A stretch of DNA of 64,000 bases from a phage. The stretch lies in NCBI GenBank assembly GCA_036930585.1, contig GCA_036930585.1_3066.1. One strand, 5' to 3'. Each line of letters begins with the position of its first letter. Within the stretch, counting starts at the first letter, position 1. The translations under genes were made by a program, and so were the position numbers. Below the pieces are notes generated by a model, which worked only from the letters and a program-made list of their open reading frames with translations, made no database searches and was not told the origin of the DNA. Positions 1 through 64,000 of this stretch are shown one piece after another.

Positions 1-524
<524 letters not shown>

Positions 525-551
525 AATAAAATGGGCCTTGCGGCCCACTCC

Positions 552-1054
552 TTAAAAGTATTTTTTAAAACTCATCATAACTTTATCATCAACATCATTA
601 TCAATCTGTGCAACAAGATAAGATGACAGTTCTACTTCTTGTGGCGCTGATTGAACATTATCAGAATTAAGATATTCACGAATCCAAGGATATGGATGTT
701 TAACCGGAGCATCGGTAATTGGGCATGGAAGACCACACTGTTTCATACGAGATACAGTTAAGTAATCAATAAAGCTCCACATGCTATTTGTATTTAATCC
801 AGGAACATCGCCATCTTTAAATAAATGAACTGCCCAATCTTTTTCTTGGCGGTTAACTTCCATGAAAATATCAACTGCTTCTTGTTCGCACTCTTGAGCA
901 ATTTTAACCCATTCATCGCCATCAGTGCCAAGTTGAAGTTGACGAATAATATATTGGGTGCCTTTAAGGTGAAGCTGCTCATCACGAGCAATGAACTTCA
1001 TAATCTTGGCATTACCTTCCATGATTTCCATGTTCTTATGGAAGTTAAAGGTAC
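552..1054 (-). CDS. nrdB: Ribonucleotide reductase small subunit NrdB, exon 2
   Basis: MEIMEGNAKIMKFIARDE... C-terminal half of class Ia R2; joins exon 1 across intron to give ...FYVSFAC|TFNFHKNMEIMEG. Confidence 0.85.
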
Positions 1055-1648
1055 CGTTATGTTCGATTGAGCTCGCTAATTCTCAACCCGTTCTCTTATG
1101 AACTGCTACATATTACTATGCAGACCAGACTATATCACAATCCCAGAGGGATTCTCCCCATTTCGAGTCGCTTGACCCTACGTCCGAAGACTAGTCGTTG
1201 AACCTTGCTTTGCAATTGTCGCCGTGCCATCGTTTATATGTTGATGGTGATAAATCTTTCTTATCACAATATGGACAATTCAATTGAATTCTATTTGGAT
1301 TTAATTTACATCTGTCATTATGTTTTAGATAAAATCCAGGACATTTACCAATGTGACCGCAGAAATCACATGTGATTTCTTTTTGTGCAGGATGGGTCCC
1401 GTTCTTAACCATTTCTAATGTTTTTGCTGATGTTCTTTTCTTATGGTCTTCCATCAGAATCTTTAGGTATAGGTCCGTTAGCATCTATCCAAATTTTTCT
1501 ATAGTTCAATTGTGCATCCTCTTAAAAGTATAATCATATTATACTAATTAAAGGTGCAAGCAAAACCTTGGCTGCTAGTTTTCCTATAAAGGACTTTCCA
1601 GCAATTAAAGGAGTTTTCGATAAACGTTACCGTTTAAAGGCGCATTTT
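1055..1648 (-). mobile_element. Group I intron in nrdB (594 nt) carrying a truncated homing endonuclease ORF
   Basis: Exon 1 ends in U (1649), intron ends in G (1055); splice restores the Cys codon and reading frame of conserved NrdB. Confidence 0.8.
1191..1484 (-). pseudogene. Intron-encoded endonuclease remnant (I-TevIII-like, 97 aa, zinc-finger part only)
   Basis: ORF inside nrdB intron with CxxC...CxxC motifs but no HNH catalytic region. Confidence 0.55.
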
Positions 1649-2324
1649 ACGCAAAAGATACATAAAAACGAATAGCTTCCAATGCATTGATTACATGGAG
1701 GCAAAGATAAAGAGACTTCATTAGTGCTCGTTTAGCTTCGGCTTCTTGTTTAATAGCTCGATTTAAACGAAAATCAGCATCAGGAGATTCTTTAGCTAGT
1801 TCTACAAATTCTTTAGCGTTTTCCCATTCACGGGTTTTAATCAGAACGTCATCATAATAACGTCCAATGGATTCAGCACGTTTCATGATAGCTTCATCTA
1901 ATACAATCTCATCAAATACCTTAGCAGGGTCATTGAACAAGTTACGCATGATATGGGTATATGAACGACTGTGAATAGTTTCGCTAAAAGTCCATGTAGC
2001 AACCCATGTATCAAGGCTTGGATCTGAAAGCAATGGCATAAGTACAGCAGACGGCGCACGCCCCTGGATGGAGTCTAACAATGACTGGTATTTTAAGTTA
2101 TTGATAAATATAGATTTTTGATGTTCTGGGAGCTTGTTAAATTGTGCAGCATCCATCATTAAGTTTACTTCTTCAGGCCGCCAGAAAAATGATAAAGATC
2201 GCTCAATAAGTTCTTCAAATACCTTATGTCGTTGAATATCATAACGTGCAATTCCAAGACCTGAACCGAAGAACATAGGTTCTGTTAAAACATCAACTGG
2301 ATTTGTATTAAAAACTGTAGACAT
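1649..2324 (-). CDS. nrdB: Ribonucleotide reductase small subunit NrdB, exon 1
   Basis: MSTVFNTNPVDV...EAIRFYVSFA; in-frame TAA immediately after 5' splice site. Confidence 0.85.
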
Positions 2325-2376
2325 TAATTTTTCCTCTTAGTTAATAGTTGGTGACTCGTCCGTGAGTCAAATTATA

Positions 2377-4641
2377 TCATAATTTACACGCTGCACAATC
2401 GTCGGCTTTAGGAGTTTCTATTTCATAATCATCAGTACCAGAACCATCACGGGTATTATGATAATAGAAATTTTTAATGCCATAATACCATCCGTATAAC
2501 ATGTCATCAATCATTATTGACATTGGAACCTTTCCTTTTGGAAAAATCTGCGGGTCATAGTATGTATTCGCTGAAGCTGATTGACATACCCATTTCAGCA
2601 TAATAGCTACCTGCGTAAGATAAGGTTTATTACCTTTCTTAGCTAATTTCCACGTATAATCATAGAGGTCTATGTTATGCTCAATATTGGGCACGACTTG
2701 ATTAAAGGAACCCTCTTTTGATTCTTTAACAGAGACTGGTCCACGTGGAGGCTCGATACCGTTTGTACTGTTAGAAACTTGGGAAGATGACTCACATGGC
2801 ATAAGTGCTGATAATGTGCTATTACGGATGCCAAAGAGCTTAAGGTCTTCCCGCAGCGACGACCAGTCACAAACGTATTTTGGAGCTGCGATTTGGTCAA
2901 TCTTTTTATTGTACCAGTCGATAGGTAATTCGCCTCGAGACCAACGAGTGTCTGAATAATATTCGCAAGGTCCTTTTTCTTTGGCGAGCTTAATGGATGC
3001 TTTAATGAGCCCATACTGTAATCTCTCAAATAGTTCATGTGTTAAATCGTTAGCATCTTCGTAAGAAGCAAAGTTACTTGCCAGCCAAGCTGCATAGTTA
3101 GTAACACCTACACCGAGGTTTCGACGCTTTTTAGCTTTTAAAGCTTCTGGAACTGGATATCCTTGGTAATCCAACAGATTATCAAGAGCACGAACTTGAA
3201 CTTCTGCCAATTCATTAATTTTATCTTGGTCTTGCCAGTCAAAATTATCTAGTACGAATGCAGAGAGAGTACACAATCCAATTTCAGCATCAGGACTATT
3301 CACATCATTTGTTGGAATAGCAATTTCACAGCACAAGTTACTCTGGCGAATAGGTGCCTTTTCACGAATAAACGGAGTATAGTTATTCGTATTATCAATG
3401 AACTGCACATAAATCCTTGCCGTTCCTGAACGTTCAGTCATGAGCAATTCAAATAGTTCACGGGCTTTAATACGCTTTTTGCGAATATTAGGGTCTTTTT
3501 CTGCTGCTTCGTATAATTCACGGAAACGGTCTTGGTCTTTAAAATAAGAATAATAAAGCTCTCCACCCATTTCATGCGGACTGAACAAAGTAATGTAATC
3601 ATTCTTTCCGAATCGTTCCATCATTAGGTCATTCAGTTGAACGCCATAATCCATATGACGGATACGGTTTTCTTCTACGCCTTTGTTATTTTTCAAAACG
3701 AGAAGATTTTCAACTTCCAAATGCCAAATAGGATAATAAGCAGTAGCAGCGCCGCCACGAATTCCACCCTGTGAGCATGATTTAACAGCAGTCTGAAAAT
3801 GTTTCCAAAAAGGAATAACACCAGTATGGCGTACTTCACCTGTGCCAATCTTAGAACCTTCAGCACGAATCATACCAACGTTAATACCAATTCCAGCGCG
3901 TTTAGAGATATATTCAACAATTGAAGCAGAAGCCTTATTGATAGACTTCAGTGAATCGCCTGCCTCAATAACAACACATGAACTAAACTGCCGAGTTGGA
4001 GTACGGCAACCAGCCATAATAGGAGTTGGTAATGAAATCTGTCGAGTAGATACCGCTTCATAAAAACGGATAACATGTTTTAATCTATCAACAGGTTCAT
4101 CTTGATGCAATGCCATTCCAATAGTCATAAATGCAAACTGTGGAGTTTCATAAATTTGACCAGTGGTTTTATCTTTAACTAGATATTTTTCTTTTAATTG
4201 CATCGCCCCGGAATAAGTAAATTCCATATCCCGCTCGTGCTTAATTTTTGATTCTAAAAATGTAATTTCTTCTGCTGAATATTTTGACAATAATTCAGGG
4301 TCATATTTACCTTCATTTACACAGTAAGAAATATGGTCAATAAATGAACGTGGTTCATACTGCCCATAAACATGCTTACGAAGAGCAAACATTAAACAGC
4401 GTGCAGCTACATATTGATAATCAGGCTCTTCAACCGAAATAGAATTCGCAGCGGCCTTAATGACAATAGTCTGAATGTCATCAGTTGTCATTCCATCACG
4501 GAGATATGATTTAATATTTTCATATAATTCATAAGGATCTACTGATGTTCCCTCAGATGCCCAAGATAAAACTTTAATAATTTTTTGCGGGTCAAAGCTC
4601 TGAGAAACACCACTACTTTTGATAACATTAATTAATTGCAT
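2377..4641 (-). CDS. nrdA: Ribonucleotide reductase large subunit NrdA (754 aa)
   Basis: 754-aa ORF with class Ia R1 features (C-terminal CxxC, active-site region); length matches T4 NrdA. Confidence 0.95.
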   Translation of the reverse strand: MQLINVIKSSGVSQSFDPQKIIKVLSWASEGTSVDPYELYENIKSYLRDGMTTDDIQTIVIKAAANSISVEEPDYQYVAARCLMFALRKHVYGQYEPRSFIDHISYCVNEGKYDPELLSKYSAEEITFLESKIKHERDMEFTYSGAMQLKEKYLVKDKTTGQIYETPQFAFMTIGMALHQDEPVDRLKHVIRFYEAVSTRQISLPTPIMAGCRTPTRQFSSCVVIEAGDSLKSINKASASIVEYISKRAGIGINVGMIRAEGSKIGTGEVRHTGVIPFWKHFQTAVKSCSQGGIRGGAATAYYPIWHLEVENLLVLKNNKGVEENRIRHMDYGVQLNDLMMERFGKNDYITLFSPHEMGGELYYSYFKDQDRFRELYEAAEKDPNIRKKRIKARELFELLMTERSGTARIYVQFIDNTNNYTPFIREKAPIRQSNLCCEIAIPTNDVNSPDAEIGLCTLSAFVLDNFDWQDQDKINELAEVQVRALDNLLDYQGYPVPEALKAKKRRNLGVGVTNYAAWLASNFASYEDANDLTHELFERLQYGLIKASIKLAKEKGPCEYYSDTRWSRGELPIDWYNKKIDQIAAPKYVCDWSSLREDLKLFGIRNSTLSALMPCESSSQVSNSTNGIEPPRGPVSVKESKEGSFNQVVPNIEHNIDLYDYTWKLAKKGNKPYLTQVAIMLKWVCQSASANTYYDPQIFPKGKVPMSIMIDDMLYGWYYGIKNFYYHNTRDGSGTDDYEIETPKADDCAACKL

Positions 4642-4775
4642 AAGTCCTCAACTTGAAAATCGTCTTTAAACAATCGGTTAACTATATGAGCTATTATATC
4701 ACCATGACACGGCTTTGGTTTACATGTGCATCCTAGCCTCATTCCACGTAAAGGCTCTAAATGTGCTTTAGTTAT

Positions 4776-4958
4776 TTATCCGGATTTAATTCGACGTATA
4801 AAATCTTTTTTGAATAATTCAATGGCAGCCTCCCGGCTGCCAGCATCTTTACCGACGTAATTTCCCCAAAATGTACCACGGTGAATATTAACATCAAAGT
4901 CGGATTTATATTTATTCACTACCTGGCATAGACGGCCCGCGCGGTGATAATTCGTCAT
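4776..4958 (-). CDS. Hypothetical small protein (DUF4326-like core [12 protein letters not shown])
   Basis: 60-aa ORF overlapping the next ORF by 47 nt in another frame. Confidence 0.45.
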
Positions 4959-5175
4959 ATTGTTTTTCCGTTAAAACAGTAATATCATAGTAACAATCAG
5001 AAGAAGTTTTAACTGTAGAAATTTTATTATCAAAATACTCACGAGTCATTTTATGAGTATAATATTTTTTGCCATAAATGATAATAGGCTGATTTGGTCC
5101 TGGAACTTCTAACTCACTTGGGTTAGGAAGTGTAAAAAGAACTACACCAGAAGTATCTTTAAATCGTAAAATCAT
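4912..5175 (-). CDS. Hypothetical protein (87 aa)
   Basis: ORF between td and nrdA; no recognisable motif. Confidence 0.45.
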
Positions 5176-5198
5176 AAATCCTCACAATTAAATTAAAA

Positions 5199-5510
5199 TT
5201 ACACCGCCATTTTTCCTTTCAAGACGCCGTGGGACTGATAATCTTTGAGAACGAAATCTTTAGGCCTGAGTTTAAGAATGTATTCCAATTGTTCTTTAGT
5301 AGAAAGATAGCGGAATTTATAAGGCAATCCGCCTATTACCAGTTCACAAAGCTCTTTAGGTTCACGACGCAAAATTTCTTTACATTGTTCTACGTGATTC
5401 ATATAGATGTGAGTATTACCACCGGAAAATATCAAATCTCCCGGAATAAGATTACACATCTTAGCTACAATATGAACTAACGTAGCATATGATGCAATAT
5501 TAAATGGAAG
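5199..5510 (-). CDS. td: Thymidylate synthase, exon 2
   Basis: LPFNIASYATLVHIVAKMCNL...GGNTHIYMNHVEQ, C-terminal part of ThyA-type TS. Confidence 0.9.
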   Translation of the reverse strand, partial: LPFNIASYATLVHIVAKMCNLIPGDLIFSGGNTHIYMNHVEQCKEILRREPKELCELVIGGLPYKFRYLSTKEQLEYILKLRPKDFVLKDYQSHGVLKGKMAV

Positions 5511-5830
5511 CATTATGTTCAGATAAGGTCGTTAATCTTACCCCGGAATTATATCCAGCTGCATGTCACCATGCAGATCAGACTATATCTTCAACTTGTT
5601 AAAGCAAGTTGTCTATCGTTTCGAGTCACTTGACCCTACTCCCCAAAGGGATAGTCGTTAGGCATTTATGTAGAACCAATTCCATTTATCAGATTTTACA
5701 CGGTAAGTAACTAATCCTGATGAAATTATTAAAGGGTAGTCCTACAATTTAGCACGGGATTGTCTACTAGAGAGGTCCCCCGTTTAGATAGATTACAAGT
5801 ATAAGTCACCTTATACCTAGGCCTCAATTA
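5511..5830 (-). mobile_element. td group I intron, ORF-less (320 nt)
   Basis: Intron starts UAAUUGAGGCC after exon ...UUGGGU and ends ...ACAUAAUG; only the last ~23 codons of an I-TevI-like ORF (..GLVTYRVKSDKWNWFYINA*) remain. Confidence 0.85.
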
Positions 5831-6379
5831 ACCCAAGAAAACATCTACACTGCGTTGATACCATTGTAAATCAAGATAACCATTACGCACATTAAACTGA
5901 TAGAACATATGACAAGGTGGTAATGCCATATATTTAAGTTCAGCTGGATTCCACGCAGAAACAATTTGACGCCTATCACTTGGTAGTTTTTTAATACGAT
6001 CAATAACTTCTATAATTTGGTCTACACCGCCAAAATCGCGCCACTGTTTTCCATAAATTGGGCCAAGTTCACCACTATGGTATCCTAAATCTTTTGCCTG
6101 ATTTTCGTAATTTTCATCCCAAACTGTTTTGCCTTGGATTAACGAATCATGCTGAATTAATCGTAAATCATTGACATTTGTGCTTCCTGATAAAAACCAA
6201 AGTAGCTCAGCAATGCAAGCTTTCCAGGCGAGCTTCTTAGTTGTTACCGCAGGAAAACCTTTAGTTAAATCCCAGCGTAATTTAGTACCGAATAAAGCAA
6301 TTGTTCCTGTGCCTGTTCGGTCATCGGTTTCATAGCCATTTTCAAAAATGTCTTTAATTAAATCTTGGTATTGTTTCAT
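5831..6379 (-). CDS. td: Thymidylate synthase, exon 1
   Basis: MKQYQDLIKDIFENGYETDDRTGTGT... 183 codons; exons 1+2 give 286 aa. Confidence 0.9.
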
Positions 6380-6424
6380 TTAGTACCTTATATAAATTAT
6401 AATACATTTTATGAAGCTAAATAA

Positions 6425-6772
6425 TCAATACGGTTTAGCATCAAATTTTCTCTCAATTTCAGGTGTGAAATATAATTCTTTACCACGTTTGGAAAAGCGA
6501 CCAATAATATGATAATTATTCTCATCAAACATGATATTACCAATATCCATAGCTTTCAACCAAATATCGATATTTCTATCCAGCTTTATGTCAAAATTCC
6601 AATACGGAGAACTATTACCGAAAATACTGCAAGCGGATTCAGTGAAACAACTGCTATAAATCTTGTCTTTAGGAACTACTAATTGATAGACACCTTTAAT
6701 AAACTGAGGACCCTGCCACTTTGGCTGTTTCGTGTCTTTTTCTAATAGAATAGGGTAATAATTAAAATTCAT
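6425..6772 (-). CDS. Hypothetical protein (115 aa) inserted between frd and td
   Basis: Intact ORF filling a ~410-bp gap between frd stop and td start; no recognisable motif. Confidence 0.5.
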   Translation of the reverse strand: MNFNYYPILLEKDTKQPKWQGPQFIKGVYQLVVPKDKIYSSCFTESACSIFGNSSPYWNFDIKLDRNIDIWLKAMDIGNIMFDENNYHIIGRFSKRGKELYFTPEIERKFDAKPY

Positions 6773-6791
6773 ATTTCCGCCACGCGTTATT

Positions 6792-7618
<827 letters not shown>

Positions 7619-7628
7619 ATTATTTTCC

Positions 7629-7871
7629 TTAAACAGACTTTTTCACAATTTTCCAATCAGCTTTAAACTGCTCGACGTCAGAATGGTAAATCCAAAATCC
7701 TGCGCTTTCTCCATCCTCATAAAGAGGGCATCCATCACATTCATCTTCCCATCCCATGTCACGTAAAAGATGTTCAGCTTTTTCAACAAGTTCAGAATCT
7801 TTACCGATGATATTAAAATACCATTTACCTCTAACTTCCGAATCTTTAATGCTCTGACGTTGTAATCTCAT
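7629..7871 (-). CDS. Hypothetical protein (frd.2-like, 80 aa)
   Basis: ORF track. Confidence 0.55.
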   Translation of the reverse strand: MRLQRQSIKDSEVRGKWYFNIIGKDSELVEKAEHLLRDMGWEDECDGCPLYEDGESAGFWIYHSDVEQFKADWKIVKKSV

Positions 7872-7980
7872 TTTATTCTCCTTAGCAAGCTTTAATCAAA
7901 AGATATAAACAAACCAACATAACTGCTGCCATAATATAAGGTGCTAACATTTTCTTTTCTCCATTAGTTTTGATAGGGTA

Positions 7981-8011
7981 ATAGTATCACACTACTACCC
8001 TGCTGTAAACT
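7981..8011 (-). promoter_or_regulatory. T4-type early promoter (GTTTAC -35, 17 nt, TACTAT -10)
   Basis: Minus strand reads GTTTACAGCAGGGTAGTAGTGTGATACTAT. Confidence 0.5.
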
Positions 8012-8411
8012 ACTTTTTGAAAGTTTTTCGCAAAAGTTCAATGATTTCATCTACATTGTTTTCGTCAACAATGCAGTGAATTTTTGTTACGCCAGAAACC
8101 TTGTCTTTGACTTCATCTTCTTCAGAAGTTGGTTCTTTATATTCGCGGAAACAATAAAACTCTTCTTCACTAAGTTCAAAATAATCATCACCCATACCAT
8201 CATCATTATAGATTTCACCATTAGCACAAATGATTTCGGTTACATAATCAAAGCCATCTAAACTTGATATTGATTTAACTTCAAACCAACCACCATTTTC
8301 TTGAATGATGCCGACCATATTAGCATTTGATGAACTAATATCAATGAAAGATTTAATACGGTGTGGATTTAACTCGTATTTTTTGCCGATTTCCATTTTG
8401 ATTTTCCTCAT
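8010..8411 (-). CDS. Hypothetical protein (frd.3-like, 133 aa)
   Basis: ORF track. Confidence 0.55.
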   Translation of the reverse strand: MRKIKMEIGKKYELNPHRIKSFIDISSSNANMVGIIQENGGWFEVKSISSLDGFDYVTEIICANGEIYNDDGMGDDYFELSEEEFYCFREYKEPTSEEDEVKDKVSGVTKIHCIVDENNVDEIIELLRKTFKK

Positions 8412-8441
8412 TTTAATAGGGGCTTAATAGCCCCTTGATAA

Positions 8442-8669
8442 TTATTGTTCAATCATTCCCATGTAAAATTCTGTGTCTTCAGCATCCATACCATCACAAT
8501 ATTCATTAGCCATAAAGCGGGTGAGGTCTTCAAGAGGACCTTCAATAACGATTTGAATACTCCAAAACTTAGAATCTTGCACGCTTGTGATACTAAGTTC
8601 AGGATAACGATTACGAATAATCTCTTCAATATATTCAAAATCAACGATGTCAATATCAACTTTAGCCAT
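8442..8669 (-). CDS. Hypothetical small acidic protein (75 aa)
   Basis: Start moved to ATG 8669 (MAKVDIDIV...) with AAAGAGGAAAACAAT spacer; track N-terminal extension overlaps the upstream promoter. Confidence 0.5.
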
Positions 8670-8712
8670 ATTGTTTTCCTCTTTAATCATCAGCAGTATT
8701 GCCGATAGTTGT

Positions 8713-8743
8713 ATAGTACCATGGAAGAACAAGGATGTAAACA
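8713..8743 (-). promoter_or_regulatory. T4-type early promoter with A/T-rich upstream element
   Basis: Minus strand AAAATTTTTCACAAAACTGTTTACA-17nt-TACTAT. Confidence 0.6.
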
Positions 8744-8760
8744 GTTTTGTGAAAAATTTT

Positions 8761-8791
8761 TAAAATAAAAAAGGGGACCTCTAGGGTCCCC
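8761..8791 (-). terminator. Intrinsic terminator downstream of gene 32
   Basis: GGGGACC/GGTCCCC stem-loop followed on minus strand by UUUUUUAUUUU. Confidence 0.7.
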
Positions 8792-8813
8792 AATTAATTA
8801 GTAATATAATCTA

Positions 8814-9722
8814 TTAAAGGTCATTCAAAAGGTCATCCAGGTCCGTGTCATCAGCACTAGATGAACTGTCAGAGCTTGAGCTCATAAAATCATCTTCAGT
8901 TTTTGTATTGAAGTCATCAACATTGAATGCATCCAAATCATCAGCAACTTTATCAGCTTTCTTAGCAGCAGTTGCAGCGGCACCGCCCATCACAGCAGTT
9001 CCCATAACTTGACCGAATTTAGTGCTCAGTTCTTCAAATGATTTGAATTTATCTTTAGAAGTCATTTCAGAAAGGTCAACCATTTGTTCGAACAGTTCTT
9101 TCTGGAAAGATTCATCGTCAATGTTTGGAATCGCAGATTGATTCAGGAATTTAGATTCGTCGTAGTTACTAAATCCAGAAACCTGTTTAACTTTCAGTAC
9201 AAAGTTAGCACCTTCCCACGGACAAGTTACATCAACCGGAGTTTCACCCATTTCAACATCAACCGCAATCATCGCGTTGATTTTATCCCAGATTTTCTTA
9301 CCGAAACGATATTTAAATACTTTACCTTCGTTTTCTGGAGCAGCTGGGTCTTTTACAACAAGAATGTTAGCCCAGTAAGAAGTTTTACGTTTAACAAGAC
9401 TGTACTCTTTATTGTCAGTGTTGTACAGATCATTTTTACTGATGTATTGACATACTGGGCAAGAATCGTAATCACCGTGGGTAGATGAACATGTTTCAAT
9501 ATACCATTTACCATTTTTCTTGAAACCGTGATTTACAAGAATTGCGAATGGTGCTTGTTCATCATTTTTAGACGGAAGAAAACGAATTACTGCTTGACCG
9601 TTACCCGCATTGTCGAGTTTCAGTTTCCACTCGCCTTTATCTTCAGAAGAAAAACCACCTTTATTTCCAGCCAGTTTAGCCATTTGTGCAGCGAGTTCAG
9701 CAGTAGATTTGCGTTTAAACAT
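8814..9722 (-). CDS. 32: Single-stranded DNA-binding protein gp32
   Basis: [17 protein letters not shown]... 302 aa with acidic C-terminal tail; matches T4 gp32 as recalled. Confidence 0.95.
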
Positions 9723-9800
9723 TTTTATTTCCTTTTTAATTTAATTAACAGTTGGTGCTATGACGATGTATGACCTCATAGCTGGTCAGTGAGATAATTA
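9723..9800 (-). promoter_or_regulatory. Gene 32 mRNA leader: autoregulatory operator (pseudoknot plus unstructured AAUUAAAUUAAAAAGGAAAUAAAAAUG)
   Basis: Sequence GCUAUGAGGUCAUACAUCGUCAUAGCACC... upstream of the gp32 ATG matches the known translational operator. Confidence 0.6.
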
Positions 9801-9805
9801 TAATC

Positions 9806-9813
9806 TATTTATA
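9806..9813 (-). promoter_or_regulatory. Late promoter TATAAATA upstream of gene 32
   Basis: Minus strand TATAAATA. Confidence 0.45.
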
Positions 9814-9821
9814 ATAAGCAA

Positions 9822-10475
9822 TTAATACTTGCAAGATTTCACAGTTTCAATGAAAACATTTTTAGCTTTCTGTGAATCAATATTTAAAATTTTTCTATAA
9901 GCCTTTAACTTTATAGAATAATTATTCCAGACTAAATTATCAGTCTGTTCATCATGTTTATCAATTATATTTAAAAACGAATCAAGCAAGATAAACGTCT
10001 CAAACGAAATTATATTCGATTGAAGTAGTTTAAAAATATAACTTGATTGAACTTTTGGATTATATTCAAAGATTTCTTTAAAAGCAGAAACTTCAACTTT
10101 TTTACTAAAATAGTAAATATTGCGAATATCTTCTTCAAACTTAAATTTAATTTGCTTTAAGCGTCCGATATATTCACGATAAAACACAAGTGCATCGGCG
10201 TCAGAGATGTCACCAATCCAAGCATCCTGGTTAGCAACAAGATTGCTTATAAAGATTAAAGCAAGTTCCTTTAATTTATATTTTTCTGATAACTTCTGGA
10301 AAAAATACTTATCCCTTCGCTTTTGATAAGCGGCATCAGACACCCGCATGCACCAATTATACTTAATTACATCATACTTTCCATTCATATGTTGTTTTAT
10401 CATTAAGTATAATTTATAAACTGATTTACCATCAATATATCTTTCACCACCAGCAGGCATGCGGAGTTTAATCAT
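9822..10475 (-). CDS. 59: Helicase loader gp59
   Basis: 217-aa ORF MIKLRMPAGGERYIDGKS...; length and sequence as T4 gp59. Confidence 0.9.
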   Translation of the reverse strand: MIKLRMPAGGERYIDGKSVYKLYLMIKQHMNGKYDVIKYNWCMRVSDAAYQKRRDKYFFQKLSEKYKLKELALIFISNLVANQDAWIGDISDADALVFYREYIGRLKQIKFKFEEDIRNIYYFSKKVEVSAFKEIFEYNPKVQSSYIFKLLQSNIISFETFILLDSFLNIIDKHDEQTDNLVWNNYSIKLKAYRKILNIDSQKAKNVFIETVKSCKY

Positions 10476-10810
10476 AGTAGAAAATCTAATGTATTAGTTT
10501 TTTCACAACGAACAACAGAAGGACGTAAAAGATTTTCGTCAATAGCTTCTGACTGAATTTTTTCAATTATACCCGAAGGAATAAATTTAGCAAATTGAGT
10601 TTCAGGAATAGAATTTTCTTCCAAGAATGCTGTTGTAGCTTCAAGATAACTCATTCCAAACTCTTCTACCATTTTTTCAATAATAAATCCATTTTCTTGG
10701 CGGTCAAGAAGTTTTGCTATTTCATCCTTTTCTTTCTTAATTGAAAGTTCTTTTTCTGAAAGACCGGTCTCATCGACCGGACGAATATCATTTAGAGAAA
10801 ACTGTGTCAT
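10472..10810 (-). CDS. 33: Late transcription co-activator gp33
   Basis: 112-aa product from ATG 10810 (MTQFSLNDIRP...). Confidence 0.85.
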   Translation of the reverse strand: MTQFSLNDIRPVDETGLSEKELSIKKEKDEIAKLLDRQENGFIIEKMVEEFGMSYLEATTAFLEENSIPETQFAKFIPSGIIEKIQSEAIDENLLRPSVVRCEKTNTLDFLL

Positions 10811-11057
10811 AAAGTTCAACTACCTCTTCGGTTTCAGCTTCAAACACATCACGGTTATCTTTATGATACAAAGCTAATAGACGATTAAACATCTTACCAT
10901 CAACGCCAAGTTCATCTTTGGCACGAATTCGAATATCTTTAATCAGTTCATTATAACCGGAAATTTTCAGTTTATGATCAGATGCTTCTTTAATAAATTT
11001 AGCCAAGTCTTCGCCATGGATAGCTTCATCAAATTCAACCATTTCTTTTTTAGCCAT
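10788..11057 (-). CDS. dsbA: dsDNA-binding protein DsbA (late transcription enhancer)
   Basis: 89-aa ORF MAKKEMVEFDEAIHGEDLAKF... Confidence 0.8.
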   Translation of the reverse strand: MAKKEMVEFDEAIHGEDLAKFIKEASDHKLKISGYNELIKDIRIRAKDELGVDGKMFNRLLALYHKDNRDVFEAETEEVVELYDTVFSK

Positions 11058-11065
11058 TATTCACC

Positions 11066-11983
11066 TCAAAATTCATTAATGCTATTAGTTAATTTAGAAA
11101 GACCCGCTTTTACAAAATATGAATAAATTTTGCCACGCGGTGGTAATTTATATGAATTATAGTAATTCACAATGTTTGAAGCAATATTATCAGGAATATA
11201 ATCAAAATCAATTAGAACTAAATTTTCTTTGTATCGATTATATTCAGATTCGGTGAGAAGCACCTTAGCTTGCTCACGGTCATTAGCAATAGCTTCAACG
11301 ATTGAAGTTTTCATTGAAGGGGTTCGTTCACCTTCAACTTTGGTAAACCAAAAGTCAGAACGTACTTTAACTGAAGCAACGTTATCCTTTTTGTCACCCT
11401 TAAGAATTTTAGTCATACAATCAATTTCAGCAGAACCGCTTTTAATTTTAACCCATTTCTTATGCATCGGTGACCATTGCTTAACATTTGGATATTTGTG
11501 AAGCTGTGTAAAGTCACCATCCGACGAAATGATTAAAATCTTGTGTCCTTCTAAAGAGAACTTTTTAACAAGAACAGCAATATGGTCATCTGCTTCATAC
11601 TTATCAATATCCATAACAATGTATGGCATATAAGCTTTCAATTCATCTATAACTTTATGACTGGATTCAAAATAACCTTCCCAGTCCCAAGTAGATTCTT
11701 CTCGTGCTTTTCCACGGTTTTTCTTATAATAATAAGCGAAATCACGACGCCAGTATCCAGATTTCGCGTTATCAATACACAGTACAATTTTAGTGTATCC
11801 AAGCGTTTTTGCTTTTTTGACATTAAACTTAATTGAGTTCAATATCAAATGACGAACCATTGATAAATTAATTTTTTCTTTATCTGGGAAGTTTACCAGA
11901 GCAGTTGAAAGAGCAATTTGACTAAAGTCAATAAAGCAAATTCCTTCTTTGTAATCTTCATCCAGCATCATTTCTAAATCCAT
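11066..11983 (-). CDS. rnh: RNase H (5'-3' exonuclease, FEN-1 family)
   Basis: 305-aa product from ATG 11983 (MDLEMMLDEDYKEG...). Confidence 0.9.
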   Translation of the reverse strand: MDLEMMLDEDYKEGICFIDFSQIALSTALVNFPDKEKINLSMVRHLILNSIKFNVKKAKTLGYTKIVLCIDNAKSGYWRRDFAYYYKKNRGKAREESTWDWEGYFESSHKVIDELKAYMPYIVMDIDKYEADDHIAVLVKKFSLEGHKILIISSDGDFTQLHKYPNVKQWSPMHKKWVKIKSGSAEIDCMTKILKGDKKDNVASVKVRSDFWFTKVEGERTPSMKTSIVEAIANDREQAKVLLTESEYNRYKENLVLIDFDYIPDNIASNIVNYYNSYKLPPRGKIYSYFVKAGLSKLTNSINEF

Positions 11984-12012
11984 ATGAACCTCGTTCAATT
12001 AGTGAGATTTCT

Positions 12013-12042
12013 ATTATATACCATCCAAATCTTAAAGTAAAC
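12013..12042 (-). promoter_or_regulatory. Early promoter for rnh (GTTTAC -35, TATAAT-like -10)
   Basis: Minus strand GTTTACTTTAAGATTTGGATGGTATATAAT. Confidence 0.55.
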
Positions 12043-12045
12043 AAG

Positions 12046-12053
12046 TATAAATA
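12046..12053 (+). promoter_or_regulatory. Late promoter TATAAATA for gene 34
   Basis: TATAAATA about 35 nt upstream of gp34 ATG, followed by AGGAG SD. Confidence 0.7.
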
Positions 12054-12087
12054 CTTATTATTGAAAACACAATAGGAGCCCGGGAGA

Positions 12088-15000
12088 ATGGCCGAGATTA
12101 AAAGAAAGTTCAGAGCAGAAGACGGTCTGGACGCAGGTGGCAATAAAATAATCAACGTAGCTTTAGCTGATCGTACCGTAGGAACTGACGGTGTTAACGT
12201 TGATTACTTAATTCAAGAAAACACAGTTCAGCAATATGATCCAACTCGTGGATATTTAAAAGATTTTGTAATCATTTATAATAATCGTTTTTGGGCAGCA
12301 ACGAATAATATTCCAAAACCTGCTGGAAATTTTAATAGAATTCGTTGGAAAGCATTACGTACTGATGCCGTATATACAACCGTATCATCTGGACCATATC
12401 AATTAAAATCCGGAGAAGCAATTTCAGTAGATACATCAGTTGGCAATGACATTGAGTTTACTTTACCACCTTCTCCGCTTGATGGAGAAACCGTAATAAT
12501 TCAAGATATCGGTGGAAAACCTGGCATAAATCAGGTTAAAATAAATTCTTCAAATCAGAGTATTGTCAATTTTAGAGGTGAACAGGTACGTTCAGTTTTA
12601 ATGACTCATCCAAAGTCACAGATGGTATTCATTTTTAATAATCGTTTGTGGCAAATGTATATTGCTGATTATAGCAGAGAAGCTGCGATTGTTACTCCAT
12701 CGACTGCGTATCAAGCACAATCTAATGATTTTATCGTACGTAGATTTACTTCCGCTGCGCCGATTAATATTAAACTTCCGAGATTTGCTAATCACGGCGA
12801 TATTATTAATTTCGTCGATTTGGACAAATTAAATCCACTTTATCATACAATTGTCACGACATATGATGAAACAACTTCAGTGCAAGAAGTTGGAACTCAT
12901 TCCATTGAAGGCCGTACATCGATTGATGGTTTCTTGATGTATGATGATAATGAAAAATTGTGGAGATTGTTTGACGGGGATAGTAAAGCACGTTTACGTA
13001 TTATAACAACTAATTCAAATATTCGTCCAAATGAAGAAGTCATGGTATTTGGCGCGAATAATGGAACAACCCAAACAATTGAACTTCAGCTTCCAACTGA
13101 TGTTTCTGTTGGTGATACTGTTAAAATTTCCATGAATTACATGAGAAAAGGCCAAACAGTTAAAATCAAAGCTGCTGGTGAAGATAAAATTGCTTCTTCA
13201 GTTCAATTGCTGCAATTCCCAAAACGTTCAGAATATCCACCTGAAGCTGAATGGGTGACTGTTCAAGAATTAGTTTTTAACGGCAAAACTAATTATGTTC
13301 CAGTTTTGGAGCTTGCTTATATAGAAGATTCTGATGGAAAATACTGGGTTGTACAGCAAAACGTTCCAACAGTTGAAAGAGTTGATTCTTTAAATGATTC
13401 TACTAGAGCAAGATTAGGCGTAATAGCTTTAGCTACACAAGCTCAAGCAAATGCTGATTTAGAAAATTCTCCGCAAAAAGAATTAGCAATTACTCCAGAA
13501 ACATTAGCTAACCGTACTGCTACAGAAACTCGTAGAGGTATCGCAAGAATAGCAACTACTGCCCAAGTGAACCAGGATACTACATTCTCTTTTGCTGATG
13601 ATATTATCGTCACTCCTAAAAAGCTGAATGAAAGAACTGCCACAGAAACTCGTAGAGGCGTTGCTGAAATTGCGACGCAGCAAGAAACTAACGCAGGTAC
13701 TGATGATACTACAATCATCACTCCTAAAAAGCTTCAAGCTCGTCAAGGTTCTGAATCATTATCTGGTATTGTAACCTTTGTATCTACTGCAGGAGCTACT
13801 CCAGCTTCTAGTCGTGAATTAAATGGTACAAACGTTTATAATAAAAACACTAATAATTTAGTTGTTTCGCCTAAAGCTCTGGATCAGTATAAAGCTACTC
13901 CAACCCAACAAGGCGCAGTAATTTTAGCAGTTGAAAGTGAAGTAATTGCTGGACAAAGCCAAGAAGGATGGGCAAATGCGGTTGTAACGCCAGAAACGTT
14001 ACATAAAAAGACATCAACTGATGCAAGAATTGGTTTAATTGAAATTGCTACGCAAAGTGAAGTTAATACAGGAACTGATTATACTCGTGCAGTCACTCCT
14101 AAAACTTTAAATGACCGTAAAGCAACTGAAAGTTTAAGTGGTATAGCTGAAATTGCTACGCAAGTTGAATTCGACGCAGGCGTCGACGATACTCGTATCT
14201 CTACACCATTAAAAATTAAAACCAGATTTAACAGTACTGATCGTACTTCTGTTGTTGCTCTATCTGGATTAGTTGAATCAGGAACTCTCTGGGACCATTA
14301 TACCCTCAATATTCTTGAAGCAAATGAGACACAGCGTGGTACACTTCGTGTAGCTACACAAGTTGAAGCTGCTGCAGGAACATTGGATAATGTTCTAATA
14401 ACTCCTAAAAAGCTTTTAGGTACTAAATCTACTGAAGCACAGGAAGGTGTCATTAAAGTTGCAACTCAGTCTGAAACTGTAACTGGAACGTCAGCAAATA
14501 CTGCTGTATCTCCAAAAAATTTAAAATGGATTGTGCAGAGTGAACCTACTTGGGCAGCTACTACTCTGGTAAGAGGTTTTGTTAAAACTTCATCTGGTTC
14601 AATTACATTTGTCGGTAATGATACAGTCGGTTCTACCCAAGATTTAGAACTGTATGAGAAAAATAGCTATGCAGTATCACCATATGAATTAAATCGCGTA
14701 TTAGCAAATTATTTGCCATTAAAAGCAAAAGCTGTAGATAGTAATTTACTGGATGGTCTAGATTCATCTCAGTTCATTCGTAGGGATATTGCACAAACGG
14801 TTAATGGTTCACTAACCTTAACCCAACAAACGAATCTGAGTGCCCCTCTTGTATCATCTAGTACTGCTACGTTTGGTGGATCAGTTTCAGCAAATAGTAC
14901 ACTAACCATTTCTAATACTGATGGAACAGCAACTCGTCTGATTTTTGAGAAAGGACCTCAAACTGGAACAAACCCAGCTCAAACGATGACAGTCAGAGTG

Positions 15001-15960
15001 TGGGGAAATCAATTTAGCGGGGAATCAGACACAACACGTTCTACCGTATTTGAAGTTAGTGATGAAACGTCTAGTCATTTTTATTCTCAGCGTAATAAAG
15101 CTGGAAATATAACATTTAATATCAACGGTACAGTAACACCGATAAATGTTAATGCTTCAGGAACATTGAATGCAAATGGTGTAGCAACATTTGGTAGTTC
15201 AGTTACAGCCAATGGTGAATTCATTAGCAAGTCTGCAAATGCTTTCAGAGCAATAAACGGTGATTATGGATTCTTTATCAGGAATGATGGCGGCAGCACA
15301 TATTTTATGCTTACTGCATCGGGTGATCAGACTGGCGGATTTAATGGATTACGTCCTTTAGCTATTAATAATGCATCTGGTCAAGTAACTATTGGTGAAA
15401 GCTTAATCATTGCCAAAGGTGCTACTATAAATTCAGGTGGTTTAACTGTTAACTCGAGAATTCGTTCTCAGGGCACTAAAACCTCTGATTTATATACCCG
15501 TGCGCCAACATCTGATACAGTAGGATTCTGGTCAATCGATATTAATGATTCAGCCACTTATAACCAGTTCCCGGGTTATTTTAAAATGGTTGAAAAAACT
15601 AATGAAGTGACTGGACTTCCATACTTAGAACGTGGTGAAGAAGTTAAATCTCCTGGTACATTGACTCAGTTTGGTAACACACTTGATTCACTTTACCAAG
15701 ATTGGATTACTTATCCAACGACCCCAGAAGCACGTACCACTCGCTGGACACGTACATGGCAGAAAACCAAAAACTCTTGGTCAAGTTTTGTTCAGGTATT
15801 TGACGGAGGTAACCCTCCTCAACCTTCAGATATAGGAGCGATCCCATCTGATAATGGAATAATAGGTAATCTTACTATTCGCGATTTCTTGCGAATTGGT
15901 AATGTTCGCATTGTTCCTGACCCAGTGAATAAAACGGTTAAATTTGAATGGGTTGAATAA
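12088..15960 (+). CDS. 34: Long tail fiber proximal subunit gp34
   Basis: 1290-aa ORF MAEIKRKFRAEDGLDAGGNKIINVALADRTVGTDGVN...; internal repeats. Confidence 0.95.
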   Translation: MAEIKRKFRAEDGLDAGGNKIINVALADRTVGTDGVNVDYLIQENTVQQYDPTRGYLKDFVIIYNNRFWAATNNIPKPAGNFNRIRWKALRTDAVYTTVSSGPYQLKSGEAISVDTSVGNDIEFTLPPSPLDGETVIIQDIGGKPGINQVKINSSNQSIVNFRGEQVRSVLMTHPKSQMVFIFNNRLWQMYIADYSREAAIVTPSTAYQAQSNDFIVRRFTSAAPINIKLPRFANHGDIINFVDLDKLNPLYHTIVTTYDETTSVQEVGTHSIEGRTSIDGFLMYDDNEKLWRLFDGDSKARLRIITTNSNIRPNEEVMVFGANNGTTQTIELQLPTDVSVGDTVKISMNYMRKGQTVKIKAAGEDKIASSVQLLQFPKRSEYPPEAEWVTVQELVFNGKTNYVPVLELAYIEDSDGKYWVVQQNVPTVERVDSLNDSTRARLGVIALATQAQANADLENSPQKELAITPETLANRTATETRRGIARIATTAQVNQDTTFSFADDIIVTPKKLNERTATETRRGVAEIATQQETNAGTDDTTIITPKKLQARQGSESLSGIVTFVSTAGATPASSRELNGTNVYNKNTNNLVVSPKALDQYKATPTQQGAVILAVESEVIAGQSQEGWANAVVTPETLHKKTSTDARIGLIEIATQSEVNTGTDYTRAVTPKTLNDRKATESLSGIAEIATQVEFDAGVDDTRISTPLKIKTRFNSTDRTSVVALSGLVESGTLWDHYTLNILEANETQRGTLRVATQVEAAAGTLDNVLITPKKLLGTKSTEAQEGVIKVATQSETVTGTSANTAVSPKNLKWIVQSEPTWAATTLVRGFVKTSSGSITFVGNDTVGSTQDLELYEKNSYAVSPYELNRVLANYLPLKAKAVDSNLLDGLDSSQFIRRDIAQTVNGSLTLTQQTNLSAPLVSSSTATFGGSVSANSTLTISNTDGTATRLIFEKGPQTGTNPAQTMTVRVWGNQFSGESDTTRSTVFEVSDETSSHFYSQRNKAGNITFNINGTVTPINVNASGTLNANGVATFGSSVTANGEFISKSANAFRAINGDYGFFIRNDGGSTYFMLTASGDQTGGFNGLRPLAINNASGQVTIGESLIIAKGATINSGGLTVNSRIRSQGTKTSDLYTRAPTSDTVGFWSIDINDSATYNQFPGYFKMVEKTNEVTGLPYLERGEEVKSPGTLTQFGNTLDSLYQDWITYPTTPEARTTRWTRTWQKTKNSWSSFVQVFDGGNPPQPSDIGAIPSDNGIIGNLTIRDFLRIGNVRIVPDPVNKTVKFEWVE

Positions 15961-15968
15961 GAGGTATT

Positions 15969-17087
15969 ATGGAAAAATTTATGGCAAAGTTTGGACAAGG
16001 ATATGTCCAAACGCCATTTTTATCGGAAAGCAATTCAGTAAGATATAAAATAAGCATAGCGGGCTCTTGCCCGCTTTCTACTGCAGAAGGACCATATGTT
16101 AAATTTCAGGATAATCCTGTTGGAAGTCAAACATTTAGCGCAGGCCTTCATTTAAGAGTTTTTGACCCTTCTACGGGAGCATTAGTTGATAGTAAGTCAT
16201 ATGCTTTTTCTGCTTCAAACAATACAACATCTGCCGCTTTTGTCAGTTTCATGAATTCTTTGTCAAACAATAGACTTGTTGCTATATTAACTAGCGGAAA
16301 GGTTAATTTTCCTCCTGAAGTGGTATCTTGGTTAAGGGGAGCAGGAACTTCAGTTTTTCCATCAGATTCAGTATTGTCAAGATTTGACGTGTCATATGCT
16401 GCTTTTTATACTTCTTCTAAAAGAGCTATTGCATTAGAGCATGTTAAACTAAGTAATAGAAAAAGCACAGATGATTATCAAACTATTTTAGATGTTGTAT
16501 TTGATAGTTTAGAAGACGTCGGAGCTACCGGGTTTCCAAGAAGAACGTATGAAAGCGTTGAGCAATTTATGTCAGCGGTTGGTGGAACTAATAACGAAAT
16601 TGCACGTCTACCAACTTCATCCGCGATAAGTAAATTATCTGATTATAATTTAATTCCTGGTGATGTTCTTTATCTTAAAGCACAACTATATGCTGATGCT
16701 GATTTACTTGATCTTGGAACTACAAATATATCTATTCGTTTTTATGATGCATCAAATGGATATATTTCTTCGACCCAAGCTGAGTTTACTGGGCAAGCTG
16801 GGTCTTGGGAATTAAAAGAAGACTATGTAGTTGTTCCAGAAAACGCCGTAGGATTTACGATATATGCACAAAGAACTGCTCAAGCAGGTCAAGGCGGCAT
16901 GAGAAATTTAAGTTTTTCTGAAGTATCAAGAAATGGCGGCATTTCAAAACCTGCCGAATTTGGCGTCAACGGTATTCGCGTTAATTATGTCTGTGAATCG
17001 GCTTCACCTCCAGATATAATGGTACTTCCTACACAAGCCTCTTCTAAAACTGGCAAAGTGTTTGGACAGGAATTTAGAGAAGTTTAA
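15969..17087 (+). CDS. 35: Long tail fiber hinge connector gp35
   Basis: 372-aa ORF directly downstream of 34. Confidence 0.9.
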   Translation: MEKFMAKFGQGYVQTPFLSESNSVRYKISIAGSCPLSTAEGPYVKFQDNPVGSQTFSAGLHLRVFDPSTGALVDSKSYAFSASNNTTSAAFVSFMNSLSNNRLVAILTSGKVNFPPEVVSWLRGAGTSVFPSDSVLSRFDVSYAAFYTSSKRAIALEHVKLSNRKSTDDYQTILDVVFDSLEDVGATGFPRRTYESVEQFMSAVGGTNNEIARLPTSSAISKLSDYNLIPGDVLYLKAQLYADADLLDLGTTNISIRFYDASNGYISSTQAEFTGQAGSWELKEDYVVVPENAVGFTIYAQRTAQAGQGGMRNLSFSEVSRNGGISKPAEFGVNGIRVNYVCESASPPDIMVLPTQASSKTGKVFGQEFREV

Positions 17088-17092
17088 ACTGA

Positions 17093-17119
17093 GGGAGCCT
17101 TCGGGTTCCCTTTTTCTTT
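17093..17119 (+). terminator. Stem-loop (UUCG loop) plus U-run downstream of gene 35
   Basis: GGGAGCC-UUCG-GGUUCCC then UUUUUCUUU. Confidence 0.55.
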
Positions 17120-17126
17120 ATAAATA
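17119..17126 (+). promoter_or_regulatory. Late promoter TATAAATA for gene 36
   Basis: TATAAATA 24 nt upstream of gp36 ATG. Confidence 0.7.
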
Positions 17127-17149
17127 ATATTAAAATAAAGGGGCATATA

Positions 17150-17800
17150 ATGGCTGATTTAAAAGTAGGTTCAACTGTGGGTGGATCTGTCATTTGGCAT
17201 CAAGGAAATTTTCCATTGAATTCAGCCGGTGACGATGTACTCTACAAATCATTTAAAATATATTCAGAATATAATAAACCGCAGGCAGCTGATAACGATT
17301 TCGTTTCTAAAGCTAATGGTGGTACTTACGCCGGTCCAATTACTATTAATTACGGGGTAAATAGTTATCTTCAATTAAGTAATAATGAAACCCCTATCCG
17401 AATTCGTTCTGATGGCGGCACTGGTAATACTCTTGTAGTTGGTGGCTCTTCTGGCGGTATTAGTTTTAGACCAGCAGGTAGTGAAATCACTACTGGACAA
17501 ATTACTATTACGCCAGAAGGTTTGACAACATTTACCAAAGCTGTAACGGCTCCATCTGTAACTGTTACATCTACTCCTTCCGCAGCATCTGATGTTACTC
17601 GCAAAGATTATGTTGATGGAGCAATAAATACTGTTACAGCAAATGCAAACTCTAGGGTATTACGCTCTGGAGACACTATGACAGGAAATTTAACTGCGCC
17701 AAACCTTTTTTCACAGAATCCTGCATCTCAACCTTCACACGTTCCACGATTTGACCAAATCGTAATGAAGGATTCTGTTCAAGATTTCGGCTATTATTAA
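17150..17800 (+). CDS. 36: Long tail fiber distal connector gp36
   Basis: 216-aa [32 protein letters not shown]... Confidence 0.9.
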
Positions 17801-17808
17801 GAGGACTT

Positions 17809-20754
17809 ATGGCTACTTTAAAACAAATACAATTTAAAAGAAGCAAAACTGCAGGTCAACGTCCTGCTGCTTCAGTATTAGCCGAAGGTGAATTGGCTAT
17901 AAACTTAAAAGATAAAACAATTTTCACAAAAGATGACTCAGGTAGTGTTATAGAATTAGGTTTAAAATATGGAGGAACTATAAATGGGTCTTTAGAGGTT
18001 ACAGAAAATATAACTGGAACTTTAATTGGAAATTCTAGCACAGCTACTAAATTGCAAACACCTAGGAAAATTAATGGTATATCTTTTGATGGGTCAAAGG
18101 ACATTACCTTAACTCCATCTGACATAAATGTCAATAGCACAACATTTATAAAAAATAATGGCGAATTACCTACTGATGCTAATTTAGATACGTATGGGCC
18201 CATTGAAGAATATCTTGGTGTTTGGTCGAAATCTACTTCAACAAATGCGCAACCAGCAAATAAATTCCCAGAAGAAAATGCCGTAGGTGTACTAGAAGTA
18301 TTTGTGGCCGGCCAATTTGCTGGCACTCAGCGTTATACTGTAAGATCTGGTAACGTCTATATTCGTTCCTTATCTGCTAAATGGAATGGCGTCGATGGTC
18401 CATGGGGTGTGTGGCGTAATGTTCAAGCGTCAACTCGTCCACTTTCACAAACGATTGACCTTGATAGCTTGGGAGAATTAGAACATTGTGGCTTATGGCG
18501 AAACAGTTCAAGCGCAATCGCATCATTTGATCGCCATTATCCAGAAGAAGGATCAGCCGCACAAGGATTTTTAGAAATATTTGAAGGTGGAAACTATTCT
18601 CGCACACAGAGATATACGACCAGATTTGGTGTTGTTTATACTCGTTGTCTCGCTGCTGCATGGGATGCTAGTGCACCTAAGTGGGAGGAATGGAAGCAGG
18701 TTGGTCATGGCACACCAGCGACTTTCTATGATGGAGATCTGAATGATTTTAAAACTCCCGGGTTATATAATATTTTAGGCACTGATGCCGTTATTAACTG
18801 TCCTACCGGTGAAGGTTTGCCGACTGTTATTGTTGGTTTGCTGGAAGTTAAACAGCGTGCTTCTGGTGGTGCTATTTTCCAAAAATTTACTACTGCCGGA
18901 ACAGGCGCAACTACTCGCGGACGTATTTTTGAGCGTGCATATACTGATGGTGCGTGGGGTGCATGGAACGAAGTATATACATCTTATTCTCTTCCAATTA
19001 CTTTGGGTATGGGTGGTATTAAAGCTCAATTAGCGGAGTTAGATTGGCAAACCTTTGATTTTGTTCCTGGTAGTATGTTTAGCGTTCCTTTGAACAAAAT
19101 AAAGAACATGCCAGCAAATATGGATTGGGGGACGATTGACGGAAACCTGGTTATGTTTTCCGTTGGTCCTAGTGAACACACTAGCACAGGGCGTACTGTT
19201 CAGGTTTGGCGCGGTACTGTATCCCAGACAAACTACCGTTATTTTGTCGTTCGTGTGTTCGGTAATTCTGGAAATAGAACTTGCACAGTCCGCCGTGTTG
19301 TTCTTGAAGACGGATCACATACTTGGACTGCTCAACAAAACTTTAGGGGATTGCTTAATATCACTGCTGCTGTTAATCTTGGTGCTAATCAGAAAATTTC
19401 ACTTGCTCCAGGAGCATATATTCAAGCCCCTGCTAGCGGTTCTGGTTCTAATACTTACGCAAATCAGAATACTACCATTGCGCCATTATATCAGGCTATT
19501 GACGATTCAAATAAAAACCAGTTTGCGCCAATTGTTAAACAGAAAAATACTGTAAGTAATATCACCTTTGCCACTGGTATGGCTATAGATACATCCGAAT
19601 ATAAGATCATTGCTCAGGGTGATTTATCCGCTGATGGAACAGCAGATGGGTTAAAACAGTGGACTTTCATGCCGTCAGGTTATTTTAAATCTCCAGGGCG
19701 TGTATATGTCGGTGATGCGTTCCTTAATACAGATGGTAATATTGCCGGTTCAATCTGGAAGAAATATAACAATGCGACAAATTTAGATGCTGCCTTGAAT
19801 ACTCGCGTAGGTAAAGGCGGTGATACGATGACAGGTCGGTTAACAATCAATGCACCTAATGATTCTATTGTATTATCAACGACTGCTAGTAATTCTTTGC
19901 ATATTCGTGGTGACATAGACGGGACTGGTAACTGGTATATTGGTAAAGGTGGTGCTGATAATGGATTAGCGTTCTATAGTTATGCTACTAATGCTGGTGT
20001 ATACATTACAAACGCAGGAGATATCTCGCTAAGTCCAAAGGGTGCCGAAACGGCTCAGGTCAATAACGTTCGATTATATATTCATGGTGAACGTTGGACC
20101 GCTAGTCAACCAGGTGATTGGGGCAACCAATGGCGAGTAGAAGCACCAATATTCGTTGATCATGGTTATGTTTCACAGGATTGTTATTATCCTATTCTTA
20201 AAGCAAGAAGCGTTATAGCCAATCAAGGATATAGCACCGCTGTTGACTTTGGTATGCGTCGTATTCCATCACAGTGGGGGCAAGCAATCATTCGTGTCGG
20301 ATCCACGGAGGCTTCTCCTGATGCTGGACACCCACAAGCTGTGTTTGAATTCCATCATGATGGATTCTTTTATACACCAGGAAATGGTAGCTTTAGCGAT
20401 GTGTATATTCGTTCTGACTCCCGTCTCAAGATTAATAAAGAAGAATTAGAATATGGAGCGGTCGAAAAAGTTTGCCGACTGAAAGTTTATATTTACGATA
20501 AAGTTAAGTCTATTAAAGACCGTAGTGTTATTAAACGTGAAGTTGGTATTATTGCTCAGGACCTTGAAAAGGAATTACCAGAAGCTGTATCTAAAGTTGA
20601 AGTTGATGGATCTGATGTTCTGACAATTTCTAACTCTGCTGTGAATGCTCTTTTAATTAAGGCTATTCAGGAAATGAGTGAAGAAATTAAAGAATTGAAA
20701 ACGCCTCTCTTTACTAAAATTGCTCGCAAAATTAGTAAATATTTTAAATTCTAA
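17809..20754 (+). CDS. 37: Long tail fiber distal subunit gp37, T2-like type with C-terminal intramolecular chaperone domain
   Basis: 981 aa; N-terminus [13 protein letters not shown]... conserved; diverges from T4 gp37 after ~50 aa; no His-box tip. Confidence 0.9.
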
Positions 20755-20760
20755 CAACAA

Positions 20761-20775
20761 GGGGGAAATGCCCCC
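20761..20775 (+). terminator. Short GC hairpin between genes 37 and 38 (weak terminator/attenuator)
   Basis: GGGGG-AAAUG-CCCCC followed by UUU only. Confidence 0.3.
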
Positions 20776-20790
20776 TTTGGAGTATAAATT

Positions 20791-21591
20791 ATGGCAGTAG
20801 TTGGTGTTCCTGGTTGGATTGGAAGTTCAGCCGCAAATGAAACAGGACAGCGCTGGATGAGTCAAGCGGCTGGTCAATTAAGATTGGGTGTTCCTTGCTG
20901 GATGAGTCAATTTGCAGGTCGCTCACGAGAAATTATTCACACGCTTGGAGCAGACCATAACTTCAATGGTCAATGGTTCCGAGATAGATGTTTTGAGGCA
21001 GGTAGTGCACCTATAGTGTTTAATATTACCGGAAATTTGGTATCATATTCTAGAGACGTTCCTTTATTCTTCATGTATGGAGATACACCTAATGAATATG
21101 TTCAGTTGAATATTGGTGGCGGCGTCCATATGTGGGGTAGAGGTGGACAAGGTGGATGGACCCATTCCGGCGGAAATGGTAATGGTCAACAAGGTGGTCA
21201 TTGTATTCAAAATGACATCGGTGGACGATTAAGAATTAATAACGGTGGAGTAATTTGTGGTGGAGGTGGAGGTGGAGGTGGTATCGCTTATCGTCCTCAC
21301 TCTGGTGCAAATTGGCAAGATATTGGTGGTGGTGGAGGAAGACCATTTGGCCCAGGAGGAGGCGGAGGTTATTCCGGCGGCGCAGCTTCTTATGATGGCC
21401 CAGGAGGTGGTTACCAATACGGAAATGCTCACTCTGGCCAGGGTGGTGGTGCCGGAGGAAATGGACAAAATGCCTGGTCTGATGGTGGTAAAGTTCTAAA
21501 AGTTGGAGCTGGTGGCGCTGCCGGATATGCTGTTATAGGATCAGCTCCAACATGGCAAAATGTTGGAGTAATATATGGTCCAAGAGTATAA
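20791..21591 (+). CDS. 38: Receptor-recognising adhesin gp38 (T2-type, glycine-rich motifs)
   Basis: 266 aa; [44 protein letters not shown]... with poly-Gly blocks. Confidence 0.85.
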
Positions 21592-21622
21592 TTTTGAATA
21601 AATACCCCTAAAAGGAGGGTCT

Positions 21623-22279
21623 ATGGCAGCACCTAGAATATCATTTTCGCCCTCTGATATTCTATTTGGTGTTCTAGATCGCTTGTTCAAAGATAACGCT
21701 ACCGGGAAAGTTCTTGCTTCCCGGGTAGCTGTCGTAATTCTTTTATTTATGATGGCGATTGTTTGGTATAGGGGAGATAGTTTCTTTGAGTACTATAAGC
21801 AATCAAAGTATGAAACATACAGTGAAATTATTGAAAAGGAAAGAAATGCACGCTTTGAATCTGTCGCCCTGGAACAACTCCAGATAGTTCATATATCATC
21901 TGAGGCAGACTTTAGTGCGGTGTATTCTTTCCGCCCTAAAAACTTAAACTATTTTGTTGATATTATAGCATATGAAGGAAAATTACCTTCAACAATAAGC
22001 GAAAAATCACTTGGAGGATATCCTGTTGATAAAACTATGGATGAATATGCAGTTCATTTAAATGGACATCATTATTATTCCAACTCAAAATTTGCTTTTT
22101 TACCAACCAAAAAGCCTACTCCTGAAATAAATTACATGTACAGTTGTCCATATTTCAATTTGGATAATATCTATGCTGGAACAATAACCATGTACTGGTA
22201 TAGAAATGATCATATAAGTAATGACCGCCTTGAATCAATATGTGCTCAGGCGGCCAGAATATTAGGAAGGGCTAAATAA
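21623..22279 (+). CDS. t: Holin T
   Basis: 218-aa ORF with one N-terminal TM segment and large periplasmic domain; strong AAAGGAGG SD. Confidence 0.9.
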   Translation: MAAPRISFSPSDILFGVLDRLFKDNATGKVLASRVAVVILLFMMAIVWYRGDSFFEYYKQSKYETYSEIIEKERNARFESVALEQLQIVHISSEADFSAVYSFRPKNLNYFVDIIAYEGKLPSTISEKSLGGYPVDKTMDEYAVHLNGHHYYSNSKFAFLPTKKPTPEINYMYSCPYFNLDNIYAGTITMYWYRNDHISNDRLESICAQAARILGRAK

Positions 22280-22552
22280 TTATTTGTTTGTATACATCTC
22301 TAGATATCGATATACACCCTCAAAACCCTCGTTGAATTCGTCGATGAGGGTTTTCTTATCTTCTTGAGTTAATTCAGAAACAATTTTACGGAATGAATTC
22401 TGATTCAACTTTCTACCTTCATGCGTTACTCCAATCTCATTCAGAAATGCAATAAAATTAGCACGATTCTCAACAATATCTTCTCTGGAAAATTTAATCA
22501 AAATAGATGCAACAGTAATAATTTCACGAACTGTATCAATGTTTTTATTCAT
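22280..22552 (-). CDS. asiA: Anti-sigma70 factor AsiA
   Basis: 90-aa ORF MNKNIDTVREIITVASILIKFSREDIVENRANFIAFLNEIGVTHEGRKL... Confidence 0.9.
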   Translation of the reverse strand: MNKNIDTVREIITVASILIKFSREDIVENRANFIAFLNEIGVTHEGRKLNQNSFRKIVSELTQEDKKTLIDEFNEGFEGVYRYLEMYTNK

Positions 22553-22713
22553 TAACTATACCACTCAATTAGTTGACTTTGTTATAATATCATCAGACGC
22601 TTGATTTGTAAACTGGTCTGTGTTATTTTCTTCAAAAATTTTTTCTACGAATTCCTTGAACGACTTACGTTCCTGAGCTACATTATGCTCGATTACTTTT
22701 TCAAGATTATGAC

Positions 22714-22992
22714 TCATTCGAAATAATCTTCAATTTCGTAATCATGGACATAAATCATTATAGTTTTTAATACATCATCAATACTTTTTCCTGGAGCTGG
22801 AATTACGTAAAAATATCCTGCTTTTGAGAGGTCTTTATAAGTTCCAATCAAGAAATCATTATTCTCAAGATGTAACTCTTCAACTAATTCATTGACAATT
22901 GAATGGTATAGGTTTGGTAGAAACTTATATAGCTTTTCTAGAATATCAATTTTGATTGTGTATTGAACCACGGACTGAGAATCAATAATCAT
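22714..22992 (-). CDS. arn: Anti-restriction nuclease Arn (acidic, 92 aa)
   Basis: 92-aa highly acidic ORF in the asiA-motA interval; length matches T4 Arn. Confidence 0.65.
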   Translation of the reverse strand: MIIDSQSVVQYTIKIDILEKLYKFLPNLYHSIVNELVEELHLENNDFLIGTYKDLSKAGYFYVIPAPGKSIDDVLKTIMIYVHDYEIEDYFE

Positions 22993-23069
22993 AGACCTTC
23001 CCCTTATGTTTCTGTTTGCGATTAGATTCTTTAAACGCTTTCTTCTTATCCTTATGGACAGAAGCTTTA

Positions 23070-23294
23070 TTAAAATTGTGTTTTGCGACTAAATTGTTCA
23101 TAGTGCTGAATTACCTCTCTCAAACACTTGCATGTGAATGAAAACTTTTTAGCTACACCACATTCAAATATATGTTCTCTTAAATCACGTGTGTCAGTAT
23201 ATCCCATCTCAACAATAAAATGTCTTATTAGATTTTTATCTTTATCATTGAGCGAATTAAAATAATCGGATTTTGAATTAATTTCCCTGGCCAA
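23070..23294 (-). CDS. Hypothetical protein (74 aa)
   Basis: ORF track. Confidence 0.45.
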   Translation of the reverse strand: MAREINSKSDYFNSLNDKDKNLIRHFIVEMGYTDTRDLREHIFECGVAKKFSFTCKCLREVIQHYEQFSRKTQF

Positions 23295-23574
23295 ATTGAA
23301 TCACCTTCAGTTGACGTTTTAGTTCTTTTATCATTTCTTCGTTCATCGCAATATAAAGATCGCGTAAAGCAGGTTTTAGCATTCCATTTACCGGAGAACT
23401 AAATGGGCATACATAATCTTTTCCTACAAGCTTTTTGGTAAATTCCATATCACAAAATTTAAATGCTGGCTCATTCGCATAAATTCCCCAATTAGTTGAC
23501 ATCATTTTATTGGCATATTCCAATGCCTGAATTTGATTCATAATTCCATCGATTTGAAACTTTTTAATATTCAT
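23278..23574 (-). CDS. Hypothetical protein (98 aa)
   Basis: ORF track. Confidence 0.45.
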   Translation of the reverse strand: MNIKKFQIDGIMNQIQALEYANKMMSTNWGIYANEPAFKFCDMEFTKKLVGKDYVCPFSSPVNGMLKPALRDLYIAMNEEMIKELKRQLKVIQFGQGN

Positions 23575-23768
23575 TAGTAAAGGTCCTCAGAGTAAAGTTC
23601 TTTTTCACTACCACCACGTTCAATACGTACTTGTCCAGCGTAAGTTGCAATAATGATTGCTTCTTCACGTGTCCAATAATTACTATATTGGTCAATAAAC
23701 CCTTGGTCATCATCACAAACTTGTTGAGTAACTAATTGAGGTTTAACTACATCTAAAACTTCGGCCAT
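23574..23768 (-). CDS. Hypothetical protein (64 aa); in frame with upstream 53-aa ORF across a TGA
   Basis: ORF track; frame stays open upstream to the TGA at 23877..23879. Confidence 0.45.
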
Positions 23769-23876
23769 ATCTTTAGAATAATGACGAGCACCTGGAATAA
23801 TAAGAGTTCGTCCATCTTTTAATTTAAAACGGTTGGCTGCGCAGACAATTCGTCGTTGATACTTTTGGTTTTCATC

Positions 23877-24038
23877 TCAATACGCAGTCTGCCAACATAT
23901 TTCAGGAACTTCTTTCAGAACATCTTCTTCCGTATAATTAGTATAACCTGCTGATTTAAATTTTTCGGCTAAACTCTCTGGAGTCTCACGAGATAATGCA
24001 ACGTTTAGCATTTCAAGTCTTTCTTCAAATGTTTTCAT
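23877..24038 (-). CDS. Hypothetical small protein (53 aa)
   Basis: ATG 24038 overlaps upstream stop as ATGA; [11 protein letters not shown]... Confidence 0.35.
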
Positions 24039-24379
24039 TTAAACCATTCCTTAATACGCTGCCACAAAGTTTTCTGATGAGCTTTGTTAACACCAATTGA
24101 ACAAATAACTGATTGAGATTCCTGGAATTCTTTATAATCAGCAAGGTAAATTTCGTAAGCTGCATCCGTAAATGAACTTATCGCTGCCATAAAGTTTTTA
24201 CGTACACCGCCTGGAGCTACTCCATTAGGGAATTCGGAATTTTCGAGAATAATTAAATATAACCCAGCTCTAACTTTAACGATAGTTCCAAGATAAGCCC
24301 CGTGGTACCAGATATCCCACCCCTCTTGAGTGGGTTCTGCACAACGACGAAGTTCATTAACAATTTCTAACTTGTTCAT
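24035..24379 (-). CDS. Hypothetical protein (motA.1-like, 114 aa)
   Basis: ORF track. Confidence 0.55.
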
Positions 24380-24389
24380 TATTTATTCC

Positions 24390-25025
24390 TCACAGTTCAG
24401 ATGCTACAGTGATTACAGCTTCAATGTTTTCTGCCGAGCGTTTAATGTCAAGATACACATTACCGTTTTTAGCGAGTTTACATGACATTCCGATATCAGT
24501 AAATTTCTGAATATGATGTTCCATCATTTTGTATCCAAAAATTCGCATATTTCCATTATTGTTAATTTCAAAATTACGAATTCCGTGAGTGCGTTTTTCT
24601 AAAATAGCAAGATAGTTACTGCGGTAAGTTTCAACCTTTTTAAGAACAAATCCATTTTCATCTAAAAGTTTTAGCATAAGGTCTTTATCTTCTTCCATAT
24701 CGGAAGTAATCTCACGAGCTTTACGAGTTGCTCGTTTTTTCAGTAGTTCAGGAGCATTTTCCTGTGCGTATAAAGTTGCTGCATTTGAAATAATATCCTG
24801 AGCTTCACCAGTAATGATTAATCCATCACCAGATTTCTCCACCAGGCCTTTTTTAATCAATACCCCAATATTACTATTAACTACTGCGTTACCTAAATCT
24901 GGATGCACCTCACGAACTTCTGCGGCTGTAATGAAATCTTTCTTAGCAATGGTAATTAAAATCGCAGCAGTTTTTTCATTCAGAACATCGTTAGAAGCTT
25001 TGATGATGTAAGTTACTTTAGACAT
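24390..25025 (-). CDS. motA: Middle-transcription activator MotA
   Basis: 211-aa ORF MSKVTYIIKASNDVLNEKTAAILITIAKKDFITAAEV... Confidence 0.9.
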   Translation of the reverse strand: MSKVTYIIKASNDVLNEKTAAILITIAKKDFITAAEVREVHPDLGNAVVNSNIGVLIKKGLVEKSGDGLIITGEAQDIISNAATLYAQENAPELLKKRATRKAREITSDMEEDKDLMLKLLDENGFVLKKVETYRSNYLAILEKRTHGIRNFEINNNGNMRIFGYKMMEHHIQKFTDIGMSCKLAKNGNVYLDIKRSAENIEAVITVASEL

Positions 25026-25062
25026 TTTAATCTCCGTTTCAGTTCATTTATTTGATAGTTGT

Positions 25063-25092
25063 ATAGTACCACAGTATGCTTTGGTTGTAAAC
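25063..25092 (-). promoter_or_regulatory. T4-type early promoter upstream of motA
   Basis: Minus strand GTTTACA-17nt-TACTAT with AAAATTTTTCACAAAAC upstream element. Confidence 0.6.
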
Positions 25093-25110
25093 CGTTTTGT
25101 GAAAAAATTT

Positions 25111-25143
25111 TTGAAATAAAAAAGGGAGAGCCGAGGCTCTCCC
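25111..25143 (-). terminator. Intrinsic terminator downstream of gene 52 cluster
   Basis: GGGAGAGCC/GGCTCTCCC stem then UUUUUUAUUU on minus strand. Confidence 0.6.
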
Positions 25144-25148
25144 TAAAA

Positions 25149-25298
25149 TTACTGCATGACTGTGATAACTATCATGATAACACGTTGAATTCCGAACGCA
25201 AGAAGACCTCCTGCTACGGCAGGAACAACACCTAAACCCGCCAGTAAAATGCCACCAGATACTAATGCAGCGCTTGTGATACCAATGAATGGACTCAT
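25149..25298 (-). CDS. Small hydrophobic membrane protein (49 aa)
   Basis: ATGA-coupled to gene 52 stop; MSPFIGITSAALVSGGILLAGLGVV... Confidence 0.4.
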   Translation of the reverse strand: MSPFIGITSAALVSGGILLAGLGVVPAVAGGLLAFGIQRVIMIVITVMQ

Positions 25299-26623
25299 TT
25301 GATTTCCTCTAAATCTTTGGTGTATTCTGTAACTACATCAGTAGTTTTCCAATATTCATTTTCTTCTTTTTTGGCTTTAGCTTCTTCAGCAAGTTTCTTT
25401 GCTTCGTCGGAAGTCATATGAAAAATGTTCATTCCAACTAGTTTATCAACATAAGAAGAATACATATCAATTTTAGAAAGTTCTTCGGTCAGTTCTTTGC
25501 GAGTTTTACCTTGTACAACAATTTCACCTGAAATTACTTTCTTAATGAAATGTGCCTTGGCAAAAGCTAAACGAAATGCTGATTCAGTTTCTTTGATTTT
25601 GTTATCAATTCGTTTTTGGACATAAGTTTTACGAACTTCAACGAAGTCTTTGATTAAATCAACTACATTATCGTAAACTTGCAGCTTTCCTTTCTCATTA
25701 ATGACGGTAATATTCTGGGAACGACGCTCAATCAACCCGAAGTCTTTCATAATTTTTGCATGGCGTTCTTCTTCATTATCGCTCAAAGAGTATTCTTTTC
25801 GGAATTTAACTTTGAAGCCAAAGCCATGCTCACCACAAGCATCATCCCATGTAATGAAGCCTTTATCTTCAAGTGGGTCTAAGATTTTACTCACGTAAGT
25901 TTCACGATCATACTTATATGGAATCTCAGTGATATGCATTTGAGTTCGTGAAGTAAACTTATATGTTCCACGAATTTCATATTGCCCATCAATTTCAACG
26001 ACTTCACCACGAAATTCTGGGAATTCTACCTTCGGTTTAGTTACTTTCTTTCCTTGAAGAGCTTGCAGTACAGCTTTCTTGACAGAAGAAACACTATGAG
26101 GAAGAATGTAAGTTGCATAACCAGTTGCAATACCGGAAACGCCATTAAGAAGAACAGTAGGAATAACAGGCAAATAGAAAGCAGGCGGAATGTGTTCTTT
26201 ATCTTGATGTACCGGAGCATATTCAGTATCTTTATATACGTTATAGAAATTTTTACTTACACGAGCAAAAATATAACGACTTGCTGCTGCCTTTTGGACA
26301 GTACGAGAACCAAAGTTTCCTTGACCGTCTAACAGAGGAAAGTTATTATTCCAAGTGTTAGCCATCAAAGCACCTGCGTCTTGCGCAGAGTTTTCGCCAT
26401 GATGATATCCAAGGTCCGCTACACCGCCTGCGATAGAAGCGAGTTTGTGAAACTTATCTTTATTTCCTCGTGCCAAATCAAGAGCTCGAGCAATAACAAA
26501 TCGTTGAACTGGCTTAAATCCATCAATCATATTTGGAATGGCACGATTTTCAACCGTGTACATAGCATAAGCCAATGCTTCATTATCAATGATACTTTTT
26601 AAATCACGATTATTCAGTTGCAT
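25295..26623 (-). CDS. 52: DNA topoisomerase II medium subunit gp52
   Basis: 442-aa ORF with GyrA-like active-site region. Confidence 0.95.
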   Translation of the reverse strand: MQLNNRDLKSIIDNEALAYAMYTVENRAIPNMIDGFKPVQRFVIARALDLARGNKDKFHKLASIAGGVADLGYHHGENSAQDAGALMANTWNNNFPLLDGQGNFGSRTVQKAAASRYIFARVSKNFYNVYKDTEYAPVHQDKEHIPPAFYLPVIPTVLLNGVSGIATGYATYILPHSVSSVKKAVLQALQGKKVTKPKVEFPEFRGEVVEIDGQYEIRGTYKFTSRTQMHITEIPYKYDRETYVSKILDPLEDKGFITWDDACGEHGFGFKVKFRKEYSLSDNEEERHAKIMKDFGLIERRSQNITVINEKGKLQVYDNVVDLIKDFVEVRKTYVQKRIDNKIKETESAFRLAFAKAHFIKKVISGEIVVQGKTRKELTEELSKIDMYSSYVDKLVGMNIFHMTSDEAKKLAEEAKAKKEENEYWKTTDVVTEYTKDLEEIK

Positions 26624-26627
26624 AAAT

Positions 26628-26768
26628 TTACCATACTAGTGAATGTAGTGCCATAATAACATCAGAAATGAAAAGCACGACTTGAATTAATCCGAACATT
26701 ATTCCGTAATATAATGCTATCAATAAAATAGCAAGGGCTAATGAATAGCCCAAGATTTTCTTAATCAT
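26628..26768 (-). CDS. Small membrane protein (46 aa; possibly ac-like)
   Basis: MIKKILGYSLALAILLIALYYG...; not in track (<60 aa). Confidence 0.35.
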   Translation of the reverse strand: MIKKILGYSLALAILLIALYYGIMFGLIQVVLFISDVIMALHSLVW

Positions 26769-26919
26769 TAGTAGATAACAACACAAATGTTAAATATGCA
26801 CACATACCCTGGGCTAAAGCTTGTGAAAACACACTGCTAGCATCGATACAGATAGTTAAAACACATGCTACTATCCAACAAATAAATGAAATAACTCCTA
26901 ATAATTTTGCGATATTCAT
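26761..26919 (-). CDS. Small membrane protein (52 aa)
   Basis: MNIAKLLGVISFICWIVACVL... with GAGGAAAATATG SD. Confidence 0.35.
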   Translation of the reverse strand: MNIAKLLGVISFICWIVACVLTICIDASSVFSQALAQGMCAYLTFVLLSTND

Positions 26920-26926
26920 ATTTTCC

Positions 26927-27007
26927 TCACTGGCGTCCGAAGACGCCTTTAGTTTTAAGATTATTACGATAGAACTGCATCACGTGTTCGTTGTGGAAAT
27001 TACTCAT
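26927..27007 (-). CDS. stp: Stp peptide (26 aa)
   Basis: Reads [26 protein letters not shown], the T4 Stp sequence as recalled; start overlaps ndd stop. Confidence 0.7.
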
Positions 27008-27465
27008 TAATATGCCTGCAAAACGAATTTAAAATTATCAGCCAACATACGGTTCATTTCTTCAAGTGTTTGATACTCAGAATGATGATTACGAGTAAAC
27101 GCTAAAGCTAGCTGTCCTTTTCCAAATCCCGTCGTCAGAGGTTTCATCTTAGAAGCAGGCAGATAAAATACTGTGTATACCATATTGTTATTTGCAATAG
27201 TACGTGCAAGCTGAGACCGACGTTGACGAATATGACTTAGAACTGCACTGAATCCTTGCTTAGAACGCTGATTACCTACATAAAATCGTGCAGACACGCA
27301 TGGATTACTAAATGGACGACCATCTAATTTACTCACTAAAAAGTAAAATCCAGGTTTAGATAAAAAGTCTTTATGCGGAGTTCCCAAAAACCATTCACCG
27401 TTCTTGATTGTACCAATAACAGTAGCGCCTGCATTATTCAAATCAGTAACAGTCATGTATTTCAT
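27007..27465 (-). CDS. ndd: Nucleoid disruption protein Ndd
   Basis: Start at ATG 27465 ([16 protein letters not shown]...) with GAGGAAA SD; ~151 aa. Confidence 0.85.
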
Positions 27466-27525
27466 ATTAATTTCCTCTAAATTATTTTCTACTCCAAGGC
27501 CGCATGAATACACACGGCCATTAAA

Positions 27526-27741
27526 TTAATCGTCGCAGTCGACGCTCAATTCCCAAAACTCTTCTACGGTATAAGTTTCAGTATCATTTTCAATACAGAA
27601 ACGTTCATTACTGTTATTTGCTAAAGTAGCATTAACTGTCGGTTTCTCGCTAGTGCTCTTAAGAGGTGAAATACGAATTAACTGATCACCGTTATCTAAA
27701 CAGAAAATTTCACCAACTTTTACATCTTTAAAGATTTTCAT
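27526..27741 (-). CDS. Hypothetical protein (71 aa)
   Basis: ORF track. Confidence 0.5.
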   Translation of the reverse strand: MKIFKDVKVGEIFCLDNGDQLIRISPLKSTSEKPTVNATLANNSNERFCIENDTETYTVEEFWELSVDCDD

Positions 27742-27749
27742 AATTCACC

Positions 27750-27860
27750 TCAAGGAATATAAAATCCGAATGCAGTTGTTGACCATCCCATCCAATATGG
27801 GAAATTTGCACCAATGTAAAACATGAGAATATAAAACCAACCGCTCAGCAAATTCATCAT
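27750..27860 (-). CDS. Small hydrophobic peptide (36 aa)
   Basis: MMNLLSGWFYILMFYIGANFPYW...; ATGA-coupled to upstream ORF. Confidence 0.3.
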   Translation of the reverse strand: MMNLLSGWFYILMFYIGANFPYWMGWSTTAFGFYIP

Positions 27861-28075
27861 TTTACACCATTCCAAATTGTTTCAACCACGGATTTTAAAC
27901 CATTTTGATGAATATCAATTCCGACTACCGTCATCAAATAAATTCCAACTACAACTGAACCTAAGGCAAAAATCAGCATGAAAATGAATAAAGCCGGAAA
28001 AATATTATCGAAAAACCATTCAATAAATGTAAAAGCACTGCGTTTACGCTTCATATTTTCCTCACATAAATCCAA
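27857..28075 (-). CDS. Small membrane protein (72 aa)
   Basis: ORF track; two hydrophobic segments. Confidence 0.45.
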   Translation of the reverse strand: MDLCEENMKRKRSAFTFIEWFFDNIFPALFIFMLIFALGSVVVGIYLMTVVGIDIHQNGLKSVVETIWNGVK

Positions 28076-28175
28076 AGTAAACGTTTAATACATTAATCAT
28101 TAAAACGATTGGGAATATACTCAAAACTATTAGTATTATAACTACATTCCATATAGCTTTAACAATCTTTTTCAT
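28062..28175 (-). CDS. Small membrane protein (37 aa)
   Basis: Start moved to ATG 28175 with CGGAGGAACAGAAA SD; track extension overlaps promoter. Confidence 0.35.
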   Translation of the reverse strand: MKKIVKAIWNVVIILIVLSIFPIVLMINVLNVYFGFM

Positions 28176-28203
28176 TTTCTGTTCCTCCGTAGTTGATAGG
28201 GTA

Positions 28204-28233
28204 ATAGTACCACGGAAGAACAGTCTTGTAAAC
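28204..28233 (-). promoter_or_regulatory. T4-type early promoter
   Basis: Minus strand GTTTACAAGACTGTTCTTCCGTGGTACTAT. Confidence 0.5.
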
Positions 28234-28418
28234 AACTTTTTTAAAAATATTCGTAATAAATGTGAATACCAACTACTACTGCCGAAACTTGTGCAACCCA
28301 CCATGCACACGCAATAAGTACAGAATTCAAAATTTTCATAATAACCTCATCACAAAAGTAAATGTTAAACAAATTACTGGAATACTAATTAACCAAACAA
28401 AACACCAACATAATGAAC

Positions 28419-28682
28419 TCATAGTTCAATCTCAACGATTTCCAAGTGTTTTTGTTTTATTGCCTTTTTAACACAATCATGGACTAAATATGACCATGAA
28501 TCATTATATTCTCCATTAACTAATCGTTGGAGATCTTCACGTGATGATAAGTAAGGTTGATCTGATTCCCATTTTGATAAAAATACTGCAGTAAAAATAT
28601 CTCCTTCATCTGTAGTTGAAGTCGTAAATGCAATAAATTCACCGGTAATTTTATGTTTAGCGTAATAAAATTTAAATTTCAT
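28419..28682 (-). CDS. Hypothetical protein (87 aa)
   Basis: Start moved to ATG 28682 (MKFKFYYAKHK...) with GGAGGAG SD. Confidence 0.45.
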   Translation of the reverse strand: MKFKFYYAKHKITGEFIAFTTSTTDEGDIFTAVFLSKWESDQPYLSSREDLQRLVNGEYNDSWSYLVHDCVKKAIKQKHLEIVEIEL

Positions 28683-28709
28683 TTTTACTCCTCCGTAGCT
28701 GATAGTTGT

Positions 28710-28739
28710 ATAGTACCACGGTCCTTGTGGTATGTAAAC
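28710..28739 (-). promoter_or_regulatory. T4-type early promoter
   Basis: Minus strand GTTTACATACCACAAGGACCGTGGTACTAT. Confidence 0.5.
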
Positions 28740-28755
28740 CATTTTGTGAAATTTT

Positions 28756-29313
28756 TTAAATAGAAAGATACCATCCGCTGTAGTTGCTTTTTCTTACAAC
28801 CTTACGAAGGTCTTCTCTGTCACCGATGAACTTCGGAGTGTACTGGATAACACCTGGATGAATTTCTTTAGTGTTGAATATAATTATACAGTCAGCGACT
28901 TGATGATTTAGAATGGGCCCTAGATTTATTCCAGAACCATATGGATACTCTCCGCTGCATCCTGTTGTCACCGAAATCCAACGTGAGTCAGTTTGATGTG
29001 TCTTAACTTCTACACGAAGCCCGCAGTATCTTGGATGCGCCAATACATCCCACGCGTATGTATATGGATCATCGACATCTTCTTGACCTTTATTAACATA
29101 CCCGCTTAGCCAATCTGCTACAAAAAACTCTGCGTATACAGCAATACGACATCTTTCAATAACTTCTGCTTTATCCTGGTTCGGGTTTTGTTTTAAAGAG
29201 TATCTTGCAGTATCAGCAATTTTGACCTTCATTTCGCTAGTCAAGTCACTGTTCGATAGGGTAAATGTCGGAATCTGAAATAGTCTCTGTAAACCCGGAT
29301 TCGTTTTCTGCAT
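28756..29313 (-). CDS. denB: Endonuclease IV (DenB)
   Basis: 185-aa ORF; length and position between ndd and rIIB. Confidence 0.85.
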   Translation of the reverse strand: MQKTNPGLQRLFQIPTFTLSNSDLTSEMKVKIADTARYSLKQNPNQDKAEVIERCRIAVYAEFFVADWLSGYVNKGQEDVDDPYTYAWDVLAHPRYCGLRVEVKTHQTDSRWISVTTGCSGEYPYGSGINLGPILNHQVADCIIIFNTKEIHPGVIQYTPKFIGDREDLRKVVRKSNYSGWYLSI

Positions 29314-29575
29314 TTAGACTTTCCTTTTTACCACTGAGATAAGCGTTATATACTTTAAGAGTGCCGTAATAAATTCGGTCATTTTCATCTAAAGACTCGC
29401 GGTCAAGTTCATCGAGCTCCTTTTTATCCATGACTATAACATCATTACAGTAAAGAAACCCAAGTTTTTCGTGACCAAACTCAAATTTATTACAGTACAC
29501 AATATTAGCGTGATGATTTCCGTGCAGTTTAATCTCTTTTATGTCGGAATCACCGATATTCATATAATAAATCAT
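29246..29575 (-). CDS. Hypothetical protein (109 aa)
   Basis: ORF track; 3' end overlaps denB start in another frame. Confidence 0.4.
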   Translation of the reverse strand: MIYYMNIGDSDIKEIKLHGNHHANIVYCNKFEFGHEKLGFLYCNDVIVMDKKELDELDRESLDENDRIYYGTLKVYNAYLSGKKESLNAENESGFTETISDSDIYPIEQ

Positions 29576-29592
29576 AATTTCTCTTAAAACAA

Positions 29593-29610
29593 AAGGGCCG
29601 AAGCCCTTAT
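29593..29610 (-). repeat. 18-nt hairpin repeat AAGGGCCGAAGCCCTTAT (copy 1)
   Basis: Identical to 29821..29838; GGGC-UUCG-GCCC hairpin followed by U-run. Confidence 0.8.
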
Positions 29611-29611
29611 T

Positions 29612-29806
29612 TTATTTGAATTGTGCAATTCTTTTCTCTAGACATTCAGCATAAGATTTCATTGAGATAAACTGCGAAAGTAACAGTTCTTGCTCAACTG
29701 CATTAACTGTTAGAAACTTTGCGCTTTCTAAAAATTTGCTCAGTGCATTAATTTTGAGCATTAATTGATCGTATTCTTCTTTTACTCGTGCTTGATAACC
29801 TAACAT
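29612..29806 (-). CDS. Hypothetical helical protein (64 aa)
   Basis: ORF track; flanked by identical hairpin repeats. Confidence 0.5.
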   Translation of the reverse strand: MLGYQARVKEEYDQLMLKINALSKFLESAKFLTVNAVEQELLLSQFISMKSYAECLEKRIAQFK

Positions 29807-29820
29807 AATTTTCCTCAGTT

Positions 29821-29838
29821 AAGGGCCGAAGCCCTTAT
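29821..29838 (-). repeat. 18-nt hairpin repeat AAGGGCCGAAGCCCTTAT (copy 2), directly after rIIB stop
   Basis: Exact copy of 29593..29610. Confidence 0.8.
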
Positions 29839-30773
29839 TTAAATTGTTCAGTAACGTCTTCAACTACTTCGTATTGGCAGGTACGCATTTTAGCATCGTT
29901 GTAATCAATCGGAATTGATACTACATCACGCGGATGTACTTTAACTTTTACAACTCGGCTAGTTGAACTGCCAAAGTGACGAATATAAGATTTAGAACAC
30001 ACATGCAGACCACGAGAACAAGTTTGTGTATCATCGTCATTCACACGAGTACGTGGCATTTTAACTACTTTACCCGGACTGTTATCAAAGGTGTTTGAGT
30101 GACAGTCAAAGTAGTTGTCACGAACTACTTTCCAAGCATAGAAGTAACCATCTTCTGTAATTTCAATATCATTTGCTACCAAGAAATCAAAGAGTCGAGA
30201 TACCGCTTTTTGGCTTGGGTTTTCCAGCAGATTTTCCAAGAACGGAAAATAAAATTCAAAGTTTTCACCTTTTTCCATCGAATCGAGAATACGATCAACC
30301 AGACCAGACCGTAATTCGATATTTTGATAGAACAAGCTTCCGCCTTCAATTCGAACATCACCAGAAATATATTTTTCAACAGCGCGACGAACATTAATTT
30401 TTTGTGCCGCTTCTTCCAACTTATCCGCTACAAGCAGATTAAGAATTTCCTGGAAGTTTGAATGAGTATTAGGAGTTGCGTTATAAGTTACACCGTCAAC
30501 AGTAATTGAAATGAATTTTTTAGATGCATTCCAAATAATGTCAGATTTAGCAACTGGAGCAATAGCTACATCGCTATTAACTTTAACTGTAATATCACCG
30601 CTAATAGTAACTTTAGAGCGTTTAGCTTCTTCAGCATTTTTCAAAACACGACGGATTGTGTCAACCGATACACCTTGCCAATCAGCCAATTCCTGTTGGG
30701 TGTAATTACCACTTGAATACAGCTTAACAATTTCAGCTTGTTCGTTTTTGGTCAGGCATTTAATATTGTACAT
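29835..30773 (-). CDS. rIIB: rIIB protein
   Basis: 312-aa ORF MYNIKCLTKNEQAEIVKLYSSGNYTQQELADWQGVSVDTIRR... Confidence 0.95.
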   Translation of the reverse strand: MYNIKCLTKNEQAEIVKLYSSGNYTQQELADWQGVSVDTIRRVLKNAEEAKRSKVTISGDITVKVNSDVAIAPVAKSDIIWNASKKFISITVDGVTYNATPNTHSNFQEILNLLVADKLEEAAQKINVRRAVEKYISGDVRIEGGSLFYQNIELRSGLVDRILDSMEKGENFEFYFPFLENLLENPSQKAVSRLFDFLVANDIEITEDGYFYAWKVVRDNYFDCHSNTFDNSPGKVVKMPRTRVNDDDTQTCSRGLHVCSKSYIRHFGSSTSRVVKVKVHPRDVVSIPIDYNDAKMRTCQYEVVEDVTEQFK

Positions 30774-30784
30774 AATTTTCCTTA

Positions 30785-32962
30785 TTAGGCCGCAAGGGCC
30801 TTCATAGTTTTAGCGATTTGGGAAACTTCATCATCGCTTAAAGAATTGCGATAACCGATGAAGTCGGAAACAATACGGAATTTCTTGGTAAACTCAGCAA
30901 CCATTTTATCACTATTTTTTGAAGCATTACGTGATAATTCATCAAAGAGATTAGTTACTGTCCAGATATCATGACCGATGGTATCTTTTCCACCATTGAA
31001 ATACACACCGCGTAATGAACTAACCATATTACCAAGTCGTGTATATTCTTCAGAAACTTCATCTGTACTGAAGTACTTCATCATAAAATCTAGTTCAGGA
31101 TACTTGATAATTTTATCAATATATCGTTGAGCTGAACTTGAATAACCTACGTACTTATCATAATCTACATCATCAAAAGCATCTACATATAAATCACGCA
31201 GAGTTTCAAAAATACATTGGCACTGACCGAGTTCTTTTACCTTTTTCTGTAAAAGCGGACGAATAACATAAAATTCATTAATGCCAATAAGATTAGCCAT
31301 ACGAATCAAAATATTCATAGATGGATGACAAAGTGATGTAGTACCATCCATAGAGAAAATATCAGAACGATGCATATACGCTACATACCCAGTAATTTCA
31401 TCTGCTTCTGATGTGAGCGTAAATAATTCCTCTTTTTCCCAGCGCCCATCTTTAATTTCAAACTTAAATGCTGTAGCAGCTTTAGGACGAGGAGCTTTAC
31501 TTTTAACTACCTTTGGAATATAGCTTTTAACTAAAGCTTCGATTTCTGACAAATAATGAATGTTAACTTCATCACTTTCAAACATCGCCATAATATCAGG
31601 GAGTAAATCAATCTGCGATTCTACTTCTGGATTAATAAACAGAAGGCGTTCGTTGTGATGAATATTCAAAGTGTTATTAAATTCACTATCATCTAACGCA
31701 TGTGCTAATCCACGGACAATATTAACACGATTTTTAATATTATCAATAACGATATTAATTTTTGTTGCATTAATACCAAACAGACGATAACTTGATGCAA
31801 CGGCTGAAGTTTCATGACTTTGCTTAATGCGCTTCAGTCGAGGGTCAAGATTTACTTCATACACAACTCCTGCATTGCATAACTTACTATCAGGTTCAAA
31901 CATGCTTTGCATCTTCTTATATGACAGATTTTTAGTCGTAAATTTGACTGAATTACTAATCATATAATCTCGAGCAGAATACCCCATCTTCATCAATTCA
32001 CGATATGTATGACGGGGAGATGTGGATTCTTTAAATCGTTTTACATCTTCATTAAATGCTTTCTCACTGAGTTCTTTAACTCGTTCAATAATATTTTTAC
32101 GAGTACGATCATCCAGTGAAAGAGCCTCGCGAGATGGAGCAATATCAAGTGAACCCATTGGAAACTTAATGTAATTCACTTCATTGCGAATGCTTAGCCA
32201 GTTACGGTCTCTAATAACACCATCGATAGGATAAACAATACCGCCATAGATAGCATATAATCCACCACGATCAGGCCAGTATCTTTCTGGATTTACACCG
32301 TAATAGTCATCAAAATCCGGAAAATAATCAATTTCGCGGTCAAGACCATTAATGATAGCCAAATCTTTGAACGGTCGCATGATATAAGAAACTTCATAAG
32401 CAAAGTTTCTAAAGTCTTTTTCTTCAACTGGAACTACGATTTCAATACCAGTTTTATCATCTGGACCCATTTCTTTTACGAATGTAGGTTTAATCTGTGG
32501 GCCATCACCATCCATGTAAGCTACATAACCACGAATTTCACCTTTATGATACGAAGTAATACTAAATGTATCAGTATAACTAAACGGAGATTTAGAACCT
32601 AAACCAAATCCGCCAATAAAGTCATTAGATTCAGCTTTAGATGAACTGAAGTATGAATTATACAACCCAGGAGAATTATCATCACCTTGAATATCAAAAT
32701 CGCTCATACCTGGACCAAAATCTCGACAAACAAATCGCGGATCTAATCGTCCTGGAACTTGAATGATAAATTTTTCAGGATTTCCATTGAGAGCATGGGC
32801 ATCAATCATGTTGGTAATCAATTCACGGACTACTGCGCGAATCTTGTTTGTATACAAATCAGATGACAGAATTTTGAATACTTTAGGAGATGCTGTGATG
32901 CTAAATGCCTTTGATTTAGAACCATTGCCAAGAATTGTTTCTTTTTCAGTGGTGATAATCAT
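30785..32962 (-). CDS. rIIA: rIIA protein
   Basis: 725-aa ORF with GHKL ATPase-like N-terminal region. Confidence 0.95.
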
Positions 32963-32972
32963 AATTTCCTCA

Positions 32973-33176
32973 TTAATTCATATTGCGTTTAATAACTTCA
33001 GCAACTTCTAGTAATTCATCTTTAGTTGCGGTGTCGGATTGAATTTTATCTCTAATAGCCTTAAAGCGGTTTTTAAACTCTTCGGCTTCTCCCATATCGA
33101 AAAAGCGTTGAATGATTCTATATTCTCGATGAACTGCTTTATCAAAAAGTTCTAAATTTACTTTATATGATTTCAT
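32973..33176 (-). CDS. Hypothetical protein (rIIA.1-like, 67 aa)
   Basis: ORF track. Confidence 0.5.
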
Positions 33177-33201
33177 TTCAATATCCTCATTTGCCCAATT
33201 A

Positions 33202-33231
33202 ATTATACCACATCCTTGTGGTAAAGTAAAC
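33202..33231 (-). promoter_or_regulatory. Early promoter (GTTTAC -35, TATAAT -10) inside 3' end of gene 60
   Basis: Minus strand GTTTACTTTACCACAAGGATGTGGTATAAT. Confidence 0.5.
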
Positions 33232-33763
33232 TACTGGCTCATCCATTCTTTACGAAGGTCAGCATTATCTCCCATGAGCATTTCAAAAAGTTCTTTCCAA
33301 TTCTCAGGAAGTTTAACAACATCATATACTGGATTTTGAATCATCTCACGATATTCAGATTTTTCCAAAGAGCCAAGTCCTTTAATATAACGGATGCTAT
33401 GTTTAGGTAGAGCATCTTTGGCACTCTCATATTCAGCGACTGTATAAAACCATTCTTGTTTTTTACCGACCTGAGCGATGATTACAGGAGTTTTGACGAA
33501 GCGAATTCTTCCTTGTTCAAACAGTTCTGGCCAATTACTAAAAAATCCGAGCAGAGAAGGATAAATAGAACCTAATCCAATAATCTCTTAATTATGAGGT
33601 ATTTCTATAGATAGCCCGAAGGCTATCCATCGTGATCTGCGTCTGTCATAATAGCGACATTCGCATAGTTCATTGAAGAGGATTTAATAGAACGACGAAC
33701 ATTGTTCTGCAATTTATATTTTTTCATATCAACGCTAGAAGAATCAATTTTTACAAATTTCAT
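33231..33763 (-). CDS. 60: Topoisomerase II subunit gp60, with 50-nt translational bypass
   Basis: Codons 1-46 (MKFVKIDSS...TDADHDG) end at GGA 33628..33626 followed by TAG; translation resumes at UUA 33575..33573 (LGSIYPSLLGFF...) to stop 33233..33231. Confidence 0.85.
33576..33625 (-). promoter_or_regulatory. Gene 60 coding gap (bypass element): take-off GGA, stop UAG, UUCG-loop hairpin, landing GGA
   Basis: GGA UAG CCUUCGGGCUA UCUAUAGAAAUACCUCAUAAUUAAGAGAUUAUUGGA UUA read directly from the minus strand. Confidence 0.85.
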
Positions 33764-34562
33764 TATACACCTCATAGAACTTTTCATCAGGAATCCAACC
33801 GCGTTTAAATTCATTAAATGCTCGGCCGAATAATTTTGAATTCACAGTTATATTATTAACTGATTTCCATTTAGCAACTCCCGTTCGTTTATAATGATCG
33901 GGGTCATATTTCGTGACGTACCATTCATATAAATTTGGTATTAATTTTACAGCCTCTGGATTTGTCGCTGATTTATTATACCATGGTTTCGCTTTTTCAA
34001 GTTCAGCTGCTTTTGCAGTAGCAGCAACAGTATTTCCAATACCAACTAATTTTTCAGCTTTAATGCGTGGGTCATTAACATGAAGACGAAAAACTTCGCC
34101 TTTTTCATTTTTAAAGCATGTCATGCCTTTAATTCCAGGAAGCTTAACACCTTTATTAACGCCGCACCATTCCTTTGGGTTAAATGATCCTTTAATTAAT
34201 AAGGCGCATTTACCCGATTTAATACTTCTCATTAAAACTTTATTTTTCATAAAGTTTTTTGACCATTCAGATACTGCTCTTTGATGGTAAATTCTAGCAA
34301 TTTCATATAATTTACTAGAACGTAAATATTTTTCAGTGTTTAACATTCTATTCATCGCATATGCCATTTCACGATTACGATGAATTTTATATAGTAGAAA
34401 ATGTGCTAAAAAGTGTTCACGAAAAGTCAGTTTCACCAAATTTTCTTTATCATCAGAACCTCCCATTGATCTTGGAAGGATATGATGAATTTCACCCTTA
34501 AATTTAGAAACGCGGGTTTTACCCCGCGCTATTAAGTCATTATAGATTTTTTCGTAATTCAC
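33744..34562 (-). CDS. mobA: HNH homing endonuclease MobA (272-aa ORF; start uncertain)
   Basis: Free-standing ORF between 39 and 60, overlapping both; HNH-like HH...N...H region (EIHHILPRSMGGSDDKENLVKLTFREHFLAH). Confidence 0.7.
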   Translation of the reverse strand: MNYEKIYNDLIARGKTRVSKFKGEIHHILPRSMGGSDDKENLVKLTFREHFLAHFLLYKIHRNREMAYAMNRMLNTEKYLRSSKLYEIARIYHQRAVSEWSKNFMKNKVLMRSIKSGKCALLIKGSFNPKEWCGVNKGVKLPGIKGMTCFKNEKGEVFRLHVNDPRIKAEKLVGIGNTVAATAKAAELEKAKPWYNKSATNPEAVKLIPNLYEWYVTKYDPDHYKRTGVAKWKSVNNITVNSKLFGRAFNEFKRGWIPDEKFYEVYNEICKN

Positions 34563-36093
34563 CTACTGTTATCCATTTACCATTAATCTGTACTTCATCA
34601 TTTTCATTTACGATAATTGTATCGCCATTTAGTTCGAAAGTAAACCACTCGCCATCTTCTTTTTCTTCAAACGCCTTTTCACCGAGAACTAATCCAGTGA
34701 TTGCGCAAATATCAAACAATTCTTTGTTTTTAAGCATATCAGCATATGACATACCCCAACTGTTGAGAACTTTACCGCGCAATGGATAACCACCATGAAG
34801 TTCTTTATCACGAACATCAATAAGATATCCGATAGCAGAATCACCCTCAGTCAAGAAAAGAGTAGTGTCAGCATCTTTACCGCAAAGATTCGCTTTAATG
34901 TGTTTATGAACCTTAGCTTTAGAAGCCTTTTTAGCTGCTTTAGTTTCTGCTGCCTTTTCTGCCGCCAATTTACGAGCCAAAGCAGCTTCAATAATCGGCA
35001 TTAGAATTGCTTCATTATTTAGAATAGCACGTGAAATCTTTTTAGCATCAAGTTGAATATGACTACGGATTTCACCAAATGGAGAAGTCAAACGCTCTTT
35101 AGTTTGAGAATCAAATCGCATGTTTTTCATATCACGGACAAACATAACGATAGTCAAACATTCTTTAACGCGTGCTTTAGTCACATCAATTTTGAACTTA
35201 CGTTTGATTTGTGGAATAAGGTCTTCACAAATATCATCCATAACACAGTCAATGTGATGGCCACCATTCTTAGTGTGAATGTTATTCACATAAGTTAATT
35301 GACGAAAACCATCCGGTGAACGACCAACCGCAATAGAGCAATTTTCTTGTTCTTGAACGATAGCATGTTCATCATATTGGCGTGCATATTTCTTAAAATT
35401 GCCCTGAACCTTTTTACCATTAAAGGTAAATTGAATATCAGGATAAACTACTGCAAGTGTCTGGAGACGATCTAGTGTAATGTCAAGATAAACTTGGGAC
35501 AGCTCATTAGTTTCAAATGACATAAAATCAGGAATGAAAGTAACACGAGTTCCTTTCCATTTTCCAGGAATAGTTTCCCATGATTTATTTTCCATGCCAT
35601 TTGAACAACGAACTACAATATTATTTTGACCATCACCAGTTTCACCGACAAACATCACAGAAAAAATGTTTGTCAAACTAGAACCAACACCATTCATACC
35701 ACCGGTGACACGTTCTTTATCATCACCAAAGTTACCACCTGCTTTTGGAATAGTCCAGGCAGCAACAGGACCAGGAATTTCTTCACCAGTAGGTGTTTTG
35801 ACCATCGCTTGTGGAATACCGCGACCGTTATCTTCAACTGTTACTTGATTGTTTTTAATAGTAACATTAATTTTATTTGCGAATTTAAACTTAGTACGAA
35901 TACCTTCATCTACTGAGTTATCGATAATTTCATCAATAAGCTTAACAAGACCAGGTACATACTGAACACTTTCCCATTTACCAAACAGAAAGCGCTCATG
36001 CATTTCATTAGCAGAAGAGCCAATATACATGCCGCTACGCTTTTTGATATGTTCAATATCGCTCAGAATTTTAATTTCATTCTTAATCATCAC
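34540..36093 (-). CDS. 39: DNA topoisomerase II large subunit gp39 (ATPase)
   Basis: 517-aa ORF with GHKL ATPase motifs (IDNSVDE, GxxGxG). Confidence 0.95.
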   Translation of the reverse strand: MMIKNEIKILSDIEHIKKRSGMYIGSSANEMHERFLFGKWESVQYVPGLVKLIDEIIDNSVDEGIRTKFKFANKINVTIKNNQVTVEDNGRGIPQAMVKTPTGEEIPGPVAAWTIPKAGGNFGDDKERVTGGMNGVGSSLTNIFSVMFVGETGDGQNNIVVRCSNGMENKSWETIPGKWKGTRVTFIPDFMSFETNELSQVYLDITLDRLQTLAVVYPDIQFTFNGKKVQGNFKKYARQYDEHAIVQEQENCSIAVGRSPDGFRQLTYVNNIHTKNGGHHIDCVMDDICEDLIPQIKRKFKIDVTKARVKECLTIVMFVRDMKNMRFDSQTKERLTSPFGEIRSHIQLDAKKISRAILNNEAILMPIIEAALARKLAAEKAAETKAAKKASKAKVHKHIKANLCGKDADTTLFLTEGDSAIGYLIDVRDKELHGGYPLRGKVLNSWGMSYADMLKNKELFDICAITGLVLGEKAFEEKEDGEWFTFELNGDTIIVNENDEVQINGKWITVGELRKNL

Positions 36094-36143
36094 TTATCCT
36101 CGTTTGGTTTCGGGAATATTATACTCCGGTAATCATAAAGCTA

Positions 36144-36161
36144 AAGGCCCGAAGGCCTTTT
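36144..36161 (-). other. GC hairpin AAAGGCC-CGAA-GGCCTTT between ORF 36160..36429 and gene 39
   Basis: Perfect 7-bp stem; weak U-tract. Confidence 0.4.
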
Positions 36162-36429
36162 ATTTAAAACGAATAGTCGAATCCTTGAAGAATAGTCCAG
36201 AACATACTGTTCCTTCTACTTTCTGCCCAGTAGGTCCAATAGCACGAAATCCAGTACGCTGGAAATCATTTTCAGAGCAACCGAACCAATTATATCCAGT
36301 GATTTCAATATTAGTAAAACCACTTGAAGACAAAACTTTGGTTGCATTATCAGCATCAGTACATCCTATTAAAGACACTGCTAATACTAATGCTGCGATA
36401 GAACGATTAATATATTTCATAATTTTCAC
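36160..36429 (-). CDS. Putative lipoprotein (89 aa)
   Basis: Signal peptide with lipobox LIGC. Confidence 0.5.
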   Translation of the reverse strand: MKIMKYINRSIAALVLAVSLIGCTDADNATKVLSSSGFTNIEITGYNWFGCSENDFQRTGFRAIGPTGQKVEGTVCSGLFFKDSTIRFK

Positions 36430-36797
36430 TTAAATTTAATGGCTTGAAGAAGACTAATAACTCTCAAGCGGCTTCTTTCATCTTTAACTGTAAAGGAAAG
36501 AGGGTCACCAGATTTCATAGTGATAGTGCATTCAAAATCAAAATCTTCGGGAACTTCTTCGAATAGATCAAATTCTTCATCATATATTAGAACATTACTC
36601 TGAAAACTGTGAAGAATTTTTCCGTCATTTCCAGATGCTGTACTAATCATTGTAACGTTATTACCTTTCATATCTTCAACGATAAATTCGCTTGTAGATA
36701 TTACATTACTAATAGAACCATTCCTATAAATAGCAGAAAATAGATATTTCTTTTCTTCACCTTCGCGAATGCGATATTTCTTACCGATTTTAAACAT
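36426..36797 (-). CDS. Hypothetical protein (123 aa)
   Basis: ORF track. Confidence 0.5.
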   Translation of the reverse strand: MFKIGKKYRIREGEEKKYLFSAIYRNGSISNVISTSEFIVEDMKGNNVTMISTASGNDGKILHSFQSNVLIYDEEFDLFEEVPEDFDFECTITMKSGDPLSFTVKDERSRLRVISLLQAIKFK

Positions 36798-36832
36798 AAT
36801 TACCCTTTAAGTAAGTCGTAAAATCCGCCATT

Positions 36833-36976
36833 CACATGCTTAGGGGCAGAGACTAACCGAATAGCAATCCGATGACAATCAGGACATACATCAGTATCTC
36901 TTTCAGAAATTTTCTTGATTTTTTCGTATTCTTTTGCGCAGTCTTTTGATTGACATTTATAATCATAAAGCGGCAT
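36833..36976 (-). CDS. Small zinc-ribbon protein (47 aa)
   Basis: MPLYDYKCQSKDC...CPDCH, two CxxC pairs; not in track. Confidence 0.35.
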
Positions 36977-36978
36977 AA

Positions 36979-37392
36979 TTATTCCTTAAAGTGAGCTTTC
37001 AACATCTGATACAAGGACCATGCCTGTTCATCATTTTCAATAGTAACTTTCATTACAGGGAATTTAGATTGATCAGTTATCGGTGCAGATTCTTCCTGCT
37101 CTTCAGCTGCCTGGTATGGATTTTCAACTTCATTAAAGAATTCAGCTTCATTCGATGAAAGCCAAATAAAATCTTCATCCAAAATATCTTTACCAGAAGA
37201 TAGTACTAAATTTCCAGCAAATGACATAATTTTAATAGGACGCCCAAGAGCATCCACATCTAAAATTTTAAAAGGATGCATGCCTAAACGGCGTGCATAG
37301 ATTCCGTTATCAGTATGGTCTTTAATAAAATTTTCTTGAGCTTGTTTATTTTTAAATTGATACCATTTATTAACTTCAAATTTAATAGCCAT
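36979..37392 (-). CDS. Hypothetical protein (goF/comC-alpha-like position, 137 aa)
   Basis: ORF track; position between 39 and cef. Confidence 0.5.
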
Positions 37393-37610
37393 TAATAAAT
37401 TTCCTTCCAGTAAGTTGTACCATCTTCAGTGATTTCACGAAATACACCGTAAATTGGTTGTTTATCCCCAACCTTTTCATACACATAAACCGAAGTCAAG
37501 TGAGTAAACTTAGCAGTGTGTTCCTTTTGAACTACTACCAAATCTGGATCGAATAACACATCTTCAAATTCATCATTAGTGCAATTCTGAATAATTTTAC
37601 GTTTCATCAT
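37392..37610 (-). CDS. Small protein at cef position (72 aa)
   Basis: ORF track; size matches T4 Cef. Confidence 0.5.
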
Positions 37611-37779
37611 AATTTCCTCATTAATTGAACATTGGAGCGATGCGTTTCAGAAGAGTAGCAGCACCTTTGGCAAATTTTCCATTTTATTCTCCAAGTTGTT
37701 TTCTGTATCAGTAGTTGATATTGATATAGTACCATAATCAACTACTGATGTATATAGTTTTATGAAAAAATTTTAAACT

Positions 37780-38271
37780 TTATGCATAGCGAGCTTTGCT
37801 GTAGTGTTTAATCCAACTTTCAGGAATGACTTTGTATGTTCCTAAAAATACCGCGTTGTATAACTTAACGCCATCTTCTACCCATTGATCAGTAATGTAT
37901 GCACACATAGCGCGAGTACGCCGAGGAAGTGGTTGTCCACCTTCGATAAATTCAAACTCATAAGGAGCAATGAACTTAATAGCTTGACCGAGTTTCCACT
38001 TAAAGTCTACACCTACATGCGAAGTATCAATCGTTTCAATTCCTTTAGCGGGAACAGCTTTCAAAAACGCAGATTCAAGAAATTTCGCGCGAACATAACC
38101 AAACTGAGGTTTAGACTTTCCATCTTTAGGAATGATACGCACTTTTACTTCAGAATCTTCATCTTTAACGCCGTGTTTAAGCTGAATGCTTACAATTTCG
38201 ACCAATTTTCCTGCTGCTTTAGAACGGGATTTATCAGATACACGAGCAATTTCACCAATATTAATAATCAT
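37780..38271 (-). CDS. motB: MotB (DNA-binding modifier of transcription)
   Basis: 163-aa ORF MIINIGEIARVSDKSRSKAAGKLVEIVSIQLKHG... Confidence 0.75.
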   Translation of the reverse strand: MIINIGEIARVSDKSRSKAAGKLVEIVSIQLKHGVKDEDSEVKVRIIPKDGKSKPQFGYVRAKFLESAFLKAVPAKGIETIDTSHVGVDFKWKLGQAIKFIAPYEFEFIEGGQPLPRRTRAMCAYITDQWVEDGVKLYNAVFLGTYKVIPESWIKHYSKARYA

Positions 38272-38316
38272 AGTTATCTCTCACTTGTTAAAAAGATTTT
38301 ATACTCCACAGGACCA

Positions 38317-38345
38317 TTATACTCTGGTCCCAAGAGTTTGTAAAC
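38317..38345 (-). promoter_or_regulatory. Early promoter upstream of motB (GTTTACA-17nt-TATAAT)
   Basis: Minus strand GTTTACAAACTCTTGGGACCAGAGTATAAT. Confidence 0.6.
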
Positions 38346-38347
38346 TA

Positions 38348-38893
38348 TTAATTCAAAATAGCTACCACCGCACTACGAGGTACTACACTAAAATCTCCTG
38401 CATGGACAACGTTCAGAAGCTCAACACCATCTTCAATCCACTGGTCTGTTACCCAACCACAGATAGGATTATCAAAAGGACGACGGATAGACACAGCAGC
38501 ACACAACAGGTCTGTAGGGTCTTGTTCTTCAACTTCTTGGAACAGGATGAACTCATCTTCATAAACCAGGTTTTTCTTTATTTTGTTATTATCTAACCGG
38601 CGACCGTGGATGACGTAAGATTTGTCAAACCACTCACTTTTGGCAAATTCTTCAACAATAAATTCGCCTTCGCCAAAAACATCAGTCAGAGTTTTATGAC
38701 CAGAAATCAAGGCATTAGTTTTAATTTTAGGTTCAACCAGTTTGTAGGTTTTGCCGATTTCAATAGCGGTAGTCATAGTAGGTTCCTTAATTTCCAGTGG
38801 TTTAACAGGGCATACATAAGTACTTACAACGTCAAAATCAATCAGTTTAGCTGCCGGATTCGGTGTGTATTCAGGATTATAATTAAATTTCAT
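38348..38893 (-). CDS. MotB paralog (181 aa)
   Basis: Shares C-terminal motif ..(Y/W)(I/V)TDQW(V/I)EDGV(K/E)L(Y/L)N(A/V)V.. with motB. Confidence 0.55.
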   Translation of the reverse strand: MKFNYNPEYTPNPAAKLIDFDVVSTYVCPVKPLEIKEPTMTTAIEIGKTYKLVEPKIKTNALISGHKTLTDVFGEGEFIVEEFAKSEWFDKSYVIHGRRLDNNKIKKNLVYEDEFILFQEVEEQDPTDLLCAAVSIRRPFDNPICGWVTDQWIEDGVELLNVVHAGDFSVVPRSAVVAILN

Positions 38894-38895
38894 AA

Positions 38896-39393
38896 TTATC
38901 TCATTTCAATAAAATCTACAAGTTCAGCATGGGATTTACGGAACATTACTTGATGCCCGCCAATGATAACTTGGTCATCTGGTACTTCGTATACAGCAAG
39001 ATAAAATCCTTTCGAAGCTAATTCTTCACGCTCTTCTCGTGTGAACCATCTCATCATATCATATTCGCTAGCGAAAGCAAAATGATAAAGAGCTATAAAC
39101 CATCCTGGAATATGATATTCTACTCCAACATAATCTTTCTTGAACTTAGTATTAATTACTATATTAGCGTTTTTAACTAATAGTTTATCTTCGTGTGGTA
39201 AAGGAATTCTTTTATTATCGCTATGATGCATAAAATTAGGTCTGTCATAACCTACGTGTAATAGCCACTCTTCGCTCCATGAATCTATTATACTCCTGTA
39301 CGGCGTTATTTGAACACAAAGATTTCGACGTATTGTTATAGCATCTTCACAATCAAGAATACTAAACGATGATTCAACACGATAAATTTTCAT
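38896..39393 (-). CDS. Hypothetical protein (165 aa)
   Basis: Start moved to ATG 39393 with GAGGATAATAAA SD; track extension overlaps promoter. Confidence 0.5.
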   Translation of the reverse strand: MKIYRVESSFSILDCEDAITIRRNLCVQITPYRSIIDSWSEEWLLHVGYDRPNFMHHSDNKRIPLPHEDKLLVKNANIVINTKFKKDYVGVEYHIPGWFIALYHFAFASEYDMMRWFTREEREELASKGFYLAVYEVPDDQVIIGGHQVMFRKSHAELVDFIEMR

Positions 39394-39420
39394 TTTATTA
39401 TCCTCAGTAGCTATGGTGTT

Positions 39421-39450
39421 ATAATACCACAACTAACCGAGGAAGTAAAC
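39421..39450 (-). promoter_or_regulatory. T4-type early promoter
   Basis: Minus strand GTTTAC...TATTAT. Confidence 0.45.
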
Positions 39451-39456
39451 AACTTT

Positions 39457-40140
39457 TTATCGTTTTGTTGGAAGAGATAGAGGATCGCAATCTTCCTCTG
39501 ATGGAGCATCTTCAAGACCCATAGCATATCGCAAAGCGTACTTCATCATCAGGATGTCTTTCGCACAGTCATGAATAGAATCATGCGCAACGAATCCATC
39601 TAAAGTTCCTTTTGGAAGAGGACACGTGGTCATATCACGAACAAGTAGAAGTGCTTCAATTCTGGTACGAATATCACGCTGATTCCAGAATTTACATGGT
39701 TCTAACTTAAATGTGTCAAGCTCATTCTCAGAAACACCATTAAGACGTTGAATATCACGAATGAGATCGACTAAAATTGGAAAATCAAACGACATTCCAC
39801 GGCACCAGCCTTGAGATTTCCAAGGATCGATATTATGTGCATTGATGTAATCATTAAATTTTGCAATACCATCGATAGTGCTTACATCTTCATCTGATGG
39901 TGCAATATTTTTTCGAGCTTCAGGAGATTGATTCTTCCACCATTCGATAGTGCTTTTAGTAAAAAGACGATGTCCTTTTTGGCTTTTTAAATCAAACTTG
40001 ATTTTAATGCCGCGTGAAACTAATTCATCAAATGTTTCAACTACTTCTGGATTAGGGTCAAAAGCAATTACAGCTAAATCAATAACAGCTGCTTTTTCAC
40101 CACTTCCCATTGTTTCAAAATCTATAATAAAATCAAACAT
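39457..40140 (-). CDS. dexA: Exonuclease A (DEDD-type 3'-5' exonuclease)
   Basis: 227-aa ORF MFDFIIDFETMGSGEKAAVIDLAVIAF... Confidence 0.9.
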   Translation of the reverse strand: MFDFIIDFETMGSGEKAAVIDLAVIAFDPNPEVVETFDELVSRGIKIKFDLKSQKGHRLFTKSTIEWWKNQSPEARKNIAPSDEDVSTIDGIAKFNDYINAHNIDPWKSQGWCRGMSFDFPILVDLIRDIQRLNGVSENELDTFKLEPCKFWNQRDIRTRIEALLLVRDMTTCPLPKGTLDGFVAHDSIHDCAKDILMMKYALRYAMGLEDAPSEEDCDPLSLPTKR

Positions 40141-40382
40141 TAAATTTTCCTTGCTAAATCGCGAATTTGACCTACAGTATAATCTTGAATATAAACTTTA
40201 TTAATAGGTTCATCAATAAATTTTGCCATAGATTCAATATCTTTTTGTATTTCTTCAAGACTGTATACTATCTTTAAAGCTTTTTCGCGAATAGTAATAT
40301 TTTCAGGACCCTGATTTTCTTCAATGACAGCTTTAACATTTGTCATAAGAGATTTAAACTGGTACCAACTCAATTCAATCAT
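40140..40382 (-). CDS. Hypothetical protein (80 aa)
   Basis: ORF track. Confidence 0.45.
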   Translation of the reverse strand: MIELSWYQFKSLMTNVKAVIEENQGPENITIREKALKIVYSLEEIQKDIESMAKFIDEPINKVYIQDYTVGQIRDLARKI

Positions 40383-40635
40383 TAATAATCGCCTTATAAA
40401 GATAGCTAATTTCGCCTAAAATATAATCATTGATTGTAACAGTTTTCACTTCACCACAAAAGAATTCTAACGCAATTAAATCTCGTTCAATTTCTTCTAA
40501 TTGAAGCCTCAACTTACTAGATTCTATTTTTACAGTTTCACGATTTTTGCTATAAGCAATTTCATAAATTTCGCTTACTTTATCTTGAAGAAGATAAAAC
40601 TGATCTTTAGTTATTTCCACGAATAGCTTCCTCAA
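40375..40635 (-). CDS. Hypothetical protein (86 aa)
   Basis: ORF track. Confidence 0.45.
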   Translation of the reverse strand: MRKLFVEITKDQFYLLQDKVSEIYEIAYSKNRETVKIESSKLRLQLEEIERDLIALEFFCGEVKTVTINDYILGEISYLYKAIIND

Positions 40636-40641
40636 ATTTAA

Positions 40642-41961
40642 TCATACATAAAACACATCATAACGACCACGGGTTACACCAACATAAAGAAGTTGTTGAG
40701 CCAATTCAGCATCTGCATAATGAATACAAGGCGTATAAATGAAAGCACGGTCTACAGACATGCCCTGTGCTTTATGGAATGTTGATGCAGGAAGTGCTTT
40801 CACTTTACTAAACTGTGATTTAGCATCCCAAAAATCACTCCACGGGGCTTTTCCGCCTTTATTCCAATTTTTATAAGTTTCTGCCGTTTTACCTAAAAAT
40901 AGGTTAAACTTATACAGTTCTTCATCAGATGAAATTATTTTAATCTTTTCACGATAATATTCATCATCGCCATAAGTTTCTACTGTTAAATCCCAATGAC
41001 GAATTAAGTATTCTCCAGGAACACCACGAGCTTTAACAAACGTCGATGTATACTCTGCTTCTATAATACGAACTAATTGTCCGTTATTAAAAATAATTTC
41101 TGACACAGGCTTTCCATCAATTTTATATGTTTTAATTAATGGTTCCTGCATTACAATAATTTCACCGACAATAAAATCTTTATCAGTTTCAAAAATCTTT
41201 TTACGAATAATGCTATTTAACTTGTCAACAGATTTATTCGTAAATGCCATTACGCGATTTTCAAACAAATCATCTAGTGATTTTACGATTGAAAAATAAT
41301 TTACCATAAAATCGCGTAAAGCGGTATCACCTGTAAATCCACGTACTCCATGCCCGTCAACAATTTTATCATAAATCCACTTACCGTTACGAACGTCAGT
41401 AGCTACATCAATAATAGGAGCATTACTGCGTTTAACTTCAGTAAGTTCACACTGATAAAAATCTTTGTGTGTAAAGAATGGACTGATATAAGCAGTGTTT
41501 TCTCCTGGGTCAACAGGTCTAATTTGCTTATTATCACCTATTCCAATTATAGTACACCAAGGTGGAATAGTTGAAAGCAGAATTTTAAATAGCTTTCTAT
41601 CATACATTGACACTTCGTCGCAGATTAATACCCTGCATTTAGCTAAATCTGGTACTTCCTTCTGTTCAAAAAGAACGTTTTCTTCATACGTAACTGGGTT
41701 AATTTTAAGAATACTGTGAATAGTATTCGCTTCTTTCCCCGACAGTTTTGAAAGAATCTTTTTAGCTGCATGTGTAGGAGCTGCCAAAATGATACCAGTT
41801 TCGCCTGTTGATATTAAAGCTTCAATGATGAACTTAGTAAGAGTAGTCTTACCAGTACCAGCAGGTCCATTAATAGTTACATGATGTTTCTTTTCTTTAA
41901 TAGCCCTCATAACGATGTTAAAGGCATTTTTCTGGCCTTCGGTCAAATCATCAAATGTCAT
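40642..41961 (-). CDS. dda: Dda DNA helicase (SF1B)
   Basis: 439-aa ORF with Walker A GPAGTGKTT and SF1 motifs. Confidence 0.95.
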   Translation of the reverse strand: MTFDDLTEGQKNAFNIVMRAIKEKKHHVTINGPAGTGKTTLTKFIIEALISTGETGIILAAPTHAAKKILSKLSGKEANTIHSILKINPVTYEENVLFEQKEVPDLAKCRVLICDEVSMYDRKLFKILLSTIPPWCTIIGIGDNKQIRPVDPGENTAYISPFFTHKDFYQCELTEVKRSNAPIIDVATDVRNGKWIYDKIVDGHGVRGFTGDTALRDFMVNYFSIVKSLDDLFENRVMAFTNKSVDKLNSIIRKKIFETDKDFIVGEIIVMQEPLIKTYKIDGKPVSEIIFNNGQLVRIIEAEYTSTFVKARGVPGEYLIRHWDLTVETYGDDEYYREKIKIISSDEELYKFNLFLGKTAETYKNWNKGGKAPWSDFWDAKSQFSKVKALPASTFHKAQGMSVDRAFIYTPCIHYADAELAQQLLYVGVTRGRYDVFYV

Positions 41962-42269
41962 CGGAAAGTCCCTGCAATTGGAATACTAACAATACGCCCA
42001 GTATCTAGAATTCGTTGATATAATCTTTGTGTATCTACATCAGGCTTAACATGTTTAACTTCTATTTTATTAAACCAAAACTTGCGTGGAGTCTCAACTA
42101 ATCTTGGAATTCCCTTACCTAAAGCTAATCGATACTGCTCTTTGAGAGTAGTAAAAACTCTATCAGCAATCTCTCTTTCAAAAAACACAGCAGGACGATG
42201 TTCATCAAGTGGAACTGGCGCCGTAAATCCGTCTTTGTCTCGGTAAACTATCGCATATACATAAACCAT
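41958..42269 (-). CDS. Hypothetical protein (103 aa)
   Basis: ORF track; ATGA-coupled to dda. Confidence 0.5.
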   Translation of the reverse strand: MVYVYAIVYRDKDGFTAPVPLDEHRPAVFFEREIADRVFTTLKEQYRLALGKGIPRLVETPRKFWFNKIEVKHVKPDVDTQRLYQRILDTGRIVSIPIAGTFR

Positions 42270-42270
42270 A

Positions 42271-43017
42271 TTATCCTCGGATAAGTTTAAAAATTGAACA
42301 ATTTAGCGGATATCCTCTTTTCAGTTTAAGTTTATCAATAAAAGACAAGTTTTGATACCGCTCTACACCTTGAATAATTTTATCACACATATCATATTGC
42401 ATTTCTGCTTCTGACAGCTTTTTCACAGTTTTCCAATCCGAGCCTTTAAGAAGAACGTTCAATTTAACAACTTCAGCGCCTTCTGCTATACGAGAACCAT
42501 CAATACGTGCTTTAAGTGCTATAATCCTTAGCTTAATGTCAGAGGTCTGTTTTGATTTAGAAAGCTGAGAAATGTGTTCAATTCGGTTTTCACGTTTTTT
42601 CTGTATAGCTTTAATTTGATTATAAGTCTTTTTGATTTTAGCCCATTTCTTTTCATCTAAATTTAGTTTATGAACTTTTTTCGCAGATGAACGACCAATT
42701 CGCAAAGCAAATAAATCACGCTTTTCAATCAACTCTTCTAAAGTATAATCAGAACGAAATGTATTATACTTTTTCTTTACTGCAATAACATTCCCTTTAA
42801 TGTATCCAACGTTATTATCAAAACGTTCTAATGATAATTTCTCTCCTTCAATACGATTATCAAAAGGTTCTCCTGAATAGGCACAAACTTTTTGATCTAA
42901 AATGTTCTTAATGTAATTGAAGTCTAAGTTAAAATCTTTAGAACGTCTTTTTGCAGATGCCTGAGTATGCTCTAGACGACGTTTAATTTTACGAATTTGG
43001 TTATTAGATAGCTTCAT
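42271..43017 (-). CDS. srd: Srd (sigma-like/anti-sigma protein)
   Basis: 248-aa basic ORF between dda and modA. Confidence 0.7.
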   Translation of the reverse strand: MKLSNNQIRKIKRRLEHTQASAKRRSKDFNLDFNYIKNILDQKVCAYSGEPFDNRIEGEKLSLERFDNNVGYIKGNVIAVKKKYNTFRSDYTLEELIEKRDLFALRIGRSSAKKVHKLNLDEKKWAKIKKTYNQIKAIQKKRENRIEHISQLSKSKQTSDIKLRIIALKARIDGSRIAEGAEVVKLNVLLKGSDWKTVKKLSEAEMQYDMCDKIIQGVERYQNLSFIDKLKLKRGYPLNCSIFKLIRG

Positions 43018-43140
43018 ATTTTTCTCACATCTTACGGACGGTTAACTACTTATACTATAACATTTTTACCTTAACTTGTAAACAACTTTATGTAAAAATG
43101 CTTTAAAACTTTCATGGTATAATGAATCTAAGTCCTTCCA

Positions 43141-43743
43141 TTATAGATTAAATCCTTCAAAATCAAGAGTATAGATAGTGTATGTTGAATACTTTTTGTA
43201 CTCATATCTATCTGCAATTCTAAATACACTTCCAGCTGGTATCATTACTTCTTGTTCATCTGAAACTAATTCCATATTACGATAACGATGGCTATCCGGA
43301 AACTTAAAGTTTGGATTGTATTCTTTACAACGTAGAGCTTTTATAGCATACTCCTGGAAATTGAATACCATAGGAGCTTTGAATTCAAAAATAACTTGTG
43401 TGTTATACTCTAAACCGGAAGCAAAATGTAGAGCTATATTTTTATCATATGAAGCTGATACGACTTTATCAAATGTAATAATATCAATTCCTTGATTTAA
43501 TACTCGCTTAGTCTCAGCTGGAACACCTCTCCAAAGAGGTTTATCGTTTGGTTCCAAACGAGATTTGATTATTTCATTTAACCAAATATGGTCATCTGGT
43601 TTATTAGTAATACAATGAATTAAAAGTTCAATTTCAGATAAATTAAACCCTTCAGAAAGTAATTCTTCACGAATAGAAGCACGCACCGATGCATCCATTG
43701 ATTTGATTTTAAAATCTTTTAATTGCATTGCTGAATATTTCAT
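43141..43743 (-). CDS. modA: ADP-ribosyltransferase ModA
   Basis: 200-aa ORF; paralogous to adjacent modB. Confidence 0.8.
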   Translation of the reverse strand: MKYSAMQLKDFKIKSMDASVRASIREELLSEGFNLSEIELLIHCITNKPDDHIWLNEIIKSRLEPNDKPLWRGVPAETKRVLNQGIDIITFDKVVSASYDKNIALHFASGLEYNTQVIFEFKAPMVFNFQEYAIKALRCKEYNPNFKFPDSHRYRNMELVSDEQEVMIPAGSVFRIADRYEYKKYSTYTIYTLDFEGFNL

Positions 43744-44363
43744 TCAACTACCTCAATATCATAAACTTTAAATGTTCCAAATGAATCGTGTAATTTTTCT
43801 TTTGAAATAGAAGTTATTCTATACTTTCCAATTGGAATCATCCATTCTTGTTCACGCACAATCATCATTAAGTTATCAGTACGCTCTGAATCTAGCCCAT
43901 CAGTATCTTCATACGTGTACTTAAACTCAGTATTAGGAGAAGAAAGTATAATATCGCTGATATGGTCAGAATAATTAAAAGCTTTATCAGTTTTTAAGCG
44001 AAATATTATTTCAGTGAAATACTCAACATAAGAAAAACCACATGCTGTGTGCAAACTAGTAGTAAATGAATCTACCCTATTCGTTGAAAACACTTCTCCA
44101 ACTTGTAAATCTTTAATGAGTTCTTTTGTCGATTTTGATATACCACGATATAACTGATAAGGTGATTTAGTTAAATGCTTTTTAACGATTTTATTCAACT
44201 GCCGATGAAGAGCTTCATTCTTTTTAGCTTCCATACATTGCCAAAGAATTGACTGCTCAAAGTCAGTAAATTTTTCACAGACTTTTTTATACATATCATA
44301 TTGAAAATCAACGCTTTCAGCTTTTATAGATAACTGTTCAACATCTGCAAGATTAATAATCAT
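43740..44363 (-). CDS. modB: ADP-ribosyltransferase ModB
   Basis: 207-aa ORF ATGA-coupled to modA. Confidence 0.8.
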   Translation of the reverse strand: MIINLADVEQLSIKAESVDFQYDMYKKVCEKFTDFEQSILWQCMEAKKNEALHRQLNKIVKKHLTKSPYQLYRGISKSTKELIKDLQVGEVFSTNRVDSFTTSLHTACGFSYVEYFTEIIFRLKTDKAFNYSDHISDIILSSPNTEFKYTYEDTDGLDSERTDNLMMIVREQEWMIPIGKYRITSISKEKLHDSFGTFKVYDIEVVE

Positions 44364-44430
44364 GATAGCCTCCGTATACTTCAGAAGCTATCATATCATC
44401 GTTAGAAAGGAAAGTAAACAACTTTTTGAA

Positions 44431-44613
44431 TTATTTTGCCCAGGGAGCCCAAGGCGGAGGGTCAAGATGGTATGAAGCTAGTTCTTCTAGAAGAGCATCT
44501 GGGGCTTCAATTCCATAATTCTGTAATACTATACGGTACTCTTTCTTATAATCACTAGAATCATTCTGGTTATTCGTAGAATGATTATCTTCTAACATCT
44601 CAAATAAATCCAT
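44431..44613 (-). CDS. Hypothetical protein (60 aa)
   Basis: ORF track. Confidence 0.4.
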   Translation of the reverse strand: MDLFEMLEDNHSTNNQNDSSDYKKEYRIVLQNYGIEAPDALLEELASYHLDPPPWAPWAK

Positions 44614-44621
44614 ATTAATTC

Positions 44622-45092
44622 CTAGCGATAAAAACCAAATTGACGATTAGCTTCAATAATCTTTCTTTCTTCTTCGGACATTCTCCAACGTAGTCCAACA
44701 TCAAAATGAGCCCAGACCATCTTAACAAATGCATTTATATCTTTAATATCTTCAATAATGAATGTTTTACTTTTAGAAGGTTGACTCACTAATTTAACTT
44801 TATCATCTTCAAACAGGTCAAAAAGACCATATTCATGAGCTCTTTTATAGCCTTTAATAGTTAAAGCTTCAGAAGAAGAAAACGGTGAATCTGTATTCTG
44901 CAAAATATCTTCAGTATGCTTTATAATTAGAATAACATTTTCTGGATATTTTCTTTCTTTTATATCTTTAATTAAAAAATCCGGATTTTCTGCTAAAGGA
45001 ATAATTAATGAGCATTTTTTACCAAGAGTATTTACTGATTTACCTTCTTTAGACATGAATTCTACTGAATAATGTTTTGCTACTTCAATCAT
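44622..45092 (-). CDS. Hypothetical protein (156 aa)
   Basis: ORF track. Confidence 0.5.
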
Positions 45093-45249
45093 GTGATTTC
45101 CTTTTGCCTACTAATGGACCATCGGGAATTTTGTTTTCCTGGATATATTTCTCATTTTCTTCCATCATTTTACTGCCAATTTTAAGAAGCAAATCCAGTG
45201 CTTCATTTGCTTTTGCTTTAGCCTCTTCTAACGTTATATCTTTGTTCAT
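45085..45249 (-). CDS. Hypothetical small protein (54 aa)
   Basis: [21 protein letters not shown]...; ATGA-coupled upstream; not in track. Confidence 0.35.
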
Positions 45250-45449
45250 GATTTATCACCATAGATGTCTCTCATCAATTTAAGCGCTGAGCGTTCTAAT
45301 TTCTTTTCTTTCTCAGCACTAATCATTGATTTCATCCATTCTTCCGATTCGTTCTGCATTTCTTTATTTGCTTGTTCAACCCAACCATCGTCAATATACA
45401 TTGAGTTTGGTCTATTGAACCATTCAAGAATCTTCTTGGGAGCTTTCAT
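45246..45449 (-). CDS. Hypothetical protein (67 aa)
   Basis: ORF track. Confidence 0.45.
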
Positions 45450-45921
45450 TTATTTTACCTAAAACAATAGTAGGAGCATCGTCAAATTTATGAATTTTTA
45501 GTAAATTTGGATTTAACTTATTCCATAAAGAGGTAATAAAATATGATAGCGCACTTTCGTCCGTAATTATAAATTTATTTCCTTTATCTATTTTCCAATC
45601 ATATATTGAATCATATGAATAGAAGGATAACGGTTTATTATTATAATATGCTTCACTAACATCAATATAGTTAGATTTAGTAAATGCTTGAATTGCCATA
45701 AATGGAGAATTTTGTACAGTTTCAATAATTCCGATCTTTTTAAGTTTTATTTCAACATCTTCTGGAATTGGCATTGAAATAAAATCTTCTACTAGATACA
45801 TGTTATTGTCATATCTTTTATCAATCATTACTGCTACGGTAATTGGAACATCCTTGACAAACGCCATACTAATACTATTGATAGACATTTCAAACAAAAT
45901 TGCTTCCATAATTTTCCTCAA
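45424..45921 (-). CDS. Hypothetical protein (165 aa; mrh-region)
   Basis: ORF track. Confidence 0.45.
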
Positions 45922-46259
45922 TCACAAGATGTAGATGAACAACTAGAATCACAAGAACTTCCACATGAATCACCTGCCCATACGTGAACAGGAACATTTG
46001 TATCATATGAATCAGAACTAGACTGTGTTTTCTGTGCATTAGATGATGTAGTAGGTATTGACCAGCGCCAAGGATTTTTATAATATTCTTGGGCTTCTTC
46101 ATAAGTCATAGTAACTGCTTCTACTGTTCCATCTCCCATATAAACATACTCAACTACAGTTAAAGGAAGGTAGTCATTTGAAATAGGAACTACACCTTCT
46201 CCGGGAGTTGTAGAGAAAAAATCCGTAAAGAAACTTTTAAACCAATTAAAGATAAACAT
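45918..46259 (-). CDS. Hypothetical protein (113 aa, Cys-rich C-terminus)
   Basis: ORF track. Confidence 0.45.
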
Positions 46260-46465
46260 TACAAAAAGCCTCTTTTGAATTCAACTTGCTTCTCACCATA
46301 ATCATATCGAATCTCTGCATTAAATTCAACAGAACCATCTGCGTACATCATAAATGAATGCACAACAACTTCTGTAGACCATGGTTGTAGTTCATATTTC
46401 TTCATTACGTGTCGTGAAATGATAATATCTAAATCTTCATTCGGTTTAATCCAACGATTTAACAT
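46259..46465 (-). CDS. Hypothetical protein (68 aa)
   Basis: ORF track. Confidence 0.45.
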   Translation of the reverse strand: MLNRWIKPNEDLDIIISRHVMKKYELQPWSTEVVVHSFMMYADGSVEFNAEIRYDYGEKQVEFKRGFL

Positions 46466-46493
46466 AGCGCTCTCCTCTATAAGATAATTCTAT

Positions 46494-46523
46494 TATACCA
46501 TACTCATTTTGGAAAGTAAACCA
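46494..46523 (-). promoter_or_regulatory. Early promoter (GTTTAC -35, TGnTATAAT extended -10)
   Basis: Minus strand GGTTTACTTTCCAAAATGAGTATGGTATAAT. Confidence 0.5.
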
Positions 46524-46527
46524 TTTA

Positions 46528-46554
46528 AATGAAAAAGGACTCCCGAAGGAGTCC
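46528..46554 (-). terminator. Intrinsic terminator downstream of soc
   Basis: GGACTCC-UUCG-GGAGUCC then UUUUUCAUUU on minus strand. Confidence 0.6.
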
Positions 46555-46580
46555 TTGAATTATTAACCACCAGTTACTTT

Positions 46581-46808
46581 TCACAAATCTTCGTTTGCAG
46601 CAATCCATTCAGTACGCTGATTTTCTTCATATACAGTAGTATATGCTGCTTTTTCTGAAGGGAACGTCTGGTAATGAGCACCAGAAATTTTGTGAACGTC
46701 AGAATAAAGAGGGAAAGCTACTGAAATTTCCTTTCCTTTAATTTTCTTATTTCCATCTAATTTCTGCTCAAATGTTTTGATATTAACATAACCGCGAGTA
46801 CTAGCCAT
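46581..46808 (-). CDS. soc: Small outer capsid protein Soc, ending at a TGA five to six codons early
   Basis: MASTRGYVNIKTFEQKLDGNKK...AANEDL then TGA; frame continues AAA GTA ACT GGT GGT TAA (KVTGG*). Confidence 0.8.
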   Translation of the reverse strand: MASTRGYVNIKTFEQKLDGNKKIKGKEISVAFPLYSDVHKISGAHYQTFPSEKAAYTTVYEENQRTEWIAANEDL

Positions 46809-46876
46809 GTAATTCTCCTTTTATTTAAATTACATGATTATTTATAATAAATTCTCGCGGCTTTTAAGACGAGCTG

Positions 46877-47392
46877 TTAATAACCTCGGTCTTGACGTTC
46901 AAAATTATGTTTGTTTTTCAAATAATAAAGTTTAAAGATTTCTTCCGCATTCATTCCAAGGCCAGCAAACATATTTAATACGAAATGAAATATATCCACA
47001 AGCTCAAATTTAATTTCGAGCTGATCTTCTGGGGACATTTCATCAATGCGTTTTTCTTGCGCTTCAATATAACGTGCTTTCCATTTTTTCCAAACTGCCG
47101 ATGCATCTTTTTCACCACGTGACATTTCACCAAGAGAAGTCAGAAGTTCGCGGAATTCATCGTCAATGCAGTCTTTTTGTTCACGCATCCAAGAAACAAC
47201 ATCACCGGCAGTTTCTAATTTATCTGGATGATAGCAGTATTCGCGGTCATTTGCTAAACGAATCTGCAGAGATTTCTGCATGTCAAGCATTACCTGCAGC
47301 GGGTCTTTTTCATCACCGAGAATATCCCAATATTCATTTTGAGCTTTATCAGCGCCTTCGATCAGTTGACTACATTCGTTAAAGTAAGCCAT
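46877..47392 (-). CDS. 56: dCTPase/dUTPase gp56
   Basis: 171-aa product from ATG 47392 (MAYFNECSQ...). Confidence 0.8.
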   Translation of the reverse strand: MAYFNECSQLIEGADKAQNEYWDILGDEKDPLQVMLDMQKSLQIRLANDREYCYHPDKLETAGDVVSWMREQKDCIDDEFRELLTSLGEMSRGEKDASAVWKKWKARYIEAQEKRIDEMSPEDQLEIKFELVDIFHFVLNMFAGLGMNAEEIFKLYYLKNKHNFERQDRGY

Positions 47393-47427
47393 TATTTTTC
47401 CTTTCAATTCATTAATAAGTTAAATAA

Positions 47428-48240
<813 letters not shown>

Positions 48241-48342
48241 TCATTTATTGCAGCAAAAAACGAATTATATAATTCTTCATCATATGTATTTGATAGTAAT
48301 ACTAACACGTTTTGCGATAAATATTAATTTAAAGGAGGACAT

Positions 48343-48543
48343 ATGGCACAAAAATTAATGGCACTTGTTAATGCCATCAAAGGTAATAAAAAACGTATAG
48401 CTTTTACTATTTCTGCTATGATAGGAATTTTACTTTGGAATTTTGTTTTATCGCCAGTTGCTATTGCTCATGGTGTTAGTATTCCAGTAGTTACTCTTGA
48501 TACATTCGTAGATCTAGCATTTGCTTTAGTTGGGTTAATTTAA
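48343..48543 (+). CDS. Small membrane protein (66 aa), opposite orientation to flanking early genes
   Basis: AAAGGAGG SD 6 nt before ATG; two hydrophobic segments; stop overlaps gene 61 stop. Confidence 0.5.
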   Translation: MAQKLMALVNAIKGNKKRIAFTISAMIGILLWNFVLSPVAIAHGVSIPVVTLDTFVDLAFALVGLI

Positions 48544-49571
48544 ATCTTGGCATATTTAGATAACCGCATTTTAGCCATTAACCCCTGGGCAATATTATTT
48601 TTCATATATTCCACAATTTGTTCAGGGGTTGCACCTTCCTTTCTAATCATATCATTAACATCTTTTGATTTCCAGGGAGATTTATCCCAAAACATAACCC
48701 TTTCTCCTGCATCAACTAATTTAGTCATTCGCTTGATAGTGTCAGGGTGACGAGGTTCATTATCTAAAACCCACACTCGTCTATCTTTAAATGGAACAAC
48801 TTCTAGGTCTAATTGACCACCCGTAATAGCTATACCATTTTCAATAAAAAGTGAATCTATAGGTCCTTCTAGAACATATACATCACCATCTTTAACTCGT
48901 TCGACTCCATATATTTTTGTTGCCTCAGGATAAGCTTTGATGGTGATATATTTTTGAGGAGCATCTTTCTTTAATGCACGTCCTTGAAAAGACTCAGCTT
49001 TTCCGTTAGCATTATAAATTGGAATAACAAGACGAGGCTCAGGTGTTTCCTTTTTATATGTTCCTGGAGCTATACTATTAACTAATTTAGGCCATTCAGT
49101 TGTAAACCAAAGATATTTCCATTTATCCTTTGGAATACAACGAGCTTTTACATATTTTATAATTGGATGGTCTTCCGCCAATTTATCTAATCTGATGCAT
49201 GACGGAAGAGATTTAATTATTTTCTTCTCAGGTTGTTTAGGAAGTTCTTTAGGTTTTTCTACTGGACGACTTTTACCTTTTTCTTTTCTTATTTCAAAGA
49301 TATACTCACGATATAAATCAGGTTCAAACTCCTTTAAATATATTCCGATTGGTGCATGATAGTTACAGTTATAACAATGAATATTTCCTTCATTATTATC
49401 ATCGCCATAATACCATCCACGGGCTTTATTTTGATCGGTTTTTGAATCTCCACAAACGGGACATCTAAACCGTAATTTAAAAGTTGAACTATTATTTACT
49501 TGTGCGAATTTAGGTAAATGAGCCAATGCACGGTATGCAAACTCATTATCAATCCAAGGTATTGATGACAT
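48540..49571 (-). CDS. 61: DNA primase gp61
   Basis: 343-aa ORF with N-terminal zinc ribbon (CPVCGDS...CYNC) and TOPRIM region. Confidence 0.95.
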   Translation of the reverse strand: MSSIPWIDNEFAYRALAHLPKFAQVNNSSTFKLRFRCPVCGDSKTDQNKARGWYYGDDNNEGNIHCYNCNYHAPIGIYLKEFEPDLYREYIFEIRKEKGKSRPVEKPKELPKQPEKKIIKSLPSCIRLDKLAEDHPIIKYVKARCIPKDKWKYLWFTTEWPKLVNSIAPGTYKKETPEPRLVIPIYNANGKAESFQGRALKKDAPQKYITIKAYPEATKIYGVERVKDGDVYVLEGPIDSLFIENGIAITGGQLDLEVVPFKDRRVWVLDNEPRHPDTIKRMTKLVDAGERVMFWDKSPWKSKDVNDMIRKEGATPEQIVEYMKNNIAQGLMAKMRLSKYAKI

Positions 49572-49573
49572 TT

Positions 49574-49738
49574 TTACTCTTCTTTTTCTTTAGATTCCTC
49601 TTTTTTCTTTTTAGGAATCTGTTCAGGACCTTTATTTACTACAGCGCCTGACGTTGTTCCAGTAGAGATATTTTCAGGACTACCACCTGAATCTCCAGCG
49701 ACCATATCTTCTTTGATAAATTCTTTATATGTTTTCAT
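49574..49738 (-). CDS. Hypothetical protein (61.1-like, 54 aa)
   Basis: MKTYKEFIKEDMVAGDSGG...; TAATATG junction with upstream gene. Confidence 0.45.
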   Translation of the reverse strand: MKTYKEFIKEDMVAGDSGGSPENISTGTTSGAVVNKGPEQIPKKKKEESKEKEE

Positions 49739-49784
49739 ATTAACCTCTATTCATAAAAGCATTAAAAATTTGGTCATCAATAGA
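49736..49784 (-). repeat. 49-bp direct repeat, copy 1 (3' end of the 61.2-paralog plus RBS/start of 61.1)
   Basis: 37-nt perfect match plus 12 nt with 2 mismatches to 50094..50142. Confidence 0.85.
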
Positions 49785-50096
49785 TGGCGCAGTAATATTT
49801 TCTGCATCATTTAGCAAATCATTAATTTCATCAGATAGCATAACACACGTACCTTTATTTCCTGTAATTGTTACTGCACAATTACGAACGTTTTCTTTAT
49901 CAAATTTTAGGTTAATATTTTCATAGTGAAAATCCTTTAATGCCGAATATATCTTTAAAATGAAATTGTCTTTTACTACAATAAACCCAACCTCACTATT
50001 AAAACGCGGTTCATGGAAACTGTAATAAACCTTTTCATCTATAAAATCGTATGAAATTTTTTCCATTTTTAAATATGAAAATTCAGAACTATACAT
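49740..50096 (-). CDS. 61.2-like single-domain paralog (118 aa)
   Basis: Homologous to C-terminal half of 61.2 (…EVGFIVVKDNFILKIY…) and identical last 13 aa SIDDQIFNAFMNRG. Confidence 0.6.
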   Translation of the reverse strand: MYSSEFSYLKMEKISYDFIDEKVYYSFHEPRFNSEVGFIVVKDNFILKIYSALKDFHYENINLKFDKENVRNCAVTITGNKGTCVMLSDEINDLLNDAENITAPSIDDQIFNAFMNRG

Positions 50097-50142
50097 ATTA
50101 ACCTCTATTCATAAAAGCATTAAAAATTTGATCGTCAATAGA
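50094..50142 (-). repeat. 49-bp direct repeat, copy 2 (3' end of 61.2 plus RBS/start of the paralog)
   Basis: See copy 1. Confidence 0.85.
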
Positions 50143-50730
50143 AACTTTTACTTTAGGCTGTTCTTCAAACGGTAATTCATATCCACATATTACAATTTTG
50201 TGATCGATACCAAAATACACAGAAGCAATATGATTAATGATGTTTTCAGTAAAGTCTAAATTAACATCAATATCTTTTTGACCACAGCCCAAAGGATAAA
50301 TAATGCGAGTAATTCGATTATCTTTAACAAATATTCCACCGACATACTCTGTGCTGCGTTTAAAGTTTACACGTTTCCTAAATGAAAAATATTCAGGTTC
50401 TTTATGGGCTCGACTCATAGGGCTTAAAGTGTATTCCGAATATGAAATATCAAATCCTACACCTTCAATATGAGCCAAAGTGTCATGATTAAACCAATTA
50501 TAATCGTATGCCAAATCCATTAAATTGTAATATGTGAAAGGCACCGGATTAACATCATATGTTGTACCTTTAAAATCTGCCCAGGCAACGATTTCGTTAT
50601 CTTTAACAATTACAAAAATTGTGCCAATAAGATATCCACGGTTATTTTCATCGGGCGTTATATTATAACATTGTGCATCAGGAAATTTACCGTATTTAAA
50701 CGGTGGATTTTTGTGCATATAATAAATCAT
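50098..50730 (-). CDS. 61.2: Gene 61.2 protein (two-domain, 210 aa)
   Basis: Two internally repeated ~100-aa domains each with G(I/F)(F/V)VKDN motif; position next to sp. Confidence 0.65.
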   Translation of the reverse strand: MIYYMHKNPPFKYGKFPDAQCYNITPDENNRGYLIGTIFVIVKDNEIVAWADFKGTTYDVNPVPFTYYNLMDLAYDYNWFNHDTLAHIEGVGFDISYSEYTLSPMSRAHKEPEYFSFRKRVNFKRSTEYVGGIFVKDNRITRIIYPLGCGQKDIDVNLDFTENIINHIASVYFGIDHKIVICGYELPFEEQPKVKVSIDDQIFNAFMNRG

Positions 50731-50731
50731 A

Positions 50732-51025
50732 TTATTCGCCTGTGATTTCGGTTACGATATTTTTATTATTGAAGTTTTTATCACAATACAGAACGTAATT
50801 ATACTGCATTACACCACCAGACTTAAGCTGTTTTTGTACTTCAGCTTTCATTTCAGGACGATCACGTTCAACGATATTCATAATATCCGCTTCAATTTGA
50901 GTTTCAACTTCAGTCTGATCTGCAGTCATAGACCATTCGCACAAATCTTTGTCATAACCCGCCATAGCAGGCTGAGCAGCGCAAGAAGATAAAGCAAAAA
51001 TTGCAGCAAAGATAAATTTTTTCAT
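50732..51025 (-). CDS. sp: Spackle (periplasmic inhibitor of superinfecting phage lysozyme)
   Basis: 97-aa ORF with signal peptide MKKFIFAAIFALSSCAAQPAMA. Confidence 0.8.
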   Translation of the reverse strand: MKKFIFAAIFALSSCAAQPAMAGYDKDLCEWSMTADQTEVETQIEADIMNIVERDRPEMKAEVQKQLKSGGVMQYNYVLYCDKNFNNKNIVTEITGE

Positions 51026-51085
51026 GATAATCTCCTCAGTAGTTTATGTTTATATAGTATCTCAATTTCCAACAAAAGTAAATAG

Positions 51086-51343
51086 TTATTTTAAAACTTC
51101 TGCATAATCACATGTTACAAACTGTTTCTCTAACTTGGCGATTTTACGAAAGTATCTTTTGCATTGACGAATCTGTCGCTTTGTAGGGCGCACAGCAAAC
51201 TTAATAAATTCCACTCGACCAAATGGAGGGCTTTCTTCTGCCGGAATATCTAATACTAATTCCCACGTATCCGCAATAAGCGCTTTGAATTGCGTATTTT
51301 TCCTGACGTTATACGGAGTAGGTTTAAATAAAACAATATGCAT
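51086..51343 (-). CDS. 61.4: Gene 61.4 protein (85 aa)
   Basis: Start moved to ATG 51343 (TAATATG junction with dmd, GAGGA SD). Confidence 0.55.
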   Translation of the reverse strand: MHIVLFKPTPYNVRKNTQFKALIADTWELVLDIPAEESPPFGRVEFIKFAVRPTKRQIRQCKRYFRKIAKLEKQFVTCDYAEVLK

Positions 51344-51344
51344 A

Positions 51345-51527
51345 TTATCCTCGGCAATCCACTTCACATACCTTCTTGTCATCAATGAAAGCTTTAACTA
51401 GTGCTTTATTAACTTCAGCATATTGAGTAGTAGCCCATTGAACGTCATCTTTCATCATTGTGGTTTCTTTAGTAAACATGCTTTCATTCTTAAACCACCC
51501 CATAAAAACTACCTTTACCAATTCCAT
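51345..51527 (-). CDS. dmd: Dmd (antitoxin against RnlA/LsoA-type toxins)
   Basis: 60-aa ORF MELVKVVFMGWFKNESMFTKE... Confidence 0.85.
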   Translation of the reverse strand: MELVKVVFMGWFKNESMFTKETTMMKDDVQWATTQYAEVNKALVKAFIDDKKVCEVDCRG

Positions 51528-51555
51528 AACAATCTCCTCATTTAACCAACAAGAC

Positions 51556-51586
51556 TACTATACCATAGTCTTGTCAGCTTGTAAAC
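51556..51586 (-). promoter_or_regulatory. T4-type early promoter upstream of dmd
   Basis: Minus strand GTTTACAAGCTGACAAGACTATGGTATAGT. Confidence 0.5.
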
Positions 51587-53013
51587 TAAAATTTTAATTC
51601 ATTTGCCAAAGCATCTAACTGAGCTCGAGTGGATTCATTTCTTTGATAGCGATTCTGTTCAGCCTGAATCTGTTGTGAACCTGCTACTTCACTCACTTCG
51701 GTTGGAGTAGAATCTTGTTCAATTTCTACCCATTTTTGATTTCCTTTTTGAACACCCATCAAAAACTTATTCCACTTATTCTTATCACCATATCGTGATT
51801 TGATTTGCTTAATGAGTTGCTGTTCAGCAGCTGCTAGCTCCTCTGTTTCAATGACCGCAAGCATAAAATCAGCTGTCGCAGGAAGTCCGGCAGACTCTGC
51901 AATATCGCTCATGTTAACATCAGAAGAATCCCAAGCTTGTTTACCAACCTGTGCCGCAGTCCAAAGAACAGTTTCTGTTTCAACAGCCAAAGCACGCAAT
52001 TCCTCTGCAATAGCTTTAACAGTTGTGTAACTGTTTTCTGAATAAACTCTGATGCGACAAGATTTACAAATACCTAGATAGTCGACAATAATGATTGTTG
52101 GAACAAAATTCTTCTTGAGCTTCAATTCGTTTAAAAGTGATCGAAATGTATTAGCATCTGCTCCACCAGTAGGATACTGTTTAACGATTAAACGGCCGAG
52201 AGTAGATTTCTCACGCCATTTTTCCATTTTTCCTTTATATTCAGCGTAAGAAATATGCCCATCATCAATGTCATCAAGAGAAACATCAAGCATGTTAGCG
52301 TCAATACGCTTAGCACAGACTTCTTCTGCCATTTCCATGGAGATATAAAGAACGTTATGACCAAGCTGTAAATAATCCGCTGCTAATGAACAAAGTCCTA
52401 ATGATTTACCAACGTTAACACCAGCCATTAAAACGTTCAGTGTTCCAGTCTCAGCTCCGCCTTTAGTAATTTTGTTTAGAATTCTGAGTTTAAATGGAAC
52501 CTTACGAGCTTTATTCATATAAGATAGCCAACGTGCTTCGTAGTCATCCATCCAATCATGACCAACGTAGCTATCAAATGAAATTGATAATGCTTGACGC
52601 ATGATATCAGGAATAGCACCTACATCTGGCATTTTCTTATTTCGTTTTTCCGGAGGAAGCTCAGCATTGGTTTGAATTTCGATTATTTTAGACGTAGCAT
52701 TAAACATCGCCCTTTGCTGAACATATTTTTCTGTTTCTTTTATTAACCAGCTGTGGTCTTCCGGAGAATCAACTAGTTTTGAAATAAGTGTTTTTACACC
52801 AGAATATTCTGTTTCAGTAAATGAACTATTTTCTAATGCAACATTTAACGCATTAATAGATGGAACGCTATGGTACTCATTAACATGAGATTTAATTAAT
52901 TTGAATGTATTTTTAGCTGGACCACTTTCAAAATATTCTGAATCCATATATGGCCAAACTTTTGAAAAATAAGCTTGATCAAATATGAGATGAGAAAGAA
53001 TAATTTCTACCAC
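51586..53013 (-). CDS. 41: Replicative DNA helicase gp41
   Basis: 475-aa DnaB-family ORF (Walker A GVNVGKS). Confidence 0.95.
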   Translation of the reverse strand: MVEIILSHLIFDQAYFSKVWPYMDSEYFESGPAKNTFKLIKSHVNEYHSVPSINALNVALENSSFTETEYSGVKTLISKLVDSPEDHSWLIKETEKYVQQRAMFNATSKIIEIQTNAELPPEKRNKKMPDVGAIPDIMRQALSISFDSYVGHDWMDDYEARWLSYMNKARKVPFKLRILNKITKGGAETGTLNVLMAGVNVGKSLGLCSLAADYLQLGHNVLYISMEMAEEVCAKRIDANMLDVSLDDIDDGHISYAEYKGKMEKWREKSTLGRLIVKQYPTGGADANTFRSLLNELKLKKNFVPTIIIVDYLGICKSCRIRVYSENSYTTVKAIAEELRALAVETETVLWTAAQVGKQAWDSSDVNMSDIAESAGLPATADFMLAVIETEELAAAEQQLIKQIKSRYGDKNKWNKFLMGVQKGNQKWVEIEQDSTPTEVSEVAGSQQIQAEQNRYQRNESTRAQLDALANELKF

Positions 53014-53022
53014 ACTTACTCC

Positions 53023-53385
53023 TTAAAAGAATTTAAATTTTTTCTTTGACCTTTTATTAAATGCATCTTGCAGTTGCATTGTAATACATTTTTCTACATG
53101 AGGAGCTAACTCAGCTTTTCTTTCTTGGTCAAGAACAGCAAAGTCCATTACGACTTTTCCATCAACCCAATCTAATTTTGTCACATACACAATGTGTGTA
53201 GAACCATCTTCTAGTTTAATGACAATCTCCTGGATAACATTTTCCATAGCGGATTTAATTATCTTAAGAGATTCATTAAAAAGACGTTCTTTTCTTTCTT
53301 CTTCCCCCTCCGAAGAGGGGGATTCATCGATAATTTCTAGATCTAAGTCTAAATCATCTTTATTCATTAAATTCTTCCATATCAC
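53023..53385 (-). CDS. 40: gp40 (head assembly accessory protein)
   Basis: 120-aa ORF between uvsX and 41. Confidence 0.65.
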   Translation of the reverse strand: MIWKNLMNKDDLDLDLEIIDESPSSEGEEERKERLFNESLKIIKSAMENVIQEIVIKLEDGSTHIVYVTKLDWVDGKVVMDFAVLDQERKAELAPHVEKCITMQLQDAFNKRSKKKFKFF

Positions 53386-54535
53386 TTAACTGCTCGAGGT
53401 CAGTTTCTAAATCAGCAGCTGATTTACTTTTACTTTCTGGAGATTTAAATTTTTCAACCTTTGAGTTAATCAATTCATCAACTTCAGCTTCAACAATTTC
53501 ATTACTATCAATAGCACCTAACTGATAAGCACGTTTAATAGCATCTCGGAATGGTTGATGCTTAAATAAAGGACCCCAGAATGTAGTGCAGTTAGTATCT
53601 TTTGCACGCCAAGATTTTTCTTCGCGAATCATCTCGCCGGTTTCTTCGTCAAGAAATTCACGAGCATACCAACCATTCTTAGGTTTTACTACAAATCCTA
53701 ATTCTAGAGCCATATCTAACAATCCAGAATAAGGATCGATACCACCGTCAAATTTAACATCAATAAAGAATTTACTTTTTTCTTTAACGGTACGAGATTT
53801 TTCTACATTTAGAACAAATTGATACCCCTGAAGATCAGAACCATCTTTAATCTGACGTTTACCGATAATGAATACAGTATCAGCCGAATACATCGGTCCA
53901 GTACCACCTCCCATAACTGTTTTACTAAACATTTCTTGTGTTTCGTATGTATGGTTAATAGCAATACATGGAATATTTTTAGTACTAAAATAGGGAGTTA
54001 CGATACGAAATAAGCTTTTCATTGTTTTAGCTCTAGTCATATCACTAACAACTTTTTCATTTAAAGCATCTTCAGTTTCTTTCTTAGAAGCTAAGTTACC
54101 AAGTGAATCGATAAAAACGACTACCTTTTCGCCGCGTTCAATTGCATCCAATTGATTAACCATGTCAATACGTAATTGCTCAAGTGATTGAACCGGAGTA
54201 TGAATTACTCGTTCTGGATCGACTCCCATAGACCGCAAATAAGCAGGAGTAATACCAAATTCACTATCATAAAACAAACATACTGCATCAGGATATTGAC
54301 GCATGTAAGATGACACCATTGTTAATCCAAAGTTTGATTTAAATGATTTCGATGGACCTGCCAAAATTAACAGACCAGATTGCATACCACCAGTAATTTC
54401 ACCAGAAAGTGCAATATTCATCATAGGAATTTTTGTTCGAACTACATCTTTTTCATTAAAGAATTTAGATGCTGTTAATTCTGCAGTCAATTTAGAAGTA
54501 GAAGCTTTAATCAAACGAGATTTTAAATCAGACAT
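53360..54535 (-). CDS. uvsX: Recombinase UvsX (RecA/Rad51 family)
   Basis: 391-aa ORF MSDLKSRLIKASTSKLTAELTASKFFNEKD... with Walker A GPSKSFKS. Confidence 0.95.
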   Translation of the reverse strand: MSDLKSRLIKASTSKLTAELTASKFFNEKDVVRTKIPMMNIALSGEITGGMQSGLLILAGPSKSFKSNFGLTMVSSYMRQYPDAVCLFYDSEFGITPAYLRSMGVDPERVIHTPVQSLEQLRIDMVNQLDAIERGEKVVVFIDSLGNLASKKETEDALNEKVVSDMTRAKTMKSLFRIVTPYFSTKNIPCIAINHTYETQEMFSKTVMGGGTGPMYSADTVFIIGKRQIKDGSDLQGYQFVLNVEKSRTVKEKSKFFIDVKFDGGIDPYSGLLDMALELGFVVKPKNGWYAREFLDEETGEMIREEKSWRAKDTNCTTFWGPLFKHQPFRDAIKRAYQLGAIDSNEIVEAEVDELINSKVEKFKSPESKSKSAADLETDLEQLSDMEEFNE

Positions 54536-54543
54536 ATAATACC

Positions 54544-55209
54544 TTATAGTAGTGTTCTTGTTCCACGAAATACTTCGAGCATTCTTGCATAAGATTTATT
54601 TGGAAATCCAGCTTCAATTGCTAATTTTTTAAGCTTAATAGCACCGGGTTTTCCAGAGTTTTCCCATATTTCTTTAATCTTTTCAATGTTATCCCACATT
54701 ATTGGGTCACGTTTATGTGATGGTTTATTTCTATTATAACCATATGGATTATTAAGCAAAGCTTCTTTTCGTTTTGCTTTAGTTTCTTCTGACTGCTTTT
54801 TGCCTAGCTGGGCTTTCCGGCAAACATCACTAAATCCAAGATGTTTTGGTTTTCCTTTTTGAGCTTTTGAAATTTTTTCTTTGGTTTCTGATGAAACTCT
54901 ATAACCAATTCTTCTACCACCCTCTCCACCAATTTTTAAATTATAAGTCATAGGATCATTTACCACATCTATTGTTACTAATTCTCTTTCAGCATCACGG
55001 GCTGATTTAAAATCTTTATAAAACCCAAGAATGCTTAAATTAAAATTTTTCTTACCATACTTTTTCTTGGCTTGTGCTAATAAAGTTCCTGATCCCATAT
55101 AACCATCATTTAAATCATCGGTTGAATGAGTTCCATAGTAAATTTTATTATTAACTAAATTAGTTATAACATAAGTATAATTATATTTCTTTTCTTTATG
55201 TCTTTTCAT
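54544..55209 (-). CDS. segA: GIY-YIG homing endonuclease SegA-like
   Basis: Start at ATG 55209 (MKRHKEKKYNYTYVITNLVNNKIYYGTH...); GIY-YIG motif. Confidence 0.75.
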   Translation of the reverse strand: MKRHKEKKYNYTYVITNLVNNKIYYGTHSTDDLNDGYMGSGTLLAQAKKKYGKKNFNLSILGFYKDFKSARDAERELVTIDVVNDPMTYNLKIGGEGGRRIGYRVSSETKEKISKAQKGKPKHLGFSDVCRKAQLGKKQSEETKAKRKEALLNNPYGYNRNKPSHKRDPIMWDNIEKIKEIWENSGKPGAIKLKKLAIEAGFPNKSYARMLEVFRGTRTLL

Positions 55210-55213
55210 GTCA

Positions 55214-56062
55214 TTAATCAACTGCTATTGGATGAATAGCATTAAACTTATGAAATGCTTCTGATTTTTCTTTACGCGAAACACACATGCGAAGAACCTT
55301 TAATGGTTCGTCTTCTTCACCCAACGATTTTCGTTTTTCAATATTAGAAGTTTTCCAACGAGCTTGCTCTGGAAACTCTCTATTGATTTGCTCAAGCGCT
55401 CTATTATGTTTAGAATTACTACGAATTGAACTACACCCGCCAGGAGCTTGTGCTTTTCCAGATACAACCAGATATTTGAACAAGGCCAAATGCGGATAAC
55501 CTTGATTAATTAAATTGAGAAATGCATACATATCTTCGCACAAATCAATTTTTCCATACCCAATTTGTTCTGTCGTAAGTTTTCCGAGGTCATACCATGT
55601 ATTCGTGAATCCATATGAATTTTCACGATAATTACCCCAAGATGAAGTAATTTTAAAAATAGGTAGGCGAGCATGACCGTGATAATACCCGCAATCCATG
55701 GCATCTTCGACGTATTGAATCAATTCATAGAACTGTTCATGAGTCAATTGATTGACTTTATCTACACAGCGACGATCATCTTTCTTTCGCATTGAACTCA
55801 TACGAATAGTAGTATCATCGTCAATCATCCAGATTCGTTGACCTGCATACATATCAGTAATCGCTTTACGAGTACCAGCAATTCCATTAACATCATCAGG
55901 AATAGTTATAATTTTAGCTCTAGAGCCATAAGCGTCATAATAAGCTTTTTCTTCGTGTTCACGTACTACAATATGTGGTTCATAATCAGTCGGAAACATA
56001 TCAAGGGCAGAAACTGCCCCTACGCGTTGATAACTTGGAATTACGAATTGAATCATTTCCAT
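55214..56062 (-). CDS. Glycosyltransferase (GT-A fold, DxD motif) in the beta-gt position; probably T2/T6-type HMC-glucosyl transferase
   Basis: 282-aa ORF with IWMIDDDTTI; unlike the 351-aa T4 beta-gt. Confidence 0.55.
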   Translation of the reverse strand: MEMIQFVIPSYQRVGAVSALDMFPTDYEPHIVVREHEEKAYYDAYGSRAKIITIPDDVNGIAGTRKAITDMYAGQRIWMIDDDTTIRMSSMRKKDDRRCVDKVNQLTHEQFYELIQYVEDAMDCGYYHGHARLPIFKITSSWGNYRENSYGFTNTWYDLGKLTTEQIGYGKIDLCEDMYAFLNLINQGYPHLALFKYLVVSGKAQAPGGCSSIRSNSKHNRALEQINREFPEQARWKTSNIEKRKSLGEEDEPLKVLRMCVSRKEKSEAFHKFNAIHPIAVD

Positions 56063-56793
56063 TCACCGTTATAATCTTTTTTCGCAATATGAGTTTCACC
56101 AGTGTTCCACCAATGGTCAACTAAATAAAACTGATTTTCGTACACATGAAGACTTCCAACGTTCCATATAATAGAACCTGCTTTATATTGCCGCGATGGG
56201 TCGCCTGCATTCAAATCAGATACTAATTTATCTAGTACGTATTTTTGCCAAGCATAATCATTACGATAGCCTGCCCAGCAATCATTGCTTCTCATGCTAA
56301 CAACCGCATTGACTTTCTTATCACGAATCAGGTACTGTACTGTATTAGTACACATGAAATCTGACATACCATCTTTATTGTAGTCAAATTGCATGGATGG
56401 ACGAGTATAAATCATGATACCACGTCGAGAATCAGGATTTTGACCAAGTTCAGCTAAACACATATCATACTGGGCATAGTTATCTTCTGACCAAATAGCC
56501 CAACCATAATTCGAGTTAATTTCGCCTTTAGAAGATGCTACCTGCTGCCAAATCTTTGGTGTTTCACCTGGAATATCTTTAACAAACAAACTCTTAGATT
56601 TATACCATTCAAGTTCACGCTGAATGTATTCATCATTAAGAGCGCCAAAAATAAACGGTTCATCTGCTATAAATGATGCGCCAATAATTTCAATAGTTTT
56701 AACGCCAGTTTTATCAACTACGAAATCTTTTTCCTTTAATGCAAGCCCCAAATGAAGACGGATTTCTTCAACTGTCATAGAGTCACTAATCAT
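56053..56793 (-). CDS. 42: dCMP hydroxymethylase gp42
   Basis: 246-aa thymidylate-synthase-fold ORF MISDSMTVEEIRLHLGLALKEKDF... Confidence 0.95.
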   Translation of the reverse strand: MISDSMTVEEIRLHLGLALKEKDFVVDKTGVKTIEIIGASFIADEPFIFGALNDEYIQRELEWYKSKSLFVKDIPGETPKIWQQVASSKGEINSNYGWAIWSEDNYAQYDMCLAELGQNPDSRRGIMIYTRPSMQFDYNKDGMSDFMCTNTVQYLIRDKKVNAVVSMRSNDCWAGYRNDYAWQKYVLDKLVSDLNAGDPSRQYKAGSIIWNVGSLHVYENQFYLVDHWWNTGETHIAKKDYNGEWK

Positions 56794-56800
56794 TTAAACC

Positions 56801-56950
56801 TCAATTGATACATTCATATTTAACTTGTAACAGTAATAAACCCCACCCTATGATAAAAGTTGGAATCATAAGAGGAACCGTTACACTATAGTATATACTT
56901 ATTATAATCATCAAGATTAAAAGCAACACTGTTATAATTTTGCTTTTCAT
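56801..56950 (-). CDS. Small membrane protein (49 aa)
   Basis: MKSKIITVLLLILMIIISIYYSV...; ATGA-coupled to imm; not in track. Confidence 0.35.
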   Translation of the reverse strand: MKSKIITVLLLILMIIISIYYSVTVPLMIPTFIIGWGLLLLQVKYECIN

Positions 56951-57198
56951 TCCTTCTCTCTGATGATAATTACCTGATTTGGCTGTGCAGACTTTTTAGT
57001 TTCACCCGCAATTGACCAAATAAATGTAATAAACCAACCAATAATTGACCAGTTAAACAGTAAAGATGTGAAAAAGATTCCTACTGTCGATTTTGACCCA
57101 CGCATCAAGGCAATGAACCATGGAAGCATGTATATAATAATAGCCAACACACCTGAAACTAAAACCATAAAAATTGAACCTGCTACTAAAGTTTCCAT
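56947..57198 (-). CDS. imm: Immunity (superinfection exclusion) membrane protein Imm
   Basis: 83-aa two-TM ORF METLVAGSIFMVLVSGVLAIIIYML... Confidence 0.8.
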   Translation of the reverse strand: METLVAGSIFMVLVSGVLAIIIYMLPWFIALMRGSKSTVGIFFTSLLFNWSIIGWFITFIWSIAGETKKSAQPNQVIIIREKE

Positions 57199-57205
57199 GT
57201 TTTCC

Positions 57206-57586
57206 TCACTTAGTCAAATTTTTTACACATGAATTATAAGAATTCACTACATACTCCATCGGAGCATTTTTACCAGTACGCCATTGGTAATTATTAGCCC
57301 AATTAGCCCAAAGCTCGGCGCAGTAGTTTTCAATTTTTTCTTCGCGTGTAATTACATCTGAATTACGATATGCTTGAGCAGATTCATCTGGACGAATAGC
57401 TTCGTCAAAATTCGCCTGCATTTGTTCTACTGTTTGCTTTGGAGCTTCTTTATAACACTTGACATTAGGATTATAAAACTTGCTTGAACAGTTTACAATT
57501 TTTCCTGCATCAGACTGATTTACTACCGGTCCTTGAGCTACACAACCAGTAAGACCTAATGCAATAACCAAAATAGCGATTTTCAT
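57206..57586 (-). CDS. Putative lipoprotein (126 aa)
   Basis: Signal peptide with lipobox LTGC. Confidence 0.5.
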   Translation of the reverse strand: MKIAILVIALGLTGCVAQGPVVNQSDAGKIVNCSSKFYNPNVKCYKEAPKQTVEQMQANFDEAIRPDESAQAYRNSDVITREEKIENYCAELWANWANNYQWRTGKNAPMEYVVNSYNSCVKNLTK

Positions 57587-57596
57587 AATAATTTCC

Positions 57597-57845
57597 TCAA
57601 ATGCAAGTAGTAATTACTCCAGTAGTGCTTATGCAGGTATTACCCATTTGCACACCTAAAGATCCATTTGTATTCACATGAAGATTATCATCAATTTTAA
57701 CTGATATTTTACCATTAGTGTGAATAACGGTGCTAGATTCAATCACAGGTTGAGTATCATTTTCAACACTAACAAATGGAACTGCTGCTAATGCAACTAA
57801 ACAAACTGCTAAGCATCCCATAACAATTTTCATTTCATTCTCCAA
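57597..57845 (-). CDS. Small secreted/membrane protein (82 aa)
   Basis: N-terminal signal-like hydrophobic segment. Confidence 0.45.
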   Translation of the reverse strand: MENEMKIVMGCLAVCLVALAAVPFVSVENDTQPVIESSTVIHTNGKISVKIDDNLHVNTNGSLGVQMGNTCISTTGVITTCI

Positions 57846-57870
57846 ATCCGTATCAGTAGTTGATAGTTGT

Positions 57871-57900
57871 ATAGTACCATAGAAGAACAGGGATGTAAAC
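57871..57900 (-). promoter_or_regulatory. T4-type early promoter (near-identical to copy at 8713..8743)
   Basis: Minus strand AAAATTTTTTCACAAAACTGTTTACA-17nt-TACTAT. Confidence 0.6.
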
Positions 57901-57980
57901 AGTTTTGTGAAAAAATTTTTAGGGAATCCAAAGGGTCCAGAATCATCTCTTTTTCATAAGTATAGATTTATATTACTTGT

Positions 57981-58005
57981 ATGAAAAAGGGACCTGGAGG
58001 TCCCT
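57981..58005 (-). terminator. Intrinsic terminator downstream of gene 43
   Basis: AGGGACC-loop-GGUCCCU then UUUUUC. Confidence 0.6.
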
Positions 58006-58017
58006 AGATTTATTCTA

Positions 58018-60714
58018 TCAGCCAAACAGGAAGTCTAACGAAGCTTTTTCTTCATAGTCCATACCTGCCGATTCACACATACCCGCAAGCGGTTTAACAA
58101 ACGATTTTTGGAACAAAGTTGAGTGGTCAATCCAAGATAGCACATCAGAACGAATTTCTTTTGGAAGTTCTGTACCCGATGGCCAAGCAATGCACTTGTC
58201 ACCAAATGGATTTCCTTCACGTAATGGAAGAACCATTACTTTATTTCCATCCAAAATTGGAGCTACACCCAGACCACTAACAGCTCGACGATAAGTTAGC
58301 ACACCGCGAATATGGAACGGGCATTTAAATCCTGGCCAACCTTTATCATCATATTTCGCTATATCGTTCGCAGTTTTTACTTCAGCAATAACTTTATAGT
58401 CAAGTTGACGATATTCTTTCTCGAAGTTCTTGTAGTATTCTTGGACAGACTCTTCACCTTCTTGAAGAATACGACGAATACTTTCTTCGAGAGCTTCTTG
58501 CACTGCTTTTGGTGTTGAACTCTGCTGAGTTTCCATACCCATGATTTTTAGATGCGGTTCAGCAAATCGTTTATCTTCCATATCATAAACGTTCAGAGCA
58601 TAACGCTTTTTCGCTTTCCAAAATCCACCAACACCCTTTGAACCAAGTGGAGGGCAAGAAATAGCTTCACGGTCCATATGCATCAGATGCTCGCGGTTAT
58701 TCATATAATCACATAACTCACGATATGCAGCATCAATCATAGGTTCCATCTTTTTCTTACCGAACTGATTCATGAATTCAACTAAATCGTTCTGCTCTTT
58801 GAATCGGTCAAGACCAACTTTTTCAATAACTTTATCTACACAAACATATACCGAATCAGTATCACCTGCTGCGATGAAATCTTCACCATTAGTTCCGCAT
58901 ACTTTATTCAGATATTCATTAATTTTACGAGCAATCCACTGAATACCAACTTGGCCGAAAATTGTGATAGCAGTAGCATTTCGCAAATCATAGTAACGGA
59001 AATGAATATTACCAAGAGCACCGTAAAGACTGTTAATAAGAATTTTACGGTTCAGCTGATTTGTGTTAGCAAGTGTAGCTGCTTTTTCACATTCTTCAAT
59101 CAAACTATTGAGAACAGATTCGGTGTAATTCGATAGTTCATTTAAGAAATCATCACTGAACTTAACATATCGTTCAACTTCAGGTTTAGTTGAACAAGAC
59201 CCTGCGCCTTTCATAATAATCTTTTTGATAGCTTCGGCATTCATTTCTTCAGCGAACATTTTCTTTTTCCAGTCTTTACGCTGGAAAAATACTTTAGCGA
59301 TTTCCTTTGGAATGATACCTTCTTGATGCTTATCATACATCCATCCATTCGGAGAACAAGAATATTCATCACTTGGTTTAGGAGCTGTTCCTGCGATATA
59401 TTCATGAATTGGATGAACTTTAAACTGACCACGAATAGTCTCAGGACTAATGTTAACCTGACGAATAATGCTCGGATACAGAGACGTCAAGTCAAAACTC
59501 ATAATATATCGACGAGCAATTGGTTTAGGTTCAAATACGAATGCACCCGGAAAACTCTGTTTAACGTGCGAACCTTGTTGAGGAATAACCTTATGTTCAC
59601 CTTTCAATGAGTTAAAAATAATAGCATCCCAAGTTTTAATAGGACTCATTACACCAGAAAAAGGCATTTTAGCGTAATAAGACATACTTAAAACTAGATC
59701 GATAAACCCGCGAATTTTATCAATTGCTTGAACTGATTCTACGTCAATGATGTTATAACTAATGTATCGTTGATGATTAGTCTCACGAAGTTTATTAATA
59801 GGACCGTCGTATGGTAATTTACCTTTTTTGGTTTCATGTTGAGCAACTGATTCCAAAGAGAATGACGGCAAATTAGTAAAAGCGAATTTCTTGTACAAAT
59901 CTAAATAATCAAGAATAGATACGCCATCAATAGAATAAATTTCTTTGCTACCGTACACATTTTGAATTAGTTTAGATTTTACCCGACCGATTGGAGAGAA
60001 ACGTTTCATACTACGTTCACCGAGAACCATTTTAACACGATTCATGATATACGGAACGTCAAATCCCTCAATATTCCAACCAGTAAAAATAGCAGGTCGT
60101 TTCTGTTCCCAAAGATTAATATATTCCATGAGCATATCACGCTCATTATCGAATGGCATATAAATTACTCGGTCAAGAATTTCTTGAGGAACTTCATCAC
60201 CACCTTCACAGTCAAGCTTAGCAGCTAACTTTGCATCCCATTTTGATACTGAACCGTACATTGAATTCAAAAGGTCGAAAACATAAAAACGATCATCAAT
60301 TGAATCATAATGAGTAATAGCATCAATTTCATATTCTGCTTTCATTGGGTCAGGAAATTTATCACCAGTAACCTCAATGTCACAGTTAGCTACACGAACA
60401 AATTTTCGGTCATAAACAATTTCTGAACCGTATGTATCACTGATATAAGCGAGTTTAAAATCGTTCATACCAAGAGCTTCGAGACCGATGTCTTCCATTC
60501 GCTTCATCCAATCTTGAGCATCTTTCATTGATGGAAATTTTTGAGGAGCACAGTTTTTACCATAGATGTCTTTGTACTTTGACTCTTCCTTACAATGCCT
60601 AAACATAGTCGGAAGATATTCTACTTCACGAGTACGTTCCTTTCCGTTTTCATCAATATAACGTTCAACAATGTTATTTCCGACTGTTTCGATAGAGATA
60701 TAAAATTCTTTCAT
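58018..60714 (-). CDS. 43: DNA polymerase gp43 (family B)
   Basis: 898-aa ORF with exo and pol motifs (DIE, SLYPS, DTDS). Confidence 0.97.
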   Translation of the reverse strand: MKEFYISIETVGNNIVERYIDENGKERTREVEYLPTMFRHCKEESKYKDIYGKNCAPQKFPSMKDAQDWMKRMEDIGLEALGMNDFKLAYISDTYGSEIVYDRKFVRVANCDIEVTGDKFPDPMKAEYEIDAITHYDSIDDRFYVFDLLNSMYGSVSKWDAKLAAKLDCEGGDEVPQEILDRVIYMPFDNERDMLMEYINLWEQKRPAIFTGWNIEGFDVPYIMNRVKMVLGERSMKRFSPIGRVKSKLIQNVYGSKEIYSIDGVSILDYLDLYKKFAFTNLPSFSLESVAQHETKKGKLPYDGPINKLRETNHQRYISYNIIDVESVQAIDKIRGFIDLVLSMSYYAKMPFSGVMSPIKTWDAIIFNSLKGEHKVIPQQGSHVKQSFPGAFVFEPKPIARRYIMSFDLTSLYPSIIRQVNISPETIRGQFKVHPIHEYIAGTAPKPSDEYSCSPNGWMYDKHQEGIIPKEIAKVFFQRKDWKKKMFAEEMNAEAIKKIIMKGAGSCSTKPEVERYVKFSDDFLNELSNYTESVLNSLIEECEKAATLANTNQLNRKILINSLYGALGNIHFRYYDLRNATAITIFGQVGIQWIARKINEYLNKVCGTNGEDFIAAGDTDSVYVCVDKVIEKVGLDRFKEQNDLVEFMNQFGKKKMEPMIDAAYRELCDYMNNREHLMHMDREAISCPPLGSKGVGGFWKAKKRYALNVYDMEDKRFAEPHLKIMGMETQQSSTPKAVQEALEESIRRILQEGEESVQEYYKNFEKEYRQLDYKVIAEVKTANDIAKYDDKGWPGFKCPFHIRGVLTYRRAVSGLGVAPILDGNKVMVLPLREGNPFGDKCIAWPSGTELPKEIRSDVLSWIDHSTLFQKSFVKPLAGMCESAGMDYEEKASLDFLFG

Positions 60715-60720
60715 AGATAT

Positions 60721-60741
60721 TCCTTAGTTTATAGCCCGAGT
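60721..60741 (-). promoter_or_regulatory. Gene 43 translational operator hairpin (gp43 autoregulation)
   Basis: Minus strand GAGCCUAAUAACUCGGGCUAU followed by AAACUAAGGAAUAUCUAUG. Confidence 0.7.
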
Positions 60742-60764
60742 TATTAGGCTCTTGATATATTATA

Positions 60765-60778
60765 CTCCAATTAAGGGG
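60765..60778 (-). other. GGGGC-UUCG-GCCCC hairpin upstream of gene 43 operator
   Basis: Perfect 5-bp stem with UUCG tetraloop; weak U-tract. Confidence 0.4.
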
Positions 60779-60792
60779 CCGAAGCCCCTTGC

Positions 60793-61014
60793 TTAAATTA
60801 GTACTATTTGTCGGGTGAAAATTGTCAATCCATCTGCATTAATTGACTTAACGACCGCGGTAAAGTGTTTTTGTTCTGGGTGAACTAATTTTTGAAATTC
60901 TACCTGAAATTTTAGTTGAAGGTTTTCTGGTAAATCGAAAAGTGTTTCTGTTGCAGAAAGATTATATTTTTCTTTAAGAGACGCCATGTATTCTTGCGGA
61001 GTTATAGCAGTCAT
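60793..61014 (-). CDS. Hypothetical protein (74 aa)
   Basis: Start moved to ATG 61014 (TAATATG junction with regA). Confidence 0.4.
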   Translation of the reverse strand: MTAITPQEYMASLKEKYNLSATETLFDLPENLQLKFQVEFQKLVHPEQKHFTAVVKSINADGLTIFTRQIVLI

Positions 61015-61015
61015 A

Positions 61016-61384
61016 TTAATTACCAATCGTATATTTAGGAACGAGTTTCCATTCATGTTTTTGTTTAAAAGAAATAACTCGGAAATTATTAGTTAAATCT
61101 TTCATAAAAGTTCTTTGACCAGGAACGATTTCAATCAGTCCCCAATCTTCTAACAGCCATGCAATCGAATCACGACGAACTTCATCTTCTTCTGTCATTT
61201 CAACTTGACGGCCATCCATACGAAGCATTTCTTTAAAATGAACGATATAGTATAGTCCTTTTTTCTGAAGAATATGACAGGACTGATACAGAACTTTATC
61301 TTTATTATTAGCAATTCCCATACGAGTCAAAGTTTCTTTTACTTTCAGAAAATCTTCAGGTTTTTTAAGAGTAATTTCAATCAT
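61016..61384 (-). CDS. regA: Translational repressor RegA
   Basis: 122-aa ORF MIEITLKKPEDFLKVKETLTRMGIANN... Confidence 0.9.
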   Translation of the reverse strand: MIEITLKKPEDFLKVKETLTRMGIANNKDKVLYQSCHILQKKGLYYIVHFKEMLRMDGRQVEMTEEDEVRRDSIAWLLEDWGLIEIVPGQRTFMKDLTNNFRVISFKQKHEWKLVPKYTIGN

Positions 61385-61385
61385 T

Positions 61386-61949
61386 TTACCATTCCAATGC
61401 TAGTTTTTTGAGTTGTTTCTGTTCTTTTACGTTCTTAGTCACTTCTTTCAAAAAATCATCCGTGACTAAACCTTTAAGTTCTTTTAATACTAAAGGTAGT
61501 TTTCCATTTTTAGTAAGAATTGATTTATAGTTAATTGCATCATTTGTATTAACTTGATACCGTTTAGCAAGTAACTTAATAATCAATACTTCGGTGGAAT
61601 CTTCAACCAGTTTTGCCCATTTACCATATCTTTTACCACGAGGAACTGCAGCCATTAGATAATTAAAATGAGCTTCATCACTTAATCCAGAACCGATTAA
61701 ATTCATTGCATACACTGCTGGCATGCACTCTGGAAATTGTGATAATGCATTTTCGACCATGAATTTTGAATAATCTTTTTGAGCAATAGAGCATTTAGTT
61801 TTATTATTGATAGCTCCAATTATTTCAAAAAACTCATTTTCAGCTTTTTCTTTAAAAGAATCAGCAGCAGATTGGACAGCTGTCCAATCTTTTGAATACC
61901 AAGCAACTTGATGCTCGTTTAATTGAATATCATCTTCAAATAAGCTCAT
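61386..61949 (-). CDS. 62: Clamp loader small subunit gp62
   Basis: 187-aa product from ATG 61949 ([14 protein letters not shown]...). Confidence 0.85.
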
Positions 61950-61950
61950 A

Positions 61951-62910
61951 TCACTTCCACTGCATTTCACATGCTAATTGAATGAAAAGATAAGCTAGAT
62001 GCAATTCAGTATTAGCTGCAATACCATGATACTGATTATTTTCGCCGACAATTTCGTACATACGAATAATACTCGGTGGAGTTACACGTGAATAGATTTC
62101 TTCGGCAAGTTTACCCACGAACCACGAATAATCGGCTGCATATTTTGGTGCTAAAGCTCTGAGTTGTTTAACATCTTTATTTTTGAGAGACTCAAGAACA
62201 TCATCAATAGCACCACGATCGTTAGTAACCAGTGATAAAATACCAGCATCCAAAACACCTTTAGATGAATAACTATCGAGCTCGCCAATAGTTTTACGAA
62301 AATCAGGAAAATTCTTTTTAACCAAAGCTGCTACAACTTTCATATCAGCTATAGCAATTCCTTCATGCTTACAGATTTCAGTCAATCGACGAATCATCTG
62401 CTTCATCATTTCAATTTTATCTTCATCGGTCGGTTGACCGAACGTAATAACTCGGCAGCGTGACTGAAGTGGTTTAATAATACCATCAATATTATTAGCA
62501 GTAATAATAATACTACAGTTTGAACTATAAGCTTCCATAAAGGAACGAAGATGTCGCTGAGATTCTGCTAAACCTGAACGGTCAAATTCATCAATAACGA
62601 TTACTTTTTGACGACCATCAAATGAAGCGGCGCTGGCAAAATTAGTCAAAGGACCACGAACGAAATCAATTTTACAATCTGAACCATTCACAAACATCAT
62701 ATCAGCATTTACATCATGACACAATGCTTTTGCTACAGTTGTTTTACCTGTTCCTGGAGAAGGAGAATGAAGAATAATATGTGGAATCTTACCTTTACTT
62801 GTAATAGATTTAAAGGTTTCTTTATCAAAGGCGGGAAGAATACATTCATCGATAGTAGATGGACGATATTTCTGTTCAAGAATGTGTTCTTTTTCATTTA
62901 CGGTAATCAT
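61951..62910 (-). CDS. 44: Clamp loader ATPase gp44 (AAA+)
   Basis: 319-aa product from ATG 62910 (MITVNEKEH...); Walker A SPGTGKTT. Confidence 0.9.
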
Positions 62911-62942
62911 AATTTCCTCATTCAAGTTTTAGTGTAAATTAT

Positions 62943-62960
62943 AAAGGGCCGAAGCCCTTT
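62943..62960 (-). other. AAAGGGC-CGAA-GCCCTTT hairpin between genes 45 and 44
   Basis: 17/18 match to the 29593/29821 hairpin repeat. Confidence 0.45.
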
Positions 62961-62961
62961 A

Positions 62962-63648
62962 TTAAAAATCGTGGGTAGAATCAGCTTCAAGAGCTACCAC
63001 ATAATTCGCGTGTTCACCTTCAAATTTAGCAGCACCTTGTTTACCTTTTGCCCAGAGCAGAAGTTTATAATTTCCTGGTTGCATTTTCATATTTGCCATA
63101 TTGATAATGAAATTAAATGTGTTTTCACCATCATAATCACCAAGAGTCAAAGAATATTTAACACGAGTCAAAGCAGAATCTTCTACTTTATTAAAACCGT
63201 TAATTACGATTTTACCTTCTTTTACTGTGATAGCAATTGTATCAATCTGCAGACCGCGAGATACACGCAACAGCTGTTGAAGGTCTTCAGCTTTAATTTC
63301 GGTAACAACAGATGCTACCGGGAATGGAATTGGTTTATTAGGAGCAACTACTGTACTCGGATCGGCTGCTGGCCAAAAAATTGTTGAACGAGCATCAGCA
63401 ATTTTAATATTTCCATCTTCTGACTGAGAAATTTCTGCATCATCATTAACTAGCGACAGAATACCGAGAAAACCGTTCAAATCGTAAATTGCTACATCAA
63501 AATCAATAACGTCAGAAATATTTGCTTCCGCATAAGTTGTACCATTAACTGCGCGAGTCATAATAAATTGACCGGATTTAAGCATAATGCCAGAGTTAAT
63601 AGTAGCGAAATTTTTAAGCAGAGCAGTAGTATCTTTAGACAGTTTCAT
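62962..63648 (-). CDS. 45: Sliding clamp gp45
   Basis: 228-aa ORF MKLSKDTTALLKNFATINSGIMLKSGQFIMTRAVNGTTYAEA... Confidence 0.95.
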   Translation of the reverse strand: MKLSKDTTALLKNFATINSGIMLKSGQFIMTRAVNGTTYAEANISDVIDFDVAIYDLNGFLGILSLVNDDAEISQSEDGNIKIADARSTIFWPAADPSTVVAPNKPIPFPVASVVTEIKAEDLQQLLRVSRGLQIDTIAITVKEGKIVINGFNKVEDSALTRVKYSLTLGDYDGENTFNFIINMANMKMQPGNYKLLLWAKGKQGAAKFEGEHANYVVALEADSTHDF

Positions 63649-63703
63649 GTAATTTCCTTCAATTCAAATGAGATTTAATTTTATAACTAATTTAATAAAG
63701 CAA

Positions 63704-64000
63704 TTAACGATTAAAATCAGCCGCAATTGTTTCCGCAACAATTTGTGCAGCAACAATTAGACGTTCATCTGCATTACCGCAATAATCATCTTCAAGACGT
63801 TCACCACATGAAGTCATAATAAATTTAGCACCGGCGTTTAGGGATTCTGTAGTATGTTTGCGCATTAGTTCAATCCATTTATTACTTACTTCACGATCGA
63901 TAGCTTCATAATACGCATGACGAGCAGGTGCAGATTTAATTTTGTTCTGAATAACTTCCATTGCGTTATCAGAAAGAGACAAAACCCATGCTCGACGAAT
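63704..64000 (-). CDS. rpbA: RNA polymerase-binding protein RpbA, C-terminal part (N-terminus beyond window end)
   Basis: Frame stays open to position 64000; track start at 63982 is a TTG, not the true start. Confidence 0.6.

Follow-up and report, generated by a model that had tools for sequence, protein, structure and literature searches.

The whole stretch of DNA analysed here (64 kb, in the following called the window) originates from a Tequatrovirus, i.e. a T4-like phage. Its first 25 kb are about 95% identical to many such genomes, and Escherichia phage 215Ecol030PP is the top match to this part. On the minus strand the genes nrdA, nrdB and denA follow each other in the order of T4, and nrdB is split by a group I intron. 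The locus comprises the following features:

2377..4641, minus strand: nrdA, gene order as in T4
552..2324, minus strand: nrdB, split by the intron
1649..2324, minus strand: nrdB exon 1, 225 codons and the first base (T) of a Cys codon (from the ORF list, the alignment with nrdB of T4, RB3 and Lv5cm, and the splice junction)
1055..1648, minus strand: group I intron of the T4 nrdB-intron type, 594 nt, with an endonuclease remnant within the P6a loop
552..1054, minus strand: nrdB exon 2, from the GT of the Cys codon to the stop
114..548, minus strand: denA, GIY-YIG (Pfam)

Read on the minus strand, exon 1 ends with ...TCT TTT GCG T at 1649 and the intron starts with AAAATGCGCC at 1648. The intron terminates with ...CATAACG (in its longer form CGAACATAACG) at 1055, and exon 2 opens with GT ACC TTT AAC at 1054. 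When the exons are joined in silico, T|GT forms a Cys codon and the product reads ...AIRFYVSFAC|TFNFHKNMEIMEGNAK. The spliced NrdB has 392 aa, is recognized by the Pfam model Ribonuc_red_sm (2.6e-37) and can be aligned with the E. coli R2 protein from end to end, unbroken across the junction (FYVSFACSFAF, E=1.5e-128). In the intronless phage T2 the 60 nt around the junction are contiguous, and 59 of them are identical to the spliced window. Judged by both the E. coli protein and the T2 allele, removal of the intron restores the reading frame of nrdB. A preliminary description of this DNA had placed a 594-nt intron at 1055-1648 and had proposed that splicing restores the Cys of the conserved FYVSFAC motif; its coordinates are exact, and the T|GT joint bears out the proposal. 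In an annotation the two nrdB pieces should be given as one joined gene and the 97-aa open reading frame of the intron as a defective I-TevIII remnant.

T4 and RB3 have nrdB introns of 598 and 1091 nt, respectively, with which the window intron shares 98-99.8% identity. With a 701-nt query centred on the intron, 694 phage records were matched, 117 of which span the intron at 97-99% identity, T4 relatives and RB3 included. Within the intron the following parts can be distinguished:

1556..1648, minus strand: 5' half of the ribozyme with the guide GCGC/exon GCGU (P1), P2, P3, P4, P5 and the P6/P6a 5' strands (Rfam alignment of PD112, which has the same sequence here)
1535..1545, minus strand: 6-nt gap (AATATA) relative to T4 and RB3 (alignments), which destroys a TATAAATA box upstream of the endonuclease ORF
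1441..1523, minus strand: original start of I-TevIII with the Shine-Dalgarno sequence AAGAGGA (1517-1523) and the start codon TTG (1507-1509), now leading into a 22-codon stub, MNYRKIWIDANGPIPKDSDGRP, that ends at TAA (1441-1443)
1447..1448, minus strand: deletion junction (1448|1447), GGAAG|ACCATAAG in the window and GGAAGAACATAAG in T4
1191..1484, minus strand: 97-aa ORF, defective I-TevIII (ORF list; BLAST; 94 of 97 residues identical to the 97-aa product of T4)
1308..1370, minus strand: zinc finger 1 (codons 39-59), C39-x2-C42-x12-H55-x3-C59, equivalent to C211/C214/H227/C231 of I-TevIII (sequence; finger definition of PMC1865063)
1212..1277, minus strand: zinc finger 2 (codons 70-91), C70-x2-C73-x13-H87-x3-C91, equivalent to C242/C245/H259/C263 of I-TevIII (sequence)
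1055..1213, minus strand: 3' half of the ribozyme with P6a'/P6', J6/7, P7, P7.1-7.2, P3', P8, P7', P9, the 3' extension and, as last base, the G at 1055 (Rfam alignments)

Residues 12-97 of the 97-aa ORF correspond to residues 184-269 of I-TevIII. The ORF opens with an ATG in another frame, and its residues 1-11 come from old N-terminal codons that are read out of frame. Compared with the C-terminus of RB3 I-TevIII (residues 181-269), 86 of 89 residues are identical (E=3e-66), which indicates homology and not chance. In I-TevIII the H-N-H motif lies within the first 50 residues, and two CX2CX12-13HX3C fingers start at C211/C214 and C242/C245 (Robbins et al. 2007, PMC1865063). In agreement, Pfam places HNH_3 at residues 4-48 of the intact protein (1.9e-11), so that the HNH part is N-terminal and the fingers are C-terminal. 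Both C-terminal fingers, which make up the part of I-TevIII for DNA binding and dimerization, are present in the 97-aa ORF. Pfam detected no HNH domain in this ORF and only insignificant zinc-ribbon hints (E above 0.05); its assignment to the family therefore rests on the direct comparison with RB3 I-TevIII.

A tblastn search of the 64-kb window with full-length RB3 I-TevIII returned two stretches only, residues 1-24 (at 1509..1438) and residues 181-269. As the ends of these matches run across the deletion junction, the parts truly retained are about 21 codons at the start of I-TevIII and approximately residues 184-269. Residues 25-180 have no tblastn match anywhere in the 64 kb, and no reading frame of the intron encodes an HNH motif; the surviving codons 1-21 precede the catalytic His residues. 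The minimal DNA-binding domain is incomplete as well. Construct 166C was the smallest I-TevIII construct tested that bound DNA, and 194C did not bind (Robbins et al.); with respect to this domain (166-269) the remnant starts at 184, and residues 166-183 are absent. Because the nuclease domain is deleted, site-specific cleavage of intronless nrdB and homing are predicted to be absent.

The preliminary description had taken the 97-aa ORF with its CxxC pairs for a decayed I-TevIII-type endonuclease without HNH catalytic region, had suggested an alignment with full-length I-TevIII as a check and had named an intact HNH motif in the intron ORF as the observation that would speak against it. The CxxC pairs belong to two C-x2-C...H-x3-C units, the comparison with RB3 reveals a finger region that is kept and residues ~22-183 that are gone, and the search for an HNH motif was negative, so the assignment stands in all these points.

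A displaced HNH half elsewhere in the window was considered and ruled out by tblastn, in which a MobE-like paralogue at about 34.2-34.6 kb was the sole match. The N-terminus of this HNH ORF (34221..34562, minus strand) is 46-57% identical to MobE and matches Pfam HNH with E=2e-4; the ORF is unrelated to the nrdB locus, and from its map position we take it to be probably mobA.

Taken together, we consider it highly probable (about 0.93) that the locus combines an intact group I ribozyme with a defunct I-TevIII gene from which a single 491-nt deletion removed the nuclease and left the fingers behind. This state is not a new finding since it has been published for the nrdB intron of T4. The T4 allele without HNH domain but with the fingers kept has been called an "eroded" intron (Robbins et al. 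2007, PMC1865063), and T4 I-TevIII has been described as non-functional through an internal deletion, the intron being mobilized only in trans by MobE (Wilson and Edgell 2009, PMC2790892). The defunct endonuclease of the T4 nrdB intron was also described by Eddy and Gold (1991). The eroded nrdB intron has hence been known since its first description in 1991, and the window contains one more natural copy.

The closest known systems differ from the window in few respects. The T4 intron (T4p231, 97 aa; its I-TevIII is annotated as defective, the deletion being in the proximal half) resides in the same gene and is inserted at the same point (T|GT in the Cys codon of FYVSFAC), has a ribozyme that is about 98% identical and carries the same 491-nt deletion. 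The window intron is 594 nt long as compared to 598 nt in T4, owing to the 6 nt missing at the late-promoter box and two 1-nt indels. Codons 12-13 of the ORF read ED in the window and EE in T4, the bases in P8/P9 are of the RB3 type and not of the T4 type, finger 1 of the window carries the exchange G48C, and T4 possesses mobE whereas the window does not. Relative to the RB3 intron, the 491-nt deletion, the 6-nt gap and one base are the only differences. The active RB3 I-TevIII (269 aa, HNH and two fingers) shares its C-terminal 86 residues with the window apart from one substitution. RB3 retains residues 22-183 with the HNH motif and has a mobile intron (PMC1865063); the window has neither.

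Regarding the finger sequence itself, the exchange in codon 48 (1341-1343, GGT to TGT, Gly to Cys; G220 of I-TevIII) is found in the window alone among the 19 alleles that carry this region. It puts a fifth Cys beside the metal ligands of finger 1.

Aligned with the RB3 intron, the window lacks one single block of 491 nt. In RB3 the left flank of this block reads ...GATGGAAG|AACAGACG... and the right flank ...TCAGAAG|ACCATAAG..., therefore the deletion occurred between the imperfect 7-nt repeats GAAGAAC and GAAGACC. Residues ~22-183 of I-TevIII, to which the complete HNH motif and the linker belong, were lost with it, and a frameshift resulted, 491 not being a multiple of 3. The loss of the HNH motif is the result of this one internal deletion between imperfect repeats and not of gradual decay. 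The same 491 nt are missing in T4. The junctions, GGAAGACCATAAG in the window and GGAAGAACATAAG in T4, lie 1 base apart at the mismatch of the repeats: T4 keeps GAAGAAC, the window GAAGACC. The window-type junction is present in 10 records of the phage database, which are wild isolates from Denmark, China, Poland, the USA and other countries, and the T4-type junction in 16 records, all of them T4, T4T, RB55 or RB59. A junction search in IMG/VR returned a single contig. The deletion allele, which was first noticed in the T4 laboratory strain, circulates in wild isolates from several countries, and for the homing endonuclease life cycle this is a data point of modest value.

We considered two alternatives for the origin of the window deletion. 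The T4 deletion could have arisen anew in the window, independently and at the same microhomology, or the window deletion could go back to one ancestral event that was spread by recombination. We regard recurrence as possible, albeit rather doubtful. A 1-base difference exactly at the mismatch of the repeats is what two different crossover points would be expected to produce. The deletion is moreover found on several haplotype backgrounds, each of which has a full-length counterpart: the window has the background of ESh24/U5 (6-nt gap, RB3-type 3' sites) and T4 that of G2285. The identity of exon 1 of the window to the compared phages is only 73-97%, that of the intron at least 98%. However, Manna, 215Ecol030PP and LH2 pair the window-type junction with T4-type flanking sites, the deleted length is the same in all alleles, and one event followed by recombination and one point change could account for all backgrounds. 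From the mixed combinations of junction and flanks in Manna and 215Ecol030PP it is clear that recombination among intron alleles occurs. The pattern of haplotypes and of exon and intron identities fits either recurrent deletion or one deletion followed by recombination. If the deletion does recur at GAAGAAC/GAAGACC, endonuclease erosion at nrdB may follow a repeatable path from 1091 to about 594, 304 and finally 0 nt.

Exon 1 (1649..2324) was compared with T4, RB3, T2, PD112, 215Ecol030PP and Manna, to which it is 73-97% identical (about 73-88% across the middle). The divergence reaches to about 31 nt from the intron; the intron is 98-99.8% and exon 2 94-100% identical. Such a sharp mosaic boundary between exon 1 and the intron would fit an intron that was acquired laterally, with a co-conversion tract that extended only a very short way upstream.

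The signals for the expression of the endonuclease are affected as well. Due to the frameshift the strong original start yields only a 22-residue peptide, and none of the candidate ATG codons of the 97-aa frame is preceded by a Shine-Dalgarno sequence. The 6-nt gap hits the only TATAAATA of the intron, so that this box is absent from both strands of the window intron. TATAAATA is the T4 late-promoter consensus. Middle as well as late promoters for I-TevIII have been mapped (PMC2988022), and in our reading the lost box is the late promoter of I-TevIII. The two C-terminal fingers survive solely as an ORF without a ribosome-binding site of its own, and the remnant is probably not expressed. The same 6-nt gap was observed in some full-length alleles (U5, ESh24); it therefore predates the 491-nt deletion or is independent of it.

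Further small lesions were found when 13 short alleles, i.e. alleles with the deletion, were compared. In the sister alleles these independent lesions lie in the stretch from the old start to Met25 in the 97-aa ORF:

six phages: 2-nt TA deletion
215Ecol030PP: 1-nt deletion
FL18 and ESh36: another 1-nt deletion
ESh36: 12-nt deletion
Lv5cm: 3-nt insertion
FL12: 2-nt loss at the junction

As a consequence, the finger-containing ORFs of the deletion alleles have 97, 88, 87, 73 or 69 aa. The approximately 215 nt encoding the fingers are free of small indels; all six such events map upstream of this part (about 0.001 under a uniform expectation, the samples being non-independent). Substitutions in the remnant are few, about three synonymous and three non-synonymous among the alleles.

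The indel-free finger region of the 13 short alleles leaves room for some constraint on the remnant. The pattern could equally be explained by hot spots, young alleles and non-independent samples. We regard it as improbable that the remnant is kept for a reason, be it as a small protein that pairs or competes with the active I-TevIII of co-infecting phages or as a repressor of the internal promoter of the intron. In its most specific form, the remnant would be a retained, dimerizing and zinc-binding protein of 69-97 aa, for example a repressor at an operator-like site or a dominant-negative partner of the I-TevIII of co-infecting phages. In favour of it, neither finger is damaged or out of frame in the window or in any of the 13 short alleles, every indel event lies upstream of them, and the I-TevIII fragment 194-269, with which the remnant overlaps, is a protease-stable zinc-binding dimer (Robbins et al., PMC1865063). 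It has also been suggested in a review, by analogy to I-TevI and without experimental proof, that I-TevIII may repress its own promoter (PMC2988022). Nevertheless, such a protein is very unlikely. A Shine-Dalgarno sequence is lacking, the real start leads into the 22-codon stub, and the late-promoter box is deleted. The N-terminus varies between the alleles (97, 88, 87, 73, 69 aa). The remnant starts at residue 184, in between the smallest DNA-binding construct (166C) and the non-binding 194C. Non-synonymous substitutions are as frequent as synonymous ones, G48C in finger 1 of the window included, and the absence of indels may reflect young alleles together with A-run and repeat hot spots upstream. 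Finally, other phages such as PD112 keep the intron without any ORF (304 nt).

In contrast to the endonuclease, the ribozyme appears to be intact. With Rfam at the gathering threshold only the td intron was reported in the whole window, and the nrdB intron was not. In a permissive scan of the window the nrdB intron reached 35.1 bits on RF00028 (gathering score 50 bits, E=3.7e-7); only the 3' core was matched and the 5' half was forced into the ORF. It is the ORF in the P6a loop, by which the core is split, that keeps the score below the threshold. The 3' half is aligned correctly to RF00028, with J6/7-P7 GUUCAACGACUA, P7.1/7.2, P3', P8, GAUAUAGUCU and P9. The ORF-less allele of PD112 (304 nt, 1529..1832 of the PD112 locus sequence) scored 68.6 bits against the 50 bits required, over model positions 1-253 and with P1-P6 placed. 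This intron and the window are base-for-base identical across the ribozyme core; they differ only by a 4-nt indel, which is located in the P6a loop, close to the core but outside it. By way of the ORF-less allele the conserved core of an RF00028 group I intron (P3-P9, J6/7-P7, J8/7-P7') is thus present over the full model. P1 is formed as well: the exon sequence GCGU pairs with GCGC at intron positions 6-9, with a U-G wobble at the splice site, and the final base of the intron is the G at 1055. The last eight codons and the stop of the ORF overlap P6a'-P7. The changes in the core as compared to T4 are located in loops or are compensatory, such as P9, in which GCAUG/CAUGC is replaced by GCAUA/UAUGU.

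Autocatalytic labelling with GTP has revealed several self-splicing introns in T4 (Gott et al. 1986, cited in PMC2790892). Given its identity with alleles from phages in which splicing is established (T4), and given the match to the covariance model, we infer that the window intron splices. The RNA part would fold, the guanosine-driven cut would take place after the U at 1649, and this U would then be ligated to the G at 1054. As the Cys codon of FYVSFAC is recreated by splicing, normal NrdB, the ribonucleotide reductase small subunit, would be made. The opposite reading, that the intron is splicing-dead and nrdB a pseudogene tolerated since the host ribonucleotide reductase substitutes, is hardly tenable: T4 can do without nrdB in the laboratory, but both exons are open and of full length and together encode a protein that can be aligned with E. 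coli R2 over its entire length, RB3 and PD112 have an identical core, which fits RF00028, and the differences from T4 sit in loops or are compensatory.

Since the I-TevIII protein is defunct, the intron would be unable to home by itself. It would be passed on vertically, or by recombination or co-conversion in mixed infections. The nrdB site of the window is protected from the I-TevIII of RB3-like phages because the intron interrupts the homing site. Trans-mobilization of the dead intron by mobE has been shown experimentally in T4 (PMC2790892). In the window the gap between nrdA and nrdB amounts to only 52 nt (2325..2376). mobE, which is found in T4 and RB3, is present neither in between nrdA and nrdB nor elsewhere in the window (tblastn), and hef was likewise not found. 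Lacking these neighbours, the window intron is left stranded, without any known way to spread actively.

Among the 13 phages with the deletion allele, mobE was found in T4 and a U5-type hef in ten others; only in the window and 215Ecol030PP are both genes missing. Helper endonucleases thus accompany 11 of the 13 deletion alleles examined, and the window allele sits in a phage without them. Of the seven phages with a full-length intron only RB3 (mobE) and U5 (hef) have a helper. The association of helpers with the deletion allele has a Fisher's p of 0.02, in a sample that is not independent, and the pattern fits the published idea of homing in trans.

The ten wild phages with deletion allele and helper carry a 522-544-aa gene between nrdA and nrdB with a 3' end 99-100% identical to U5 hef. 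The sole Pfam hint for this U5-type hef gene is a weak, sub-threshold one (REase_MTES_1575, E=2e-4), and the adjoining nrdA is annotated as truncated in several records.

Codon 42 of nrdB (2199..2201) lies at the mapped nicking site of MobE. It encodes Arg (CGA) in the window despite the absence of mobE. Arg was found in all 13 phages with the deletion allele and Lys in T2, PD112 and RB3. Wilson and Edgell (2009, PMC2790892) observed Arg at codon 42 exclusively in phages that carry mobE, and every phage without mobE had Lys (AAG). The Arg codon suggests that exon 1 of the window derives from a helper-bearing ancestor or was selected for resistance.

A life cycle of homing endonucleases with invasion, fixation, decay of the endonuclease and loss of the intron has been proposed for yeast intron-encoded enzymes and has been discussed for phages (PMC2988022). 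Every stage of this cycle is found at the nrdB site, the window representing the second stage. In the phage database about 85 records have a full-length intron at this site, about 30 carry the 491-nt deletion and at least five are ORF-less; the spliced junction is matched at a coverage of at least 80% by about 265 records, nearly all of them intronless. The ORF-less intron of 304 nt was found in PD112, CE1, BYEP01 and SP21535 with an identical core and at the same insertion site. In these alleles the whole ORF was lost between two ACAATTG repeats, whereas the window retains the stub and the finger remnant. Both repeats are present in the window (1504-1515 and 1210-1221), so that the same loss of the ORF could happen there. 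In T4 the decayed stage can still spread via the neighbouring free-standing MobE; the window has no such neighbour.

In the multiple alignment the full-length U5 allele (1083 nt) has a 2-nt gap in the coding region of I-TevIII near RB3 intron positions 301-302; if the gap is real, the U5 endonuclease would be frameshifted too. The Bp7 allele has a cluster of changes and a 3-nt gap around positions 553-570.

The thymidylate synthase gene td of the window contains a group I intron, too (5511..5830, minus strand), which is 320 nt long as compared to 1016 nt in T4. About 690 nt have been deleted at a TTTAA(T/A)AA microhomology with the junction near 5726, and the start of I-TevI and all but its last 22 codons are gone (remnant codons at 5661..5726). 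The td ribozyme scored 70.3 bits on RF00028, and in-silico splicing gives a Td protein of 286 aa. The two deletions, in td and in nrdB, leave both introns of this phage without homing endonuclease. The td junction was found in 17 phage records (HP3, U115 and others), in most of which it is unannotated.

Follow-up and report, generated by a model that had tools for sequence, protein, structure and literature searches.

The segment at 5511..5830 of the window (the whole 64-kb stretch of phage DNA that we analyzed) is, judging from its sequence, the T-even td group I intron, which here has degenerated naturally and lost its endonuclease. We consider it highly probable that a TuIa-type td intron arrived at this locus by homing, suffered an illegitimate deletion of 696 bp, and has been retained as a non-autonomous ribozyme. 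The window comes from a T4-like (Tequatrovirus) genome, and in it nrdB, nrdA, td, and frd all lie on the minus strand. The td locus has the following features:

5831..6379, minus strand: td exon 1 (thymidylate synthase), 183 codons, ending ...FLG (ORF list; alignment to T4, RB3, and U115 td)
5511..5830, minus strand: ORF-less td group I intron, 320 nt, phase 0, between codons 183 and 184
5199..5510, minus strand: td exon 2, 103 codons plus stop (ORF list, alignment, and spliced protein)
5816..5822, minus strand: internal guide sequence (IGS), intron nt 9 to 15, GGCCUAGG type, 7 of 7 pairs
5726..5727, minus strand: deletion junction, CCCTTTAAT[AA]TTTCATC (alignments with T4, RB3, and TuIa; same junction elsewhere)
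5658..5726, minus strand: I-TevI remnant, 22 sense codons (ISSGLVTYRVKSDKWNWFYINA*) plus TAA, without a start codon

Exon 1 ends in ...TTCTTGGGT at 5831, the intron begins with TAATTGAGG (5830) and closes with ...ACATAATG (5511), and exon 2 starts with CTTCCATTT at 5510 (CTTCCATTTAAT in a longer reading). The insertion lies at the canonical td site, between …CTTGGGT and CTxCCxTTTAAT…, as in T4 and TuIa. Joining the exons yields a 286-aa protein that covers positions 1 to 266 of the 266 in Pfam PF00303 (317 bits). The intron matched Rfam RF00028 (Intron_gpI) on the minus strand at 70.3 bits (E = 8.1e-16), above the curated gathering score of 50, which places 5511..5830 in that family; the match covers the full model, positions 1 to 253 of 253. 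Compared with the TuIa, RB3, and T4 introns, the window intron shows 10 to 12 differences in 320 nt, and its core is ~96 to 97% identical to those of T4 and RB3 (alignment); this identity and the canonical site mark it as an orthologue of the T-even td intron. The initial annotation had recognized a 320-nt td group I intron here, with conserved 5′ and 3′ core sequences: its coordinates and length proved exact, and the strand is minus. In the public records that we examined, td is split into two "thymidylate synthase" CDSs with spurious small ORFs between them, and annotators should be warned that the gene is recorded in this way.

We mapped the deletion by alignment to the 1016-nt introns of RB3 and TuIa, and to T4 (NC_000866.4; 1017 nt between the same anchors). 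The window intron has one 696-nt gap relative to the 1016-nt td intron, placed in the P6a loop, in agreement with the proposal that the ORF body had been lost from the P6 loop; the comparison with the T4 td intron that had been recommended as a check thus defined both the 696-nt deletion and its AA junction. The junction reads CCCTTTAAT[AA]TTTCATCAGG, where AA is a 2-nt microhomology common to both flanks. On inspection, we rejected an AAAT (4-nt) junction and an in-register TTTAA-repeat junction, because the observed sequence fits only the 2-nt AA overlap. The 5′ breakpoint lies within an AATAAATA stretch, just upstream of the I-TevI hairpin, ribosome-binding site (RBS), and ATG; the late promoter and an overlapping I-TevI operator sit immediately upstream of the ORF (PMC2988022). 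The 3′ breakpoint falls at I-TevI codon 223/224, joining the truncated late-promoter region to codon 224. Missing are one half of the late promoter of I-TevI, its regulatory hairpin, operator, RBS, and start codon, and 223 of its 245 codons, while the 5′ half of the late-promoter region is kept up to the junction. One might speculate that self-cleavage at the I-TevI operator triggered the deletion, since this fits a 5′ breakpoint in the operator-overlapped part of the late-promoter region.

The remnant is 100% identical in protein to T4 I-TevI residues 224 to 245, and tblastn gave no other significant I-TevI match in the 64-kb window; neither the GIY-YIG catalytic domain nor the zinc-finger linker of I-TevI was found there. 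The initial annotation, which saw the last ~23 codons of I-TevI, was right that only the C-terminal end survives, but the exact count is 22 codons plus the stop. According to the ORF list, 5511..5830 contains neither an intact endonuclease ORF, the one finding that was to tell against that annotation, nor any endonuclease-like ORF of at least 20 aa. We rejected the remnant as a peptide-coding ORF, because its frame is interrupted by a TAG eight codons upstream and offers none of the start codons ATG, GTG, and TTG. Having no intact homing endonuclease with expression signals, the window intron is not a mobile (homing) intron; with no endonuclease in cis and no I-TevI gene found elsewhere in the window, homing cannot be initiated, and the 22-codon remnant leaves standing the earlier statement that the intron cannot home by itself.

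To describe the ribozyme, we scored thirteen helices (P1, P2, P3, P4, P5, P6, P6a, P7, P7.1, P7.2, P8, P9, and P9.1) on an alignment of 16 alleles, including the splice-site U.G wobble of P1 and the P7 pseudoknot strand. All 74 pairs of P1 to P9.1 (74/74) are standard in the window and in every other allele, and a single-sequence MFE fold recovers P2, P3, P4, P5, P6, P6a, P7.1, P7.2, P8, P9, and P9.1. Variation is confined to two adjacent P1/IGS pairs (U-A exchanged with U.G), one further P1 pair (G.U/A-U), and one P6a pair (A-U/G.U); the remaining differences of the window intron from T4 lie in loops and junctions. P1 is formed by the IGS and exon CUUGGGU and has its U.G wobble (U(-1).G9) at the 5′ splice site, and the GA-to-AG difference of the IGS from T4 exchanges a U-A and a U.G pair with pairing kept. 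The intron terminates in ...AAUG, that is, with the final G at its 3′ end. In P6a, intron nt 85 to 94 pair with 153 to 162, and the 3′ strands of P6a and of P6 come from the last ~7 codons of the remnant. In the I-TevI ORF, the final 20 nt are known to contribute to P6a and P7, and splicing needs them (PMC3073962). Because the ORF's 3′ end forms these P6a/P6 strands, a viable deletion must halt before the ORF ends. Since all helices and the spliced Td ORF are intact, the 320-nt intron is very likely to be splicing competent, in line with the view of the initial annotation that splicing is retained. As td is dispensable on thyA+ hosts, viability of the phage is in itself no proof of splicing.

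The initial annotation offered two origins for the deletion, a natural ORF-less variant or a laboratory deletion. A 100-nt probe centered on the deletion junction is covered without a break in 17 phage records. The 1251-nt td locus gave one unbroken match in U115, ESh30, L14, HP3, HP3.1, HP3.2, Elenatom, and Pinarejo, and likewise in SYGD1, MLP2, C2-3, 101112UKE3-1, PYps55T, UPWr_E2, and Shinka; 235Ecol030PP has a 319-nt version of the intron with the identical junction. Where the records state a source or country, these include chicken feces, Chile, Spanish wastewater, German raptor feces, Chinese dairy sewage, and Poland. No record is identical to the window, the best match over 25 kb being ~95.5%. 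With the same junction in 17 independently deposited records from several continents, the first of the two origins holds: the deletion is evidently natural, not laboratory-made. Short, 33-nt matches to the junction probe were seen in JK45, SP1, SEA1, and HMD-9; that in JK45 was rejected as a further variant, because it is the homologous P3-P5 core of the nrdD intron.

A query with the T4 I-TevI ORF matched 216 records, in 187 of which it is full length (mostly at least 99% identical) and in ~29 partial; the window-type allele thus makes up ~8% of I-TevI-matching records (17/216), and each of the sampled ORF-less genomes has a single I-TevI-matching place. A spliced-junction probe matched ~700 records with an uninterrupted td, and intron-less td alleles are the majority in sequenced T4-like phages. 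The window-type allele is already present many times in public databases, and the kind of element is well known. A full-text literature search that did not reach the original survey of introns in T-even phages turned up no account of a natural td intron lacking its ORF, and the window intron has probably not been described before. The survey is that of Sandegren and Sjöberg from 2004; the td records AY262155-7 (U5, T6, and TuIa), which we take to belong to it, all have a full-length ORF.

The window allele is of TuIa type, not T4 type: it has the IGS variant CCTAGG, G at intron position 54, and A at position 94, as do the full-length introns of TuIa, TB004 (Tequatrovirus), F27, and AV110 (Mosigvirus). 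The TuIa-type markers are distributed over the IGS, the vicinity of P4, P6a, and the ORF remnant; the three variants within the remnant, having been inherited from an intact I-TevI gene, are synonymous in its frame. Full-length TuIa-type td introns (F27, L013; AV110, L014; TuIa, L004; TB004, L012) occur mainly in Mosigvirus genomes, and TuIa-type I-TevI is ~88% identical to that of T4 at the DNA level. TB004, a Tequatrovirus with a TuIa-type intron, indicates that the td intron has been transferred between genera.

Nine ORF-less loci (those of eight other phages plus the window) have introns of 319 to 320 nt with the same junction. All nine share the junction-linked TuIa markers at 94, 110, and 113, while at markers farther from the junction they fall into two recombinant subtypes: type A (window, U115, HP3, and SYGD1) is TuIa-like at 13, 14, 54, and 128, and type B (MLP2, C2-3, PYps55T, Shinka, and 235Ecol030PP) is T4/RB3-like at these positions. 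Among the ORF-less carriers, exon 1 differs from that of the window at up to 40 of 549 positions, the intron at 5 or fewer of 320, and exon 2 at 2 or fewer of 312, and two different small genes occupy the frd-td interval. Because the junction-linked markers are shared by all nine loci, the simplest reading is a single origin, in which a TuIa-type intron, brought into a Tequatrovirus by homing, underwent one deletion and the allele was then spread by recombination. In the window, the TuIa-type markers form one block:

5703..5879, minus strand: contiguous TuIa/Mosigvirus-type tract (marker tables)

Its markers are exon 1 positions -49 to -19 and intron positions 13, 14, 54, 94, 110, 113, and 128; the exon 1 part (type A) includes a TCA-to-AGT serine codon at -21..-19. 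The tract crosses the I-TevI cleavage site (-23/-25, about 5853-5855), I-TevI having a cleavage distance of 23 and 25 nt (PMC2988022), and we read it as a probable homing co-conversion tract.

Other td alleles have degenerated by different routes. FL18 and G28 (Mosigvirus) have a 445-nt td intron (FL18, L015, 871..1315) with an independent deletion that is in frame and runs between two 9-nt CATTTTAAA repeats, each coding for RHFK; it leaves a 55-aa mini I-TevI ORF, in which 33 N-terminal codons are preserved along with the promoter, RBS, and start codon. This mini-ORF carries the annotation "homing endonuclease." The FL18/G28 and window alleles are alike in having a natural deletion in the I-TevI ORF, the same 22 C-terminal codons, and an intact ribozyme; they differ in that FL18/G28 retains the expression signals and was deleted between 9-nt repeats. 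The 22 codons shared by the window and FL18 may reflect an A/T-rich, TTTAA-like deletion hotspot, or selection for the sequence 3′ of the breakpoint. In ph0021 (L016, about 870..1270), a larger natural deletion via an 8-nt TGTGATGG microhomology fuses an ORF upstream of frd to the I-TevI C terminus (…ECDG/VIFDC…) and takes out frd, exon 1 of td, and the intron's 5′ half; ph0021 should be frd- and td-. Both the ph0021 and the FL18/G28 alleles evidently arose independently of the window-type deletion.

We propose that a TuIa-type mobile td intron entered a Tequatrovirus td gene via I-TevI-driven homing, which would have left the donor-type co-conversion tract in exon 1. A single illegitimate deletion of 696 bp, with 2 bp of microhomology, would then have occurred inside the dispensable P6a loop, sparing the I-TevI ORF's 3′ end, which also serves as the 3′ strands of P6a and P6. 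Once transcribed, the 320-nt RNA would fold and self-splice to give td mRNA, allowing Td to be made. Because the intron still separates the halves of the I-TevI homing site, the allele would, given the recognition mode of I-TevI (PMC2988022), be immune to I-TevI from co-infecting phages. It would persist by vertical descent and by general recombination, which is frequent between T4-like phages, and would be mobilized only in trans, if an I-TevI-positive co-infecting phage led to its being copied into an intron-less td. The defunct T4 nrdB intron, with its mobE-dependent trans-homing, provides a precedent (PMC2790892). The window allele is, in these terms, an unremarkable case of a well-known mobile intron that has decayed to a non-autonomous state.

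Selection could be added to this history. Mis-timed I-TevI translation is reported to lower td splicing and to cause a thymidine-dependent phenotype (PMC2988022), and loss of the ORF removes the conflict between I-TevI translation and intron folding (PMC2988022), so that ORF loss could be mildly advantageous. A fuller version, in which the short allele was favored because ribosome interference and the cost of the nuclease were gone while immunity to I-TevI was kept, is compatible with the main explanation, but we think it rather unlikely. The splicing defect, the wide distribution of the allele over mosaic backgrounds, and the independent recurrence in FL18/G28, with exactly the same 22 codons retained, argue for it; on the other hand, the allele accounts for just the ~8% of I-TevI-matching records noted above, 187 records keep a full-length ORF that is mostly at least 99% identical, and general recombination alone can explain the spread. 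It is similarly doubtful, in our view, that the short form is a successful "immunized, cost-free" td allele, arising again and again at a deletion hotspot rich in A/T and spreading among Tequatroviruses. The hotspot may consist of TTTAA-type motifs at the late promoter, codons 31 to 34, and codons 221 to 224, and the spread could be due to better td splicing, removal of the nuclease cost, or mobilization in trans by I-TevI-positive phages. If true, this would be the natural domestication of a parasitic intron at a time when targets without the intron are still plentiful.

On one view, group I introns had no ORF in their ancestral state (PMC3073962), which would allow the window intron to be an ancestral td intron never invaded by an endonuclease gene (a pre-mobile state). 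We find this very improbable. The 22 codons match the I-TevI C terminus perfectly in protein, and ~15 of them lie outside any helix needed by the ribozyme; their synonymous variants are those of the TuIa-type I-TevI gene in its intact form; and the late-promoter region of I-TevI survives in its 5′ half. On these remnants of ORF and promoter, we ruled out a pre-mobile intron.

Engineered td ΔORF or P6a-loop deletion introns are used in splicing studies, and P6a-loop deletions have long been made in vitro; a tdΔORF-like laboratory construct in an engineered T4 stock would thus be conceivable, yet it is extremely improbable as the source of the window allele. Engineered introns resemble it in having a deletion within the dispensable L6a loop and a ribozyme of ~300 nt. 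They are, however, T4-based, and a laboratory tdΔORF allele would occur in engineered T4 stocks only and have a T4-type intron, whereas the window intron has another junction, a TuIa-type allele, and an environmental origin. Nor is the window genome T4, given its best match of ~95.5% over 25 kb to any record. The 17 records that share the junction come from wastewater, bird and chicken feces, and dairy sewage, in Chile, Spain, Germany, China, and Poland among others, and the junction is found in two mosaic subtypes and two gene contexts. Collapse of a full-length intron by an assembly or sequencing artifact has next to no credibility, because 17 independently assembled records have the identical junction, which offers just a 2-nt microhomology and no long repeat to collapse.

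The td/I-TevI intron is a textbook model for intron homing. With the T4/TuIa td intron (subgroup IA2, I-TevI), the window intron has in common its gene, site, P1-P9.1 helices, and ~96 to 97% identity over the 320 shared nt; the T4/TuIa intron has in addition the 696 nt that comprise the late-promoter half, operator, hairpin, RBS, and I-TevI codons 1 to 223, and without them the window intron is not autonomously mobile. The T4 nrdB intron is also a T-even group I intron that has retained its ribozyme despite a natural internal deletion, of I-TevIII, and that persists with no homing activity of its own (PMC2790892). It differs in having a 97-aa truncated ORF and start signals left, as well as a neighboring mobE that mobilizes it in trans; in the window td intron, the ORF is almost wholly gone and there is no adjacent free-standing endonuclease.

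In the life cycle of homing endonucleases, which consists of invasion, fixation, degeneration, and loss (PMC2988022), the window allele represents the stage at which the endonuclease has degenerated and the intron is retained. It departs from that cycle in one respect: intron-less td is still the majority, and persistence of ~700 such alleles means that ORF loss did not simply follow population-wide fixation, as the classical cycle would have it. The ORF-less td intron reveals no new mechanism, but as a natural allele it is a field example of the degeneration stage and offers a test of the fitness or splicing cost of I-TevI.

A second group I intron lies in nrdB:

552..2324, minus strand: nrdB with a T4-type group I intron (interruption about 1035..1645)
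1191..1484, minus strand: truncated 97-aa I-TevIII in the nrdB intron, 3 aa differences from T4

The nrdB intron scored 35.1 bits in Rfam, under the gathering score of 50, so it was seen by a permissive scan and missed by the gathering scan. Only ~52 nt (2325..2376) separate the nrdA stop from the nrdB start, and the window lacks the stretch of ~700 bp in which T4 has nrdB.1 and mobE (139721-140419). With mobE absent, the nrdB intron is without the partner that mobilizes it in trans in T4; both introns in the window (td and nrdB) are "stranded," with no working endonuclease in cis or next door.

nrdA.1 (DUF4326; 4632..4958, minus strand) has an in-frame GAA-to-TAA change at codon 61 (4776..4778) and is a probable pseudogene; the gene is intact in T4, HP3, and MLP2. 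Between frd and td lies a 115-aa ORF (6425..6772, minus strand) that belongs to phrog_1928 and has no Pfam match. In T4, frd and td overlap, and other phages have a different, 207-bp DUF4858 ORF in this interval; such differing ORFs point to a variable insertion slot. A 240-aa mobA-like ORF (33744..34466, minus strand), which matches PHROG homing-endonuclease families (phrog_655, 1e-38), adjoins gene 39 (34540..36090), encoding a 516-aa split-type topoisomerase, and this suggests a T4-like gene 39/mobA/gene 60 arrangement. Finally, gp38 (20791..21591, plus strand) is a 266-aa T2/T6-type tail-fiber adhesin (PF05268 plus Gp38_N), not the T4-type chaperone.

Follow-up and report, generated by a model that had tools for sequence, protein, structure and literature searches.

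The intergenic region between gene 32 and frd.3 includes positions 8,713 to 8,791 of the window, by which we mean the whole 64,000-nucleotide stretch of phage DNA (GenBank assembly GCA_036930585.1) analyzed here. Read along the minus strand, it runs from the gene 32 stop codon through GGGGACCCTAGAGGTCCCC, TTTTTTATTTT, AAAAATTTTTCACAAAACTG, TTTACA, a 17-nucleotide (nt) spacer and TACTAT into ACAACTATC...GAGG...ATG. The following features can be placed on it:

8773..8791 (minus strand): hairpin after gene 32, GGGGACC-CUAGA-GGUCCCC, -14.3 kcal/mol, a putative terminator with the gene 32 stop about 23 nt upstream
8762..8772 (minus strand): T-run TTTTTTATTTT of this putative terminator, adjoining the A/T tract of the promoter
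8745..8761 (minus strand): UP-element-like tract AAAAATTTTTCACAAAA of the frd.3 promoter, near-exact in the copies at 57899, 25091 and 28738
8713..8741 (minus strand): predicted core early promoter of frd.3, with -35 TTTACA at 8736-8741, a 17-bp spacer, TG at -15/-14 and -10 TACTAT at 8713-8718; T4 orthologue at 146,874
near 8706 (minus strand): predicted +1 of the frd.3 promoter
8667..8712 (minus strand): frd.3 start region ACAACTATC, with a 37-nt leader, Shine-Dalgarno sequence GAGG and the ATG of frd.3 (phrog_1764)

Genomic setting of the window

BLAST placed the window in Tequatrovirus; several T4-like phages of Escherichia and Yersinia are 98-99% identical to it. The stretch is collinear with T4, running from T4 position 137,404 across the origin of that record to 32,955. 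The minus strand carries early and middle genes (nrdB ... frd, 32, 59 and rnh; asiA ... motA, ndd, denB, rII, 39, motB, dda, modA/B, 61, 41, uvsX, 42, imm, 43, regA, 62, 44 and 45). Late genes on the plus strand comprise the tail-fibre genes 34-38 and t.

Departures from T4 include the distal tail-fibre region (genes 36-38; 17331-21598, plus strand), which is swapped and nearer to the T6/PST type with a gp38 adhesin, and mobile-element differences at 5559-5840 (minus strand), 1054-1651, 2325-2381, 9785-9821 and 46846-46877. The T4 genes mobE/nrdB.1, segG and segF are absent from the window. Within nrdB, 596 bp (1054-1651) that presumably represent its intron are shared by the window and T4 and are absent from T6 and PST. 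The sole match in an Rfam scan of the window at gathering thresholds was the td group I intron (RF00028), and the promoter cassettes gave none; at the site of the I-TevI open reading frame (ORF), roughly 690 bp are lacking.

Census of predicted early promoters

The first-pass annotation had listed 12 minus-strand copies of an early promoter of T4 type. All 12 exist where it placed them, each coordinate marking the end of the -10 hexamer (measured ends: 7981, 8713, 12013, 25063, 28204, 28710, 33202, 38316, 39421, 46492, 51557 and 57871). Matches to GTTTAC-N15-19-TANNAT number 14 in the window, all on the minus strand, compared with 1.45 expected, and none of 100 shuffled sequences reached 14. 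A weight matrix built from the clear promoter copies gave 16 minus-strand sites and no plus-strand sites, the maximum score in shuffled sequence being 4.6. Four of these sites go beyond the earlier list: 44390 (modB), 37726 (cef), 51054 (sp, weak) and 22584 (asiA, weak). The two weakly scoring sites have their -35 ends at 51082 and 22612, and the latter lies within a coding region. Two matches to a loose pattern (34616-34645 and 36289-36318) fall inside coding sequence and below the weight-matrix threshold and were taken as chance occurrences, and a generic sigma-70 scanner was uninformative on the window (86 matches versus 73 expected). Besides the frd.3 copy, the predicted promoters are:

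7981..8009 (minus strand): frd.1 early promoter, subfamily B, 732 bp downstream of the copy at 8741
12013..12041 (minus strand): rnh early promoter, equivalent to T4 Pe148.6 and 100% identical to it over 120 nt
22584..22612 (minus strand): weaker promoter-like site in asiA.1, upstream of asiA
25063..25091 (minus strand): motA early promoter, subfamily A
28204..28232 (minus strand): ndd.4 early promoter, subfamily B, with a CTGTTCTTCC-type spacer, 506 bp downstream of the copy at 28738
28710..28738 (minus strand): early promoter after denB, equivalent to the T4 ndd.6 promoter, subfamily A, heading an 87-aa ORF here
33202..33230 (minus strand): rIIA.1 early promoter
37726..37754 (minus strand): early promoter upstream of cef, with -35 TATACA, subfamily A-like flanks and a 109-nt leader
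38316..38344 (minus strand): motB early promoter
39421..39449 (minus strand): motB.2 early promoter
44390..44418 (minus strand): modB early promoter
46492..46520 (minus strand): mrh.2 early promoter
51054..51082 (minus strand): weaker early-promoter-like site upstream of sp
51557..51585 (minus strand): dmd early promoter, with -10 TATAGT, adjoining the gene 41 stop
57871..57899 (minus strand): early promoter after gene 43, equivalent to the T4 imm.1 promoter, the closest paralogue of the copy at 8713-8741

Promoter anatomy and correspondence with T4

The -35 hexamer is TTTAC(A/T) at 15 of the 16 sites (TATACA at cef), and the spacer measures 17 bp at every one. The -10 hexamers are TACTAT, TATAAT, TATTAT or TATGAT, with TATAGT at one site, and 12 sites have the extended -10 TG at -15/-14. 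Over the 25 nt upstream of the -35, A+T content ranges from 56 to 88% across the 16 sites. Leaders of 19-38 nt with a GGAG/GAGG-type ribosome site at the end follow 14 of the 16, and at 10 the stop codon of the preceding gene is found 0-25 nt from the -35.

T4 has an orthologue at the matching intergenic position for all 16 sites (upstream of imm.1, dmd, sp, mrh.2, modB, motB.2, motB, cef, rIIA.1, ndd.6, ndd.4, motA, asiA, rnh, frd.3 and frd.1), with the same consensus, spacing and strand as the T4 early (Pe) promoters. There is no difference in kind from that class; the departures are allelic and lie in the spacers of frd.3 and, in part, imm.1 and in the leaders of motA and ndd.6. At the site ending at 12041, the predicted +1 falls at T4 150,727, where the map drawn for Pe148.6 has its boundary. 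Primer extension has confirmed Pe148.6 as a promoter, with activity at 1 min after infection (PMC6024815), and it is the only one of the 16 T4 orthologues tied to a cited mapping experiment. The T4 records NC_000866 and AF158101 carry no promoter or terminator features, and no genome-wide 5'-end mapping in T4 was found in the collection of papers searched.

The 16 sites are very probably sigma-70-dependent early promoters of a T4-like phage, each heading a minus-strand early transcription unit. The earlier label of T4 early promoters was correct, given the fit of the anatomy, the presence of a T4 orthologue for every site and the identity of the 12041 site with Pe148.6. That they might instead be middle (MotA/AsiA-dependent) or late promoters is extremely improbable. 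A -35-type hexamer of the GTTTAC kind stands at 17-bp spacing at every site, and the -10 hexamers are sigma-70-like, unlike the T4 late-promoter motif (TATAAATA). Several of the downstream genes do also have middle promoters in T4 (PMC2988021 Table 1), but no MotA box, given in PMC2988021 as (a/t)(a/t)TGCTT(t/c)a and centred at -30, is seen in the aligned copies, and the early activity of the Pe148.6 orthologue (PMC6024815) likewise speaks against this assignment.

T4 early promoters have been described as 'uber' promoters that combine UP, -35, TGn and -10 elements with further consensus regions (PMC2988021). As early promoters, the sites would offer host RNA polymerase an A/T-rich UP element, a GTTTAC(A/T) -35, a 17-bp spacer ending in TG and a TA(C/T)(A/T)AT -10, and transcription would begin about 7 nt downstream of the -10. 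The resulting transcripts would carry a GGAG/GAGG ribosome site of the kind cut in T4 early mRNAs by RegB, which cleaves GGAG in early translation initiation regions (PMC3014915). The sequence itself shows the anatomy, strand, placement and T4 orthology of the sites and, as set out below, likeness beyond the consensus and mosaic alleles; from it we infer promoter activity in the window phage, as well as the terminator activity and recombination mechanism considered below.

Hairpins and putative terminators

Three further hairpins lie near promoters:

25123..25144 (minus strand): hairpin after motA.1, with a 9-bp stem, loop CUCG and a T-run, -18.8 kcal/mol, z -4.6, 32 nt before the -35
46535..46556 (minus strand): hairpin after soc, with a true C(UUCG)G loop, -15.1 kcal/mol, z -4.9, 15 nt before the mrh.2 -35
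57988..58005 (minus strand): hairpin after the gene 43 stop, GGGACC-UCCA-GGUCCC followed by T5, -12 kcal/mol, 84 nt upstream of the -35

The minus strand has four strict terminator-like hairpins, three of them with a promoter 15-32 nt further on, and the folds listed here are stable. A GC stem with a short loop and a T-run after a stop codon occurs in strict form at 8773-8791, 25123-25144 and 46535-46556; the T-run at 57988-58005 is shorter than at these three. It is reasonable to regard a GC hairpin with a T-run after a stop codon as a putative intrinsic terminator, and the orthologue of the 8773-8791 hairpin is annotated as a 'putative transcriptional terminator' in NC_054917 (a computational annotation in one public record).

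Promoter and stem-loop share one intergenic region at frd.3, motA, mrh.2 and, loosely, imm.1; the remaining 12 promoters lack this arrangement, and the stem sequences are not alike. The first-pass annotation had proposed that several promoters sit just downstream of stem-loops. This holds for 3-4 of the 16, although the hairpin at 57988-58005 is as far as 84 nt upstream of its promoter. Its broader description of the copies as promoter/stem-loop modules fails for most of them, with 12-13 of the 16 promoters having no stem-loop. The three hairpins that it named are real and lie roughly where it put them, but none has the UUCG loop ascribed to it (the loops are CUAGA, CUCG and UCCA). C(UUCG)G loops do occur elsewhere in the window, at 46535-46556 after soc, at 29593-29608 and at 17091-17112 (plus strand). 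The original report of C(UUCG)G hairpins is said to be that of Tuerk et al. in 1988. UUCG hairpins were first found in bacteriophage T4 mRNA (PMC4371310), and this T4 origin probably explains the error.

At the loci after gene 32, motA.1, soc and gene 43, the upstream unit would be closed off by the GC-rich hairpin and T-run before the promoter begins, so that hairpin, T-run and promoter would together form a composite terminator-promoter module. Promoter-coupled terminators, in which termination and start sites lie no more than 35 bp apart and the stem-loop DNA serves as the -35 (Fletcher et al. 2026 preprint), similarly combine terminator and promoter in one short intergenic region, and in the window the T-run adjoins the UP-element tract. 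We rejected membership in that class: the hairpins end 15-32 nt before the -35, or about 55-70 nt before the predicted +1, and the window promoters have a -35 of their own.

Two further features of the hairpins were observed. The hairpin at 29593-29608 (AAGGGC-UUCG-GCCCUU), near the denB.1 boundary, has T-rich tails on both strands and no early promoter after it, and is a possible bidirectional terminator. The loop of the putative motA.1 terminator (25123-25144, minus strand) is inverted between phages while its stem is unchanged: the window shares GAGCCTCGGCTC with some contigs, T4 (near position 29,700) and contigs of PST type have GAGCCGAGGCTC, and one has CCTTGG. This inversion looks like the product of quasi-palindrome template switching.

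Likeness among copies beyond the consensus

The copies at frd.3 and imm.1, which the first reading had singled out as almost identical, are indeed so: 8704-8761 and 57862-57919 are 95% identical over 58 ungapped nt, and a gapped alignment gives a block of about 60 nt with two mismatches and one indel. In an unbiased repeat search, the promoter family was the top dispersed repeat in the window, with seven copies of 58 nt and four of 90 nt that reach through the leader to the start codon.

As a control, bases were permuted within alignment columns (2000 trials), which keeps the consensus and breaks the linkage between positions. The best pair has 60 of 75 matches, compared with a permuted maximum of 54, and so exceeds all 2000 controls; the fifth-best pair has 52, compared with a permuted maximum of 47 for that rank. 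Between the frd.3 and imm.1 spacers, 12 of 14 positions agree (p about 0.0065). For a subfamily of copies, then, similarity extends beyond the shared consensus. Subfamily A (frd.3, imm.1, motA and ndd.6, with cef more loosely) has the form AAAAATTTTT(T)CACAAAAC.GTTTACA ... TGGTACTATACAACTATC, its UP element carrying AAAAATTTTT(T)CACAAAA, and subfamily B (ndd.4 and frd.1) has the form AAAAAGT.GTTTACA ... TACTATTACCCTATCAA.

One explanation of this likeness is purely regulatory: selection would hold early promoters near a single optimal polymerase-binding sequence, and recombination would play no role. The most conserved columns are in fact known polymerase contact elements (PMC2988021), 11 of the 16 promoters keep locus-specific spacers unchanged across four phages, and indel junctions show no clear enrichment at the cassettes, as detailed below. 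Against this stand the excess over all consensus-preserving permutations, together with the matching spacer pair, and the existence of several discrete spacer types, one of them at different loci, in place of one optimum. The frd.3 locus itself has two spacer types among flanks that are otherwise at least 95% identical. We consider the purely regulatory explanation rather unlikely, although the spacer shared as CTGTTCTTCC could be functionally selected rather than exchanged. The reading that we favor leaves to the shared and unusually long functional consensus the task of accounting for likeness among the copies in general. For the subfamily of five (frd.3, imm.1, motA, ndd.6 and cef), it would add common descent and occasional short-patch homologous exchange.

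Mosaic alleles and proposed exchange between copies

The frd.3 promoter is only 88% identical to that of T4 because the 17-bp spacer differs (TCCTTGTTCTTCCATGG, of the imm.1/ndd.4 type, in the window versus AGCATAAAGCTTTATGG in T4). The neighbouring sequence is 96-100% identical, and orthology with T4 extends over the hairpin, T-run, UP tract, -35, -10 and leader. Both alleles are widespread: at a minimum of 95% identity, phage records number 316 for the window type and 78 for the T4 type. In IMG/VR contigs, the T4 frd.3 spacer type is also found at another locus, and the frd.3 locus has either type. The underlying scan for the subfamily A pattern returned 24 stretches in about eight T4-like contigs, which shows reticulation and is too small a sample for statistics. 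Part of the imm.1 spacer also differs from T4, and the motA and ndd.6 leaders differ from those of T4, T6 and PST from immediately after the shared ACAACTATCA. By an objective criterion, mosaicism affects three of the five subfamily A promoters versus one of the 11 elsewhere, a marginal difference (Fisher p = 0.063).

These mosaic patches show that some exchange between the most similar cassettes does occur. As a tentative explanation, short-patch gene conversion may swap spacers and leaders between loci tens of kilobases apart within the frd.3/imm.1/motA/ndd.6/cef subfamily, whose near-identity extends over about 60-90 nt; we think this possible, with the balance somewhat against it. If it holds, such conversion would have created a population-wide polymorphism, with two frd.3 alleles in about 316 and 78 phage records, and T4-like phages would offer a natural system for studying ectopic conversion tracts and the effect of the spacer on promoter strength.

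Promoter cassettes and gene-content differences

Promoter-early stem-loop (PeSL) elements were first described in RB49 and phi1, where reporter assays were run and mini-circles detected by inverse PCR (Arbiol et al. 2010, PMC2839356), and a T4/PST PeSL consensus of TTTACW-N17-TAYWAT has been given with the ndd.4/ndd.5 locus as an example (Comeau et al. 2014, PMC4122927). The window resembles these systems in its intergenically repeated series of A/T tract, early promoter, stem-loop, ribosome site and start codon, in its match to the T4/PST consensus and in the variability of the ndd.4-ndd.6 locus that the PeSL authors highlighted. It differs in the small share of promoters with a stem-loop (3-4 of 16) and in the apparent absence of indel-junction enrichment relative to gene boundaries. 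The reading favored above, of a long common consensus joined in one subfamily by descent and occasional exchange, is the view already put forward for PeSLs.

Compared with T4, T6 and PST, the window shows about 23 distinct synteny events, of which about seven involve homing endonucleases or introns and about three are tail-fibre replacements. Only three of the 23 or so have an edge in a cassette, all of them among the approximately 14 small-ORF events. The chance rate is about 29%, given that about 16 of about 100 gene boundaries carry a cassette (about 16%) and that events are two-edged. In this comparison, which has low statistical power, cassettes are not enriched at small-ORF indel junctions relative to random gene boundaries. 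Two of the three indels have an edge inside the ndd.6 cassette (an 8-codon remnant of the 87-aa ORF in T4, and an extra ORF269 in PST), and the third has an edge inside the imm.1 cassette (an extra 78-aa ORF in the window phage). Several other ORF insertions lie at promoter-less boundaries with short direct repeats of their own. The first-pass suggestion that the modules are recombination hotspots for shuffling small genes agrees with the proposal of the PeSL papers (PMC2839356, PMC4122927), and patches of exchange are present, but with three of about 14 indels at cassettes a hotspot role in the window is only weakly borne out.

Another reading treats the cassettes as actively mobile: a dedicated recombinase that recognizes stem-loops would cut out and integrate PeSL mini-circles, and these would carry small ORFs between genomes. 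PeSL-joined mini-circles have been detected by inverse PCR in RB49 and phi1 (PMC2839356), the only phages for which they have been shown. In the window, tandem cassettes flank small ORFs (28738 and 28232, 506 bp apart; 8741 and 8009, 732 bp apart), and the two indels at the ndd.6 cassette are independent. The scarcity of stem-loops and their unlike stem sequences are hard to reconcile with such a recombinase, and the majority of ORF indels fall at gene boundaries that lack a promoter and carry short repeats of their own (for example, the 49-bp repeat at 49736/50094). No recombinase has been implicated, and the PeSL authors themselves allow general homologous recombination as the mechanism (PMC2839356). 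Active mobility is quite improbable in our estimation. A caution applies to the reading of this 64-kb span: the cassettes explain only a minority of the gene-content differences between close relatives, and a larger part is due to homing endonucleases and to short repeats at gene starts.

The ORFs and repeats at these junctions have features of their own. The 87-aa ORF after the denB promoter (28419-28682, minus strand; phrog_2390) shares its last six codons with the T4 remnant MKIAEIEL* (T4 33000-33025). The sequence ATGAAAATCGCT upstream of T4 ndd.6 may represent imm.1 codons imported by exchange with that cassette, and a simple loss of internal sequence from the 87-aa ORF through microhomology would account for it about equally well. 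The 78-aa ORF (57597-57833, minus strand; phrog_4189) lies between the imm.1 promoter and imm.1 and has a signal-peptide-like N terminus (MKIVMGCLAVCLVALAAV...). It is absent from T4, T6 and PST and present in three IMG/VR loci (two contigs), and both it and imm.1 start with ATGAAAAT.

The 49-bp direct repeat (49736-49784 and 50094-50142, 96% identical) flanks a 118-aa ORF (49740-50096, phrog_4122) that is absent from T4, T6 and PST; this insertion is bounded by duplicated gene-start sequence and has no promoter cassette. A 46-nt repeat (32929-32974 and 62877-62922, 83% identical) joins the start of rIIA to what is apparently the start of gene 44, covers the ribosome site and first codons in both, and is possibly a shared translational operator.

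Use for annotation

Published work already covers T4 early promoters, terminators located downstream of genes such as 32, and the shuffling hypothesis for PeSLs. For annotation, the present analysis fixes 16 predicted early promoters and four to five putative terminators in the window genome and corrects the UUCG detail. Early-promoter repeats of 40-60 bp can also be mis-annotated as prophage attachment sites. In the T6 record AP018814, automatic 'attL' and 'attR' features at 24507-24546 and 166589-166628 coincide with the positions of the imm.1 and ndd.6 promoter cassettes, as judged from the flanking genes rather than the feature sequences. In this virulent phage, a 40-bp promoter repeat has apparently been mistaken for prophage attachment sites.

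Follow-up and report, generated by a model that had tools for sequence, protein, structure and literature searches.

An adhesin-type distal tail-fiber module pairing a T6/PST-like gp37 with an RB32-like gp38: evidence from a phage genome region

In phage T4, gp38 is a Tfa-like assembly chaperone, and the tip of gp37 is an HxH iron-binding needle that is itself receptor-binding. In phage T2, gp38 is instead an adhesin, carried on a gp37 whose C-terminal chaperone can be cleaved off. The gp38 proteins of S16 (6F45) and PP01 (9V85) share one plan, namely a three-tryptophan attachment domain, a beta-helix, and a glycine-rich specificity domain, and both phages use OmpC as their receptor. In S16, the three N-terminal tryptophans of gp38 dock gp37, and the docking mechanism has been described (PMC6851490). 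RB32 needs OmpA and is LPS-sensitive, and this specificity moves with its hypervariable segment (HVS) block (Trojet 2011). The phages CM8, PYps14T, and RB14 use Tsx (Trojet 2011; bioRxiv 10.64898/2026.04.02.716166). When CM8 is engineered to carry the gp38 of EV240 it switches to OmpA, and a single HVS substitution can be enough to switch the receptor, as in RB51 versus RB68 (Q206L) (bioRxiv 10.64898/2026.04.02.716166). Knowledge of adhesin gp38, of gp37 with a chaperone tail, and of recombination at conserved motifs dates from the 1980s–90s, with later structural and genetic confirmation.

Here we analyze the distal long-tail-fiber locus in a stretch of phage DNA of 64,000 nucleotides (contig GCA_036930585.1_3066.1), the whole of which we call the window. 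Its distal module is very probably the standard adhesin type of T-even phages (T2/T6/S16 class), made up of a T6/PST-like gp37 and an RB32-like gp38. Gene order and sizes agree with this class: gp34, gp35, and gp36 are encoded upstream of gp37 and gp38, holin t lies downstream, and the open reading frames of gp37 and gp38 are found where the original prediction had placed them (Table 1). That prediction, of a gp38 of the adhesin type and a gp37 with a chaperone tail rather than the Tfa-like gp38 and His-box gp37 tip of T4, is confirmed as to class. Its term "T2-type" is apt as a class label and misleading as the name of an allele, given identities to T2 of 32% for gp37 and 53% for gp38; in an alignment against T2, T6, and T4, the nearest of the three is T6, at 83% for gp37 and 76% for gp38. 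The module class is well documented and the observation, although correct, is ordinary: the adhesin-type gp38 and the recombining tip have already been published (Trojet 2011; Dunne 2018), the exact gp37 and gp38 proteins are already present in NCBI, and the module brings no conceptual gain.

Table 1. Features of the distal long-tail-fiber locus, in coordinates of the window.
Feature	Position	Strand	Basis or remark
T4-type late promoter consensus TATAAATA, upstream of gene 36	17119..17126	+	position
gp36, distal hinge connector, 216 aa, mosaic	17150..17800	+	protein identity to T4, T2, T6
Gene 36 variable middle cassette, codons about 61–141	17332..17570	+	without DNA homology to T4/T2
gp37, long-tail-fiber distal subunit, 981 aa, T6/PST/CM8 type	17809..20754	+	protein identity, phrog_1699
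Conserved gp37 N-terminus, aa 1–52	17809..17963	+	common to T4, T2, T6
Three tandem ~90-aa repeats in gp37, aa ~120–400	18166..19008	+	repeat alignment
gp37_trimer region (Pfam), borderline, aa 692–736	19882..20016	+	shaft element shared with T4 gp37
gp37 C-terminal intramolecular chaperone domain, aa 869–981	20413..20751	+	Peptidase_S74, SDSRLK at start
Small GC hairpin GGGGG-AAATG-CCCCC then TTT, between g37 and g38	20761..20775	+	read from sequence
gp38, monomeric tail-fiber tip adhesin, 266 aa	20791..21591	+	PF05268
gp38 N-terminal attachment domain, aa 1–42	20791..20916	+	Gp38_N PF21721, three Trp
Recombination junction within gene 38, codons ~58–80	20964..21030	+	informative-site triplet test
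gp38 specificity region, aa ~109–250, RB32 (OmpA/LPS) type	21115..21540	+	Gly motifs and hypervariable segments alternate
Right boundary of variable block and holin t	21598..22279	+	T4 DNA homology resumes at 21598

The identity of gp38 is carried by several comparisons. The Pfam GP38 adhesin profile matches it over profile positions 1–218 of 218 (E=1.5e-67, 228 bits against a cutoff of 25), and phrog_2056 matches it with E=2.2e-111. T4 gp38, which is unrelated to this protein, found no match in blastp against the window's gp38 or in tblastn against the whole window; it is the adhesin profile that matches instead, in keeping with what had been predicted. Homology to the S16 adhesin extends over the full length (6F45_D, residues 5–263, E=4e-49) and homology to the PP01 adhesin begins at residue 38 (PDB 9V85, 38–266, E=3e-71), and on the basis of this sequence homology gp38 would adopt a polyglycine-II sandwich fold. 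The domain plan is that of S16 and PP01, from which the window's protein differs in its hypervariable loops and in the expected receptor. Gp38_N is recognized at the N-terminus (E=1.5e-19, 70 bits), and the three tryptophans through which S16 gp38 docks gp37 have aligned counterparts in W9, W22, and W37. Glycine makes up 27% of the protein and 41% of residues 110–250; the glycine blocks are conserved across seven phages, with hypervariable segments in between, and residues 157–164 form the run GGGGGGGG. The gp38 proteins of RB32, vB_EcoM-fFiEco06, and vB_EcoM_FT, likewise of 266 aa, are 97.4%, 98.1%, and 98% identical to that of the window and agree with it in their set of hypervariable segments and in the position of their genes; they differ from it by 5–7 substitutions, some of which lie in hypervariable segments. 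The gene itself lies directly between g37, on its 5′ side, and holin t, on its 3′ side.

The neighboring gp37 departs from T4 abruptly. Residues 1–52, presumed to be the segment that joins gp36, are identical to T4 at 45 of 52 positions, whereas residues 53–90 agree at 4 of 38. At the DNA level, homology to T4 ends at nt 17963, in codon 52, which places the left boundary of the variable block at 17963/17964. The predicted breakpoint near residue 50 was therefore accurate, as was the statement that gp37 differs from T4 beyond its first ~50 residues. The T4 His-box tip is absent, as had also been claimed: there are 0 HxH motifs against 8 in T4 gp37, the T4 needle tip (aa 785–1026) has no tblastn match anywhere in the window, and a PDB search with gp37 did not match the T4 gp37 structure. 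Over the whole protein, gp37 is 29% identical to T4 and 94% to FT, and phrog_1699 matches it with E=2.9e-205. The Pfam gp37_trimer region is borderline, scoring 18.5 bits on the whole of gp37 (under the cutoff) and 22.5 bits against a cutoff of 21.7 on a fragment. The chaperone-like ending that had been proposed is evident from a Peptidase_S74 match to residues 869–927 (E=6e-10, 39.7 bits against a cutoff of 22) and from SDSRLK at residue 869. This domain aligns to the equivalent part of S16 gp37 (PDB 6F45_A), which has the same chaperone tail and no detectable similarity outside the C-terminal region, and the SDxRxK motif occurs at the equivalent position in T6, T2, RB32, FT, and PYps14T. By analogy with these proteins, gp37 is predicted to undergo autocleavage after trimerization.

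T6, PST, RB14, CM8, and PYps14T have a T6-type distal half-fiber and share with the window the three tandem repeats of gp37, its chaperone tail, and a gp36 that is 97% identical, and the gp37 of PYps14T is also equal in length, at 981 aa. The DNA of gp37 is ~96% identical to that of CM8, PYps14T, and RB14, and T6 gp37 departs from the window's over nt 19346–19859. All five phages carry Tsx-type gp38 specificity regions, unlike the window. RB32 gp37, in contrast to the window's, has 1027 aa and diverges over nt 19346–20393, and T2 gp37 has 1341 aa.

The genes upstream of gp37 are T4-like to differing degrees. The original prediction that gp34, gp35, gp36, and the start of gp37 resemble T4 holds for gp34 (92% identical), gp35 (95%), and residues 1–52 of gp37, and does not hold for gp36, which is 70% identical to both T4 and T2. 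Conservation with T4 and T2 covers 60 aa at the N-terminus of gp36 and ~75 aa at its C-terminus, and its middle is a T6/Ox2-type cassette that is 93–100% identical to T6, FT, and PYps14T. Even gp34 departs from T4 in two short patches, where T6-type phages match it instead. What T4 shares with the window is thus the first 52 aa of gp37, both ends of gp36, g34, g35, t, and the positions of the late promoters. A backbone that is specifically T4-like, as had been supposed, is rejected: with the module set aside, T4 and T6 differ little in their identity to the window (95.5% and 94.8%), and a T6-type glucosyltransferase replaces the T4 beta-gt in the window. All of the relatives that are closest over the region as a whole have adhesin modules.

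Relative to T4, the block that has been replaced spans 17964–21597, in addition to the middle of gp36 (17332–17570). Homology to T4 DNA resumes just past the g38 stop codon, and holin t (21623–22279; Phage_holin_T, E=1.5e-116) is 98% identical to T4 t. Recombination did take place, on a fine scale, and its sharpest junction lies inside gene 38. In a triplet analysis, 105 of 105 informative sites to the left of this junction favor PYps14T and 175 of 183 to the right favor RB32 (Fisher p ~1e-69); the analysis relies on alignment through highly divergent HVS DNA, and the junction itself is in well-aligned sequence. The identity profile agrees with a PYps14T/CM8-like left side and an RB32-like right side: 21100–21400 is 98–100% identical to RB32 and is unaligned or 57–79% identical with respect to T6 and PYps14T. 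Judged from these sequences, the junction would join a fiber from phages with a Tsx-type gp38 to an OmpA-type specificity domain.

RB32, a phage with an experimentally mapped receptor, has a gp38 specificity domain 97–98% identical to that of the window. The most likely receptor is therefore OmpA, with dependence on the LPS core. There are 7 residues that differ between the two gp38 proteins, several of them in hypervariable segments, and because single HVS substitutions can switch the receptor, OmpA is probable rather than certain. The practical use of the analysis lies in this receptor prediction, of OmpA plus LPS core and not OmpC, Tsx, or FadL, and in the location of the exchangeable specificity cassette, which helps the choice of phages for cocktails or engineering.

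Other readings of the module are much less probable. That it is literally the module of phage T2, recently swapped into a T4 backbone and bringing FadL/OmpF specificity, appears extremely unlikely. Although gp38 and its T2 counterpart fall in one Pfam family and the chaperone tail of gp37 is 43% identical to T2 over aa 845–967, homology to T2 DNA is lost over 17958–21511, almost the same block as is lost relative to T4, and this missing DNA alignment refutes a T2 allele of g37/g38 at the sequence level. The hypervariable segments are unlike those of T2 throughout, the identities of gp37 and gp38 to T2 fall far short of those to T6 and FT, and the backbone outside the module is equally T6-like and T4-like. 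A module that is of the T6/PST type throughout and recognizes Tsx would fit the identity of gp36 and gp37 to T6 and the close match of gp37 DNA to the Tsx-using phages CM8, PYps14T, and RB14. However, receptor choice maps to the gp38 specificity region (Trojet 2011; bioRxiv 10.64898/2026.04.02.716166), and the region 21030–21510 is 98–100% identical to RB32 but unaligned or 57–79% identical to T6 and PYps14T, so we consider recognition of Tsx improbable. The probability is close to nil that the glycine-rich reading frame is a compositional artefact or a nonfunctional remnant whose composition marks foreign or noncoding DNA. Composition at 21000–21499 is indeed anomalous (GC 47% and GC skew 0.35, compared with a backbone of ~35% GC), but the frame is intact and is matched end to end by a curated family, and the identical NCBI protein is one of 132 that cluster together at 90% identity. 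The high GC and skew at 21000–21500 arise because of the glycine content of gp38 aa 110–250, encoded by GGN codons; a foreign origin of this GC-rich block is accordingly rejected.

With an adhesin module of RB32-like specificity as the preferred reading, the direction of change relative to T4 can be considered. Adhesin gp38 is found in 805 phage records from several genera and T4-type gp38 in 297, of which ~207 are at least 60% identical to that of T4; previous studies also report that the adhesin form predominates (Trojet 2011; Dunne/Leiman PMC6851490). The adhesin gp38 is the majority state, and T4 is the outlier. Moreover, T4 gp38 matches the tail-fiber assembly proteins of lambda and other lambdoid phages at 26–30% identity, and therefore T4 may be the lineage that changed. 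We moderately favor the hypothesis that Tequatrovirus inherited the adhesin arrangement vertically from its ancestor and that T4 replaced its own tip, acquiring a gp38 like lambda Tfa and a gp37 C-terminus with a His-box, although prevalence does not establish ancestry and the fine-scale mosaicism indicates frequent recombination at the locus in either case. This hypothesis bears on the direction of the swap and not on the function of the module. Of the recombinational swap that was originally predicted, the recombination stands, as seen in the middle cassette of gp36, the patches in gp37, and the junction in gene 38; a swap away from the T4 state is not implied because the adhesin form is the majority. 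The analysis thereby corrects a T4-centered bias, as the T4 tail-fiber tip is the exception among its relatives.

We propose that gp37 would trimerize with the aid of its own C-terminal intramolecular chaperone, which would then be cut off at the serine of SDSRLK, as homologs suggest. One gp38 monomer would dock on the exposed tip of the gp37 trimer through W9, W22, and W37, and its glycine-rich hypervariable C-terminal domain would offer loops to an outer-membrane protein, OmpA being the likeliest. The patchwork of the module was very probably built by homologous recombination at conserved segments.

The three repeats in gp37 may be pyocin-knob-like domains. They have no match in Pfam (E up to 10), NCBIfam, or PDB sequences; NCBI names their homologs "pyocin knob domain-containing", and some of these carry PF12571 and PF03406. 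An AF2 model of the repeats is of moderate confidence (pLDDT 69.5), and a Foldseek search with it relates R1 pyocin fiber 6CL5 to the repeats with E=1e-5 at a TM-score of only 0.2–0.3. The repeats are 54–70% identical to tail fibers of P2-like E. coli prophages. It is conceivable, if rather doubtful, that they form a second binding module, a glycan/LPS lectin passed between T-even phages, which are lytic, and temperate prophages. Were this so, the lectin could explain the LPS dependence beside OmpA in RB32-like phages, the host-range determinant would be two-site, and the window would correspond, in nature, to the receptor-switch chimera engineered from CM8 and EV240.

Two further elements may bear on expression of the module. 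The consensus TATAAATA has five exact matches in the window, a count not above chance there, and only the two positions directly upstream of g34 (12046) and g36 (17119) are informative. We take these to be late promoters from their position and from established knowledge of T4, and the one at 17119 probably drives a g36-g37-g38-t late transcription unit. Between g37 and g38, the small GC hairpin could act as a weak attenuator or as an RNA-stability element.

The window comes from the genome of a Tequatrovirus (T-even) phage, and the coordinates originally given for its distal tail-fibre module, gp37 and gp38 (17809-21591), are exact. Matches to the T4-type late promoter consensus lie immediately 5' of g34 and of g36. 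Between g37 and g38, the 36 nt of spacer contain a GC hairpin at 20761-20775 (GGGGG-AAATG-CCCCC, then TTT), which may act as a weak attenuator or in RNA stability.

Genes of the tail-fibre region, with global protein identities (%) to the window's proteins; FT is phage vB_EcoM_FT
Product	Position	Strand	Remarks	T4	T2	T6	FT
gp34	12088-15960	+	Gp34 domains (Pfam)	92		97	97
gp35	15969-17087	+		95	96	98	98
gp36	17150-17800	+	Phage_T4_gp36 (Pfam)	70	70	97	98
gp37	17809-20754	+	981 aa; Peptidase_S74 at its end (Pfam)	29	32	83	94
gp38	20791-21591	+	266 aa; GP38 adhesin and Gp38_N (Pfam)	no alignment	53	76	98
holin t	21623-22279	+	Phage_holin_T (Pfam)	98	97	97	99

On sequence grounds, the window's gp38 is a glycine-rich adhesin, as the original prediction held, and not an assembly chaperone of the T4 type. 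The adhesin profile covers it end to end (228 bits), and it aligns with the adhesins of PP01 (PDB 9V85; residues 38-266, E=3e-71) and S16 (PDB 6F45_D; residues 5-263, E=4e-49). Its N-terminal W9, W22, and W37 align with the three tryptophans by which, in S16, a single gp38 monomer is anchored in three pockets on the gp37 trimer (Dunne/Leiman, PMC6851490). Queries with T4 gp38 and with the T4 needle tip, the receptor-binding end of T4 gp37, had no tblastn match anywhere in the window. The predicted lack of the His-box tip is likewise borne out, as the HxH motif is absent from the window's gp37 whereas T4 gp37 carries eight copies, of which the needle contains seven. The C-terminal 113 residues of gp37 are the anticipated intramolecular-chaperone domain, which starts with SDSRLK at residue 869 and aligns with S16 gp37 (PDB 6F45); an SDSRLK-type motif stands at the equivalent position in gp37 of T6, T2, RB32, FT, and PYps14T. 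Within gp38, residues 110-250 are 41% glycine; here, variable segments alternate with glycine blocks that are conserved ([26 protein letters not shown]). Foreign DNA was rejected as the cause of the high GC content and GC skew of this stretch, since GGN codons account for both.

The module had been called T2-type, which is right for the class of gp38 but not for the allele. The possibility that it is T2's own allele was rejected, given that T2 DNA homology is absent over nearly the same block as that of T4 and that gp37 and gp38 are distant from their T2 counterparts (table). In gp36 and gp37 the type is that of T6/PST/RB14/CM8/PYps14T, with ~96% DNA identity to several of these. DNA homology to T4 runs up to nt 17331, is absent over 17332-17570, returns over 17571-17963, and is absent over 17964-21597, restarting 6 nt past the g38 stop codon. 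The expected breakpoint near gp37 residue 50 is thus confirmed: 45/52 of residues 1-52 are identical to T4, and only 4/38 of those that follow. The T4-like character ascribed to the preceding genes holds for gp34 and gp35 but not for gp36, whose middle third (17332-17570, codons ~61-141) is a T6/Ox2-type cassette between conserved ends, with DNA homology to neither T4 nor T2. The proximal half-fibre is also mosaic, because two patches of g34 (12200-12650 and 14900-15200) have 64-87% DNA identity to T4 and 91-100% to T6-type phages.

Further patches, and a sharp junction, lie within the module. The stretch 19346-19859 is common to FT and PYps14T and is not shared with T6 or RB32, whereas 19900-20100 is T6-like, with FT and PYps14T just 57-86% identical. 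In a triplet analysis of the window, PYps14T, and RB32 over 20394-21650, all 105 informative sites up to nt 20964 favour PYps14T and 175 of the 183 from nt 21030 on favour RB32 (Fisher p ~1e-69), which places a junction at codons ~58-80 of gene 38, in conserved sequence that separates the attachment domain from the specificity domain. Such fine-scale mosaicism at conserved motifs is known (Tetart and Krisch; Trojet et al. 2011).

Beyond this junction, the gp38 specificity region over 21100-21400 is 98-100% identical to RB32, while T6 and PYps14T either do not align there or reach just 57-79%; over the whole protein, identity is 97.4% to RB32 and 98.1% to both vB_EcoM-fFiEco06 and FT. RB32 requires OmpA and is sensitive to the composition of the LPS; moving its block of hypervariable segments (HVS) into a Tsx phage transferred RB32 specificity (Trojet et al. 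2011). Similarly, CM8, which uses Tsx, gained OmpA specificity with the gp38 of EV240 (bioRxiv 10.64898/2026.04.02.716166). Given the RB32-like specificity region and these transfers, the best prediction for the receptor is OmpA with LPS-core dependence. It stays a prediction because single HVS substitutions can switch the receptor (bioRxiv 10.64898/2026.04.02.716166) and seven residues differ between this gp38 and that of RB32.

Residues ~120-400 of gp37 (18166-19008) comprise three tandem repeats of ~90 aa that have no sequence match in Pfam, NCBIfam, or PDB. At NCBI the homologues, with 54-70% identity, go by the name 'pyocin knob domain-containing', and phrog_4618 ('tail collar fiber protein') matches residues 112-325. 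In Foldseek, an AF2 model of the repeats (pLDDT 69.5) matches receptor-binding proteins of staphylococcal phages and the R1 pyocin fibre, with E ~1e-5 but low TM-scores. A knob-like fold is plausible at most; a role in binding is speculative. Some of the homologues come from P2-like prophages of E. coli, as tail fibres with PF12571 and PF03406, which suggests domain exchange between lytic T-even and temperate phages.

The original prediction further posited a recombinational swap of the receptor-binding module on an otherwise T4-like backbone. Outside 17332-21597, 94.2% of the window's length aligns with T4, at 95.5% identity, and nearly as much with T6 (93.4%, at 94.8%); by these comparisons the backbone is generic for Tequatrovirus. 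No other stretch of the window that lacks homology to T4 is as large as the 3.6-kb block (17964-21597), and the mosaicism and the gene 38 junction do support recombination. A departure of this phage from the T4 state is not shown, because the adhesin form is the common one, also according to the T4 RefSeq annotation, Trojet 2011, and Dunne/Leiman (PMC6851490). By tblastn, adhesin gp38 occurs in 805 phage records and T4-type gp38 in 297, ~207 of them with 60% or more identity to T4 gp38 and the remainder including lambdoid Tfa proteins; adhesin modules are present in every one of the nearest overall relatives, among them 215Ecol030PP, AV121, and PST. The derived lineage may be that of T4.

The finding is correct and ordinary, as the adhesin class, its structure, assembly logic, receptor mapping, and recombinational plasticity are already published. 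Exact copies of gp36 and gp38 are in NCBI (EMK4141056, EMK4141058; a 166-kb contig of an E. coli assembly), the Logan collection contains an identical gp37, and the 90%-identity cluster of gp38 has 132 members. The adjacent gp37 entry of that assembly, EMK4141057, has just 581 aa and is probably a truncated gene call.

Elsewhere in the window, short stretches lack T4 DNA homology (6383-6786, 36423-36794, 38564-38907, 49785-50093, 57587-57819, 60797-61015), some of them T6 homology as well. Of the homing-endonuclease genes of T4, mobE, the I-TevI ORF, segG, and segF are apparently missing (alignment gaps at ~2325-2381, ~5730, 9785-9821, and 46846-46877). The gene 60/mobA/39 region is T4-like, and a segA-like GIY-YIG gene lies at 54544-55221. 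On the minus strand, 55214-56062 encodes a glycosyltransferase of 282 aa (Pfam TAGT) that shares 98.6% identity with a T6 ORF; it stands in the position of the T4 beta-glucosyltransferase and is unrelated to that enzyme. It is a second non-T4, T2/T6-type module and presumably affects the DNA glucosylation pattern.

Follow-up and report, generated by a model that had tools for sequence, protein, structure and literature searches.

A private opal codon in arn.3 of a T4-like phage is most probably a leaky nonsense mutation in an accessory gene

Results

The arn.3 gene of a T4-like phage is interrupted by a TGA at codon 54 in the stretch of 64,000 nucleotides of phage DNA that we analysed (hereafter the window). 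The interruption is very probably an opal nonsense mutation, private to this phage and located in a dispensable gene, at which translation mostly terminates but leaks through by insertion of tryptophan. What the gene is, which base has changed and that the allele is private are firmly shown, as is the absence of an independent start downstream of the stop.

Two open reading frames parted by a single TGA

Translation of the minus strand between 24038 and 23574 gives 53 amino acids, a TGA at 23877–23879 and then 100 codons up to a TAA, which add up to 154 sense positions with the TGA decoded. The open reading frame listing of the window holds exactly these two parts, 23877..24038 (53 amino acids, ending in ICWQTAY) and 23574..23768 (64 amino acids, counted from the first ATG). 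This agrees with the original prediction that two ORFs share one frame across a single TGA with a potential product of 154 amino acids. The 36 codons that lie between the TGA and the ATG of the second ORF include no in-frame ATG, GTG or TTG. By itself, the two-ORF pattern is within chance. At a stop frequency of 0.066 per codon, the probability of 36 start-less open codons is about 0.09 and that of 100 open codons about 0.001, and the window includes eight sites at which a single in-frame stop parts an open frame of 53 or more codons from one of 100 or more, most of them neighbouring genes that share a frame. What makes the case real, judged from sequence comparison, is homology over the whole 154-codon frame: we took the split frame as a genuine gene because, in related phages, single uninterrupted genes align with it from one end to the other.

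The interrupted gene is the arn.3 orthologue

The window belongs to a T4-like myovirus of the genus Tequatrovirus. Its gene order t, asiA, asiA.1, arn, arn.1, arn.2, arn.3, arn.4, motA, motA.1, 52 is that of T4 and of Shigella phage Sf23, with the holin gene t at 21623–22279 on the plus strand. The split locus (23574..24038, minus strand) lies downstream of motA on the early/middle strand of the motA–asiA cluster, between orthologues of arn.4 (24035..24379, minus strand; PF26821, Phage_T4_Y16F) upstream and arn.2 (23278..23574, minus strand; PF26819, Phage_T4_Y16C) downstream. Its start codon (24036–24038) overlaps the arn.4 stop as ATGA, and its TAA overlaps the arn.2 start as TAATG. A 601-nt query around the TGA matched 611 phage records, the best of which was Sf23 (99.0%). 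The corresponding slot is occupied by one uninterrupted coding sequence of 152–154 amino acids in Sf23, Escherichia phage 107, vB-Eco-KMB22, T4 and Yersinia phage PYps14T.

Family profiles gave the same assignment. With the tryptophan restored, the protein matched phrog_839 over residues 1–153 in one stretch that spans the stop (E = 4.6e-73), and nearly all of the 110 database homologues of Arn.3 carry PF26092 (T4_Y16D). At the same locus in a Logan assembly contig described below, a PF26092 match is recorded on the C-terminal ORF and no Pfam match is recorded for the 53-amino-acid product. On synteny and profile matches, the split locus is the arn.3 orthologue (PF26092, phrog_839). T4 arn.3 (NP_049871, ‘Arn.3 conserved hypothetical protein’) shares its syntenic slot and length class with the window copy and encodes residues 55–126 identical to those of the window. 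Unlike it, the window copy has a TGA at codon 54 and a methionine-to-isoleucine change at residue 127, and over its N-terminal 40 residues it follows the Sf23 type rather than that of T4.

Tryptophan is the residue at codon 54 in relatives

DNA alignment read with the codon table placed TGG (Trp54) opposite the TGA in five of five relatives, namely T4, Sf23, phage 107, KMB22 and PYps14T, and the sequences flanking the TGA are identical to those of relatives with TGG. The altered base is 23877. Only two bases of arn.3 set the window apart from Sf23: one gives the TGA of codon 54 in place of TGG, the other turns ATG into ATC at codon 127. That a nonsense mutation had split the gene was one of the two readings originally proposed, and the comparison with related phages that was suggested as a check bears it out, as every orthologue examined is a single gene of 152–154 amino acids with Trp54 at the site and two genes with independent ribosome binding sites were not seen.

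In order to find the TGA allele elsewhere, a 61-mer centred on it was compared by megablast with 50,697 phage records. The allele was present in none of the 328 records that matched, the best of which differed by exactly one mismatch. Exact 37-mer scans found no copy in IMG/VR viral contigs, JGI metagenome contigs or 185,579 species genomes. The exact 53-amino-acid product was found on a single contig of 25 kb in a Logan assembly (SRR28171614_148), which equals the window at 100% over 6142 nt, TGA included. This contig is evidently from the same phage and probably from the same sequencing run, and hence is no independent sample; no mention of SRR28171614 was found in the literature searched. 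As far as these collections reach, the TGA allele is private to this isolate. The otherwise identical Logan contig lacks 45 nt of the gp38 adhesin gene (20852–20896, plus strand) at a short repeat; either the repeat length is heterogeneous or the two assemblies differ in this receptor-recognition protein.

Two further private stops in the window

Every annotated PYps14T coding sequence across the homologous 64 kb was compared with the window. (A first scan over all open frames of the reference was discarded in favour of annotated coding sequences, as it returned many false ‘stops’ in non-coding frames.) Besides arn.3, two genes have an in-frame stop, and the remaining genes, about 100, have no frameshift or stop. 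In soc, which encodes the small outer capsid protein (46563–46808, minus strand), TGG is changed to TGA at base 46581, codon 76 of 81, which removes the last six residues; this TGA was present in none of 69 matching phage records and is present in Logan SRR28171614. In an nrdA.1-like gene of 86 amino acids that adjoins nrdA (4632–4892, minus strand), GAA is changed to TAA at 4778, codon 39, a change found in none of 492 matching phage records; the annotated GTG start of the PYps14T gene is GTT in the window (base 4890). The reverse comparison revealed no PYps14T gene disrupted relative to the window.

An allele seen in one sample only, next to two more private stops that could suggest a noisy consensus, might stem from an error in sequencing, base calling or consensus building, or the assembler might have fixed a minority variant; in either case, the phage would really have TGG and an intact arn.3. 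We consider this very unlikely. A separate assembler returned the same base in the 25-kb contig, and its reproduction of the TGA, and of the soc TGA too, speaks against an artefact of the assembler. Error-prone reads typically bring homopolymer indels, whereas each of the three changes is a substitution, and the other genes of the window align cleanly.

The stop cuts a single conserved domain

Conservation across 48 aligned family members extends from about residue 45 (PEICW) to the C-terminus. The column of the stop holds tryptophan in 38 members, tyrosine in two and a gap in eight. Residues V65, A67, A68, R70, R85 and H86 are invariant in all 48 and fall within the 36 codons (55–90; 23769..23876, minus strand) that are in neither ORF and encode the most conserved motif of the family, ending in PGxRH. 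Together with Q112, G113, F114, D116, R124, A131 and Q136, these invariant residues are still encoded in the window, but downstream of the TGA. The AlphaFold2 model of a 98%-identical protein (P0001; mean pLDDT 87.2) has helices at residues 4–16, 20–29 and 37–43, followed by a beta/alpha domain from residue 49. Since the conserved domain begins after the three N-terminal helices in both model and alignment, the 53-amino-acid product (23877..24038) would comprise the lineage-variable helical extension only. The TGA thus cuts a single conserved domain rather than parting two modules, and by standard decoding the window arn.3 is a pseudogene or a hypomorphic allele of the Arn.3 family.

The ATG that opens the 64-amino-acid ORF mechanically (position 23768) is an internal codon, Met91, in all relatives. 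Its predicted duplex with the anti-Shine-Dalgarno sequence is only −0.9 kcal/mol, compared to −7.4 for the arn.3 start (AAGGAA, 24047..24052, minus strand), −6.2 for arn.4 and −5.8 for arn.2 (GAGGA, 23584..23588, minus strand, within the 3′ end of arn.3). Translation of the 64-amino-acid ORF on its own is unlikely. Another ATG (23873–23875, minus strand), two bases past the TGA, opens an 18-codon ORF in the +1 frame with no convincing Shine-Dalgarno sequence; this ORF starts with MKT, as arn.3 does, and old or frameshifted database entries begin with its peptide.

Gene callers do report two genes in the Logan contig, and in-frame neighbours with one stop between them are common in this genome, as the eight pairs above demonstrate. 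That 23574..24038 holds two genuine small genes whose shared frame is a coincidence is nonetheless barely conceivable: the distal ORF lacks a Shine-Dalgarno sequence, 36 conserved codons would be left non-coding and every orthologue is one gene.

No sign of programmed recoding at the TGA

We then considered whether decoding of the TGA is deliberate, be it by stimulated readthrough, as selenocysteine or under a code in which TGA is tryptophan, such that the 154-amino-acid protein is made at functional levels or in a regulated ratio with the 53-amino-acid product. The frame is open on both sides of the TGA, near-cognate decoding would insert the ancestral tryptophan, and a second private TGG-to-TGA change is found in soc. 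Set against these points, the stop occurs in no relative and interrupts a single conserved domain. The 76 nt from the TGA onwards fold with a minimum free energy of −10.7 kcal/mol, compared to −9.7 ± 2.4 for shuffled sequences (z = −0.43), with no SECIS-like or stimulatory hairpin. TGA is the terminator of 29 of the 93 coding frames in the window, including that of arn.4 directly upstream, and no tRNA gene was found within the 64 kb, so that no suppressor tRNA is encoded there. We regard deliberate decoding as extremely improbable, and as far as sequence permits, programmed recoding is excluded.

The three forms of recoding were rejected on separate grounds. Programmed readthrough would call for a conserved stop, while TGG is found in the five relatives and TGA in none of the 328 records, and for a stimulatory structure or context, which is missing. 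For selenocysteine, there is no significant hairpin and relatives have tryptophan, not cysteine or selenocysteine. Genetic code 4 (TGA = Trp) is at odds with the 29 of 93 frames that end in TGA and with in-frame TGAs in only two of about 100 genes. The proposal of a readthrough product that accompanied the original prediction therefore holds only as basal leakiness of UGA; the absence of the TGA from relatives, the unstructured downstream RNA and the normal use of TGA as terminator speak against anything more.

The UGA readthrough that extends the Qbeta coat protein to A1 is programmed, and in this case, as in the translational bypass of T4 gene 60, an in-frame stop lies inside a longer open frame, as it does in arn.3. 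The programmed events are kept among relatives and have defined signals, whereas the TGA of arn.3 is private to one phage, lacks any flanking signal and falls within one domain. The window itself includes a genuine gene 60 bypass (GAT GGA TAG, a 50-nt gap, then TTA; 33573–33628, gap 33576–33625).

Gene 60 is part of a T4-type split topoisomerase (33231–36093, minus strand), made up of gene 39 (34540–36093), the HNH homing endonuclease gene mobA (33744–34562) and gene 60 with its bypass; PYps14T has a single fused gene of 605 amino acids where the window has the split topoisomerase. In the window, nrdB is interrupted by about 600 nt (1053–1649, minus strand), consistent with the T4 nrdB group I intron, and the td exons are only about 317 nt apart (5514–5830, minus strand), with just the last 22 residues of the PYps14T homing endonuclease remaining. 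Several homing-endonuclease and small genes of PYps14T have no counterpart in the window, which points to mosaic mobile-element content.

Disrupted arn.3 alleles in other lineages

Two other disruptions of arn.3 were observed. A metagenome contig of about 5x coverage (ENA ERZ13405069; L008:1339-1776) has a 1-nt frameshift in a AAATTAAAAG run. The gene caller gives a 91-amino-acid C-terminal product that starts in the +1 frame, and an old T4 entry (P0022, 99 amino acids) reads similarly frame-shifted. In another Tequatrovirus lineage (ENA ERZ24909966 NODE_4, 168 kb; L009:1403-1719), the 5′ part of arn.3 (nt 1–215) is inverted relative to its 3′ part and the neighbouring genes. A perfect 10-bp inverted repeat, CTTAAAGCGG / CCGCTTTAAG, located at the RFK codons, flanks the inversion, which is about 300 bp long. 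The same disrupted protein is encoded on seven contigs, this one and six others. The disrupted alleles, including the one in the 5x-coverage contig, support the view that arn.3 is dispensable.

Discussion

The course of events at arn.3 would be as follows. A recent G-to-A transition replaced the conserved TGG of Trp54 by an opal TGA. Ribosomes that load at the normal arn.3 ribosome binding site would mostly terminate there and release a 53-amino-acid helical fragment that does not include the whole conserved T4_Y16D domain, so that the gene would be essentially knocked out. The mutation has probably been tolerated because arn.3 is a dispensable accessory gene.

Termination at UGA is incomplete in E. 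coli, as Trp-tRNA(Trp) competes with RF2 for the codon and decodes it at a low rate. In the K-12 strain BW25113, such readthrough amounts to about 2% at 37 °C, compared to about 4% at 25 °C (PMC10570021). On this host biology, a few percent of the ribosomes would insert tryptophan at the arn.3 UGA, which stands in the context UAU UGA G, and complete the protein, and since tryptophan is the ancestral residue at codon 54, this fraction would be authentic full-length Arn.3 of 17.5 kDa. The TGA allele is thus probably a leaky hypomorph and no strict null. Classical leaky opal mutants of E. coli phages likewise have TGG changed to TGA, and decoding by tRNA-Trp restores their original residue. Those mutants were selected as conditional-lethals, whereas the arn.3 TGA arose in nature or in the stock, affects a non-essential gene and is leaky by inference. 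Downstream, arn.2 should still be translated, since it retains its own GAGGA Shine-Dalgarno sequence; some translational coupling might be lost, or Rho-type polarity might act, on the arn.4–arn.3–arn.2–arn.1–arn transcript.

Loss of Arn.3, perhaps together with the changes in soc and the nrdA.1-like gene, might instead have been adaptive and selected by escape from a host defence that senses the protein or by laboratory propagation. The lineage of the window has three private nonsense changes in accessory genes and that of PYps14T has none, arn.3 is independently disrupted in other lineages, the arn cluster is suspected of counter-defence roles and phage ‘large polyvalent proteins’ include a domain with the Arn.3 fold. 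We judge selection unlikely, as three stops among about 2146 substitutions between the window and PYps14T (0.14%) fit neutral decay of dispensable genes and selection need not be invoked. A more specific version, in which arn.3 Trp54opal, soc Trp76opal and the nrdA.1-like Glu39ochre form a selected set that arose by loss-of-function escape from a defence sensing these accessory proteins or by growth in a host that efficiently suppresses UGA by inserting tryptophan, seems to us a little more doubtful still; if it were true, such a suppressing host would make both TGG-to-TGA changes nearly silent.

Homology searches gave few clues to what the phage would lose with Arn.3. With Arn.3 as query, a local copy of Pfam-A returned only sub-threshold noise, a sequence profile search of the PDB returned nothing below E = 0.39 and Foldseek of the AlphaFold2 model against the PDB found no match below E = 0.087. 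In BFVD, the only fold matches were to segments of ‘large polyvalent proteins’ and to phage proteins of many genera that are themselves uncharacterised; these may give a weak hint of a role in phage–host conflict. A literature search for ‘arn.3’ found one relevant paper only, which assigns no function to it (bioRxiv 10.64898/2026.06.19.733364). According to this paper, the arn genes form a single transcript in T2, their functions are stated to be unknown and the cluster is suspected of counter-defence roles (bioRxiv 10.64898/2026.06.19.733364).

On balance, the window has an ordinary broken or leaky copy of a known accessory gene, and its TGA does not signal recoding. For annotation, this means that the two ORFs belong in one entry for a disrupted arn.3, whether termed a pseudogene or an opal allele, rather than in two for hypothetical proteins. 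In this allele, nature itself provides evidence that a phage can survive the loss of arn.3, a gene conserved widely among T-even phages. The isolate is also a ready-made near-null arn.3 mutant with which the suspected counter-defence role of the arn cluster could be tested.
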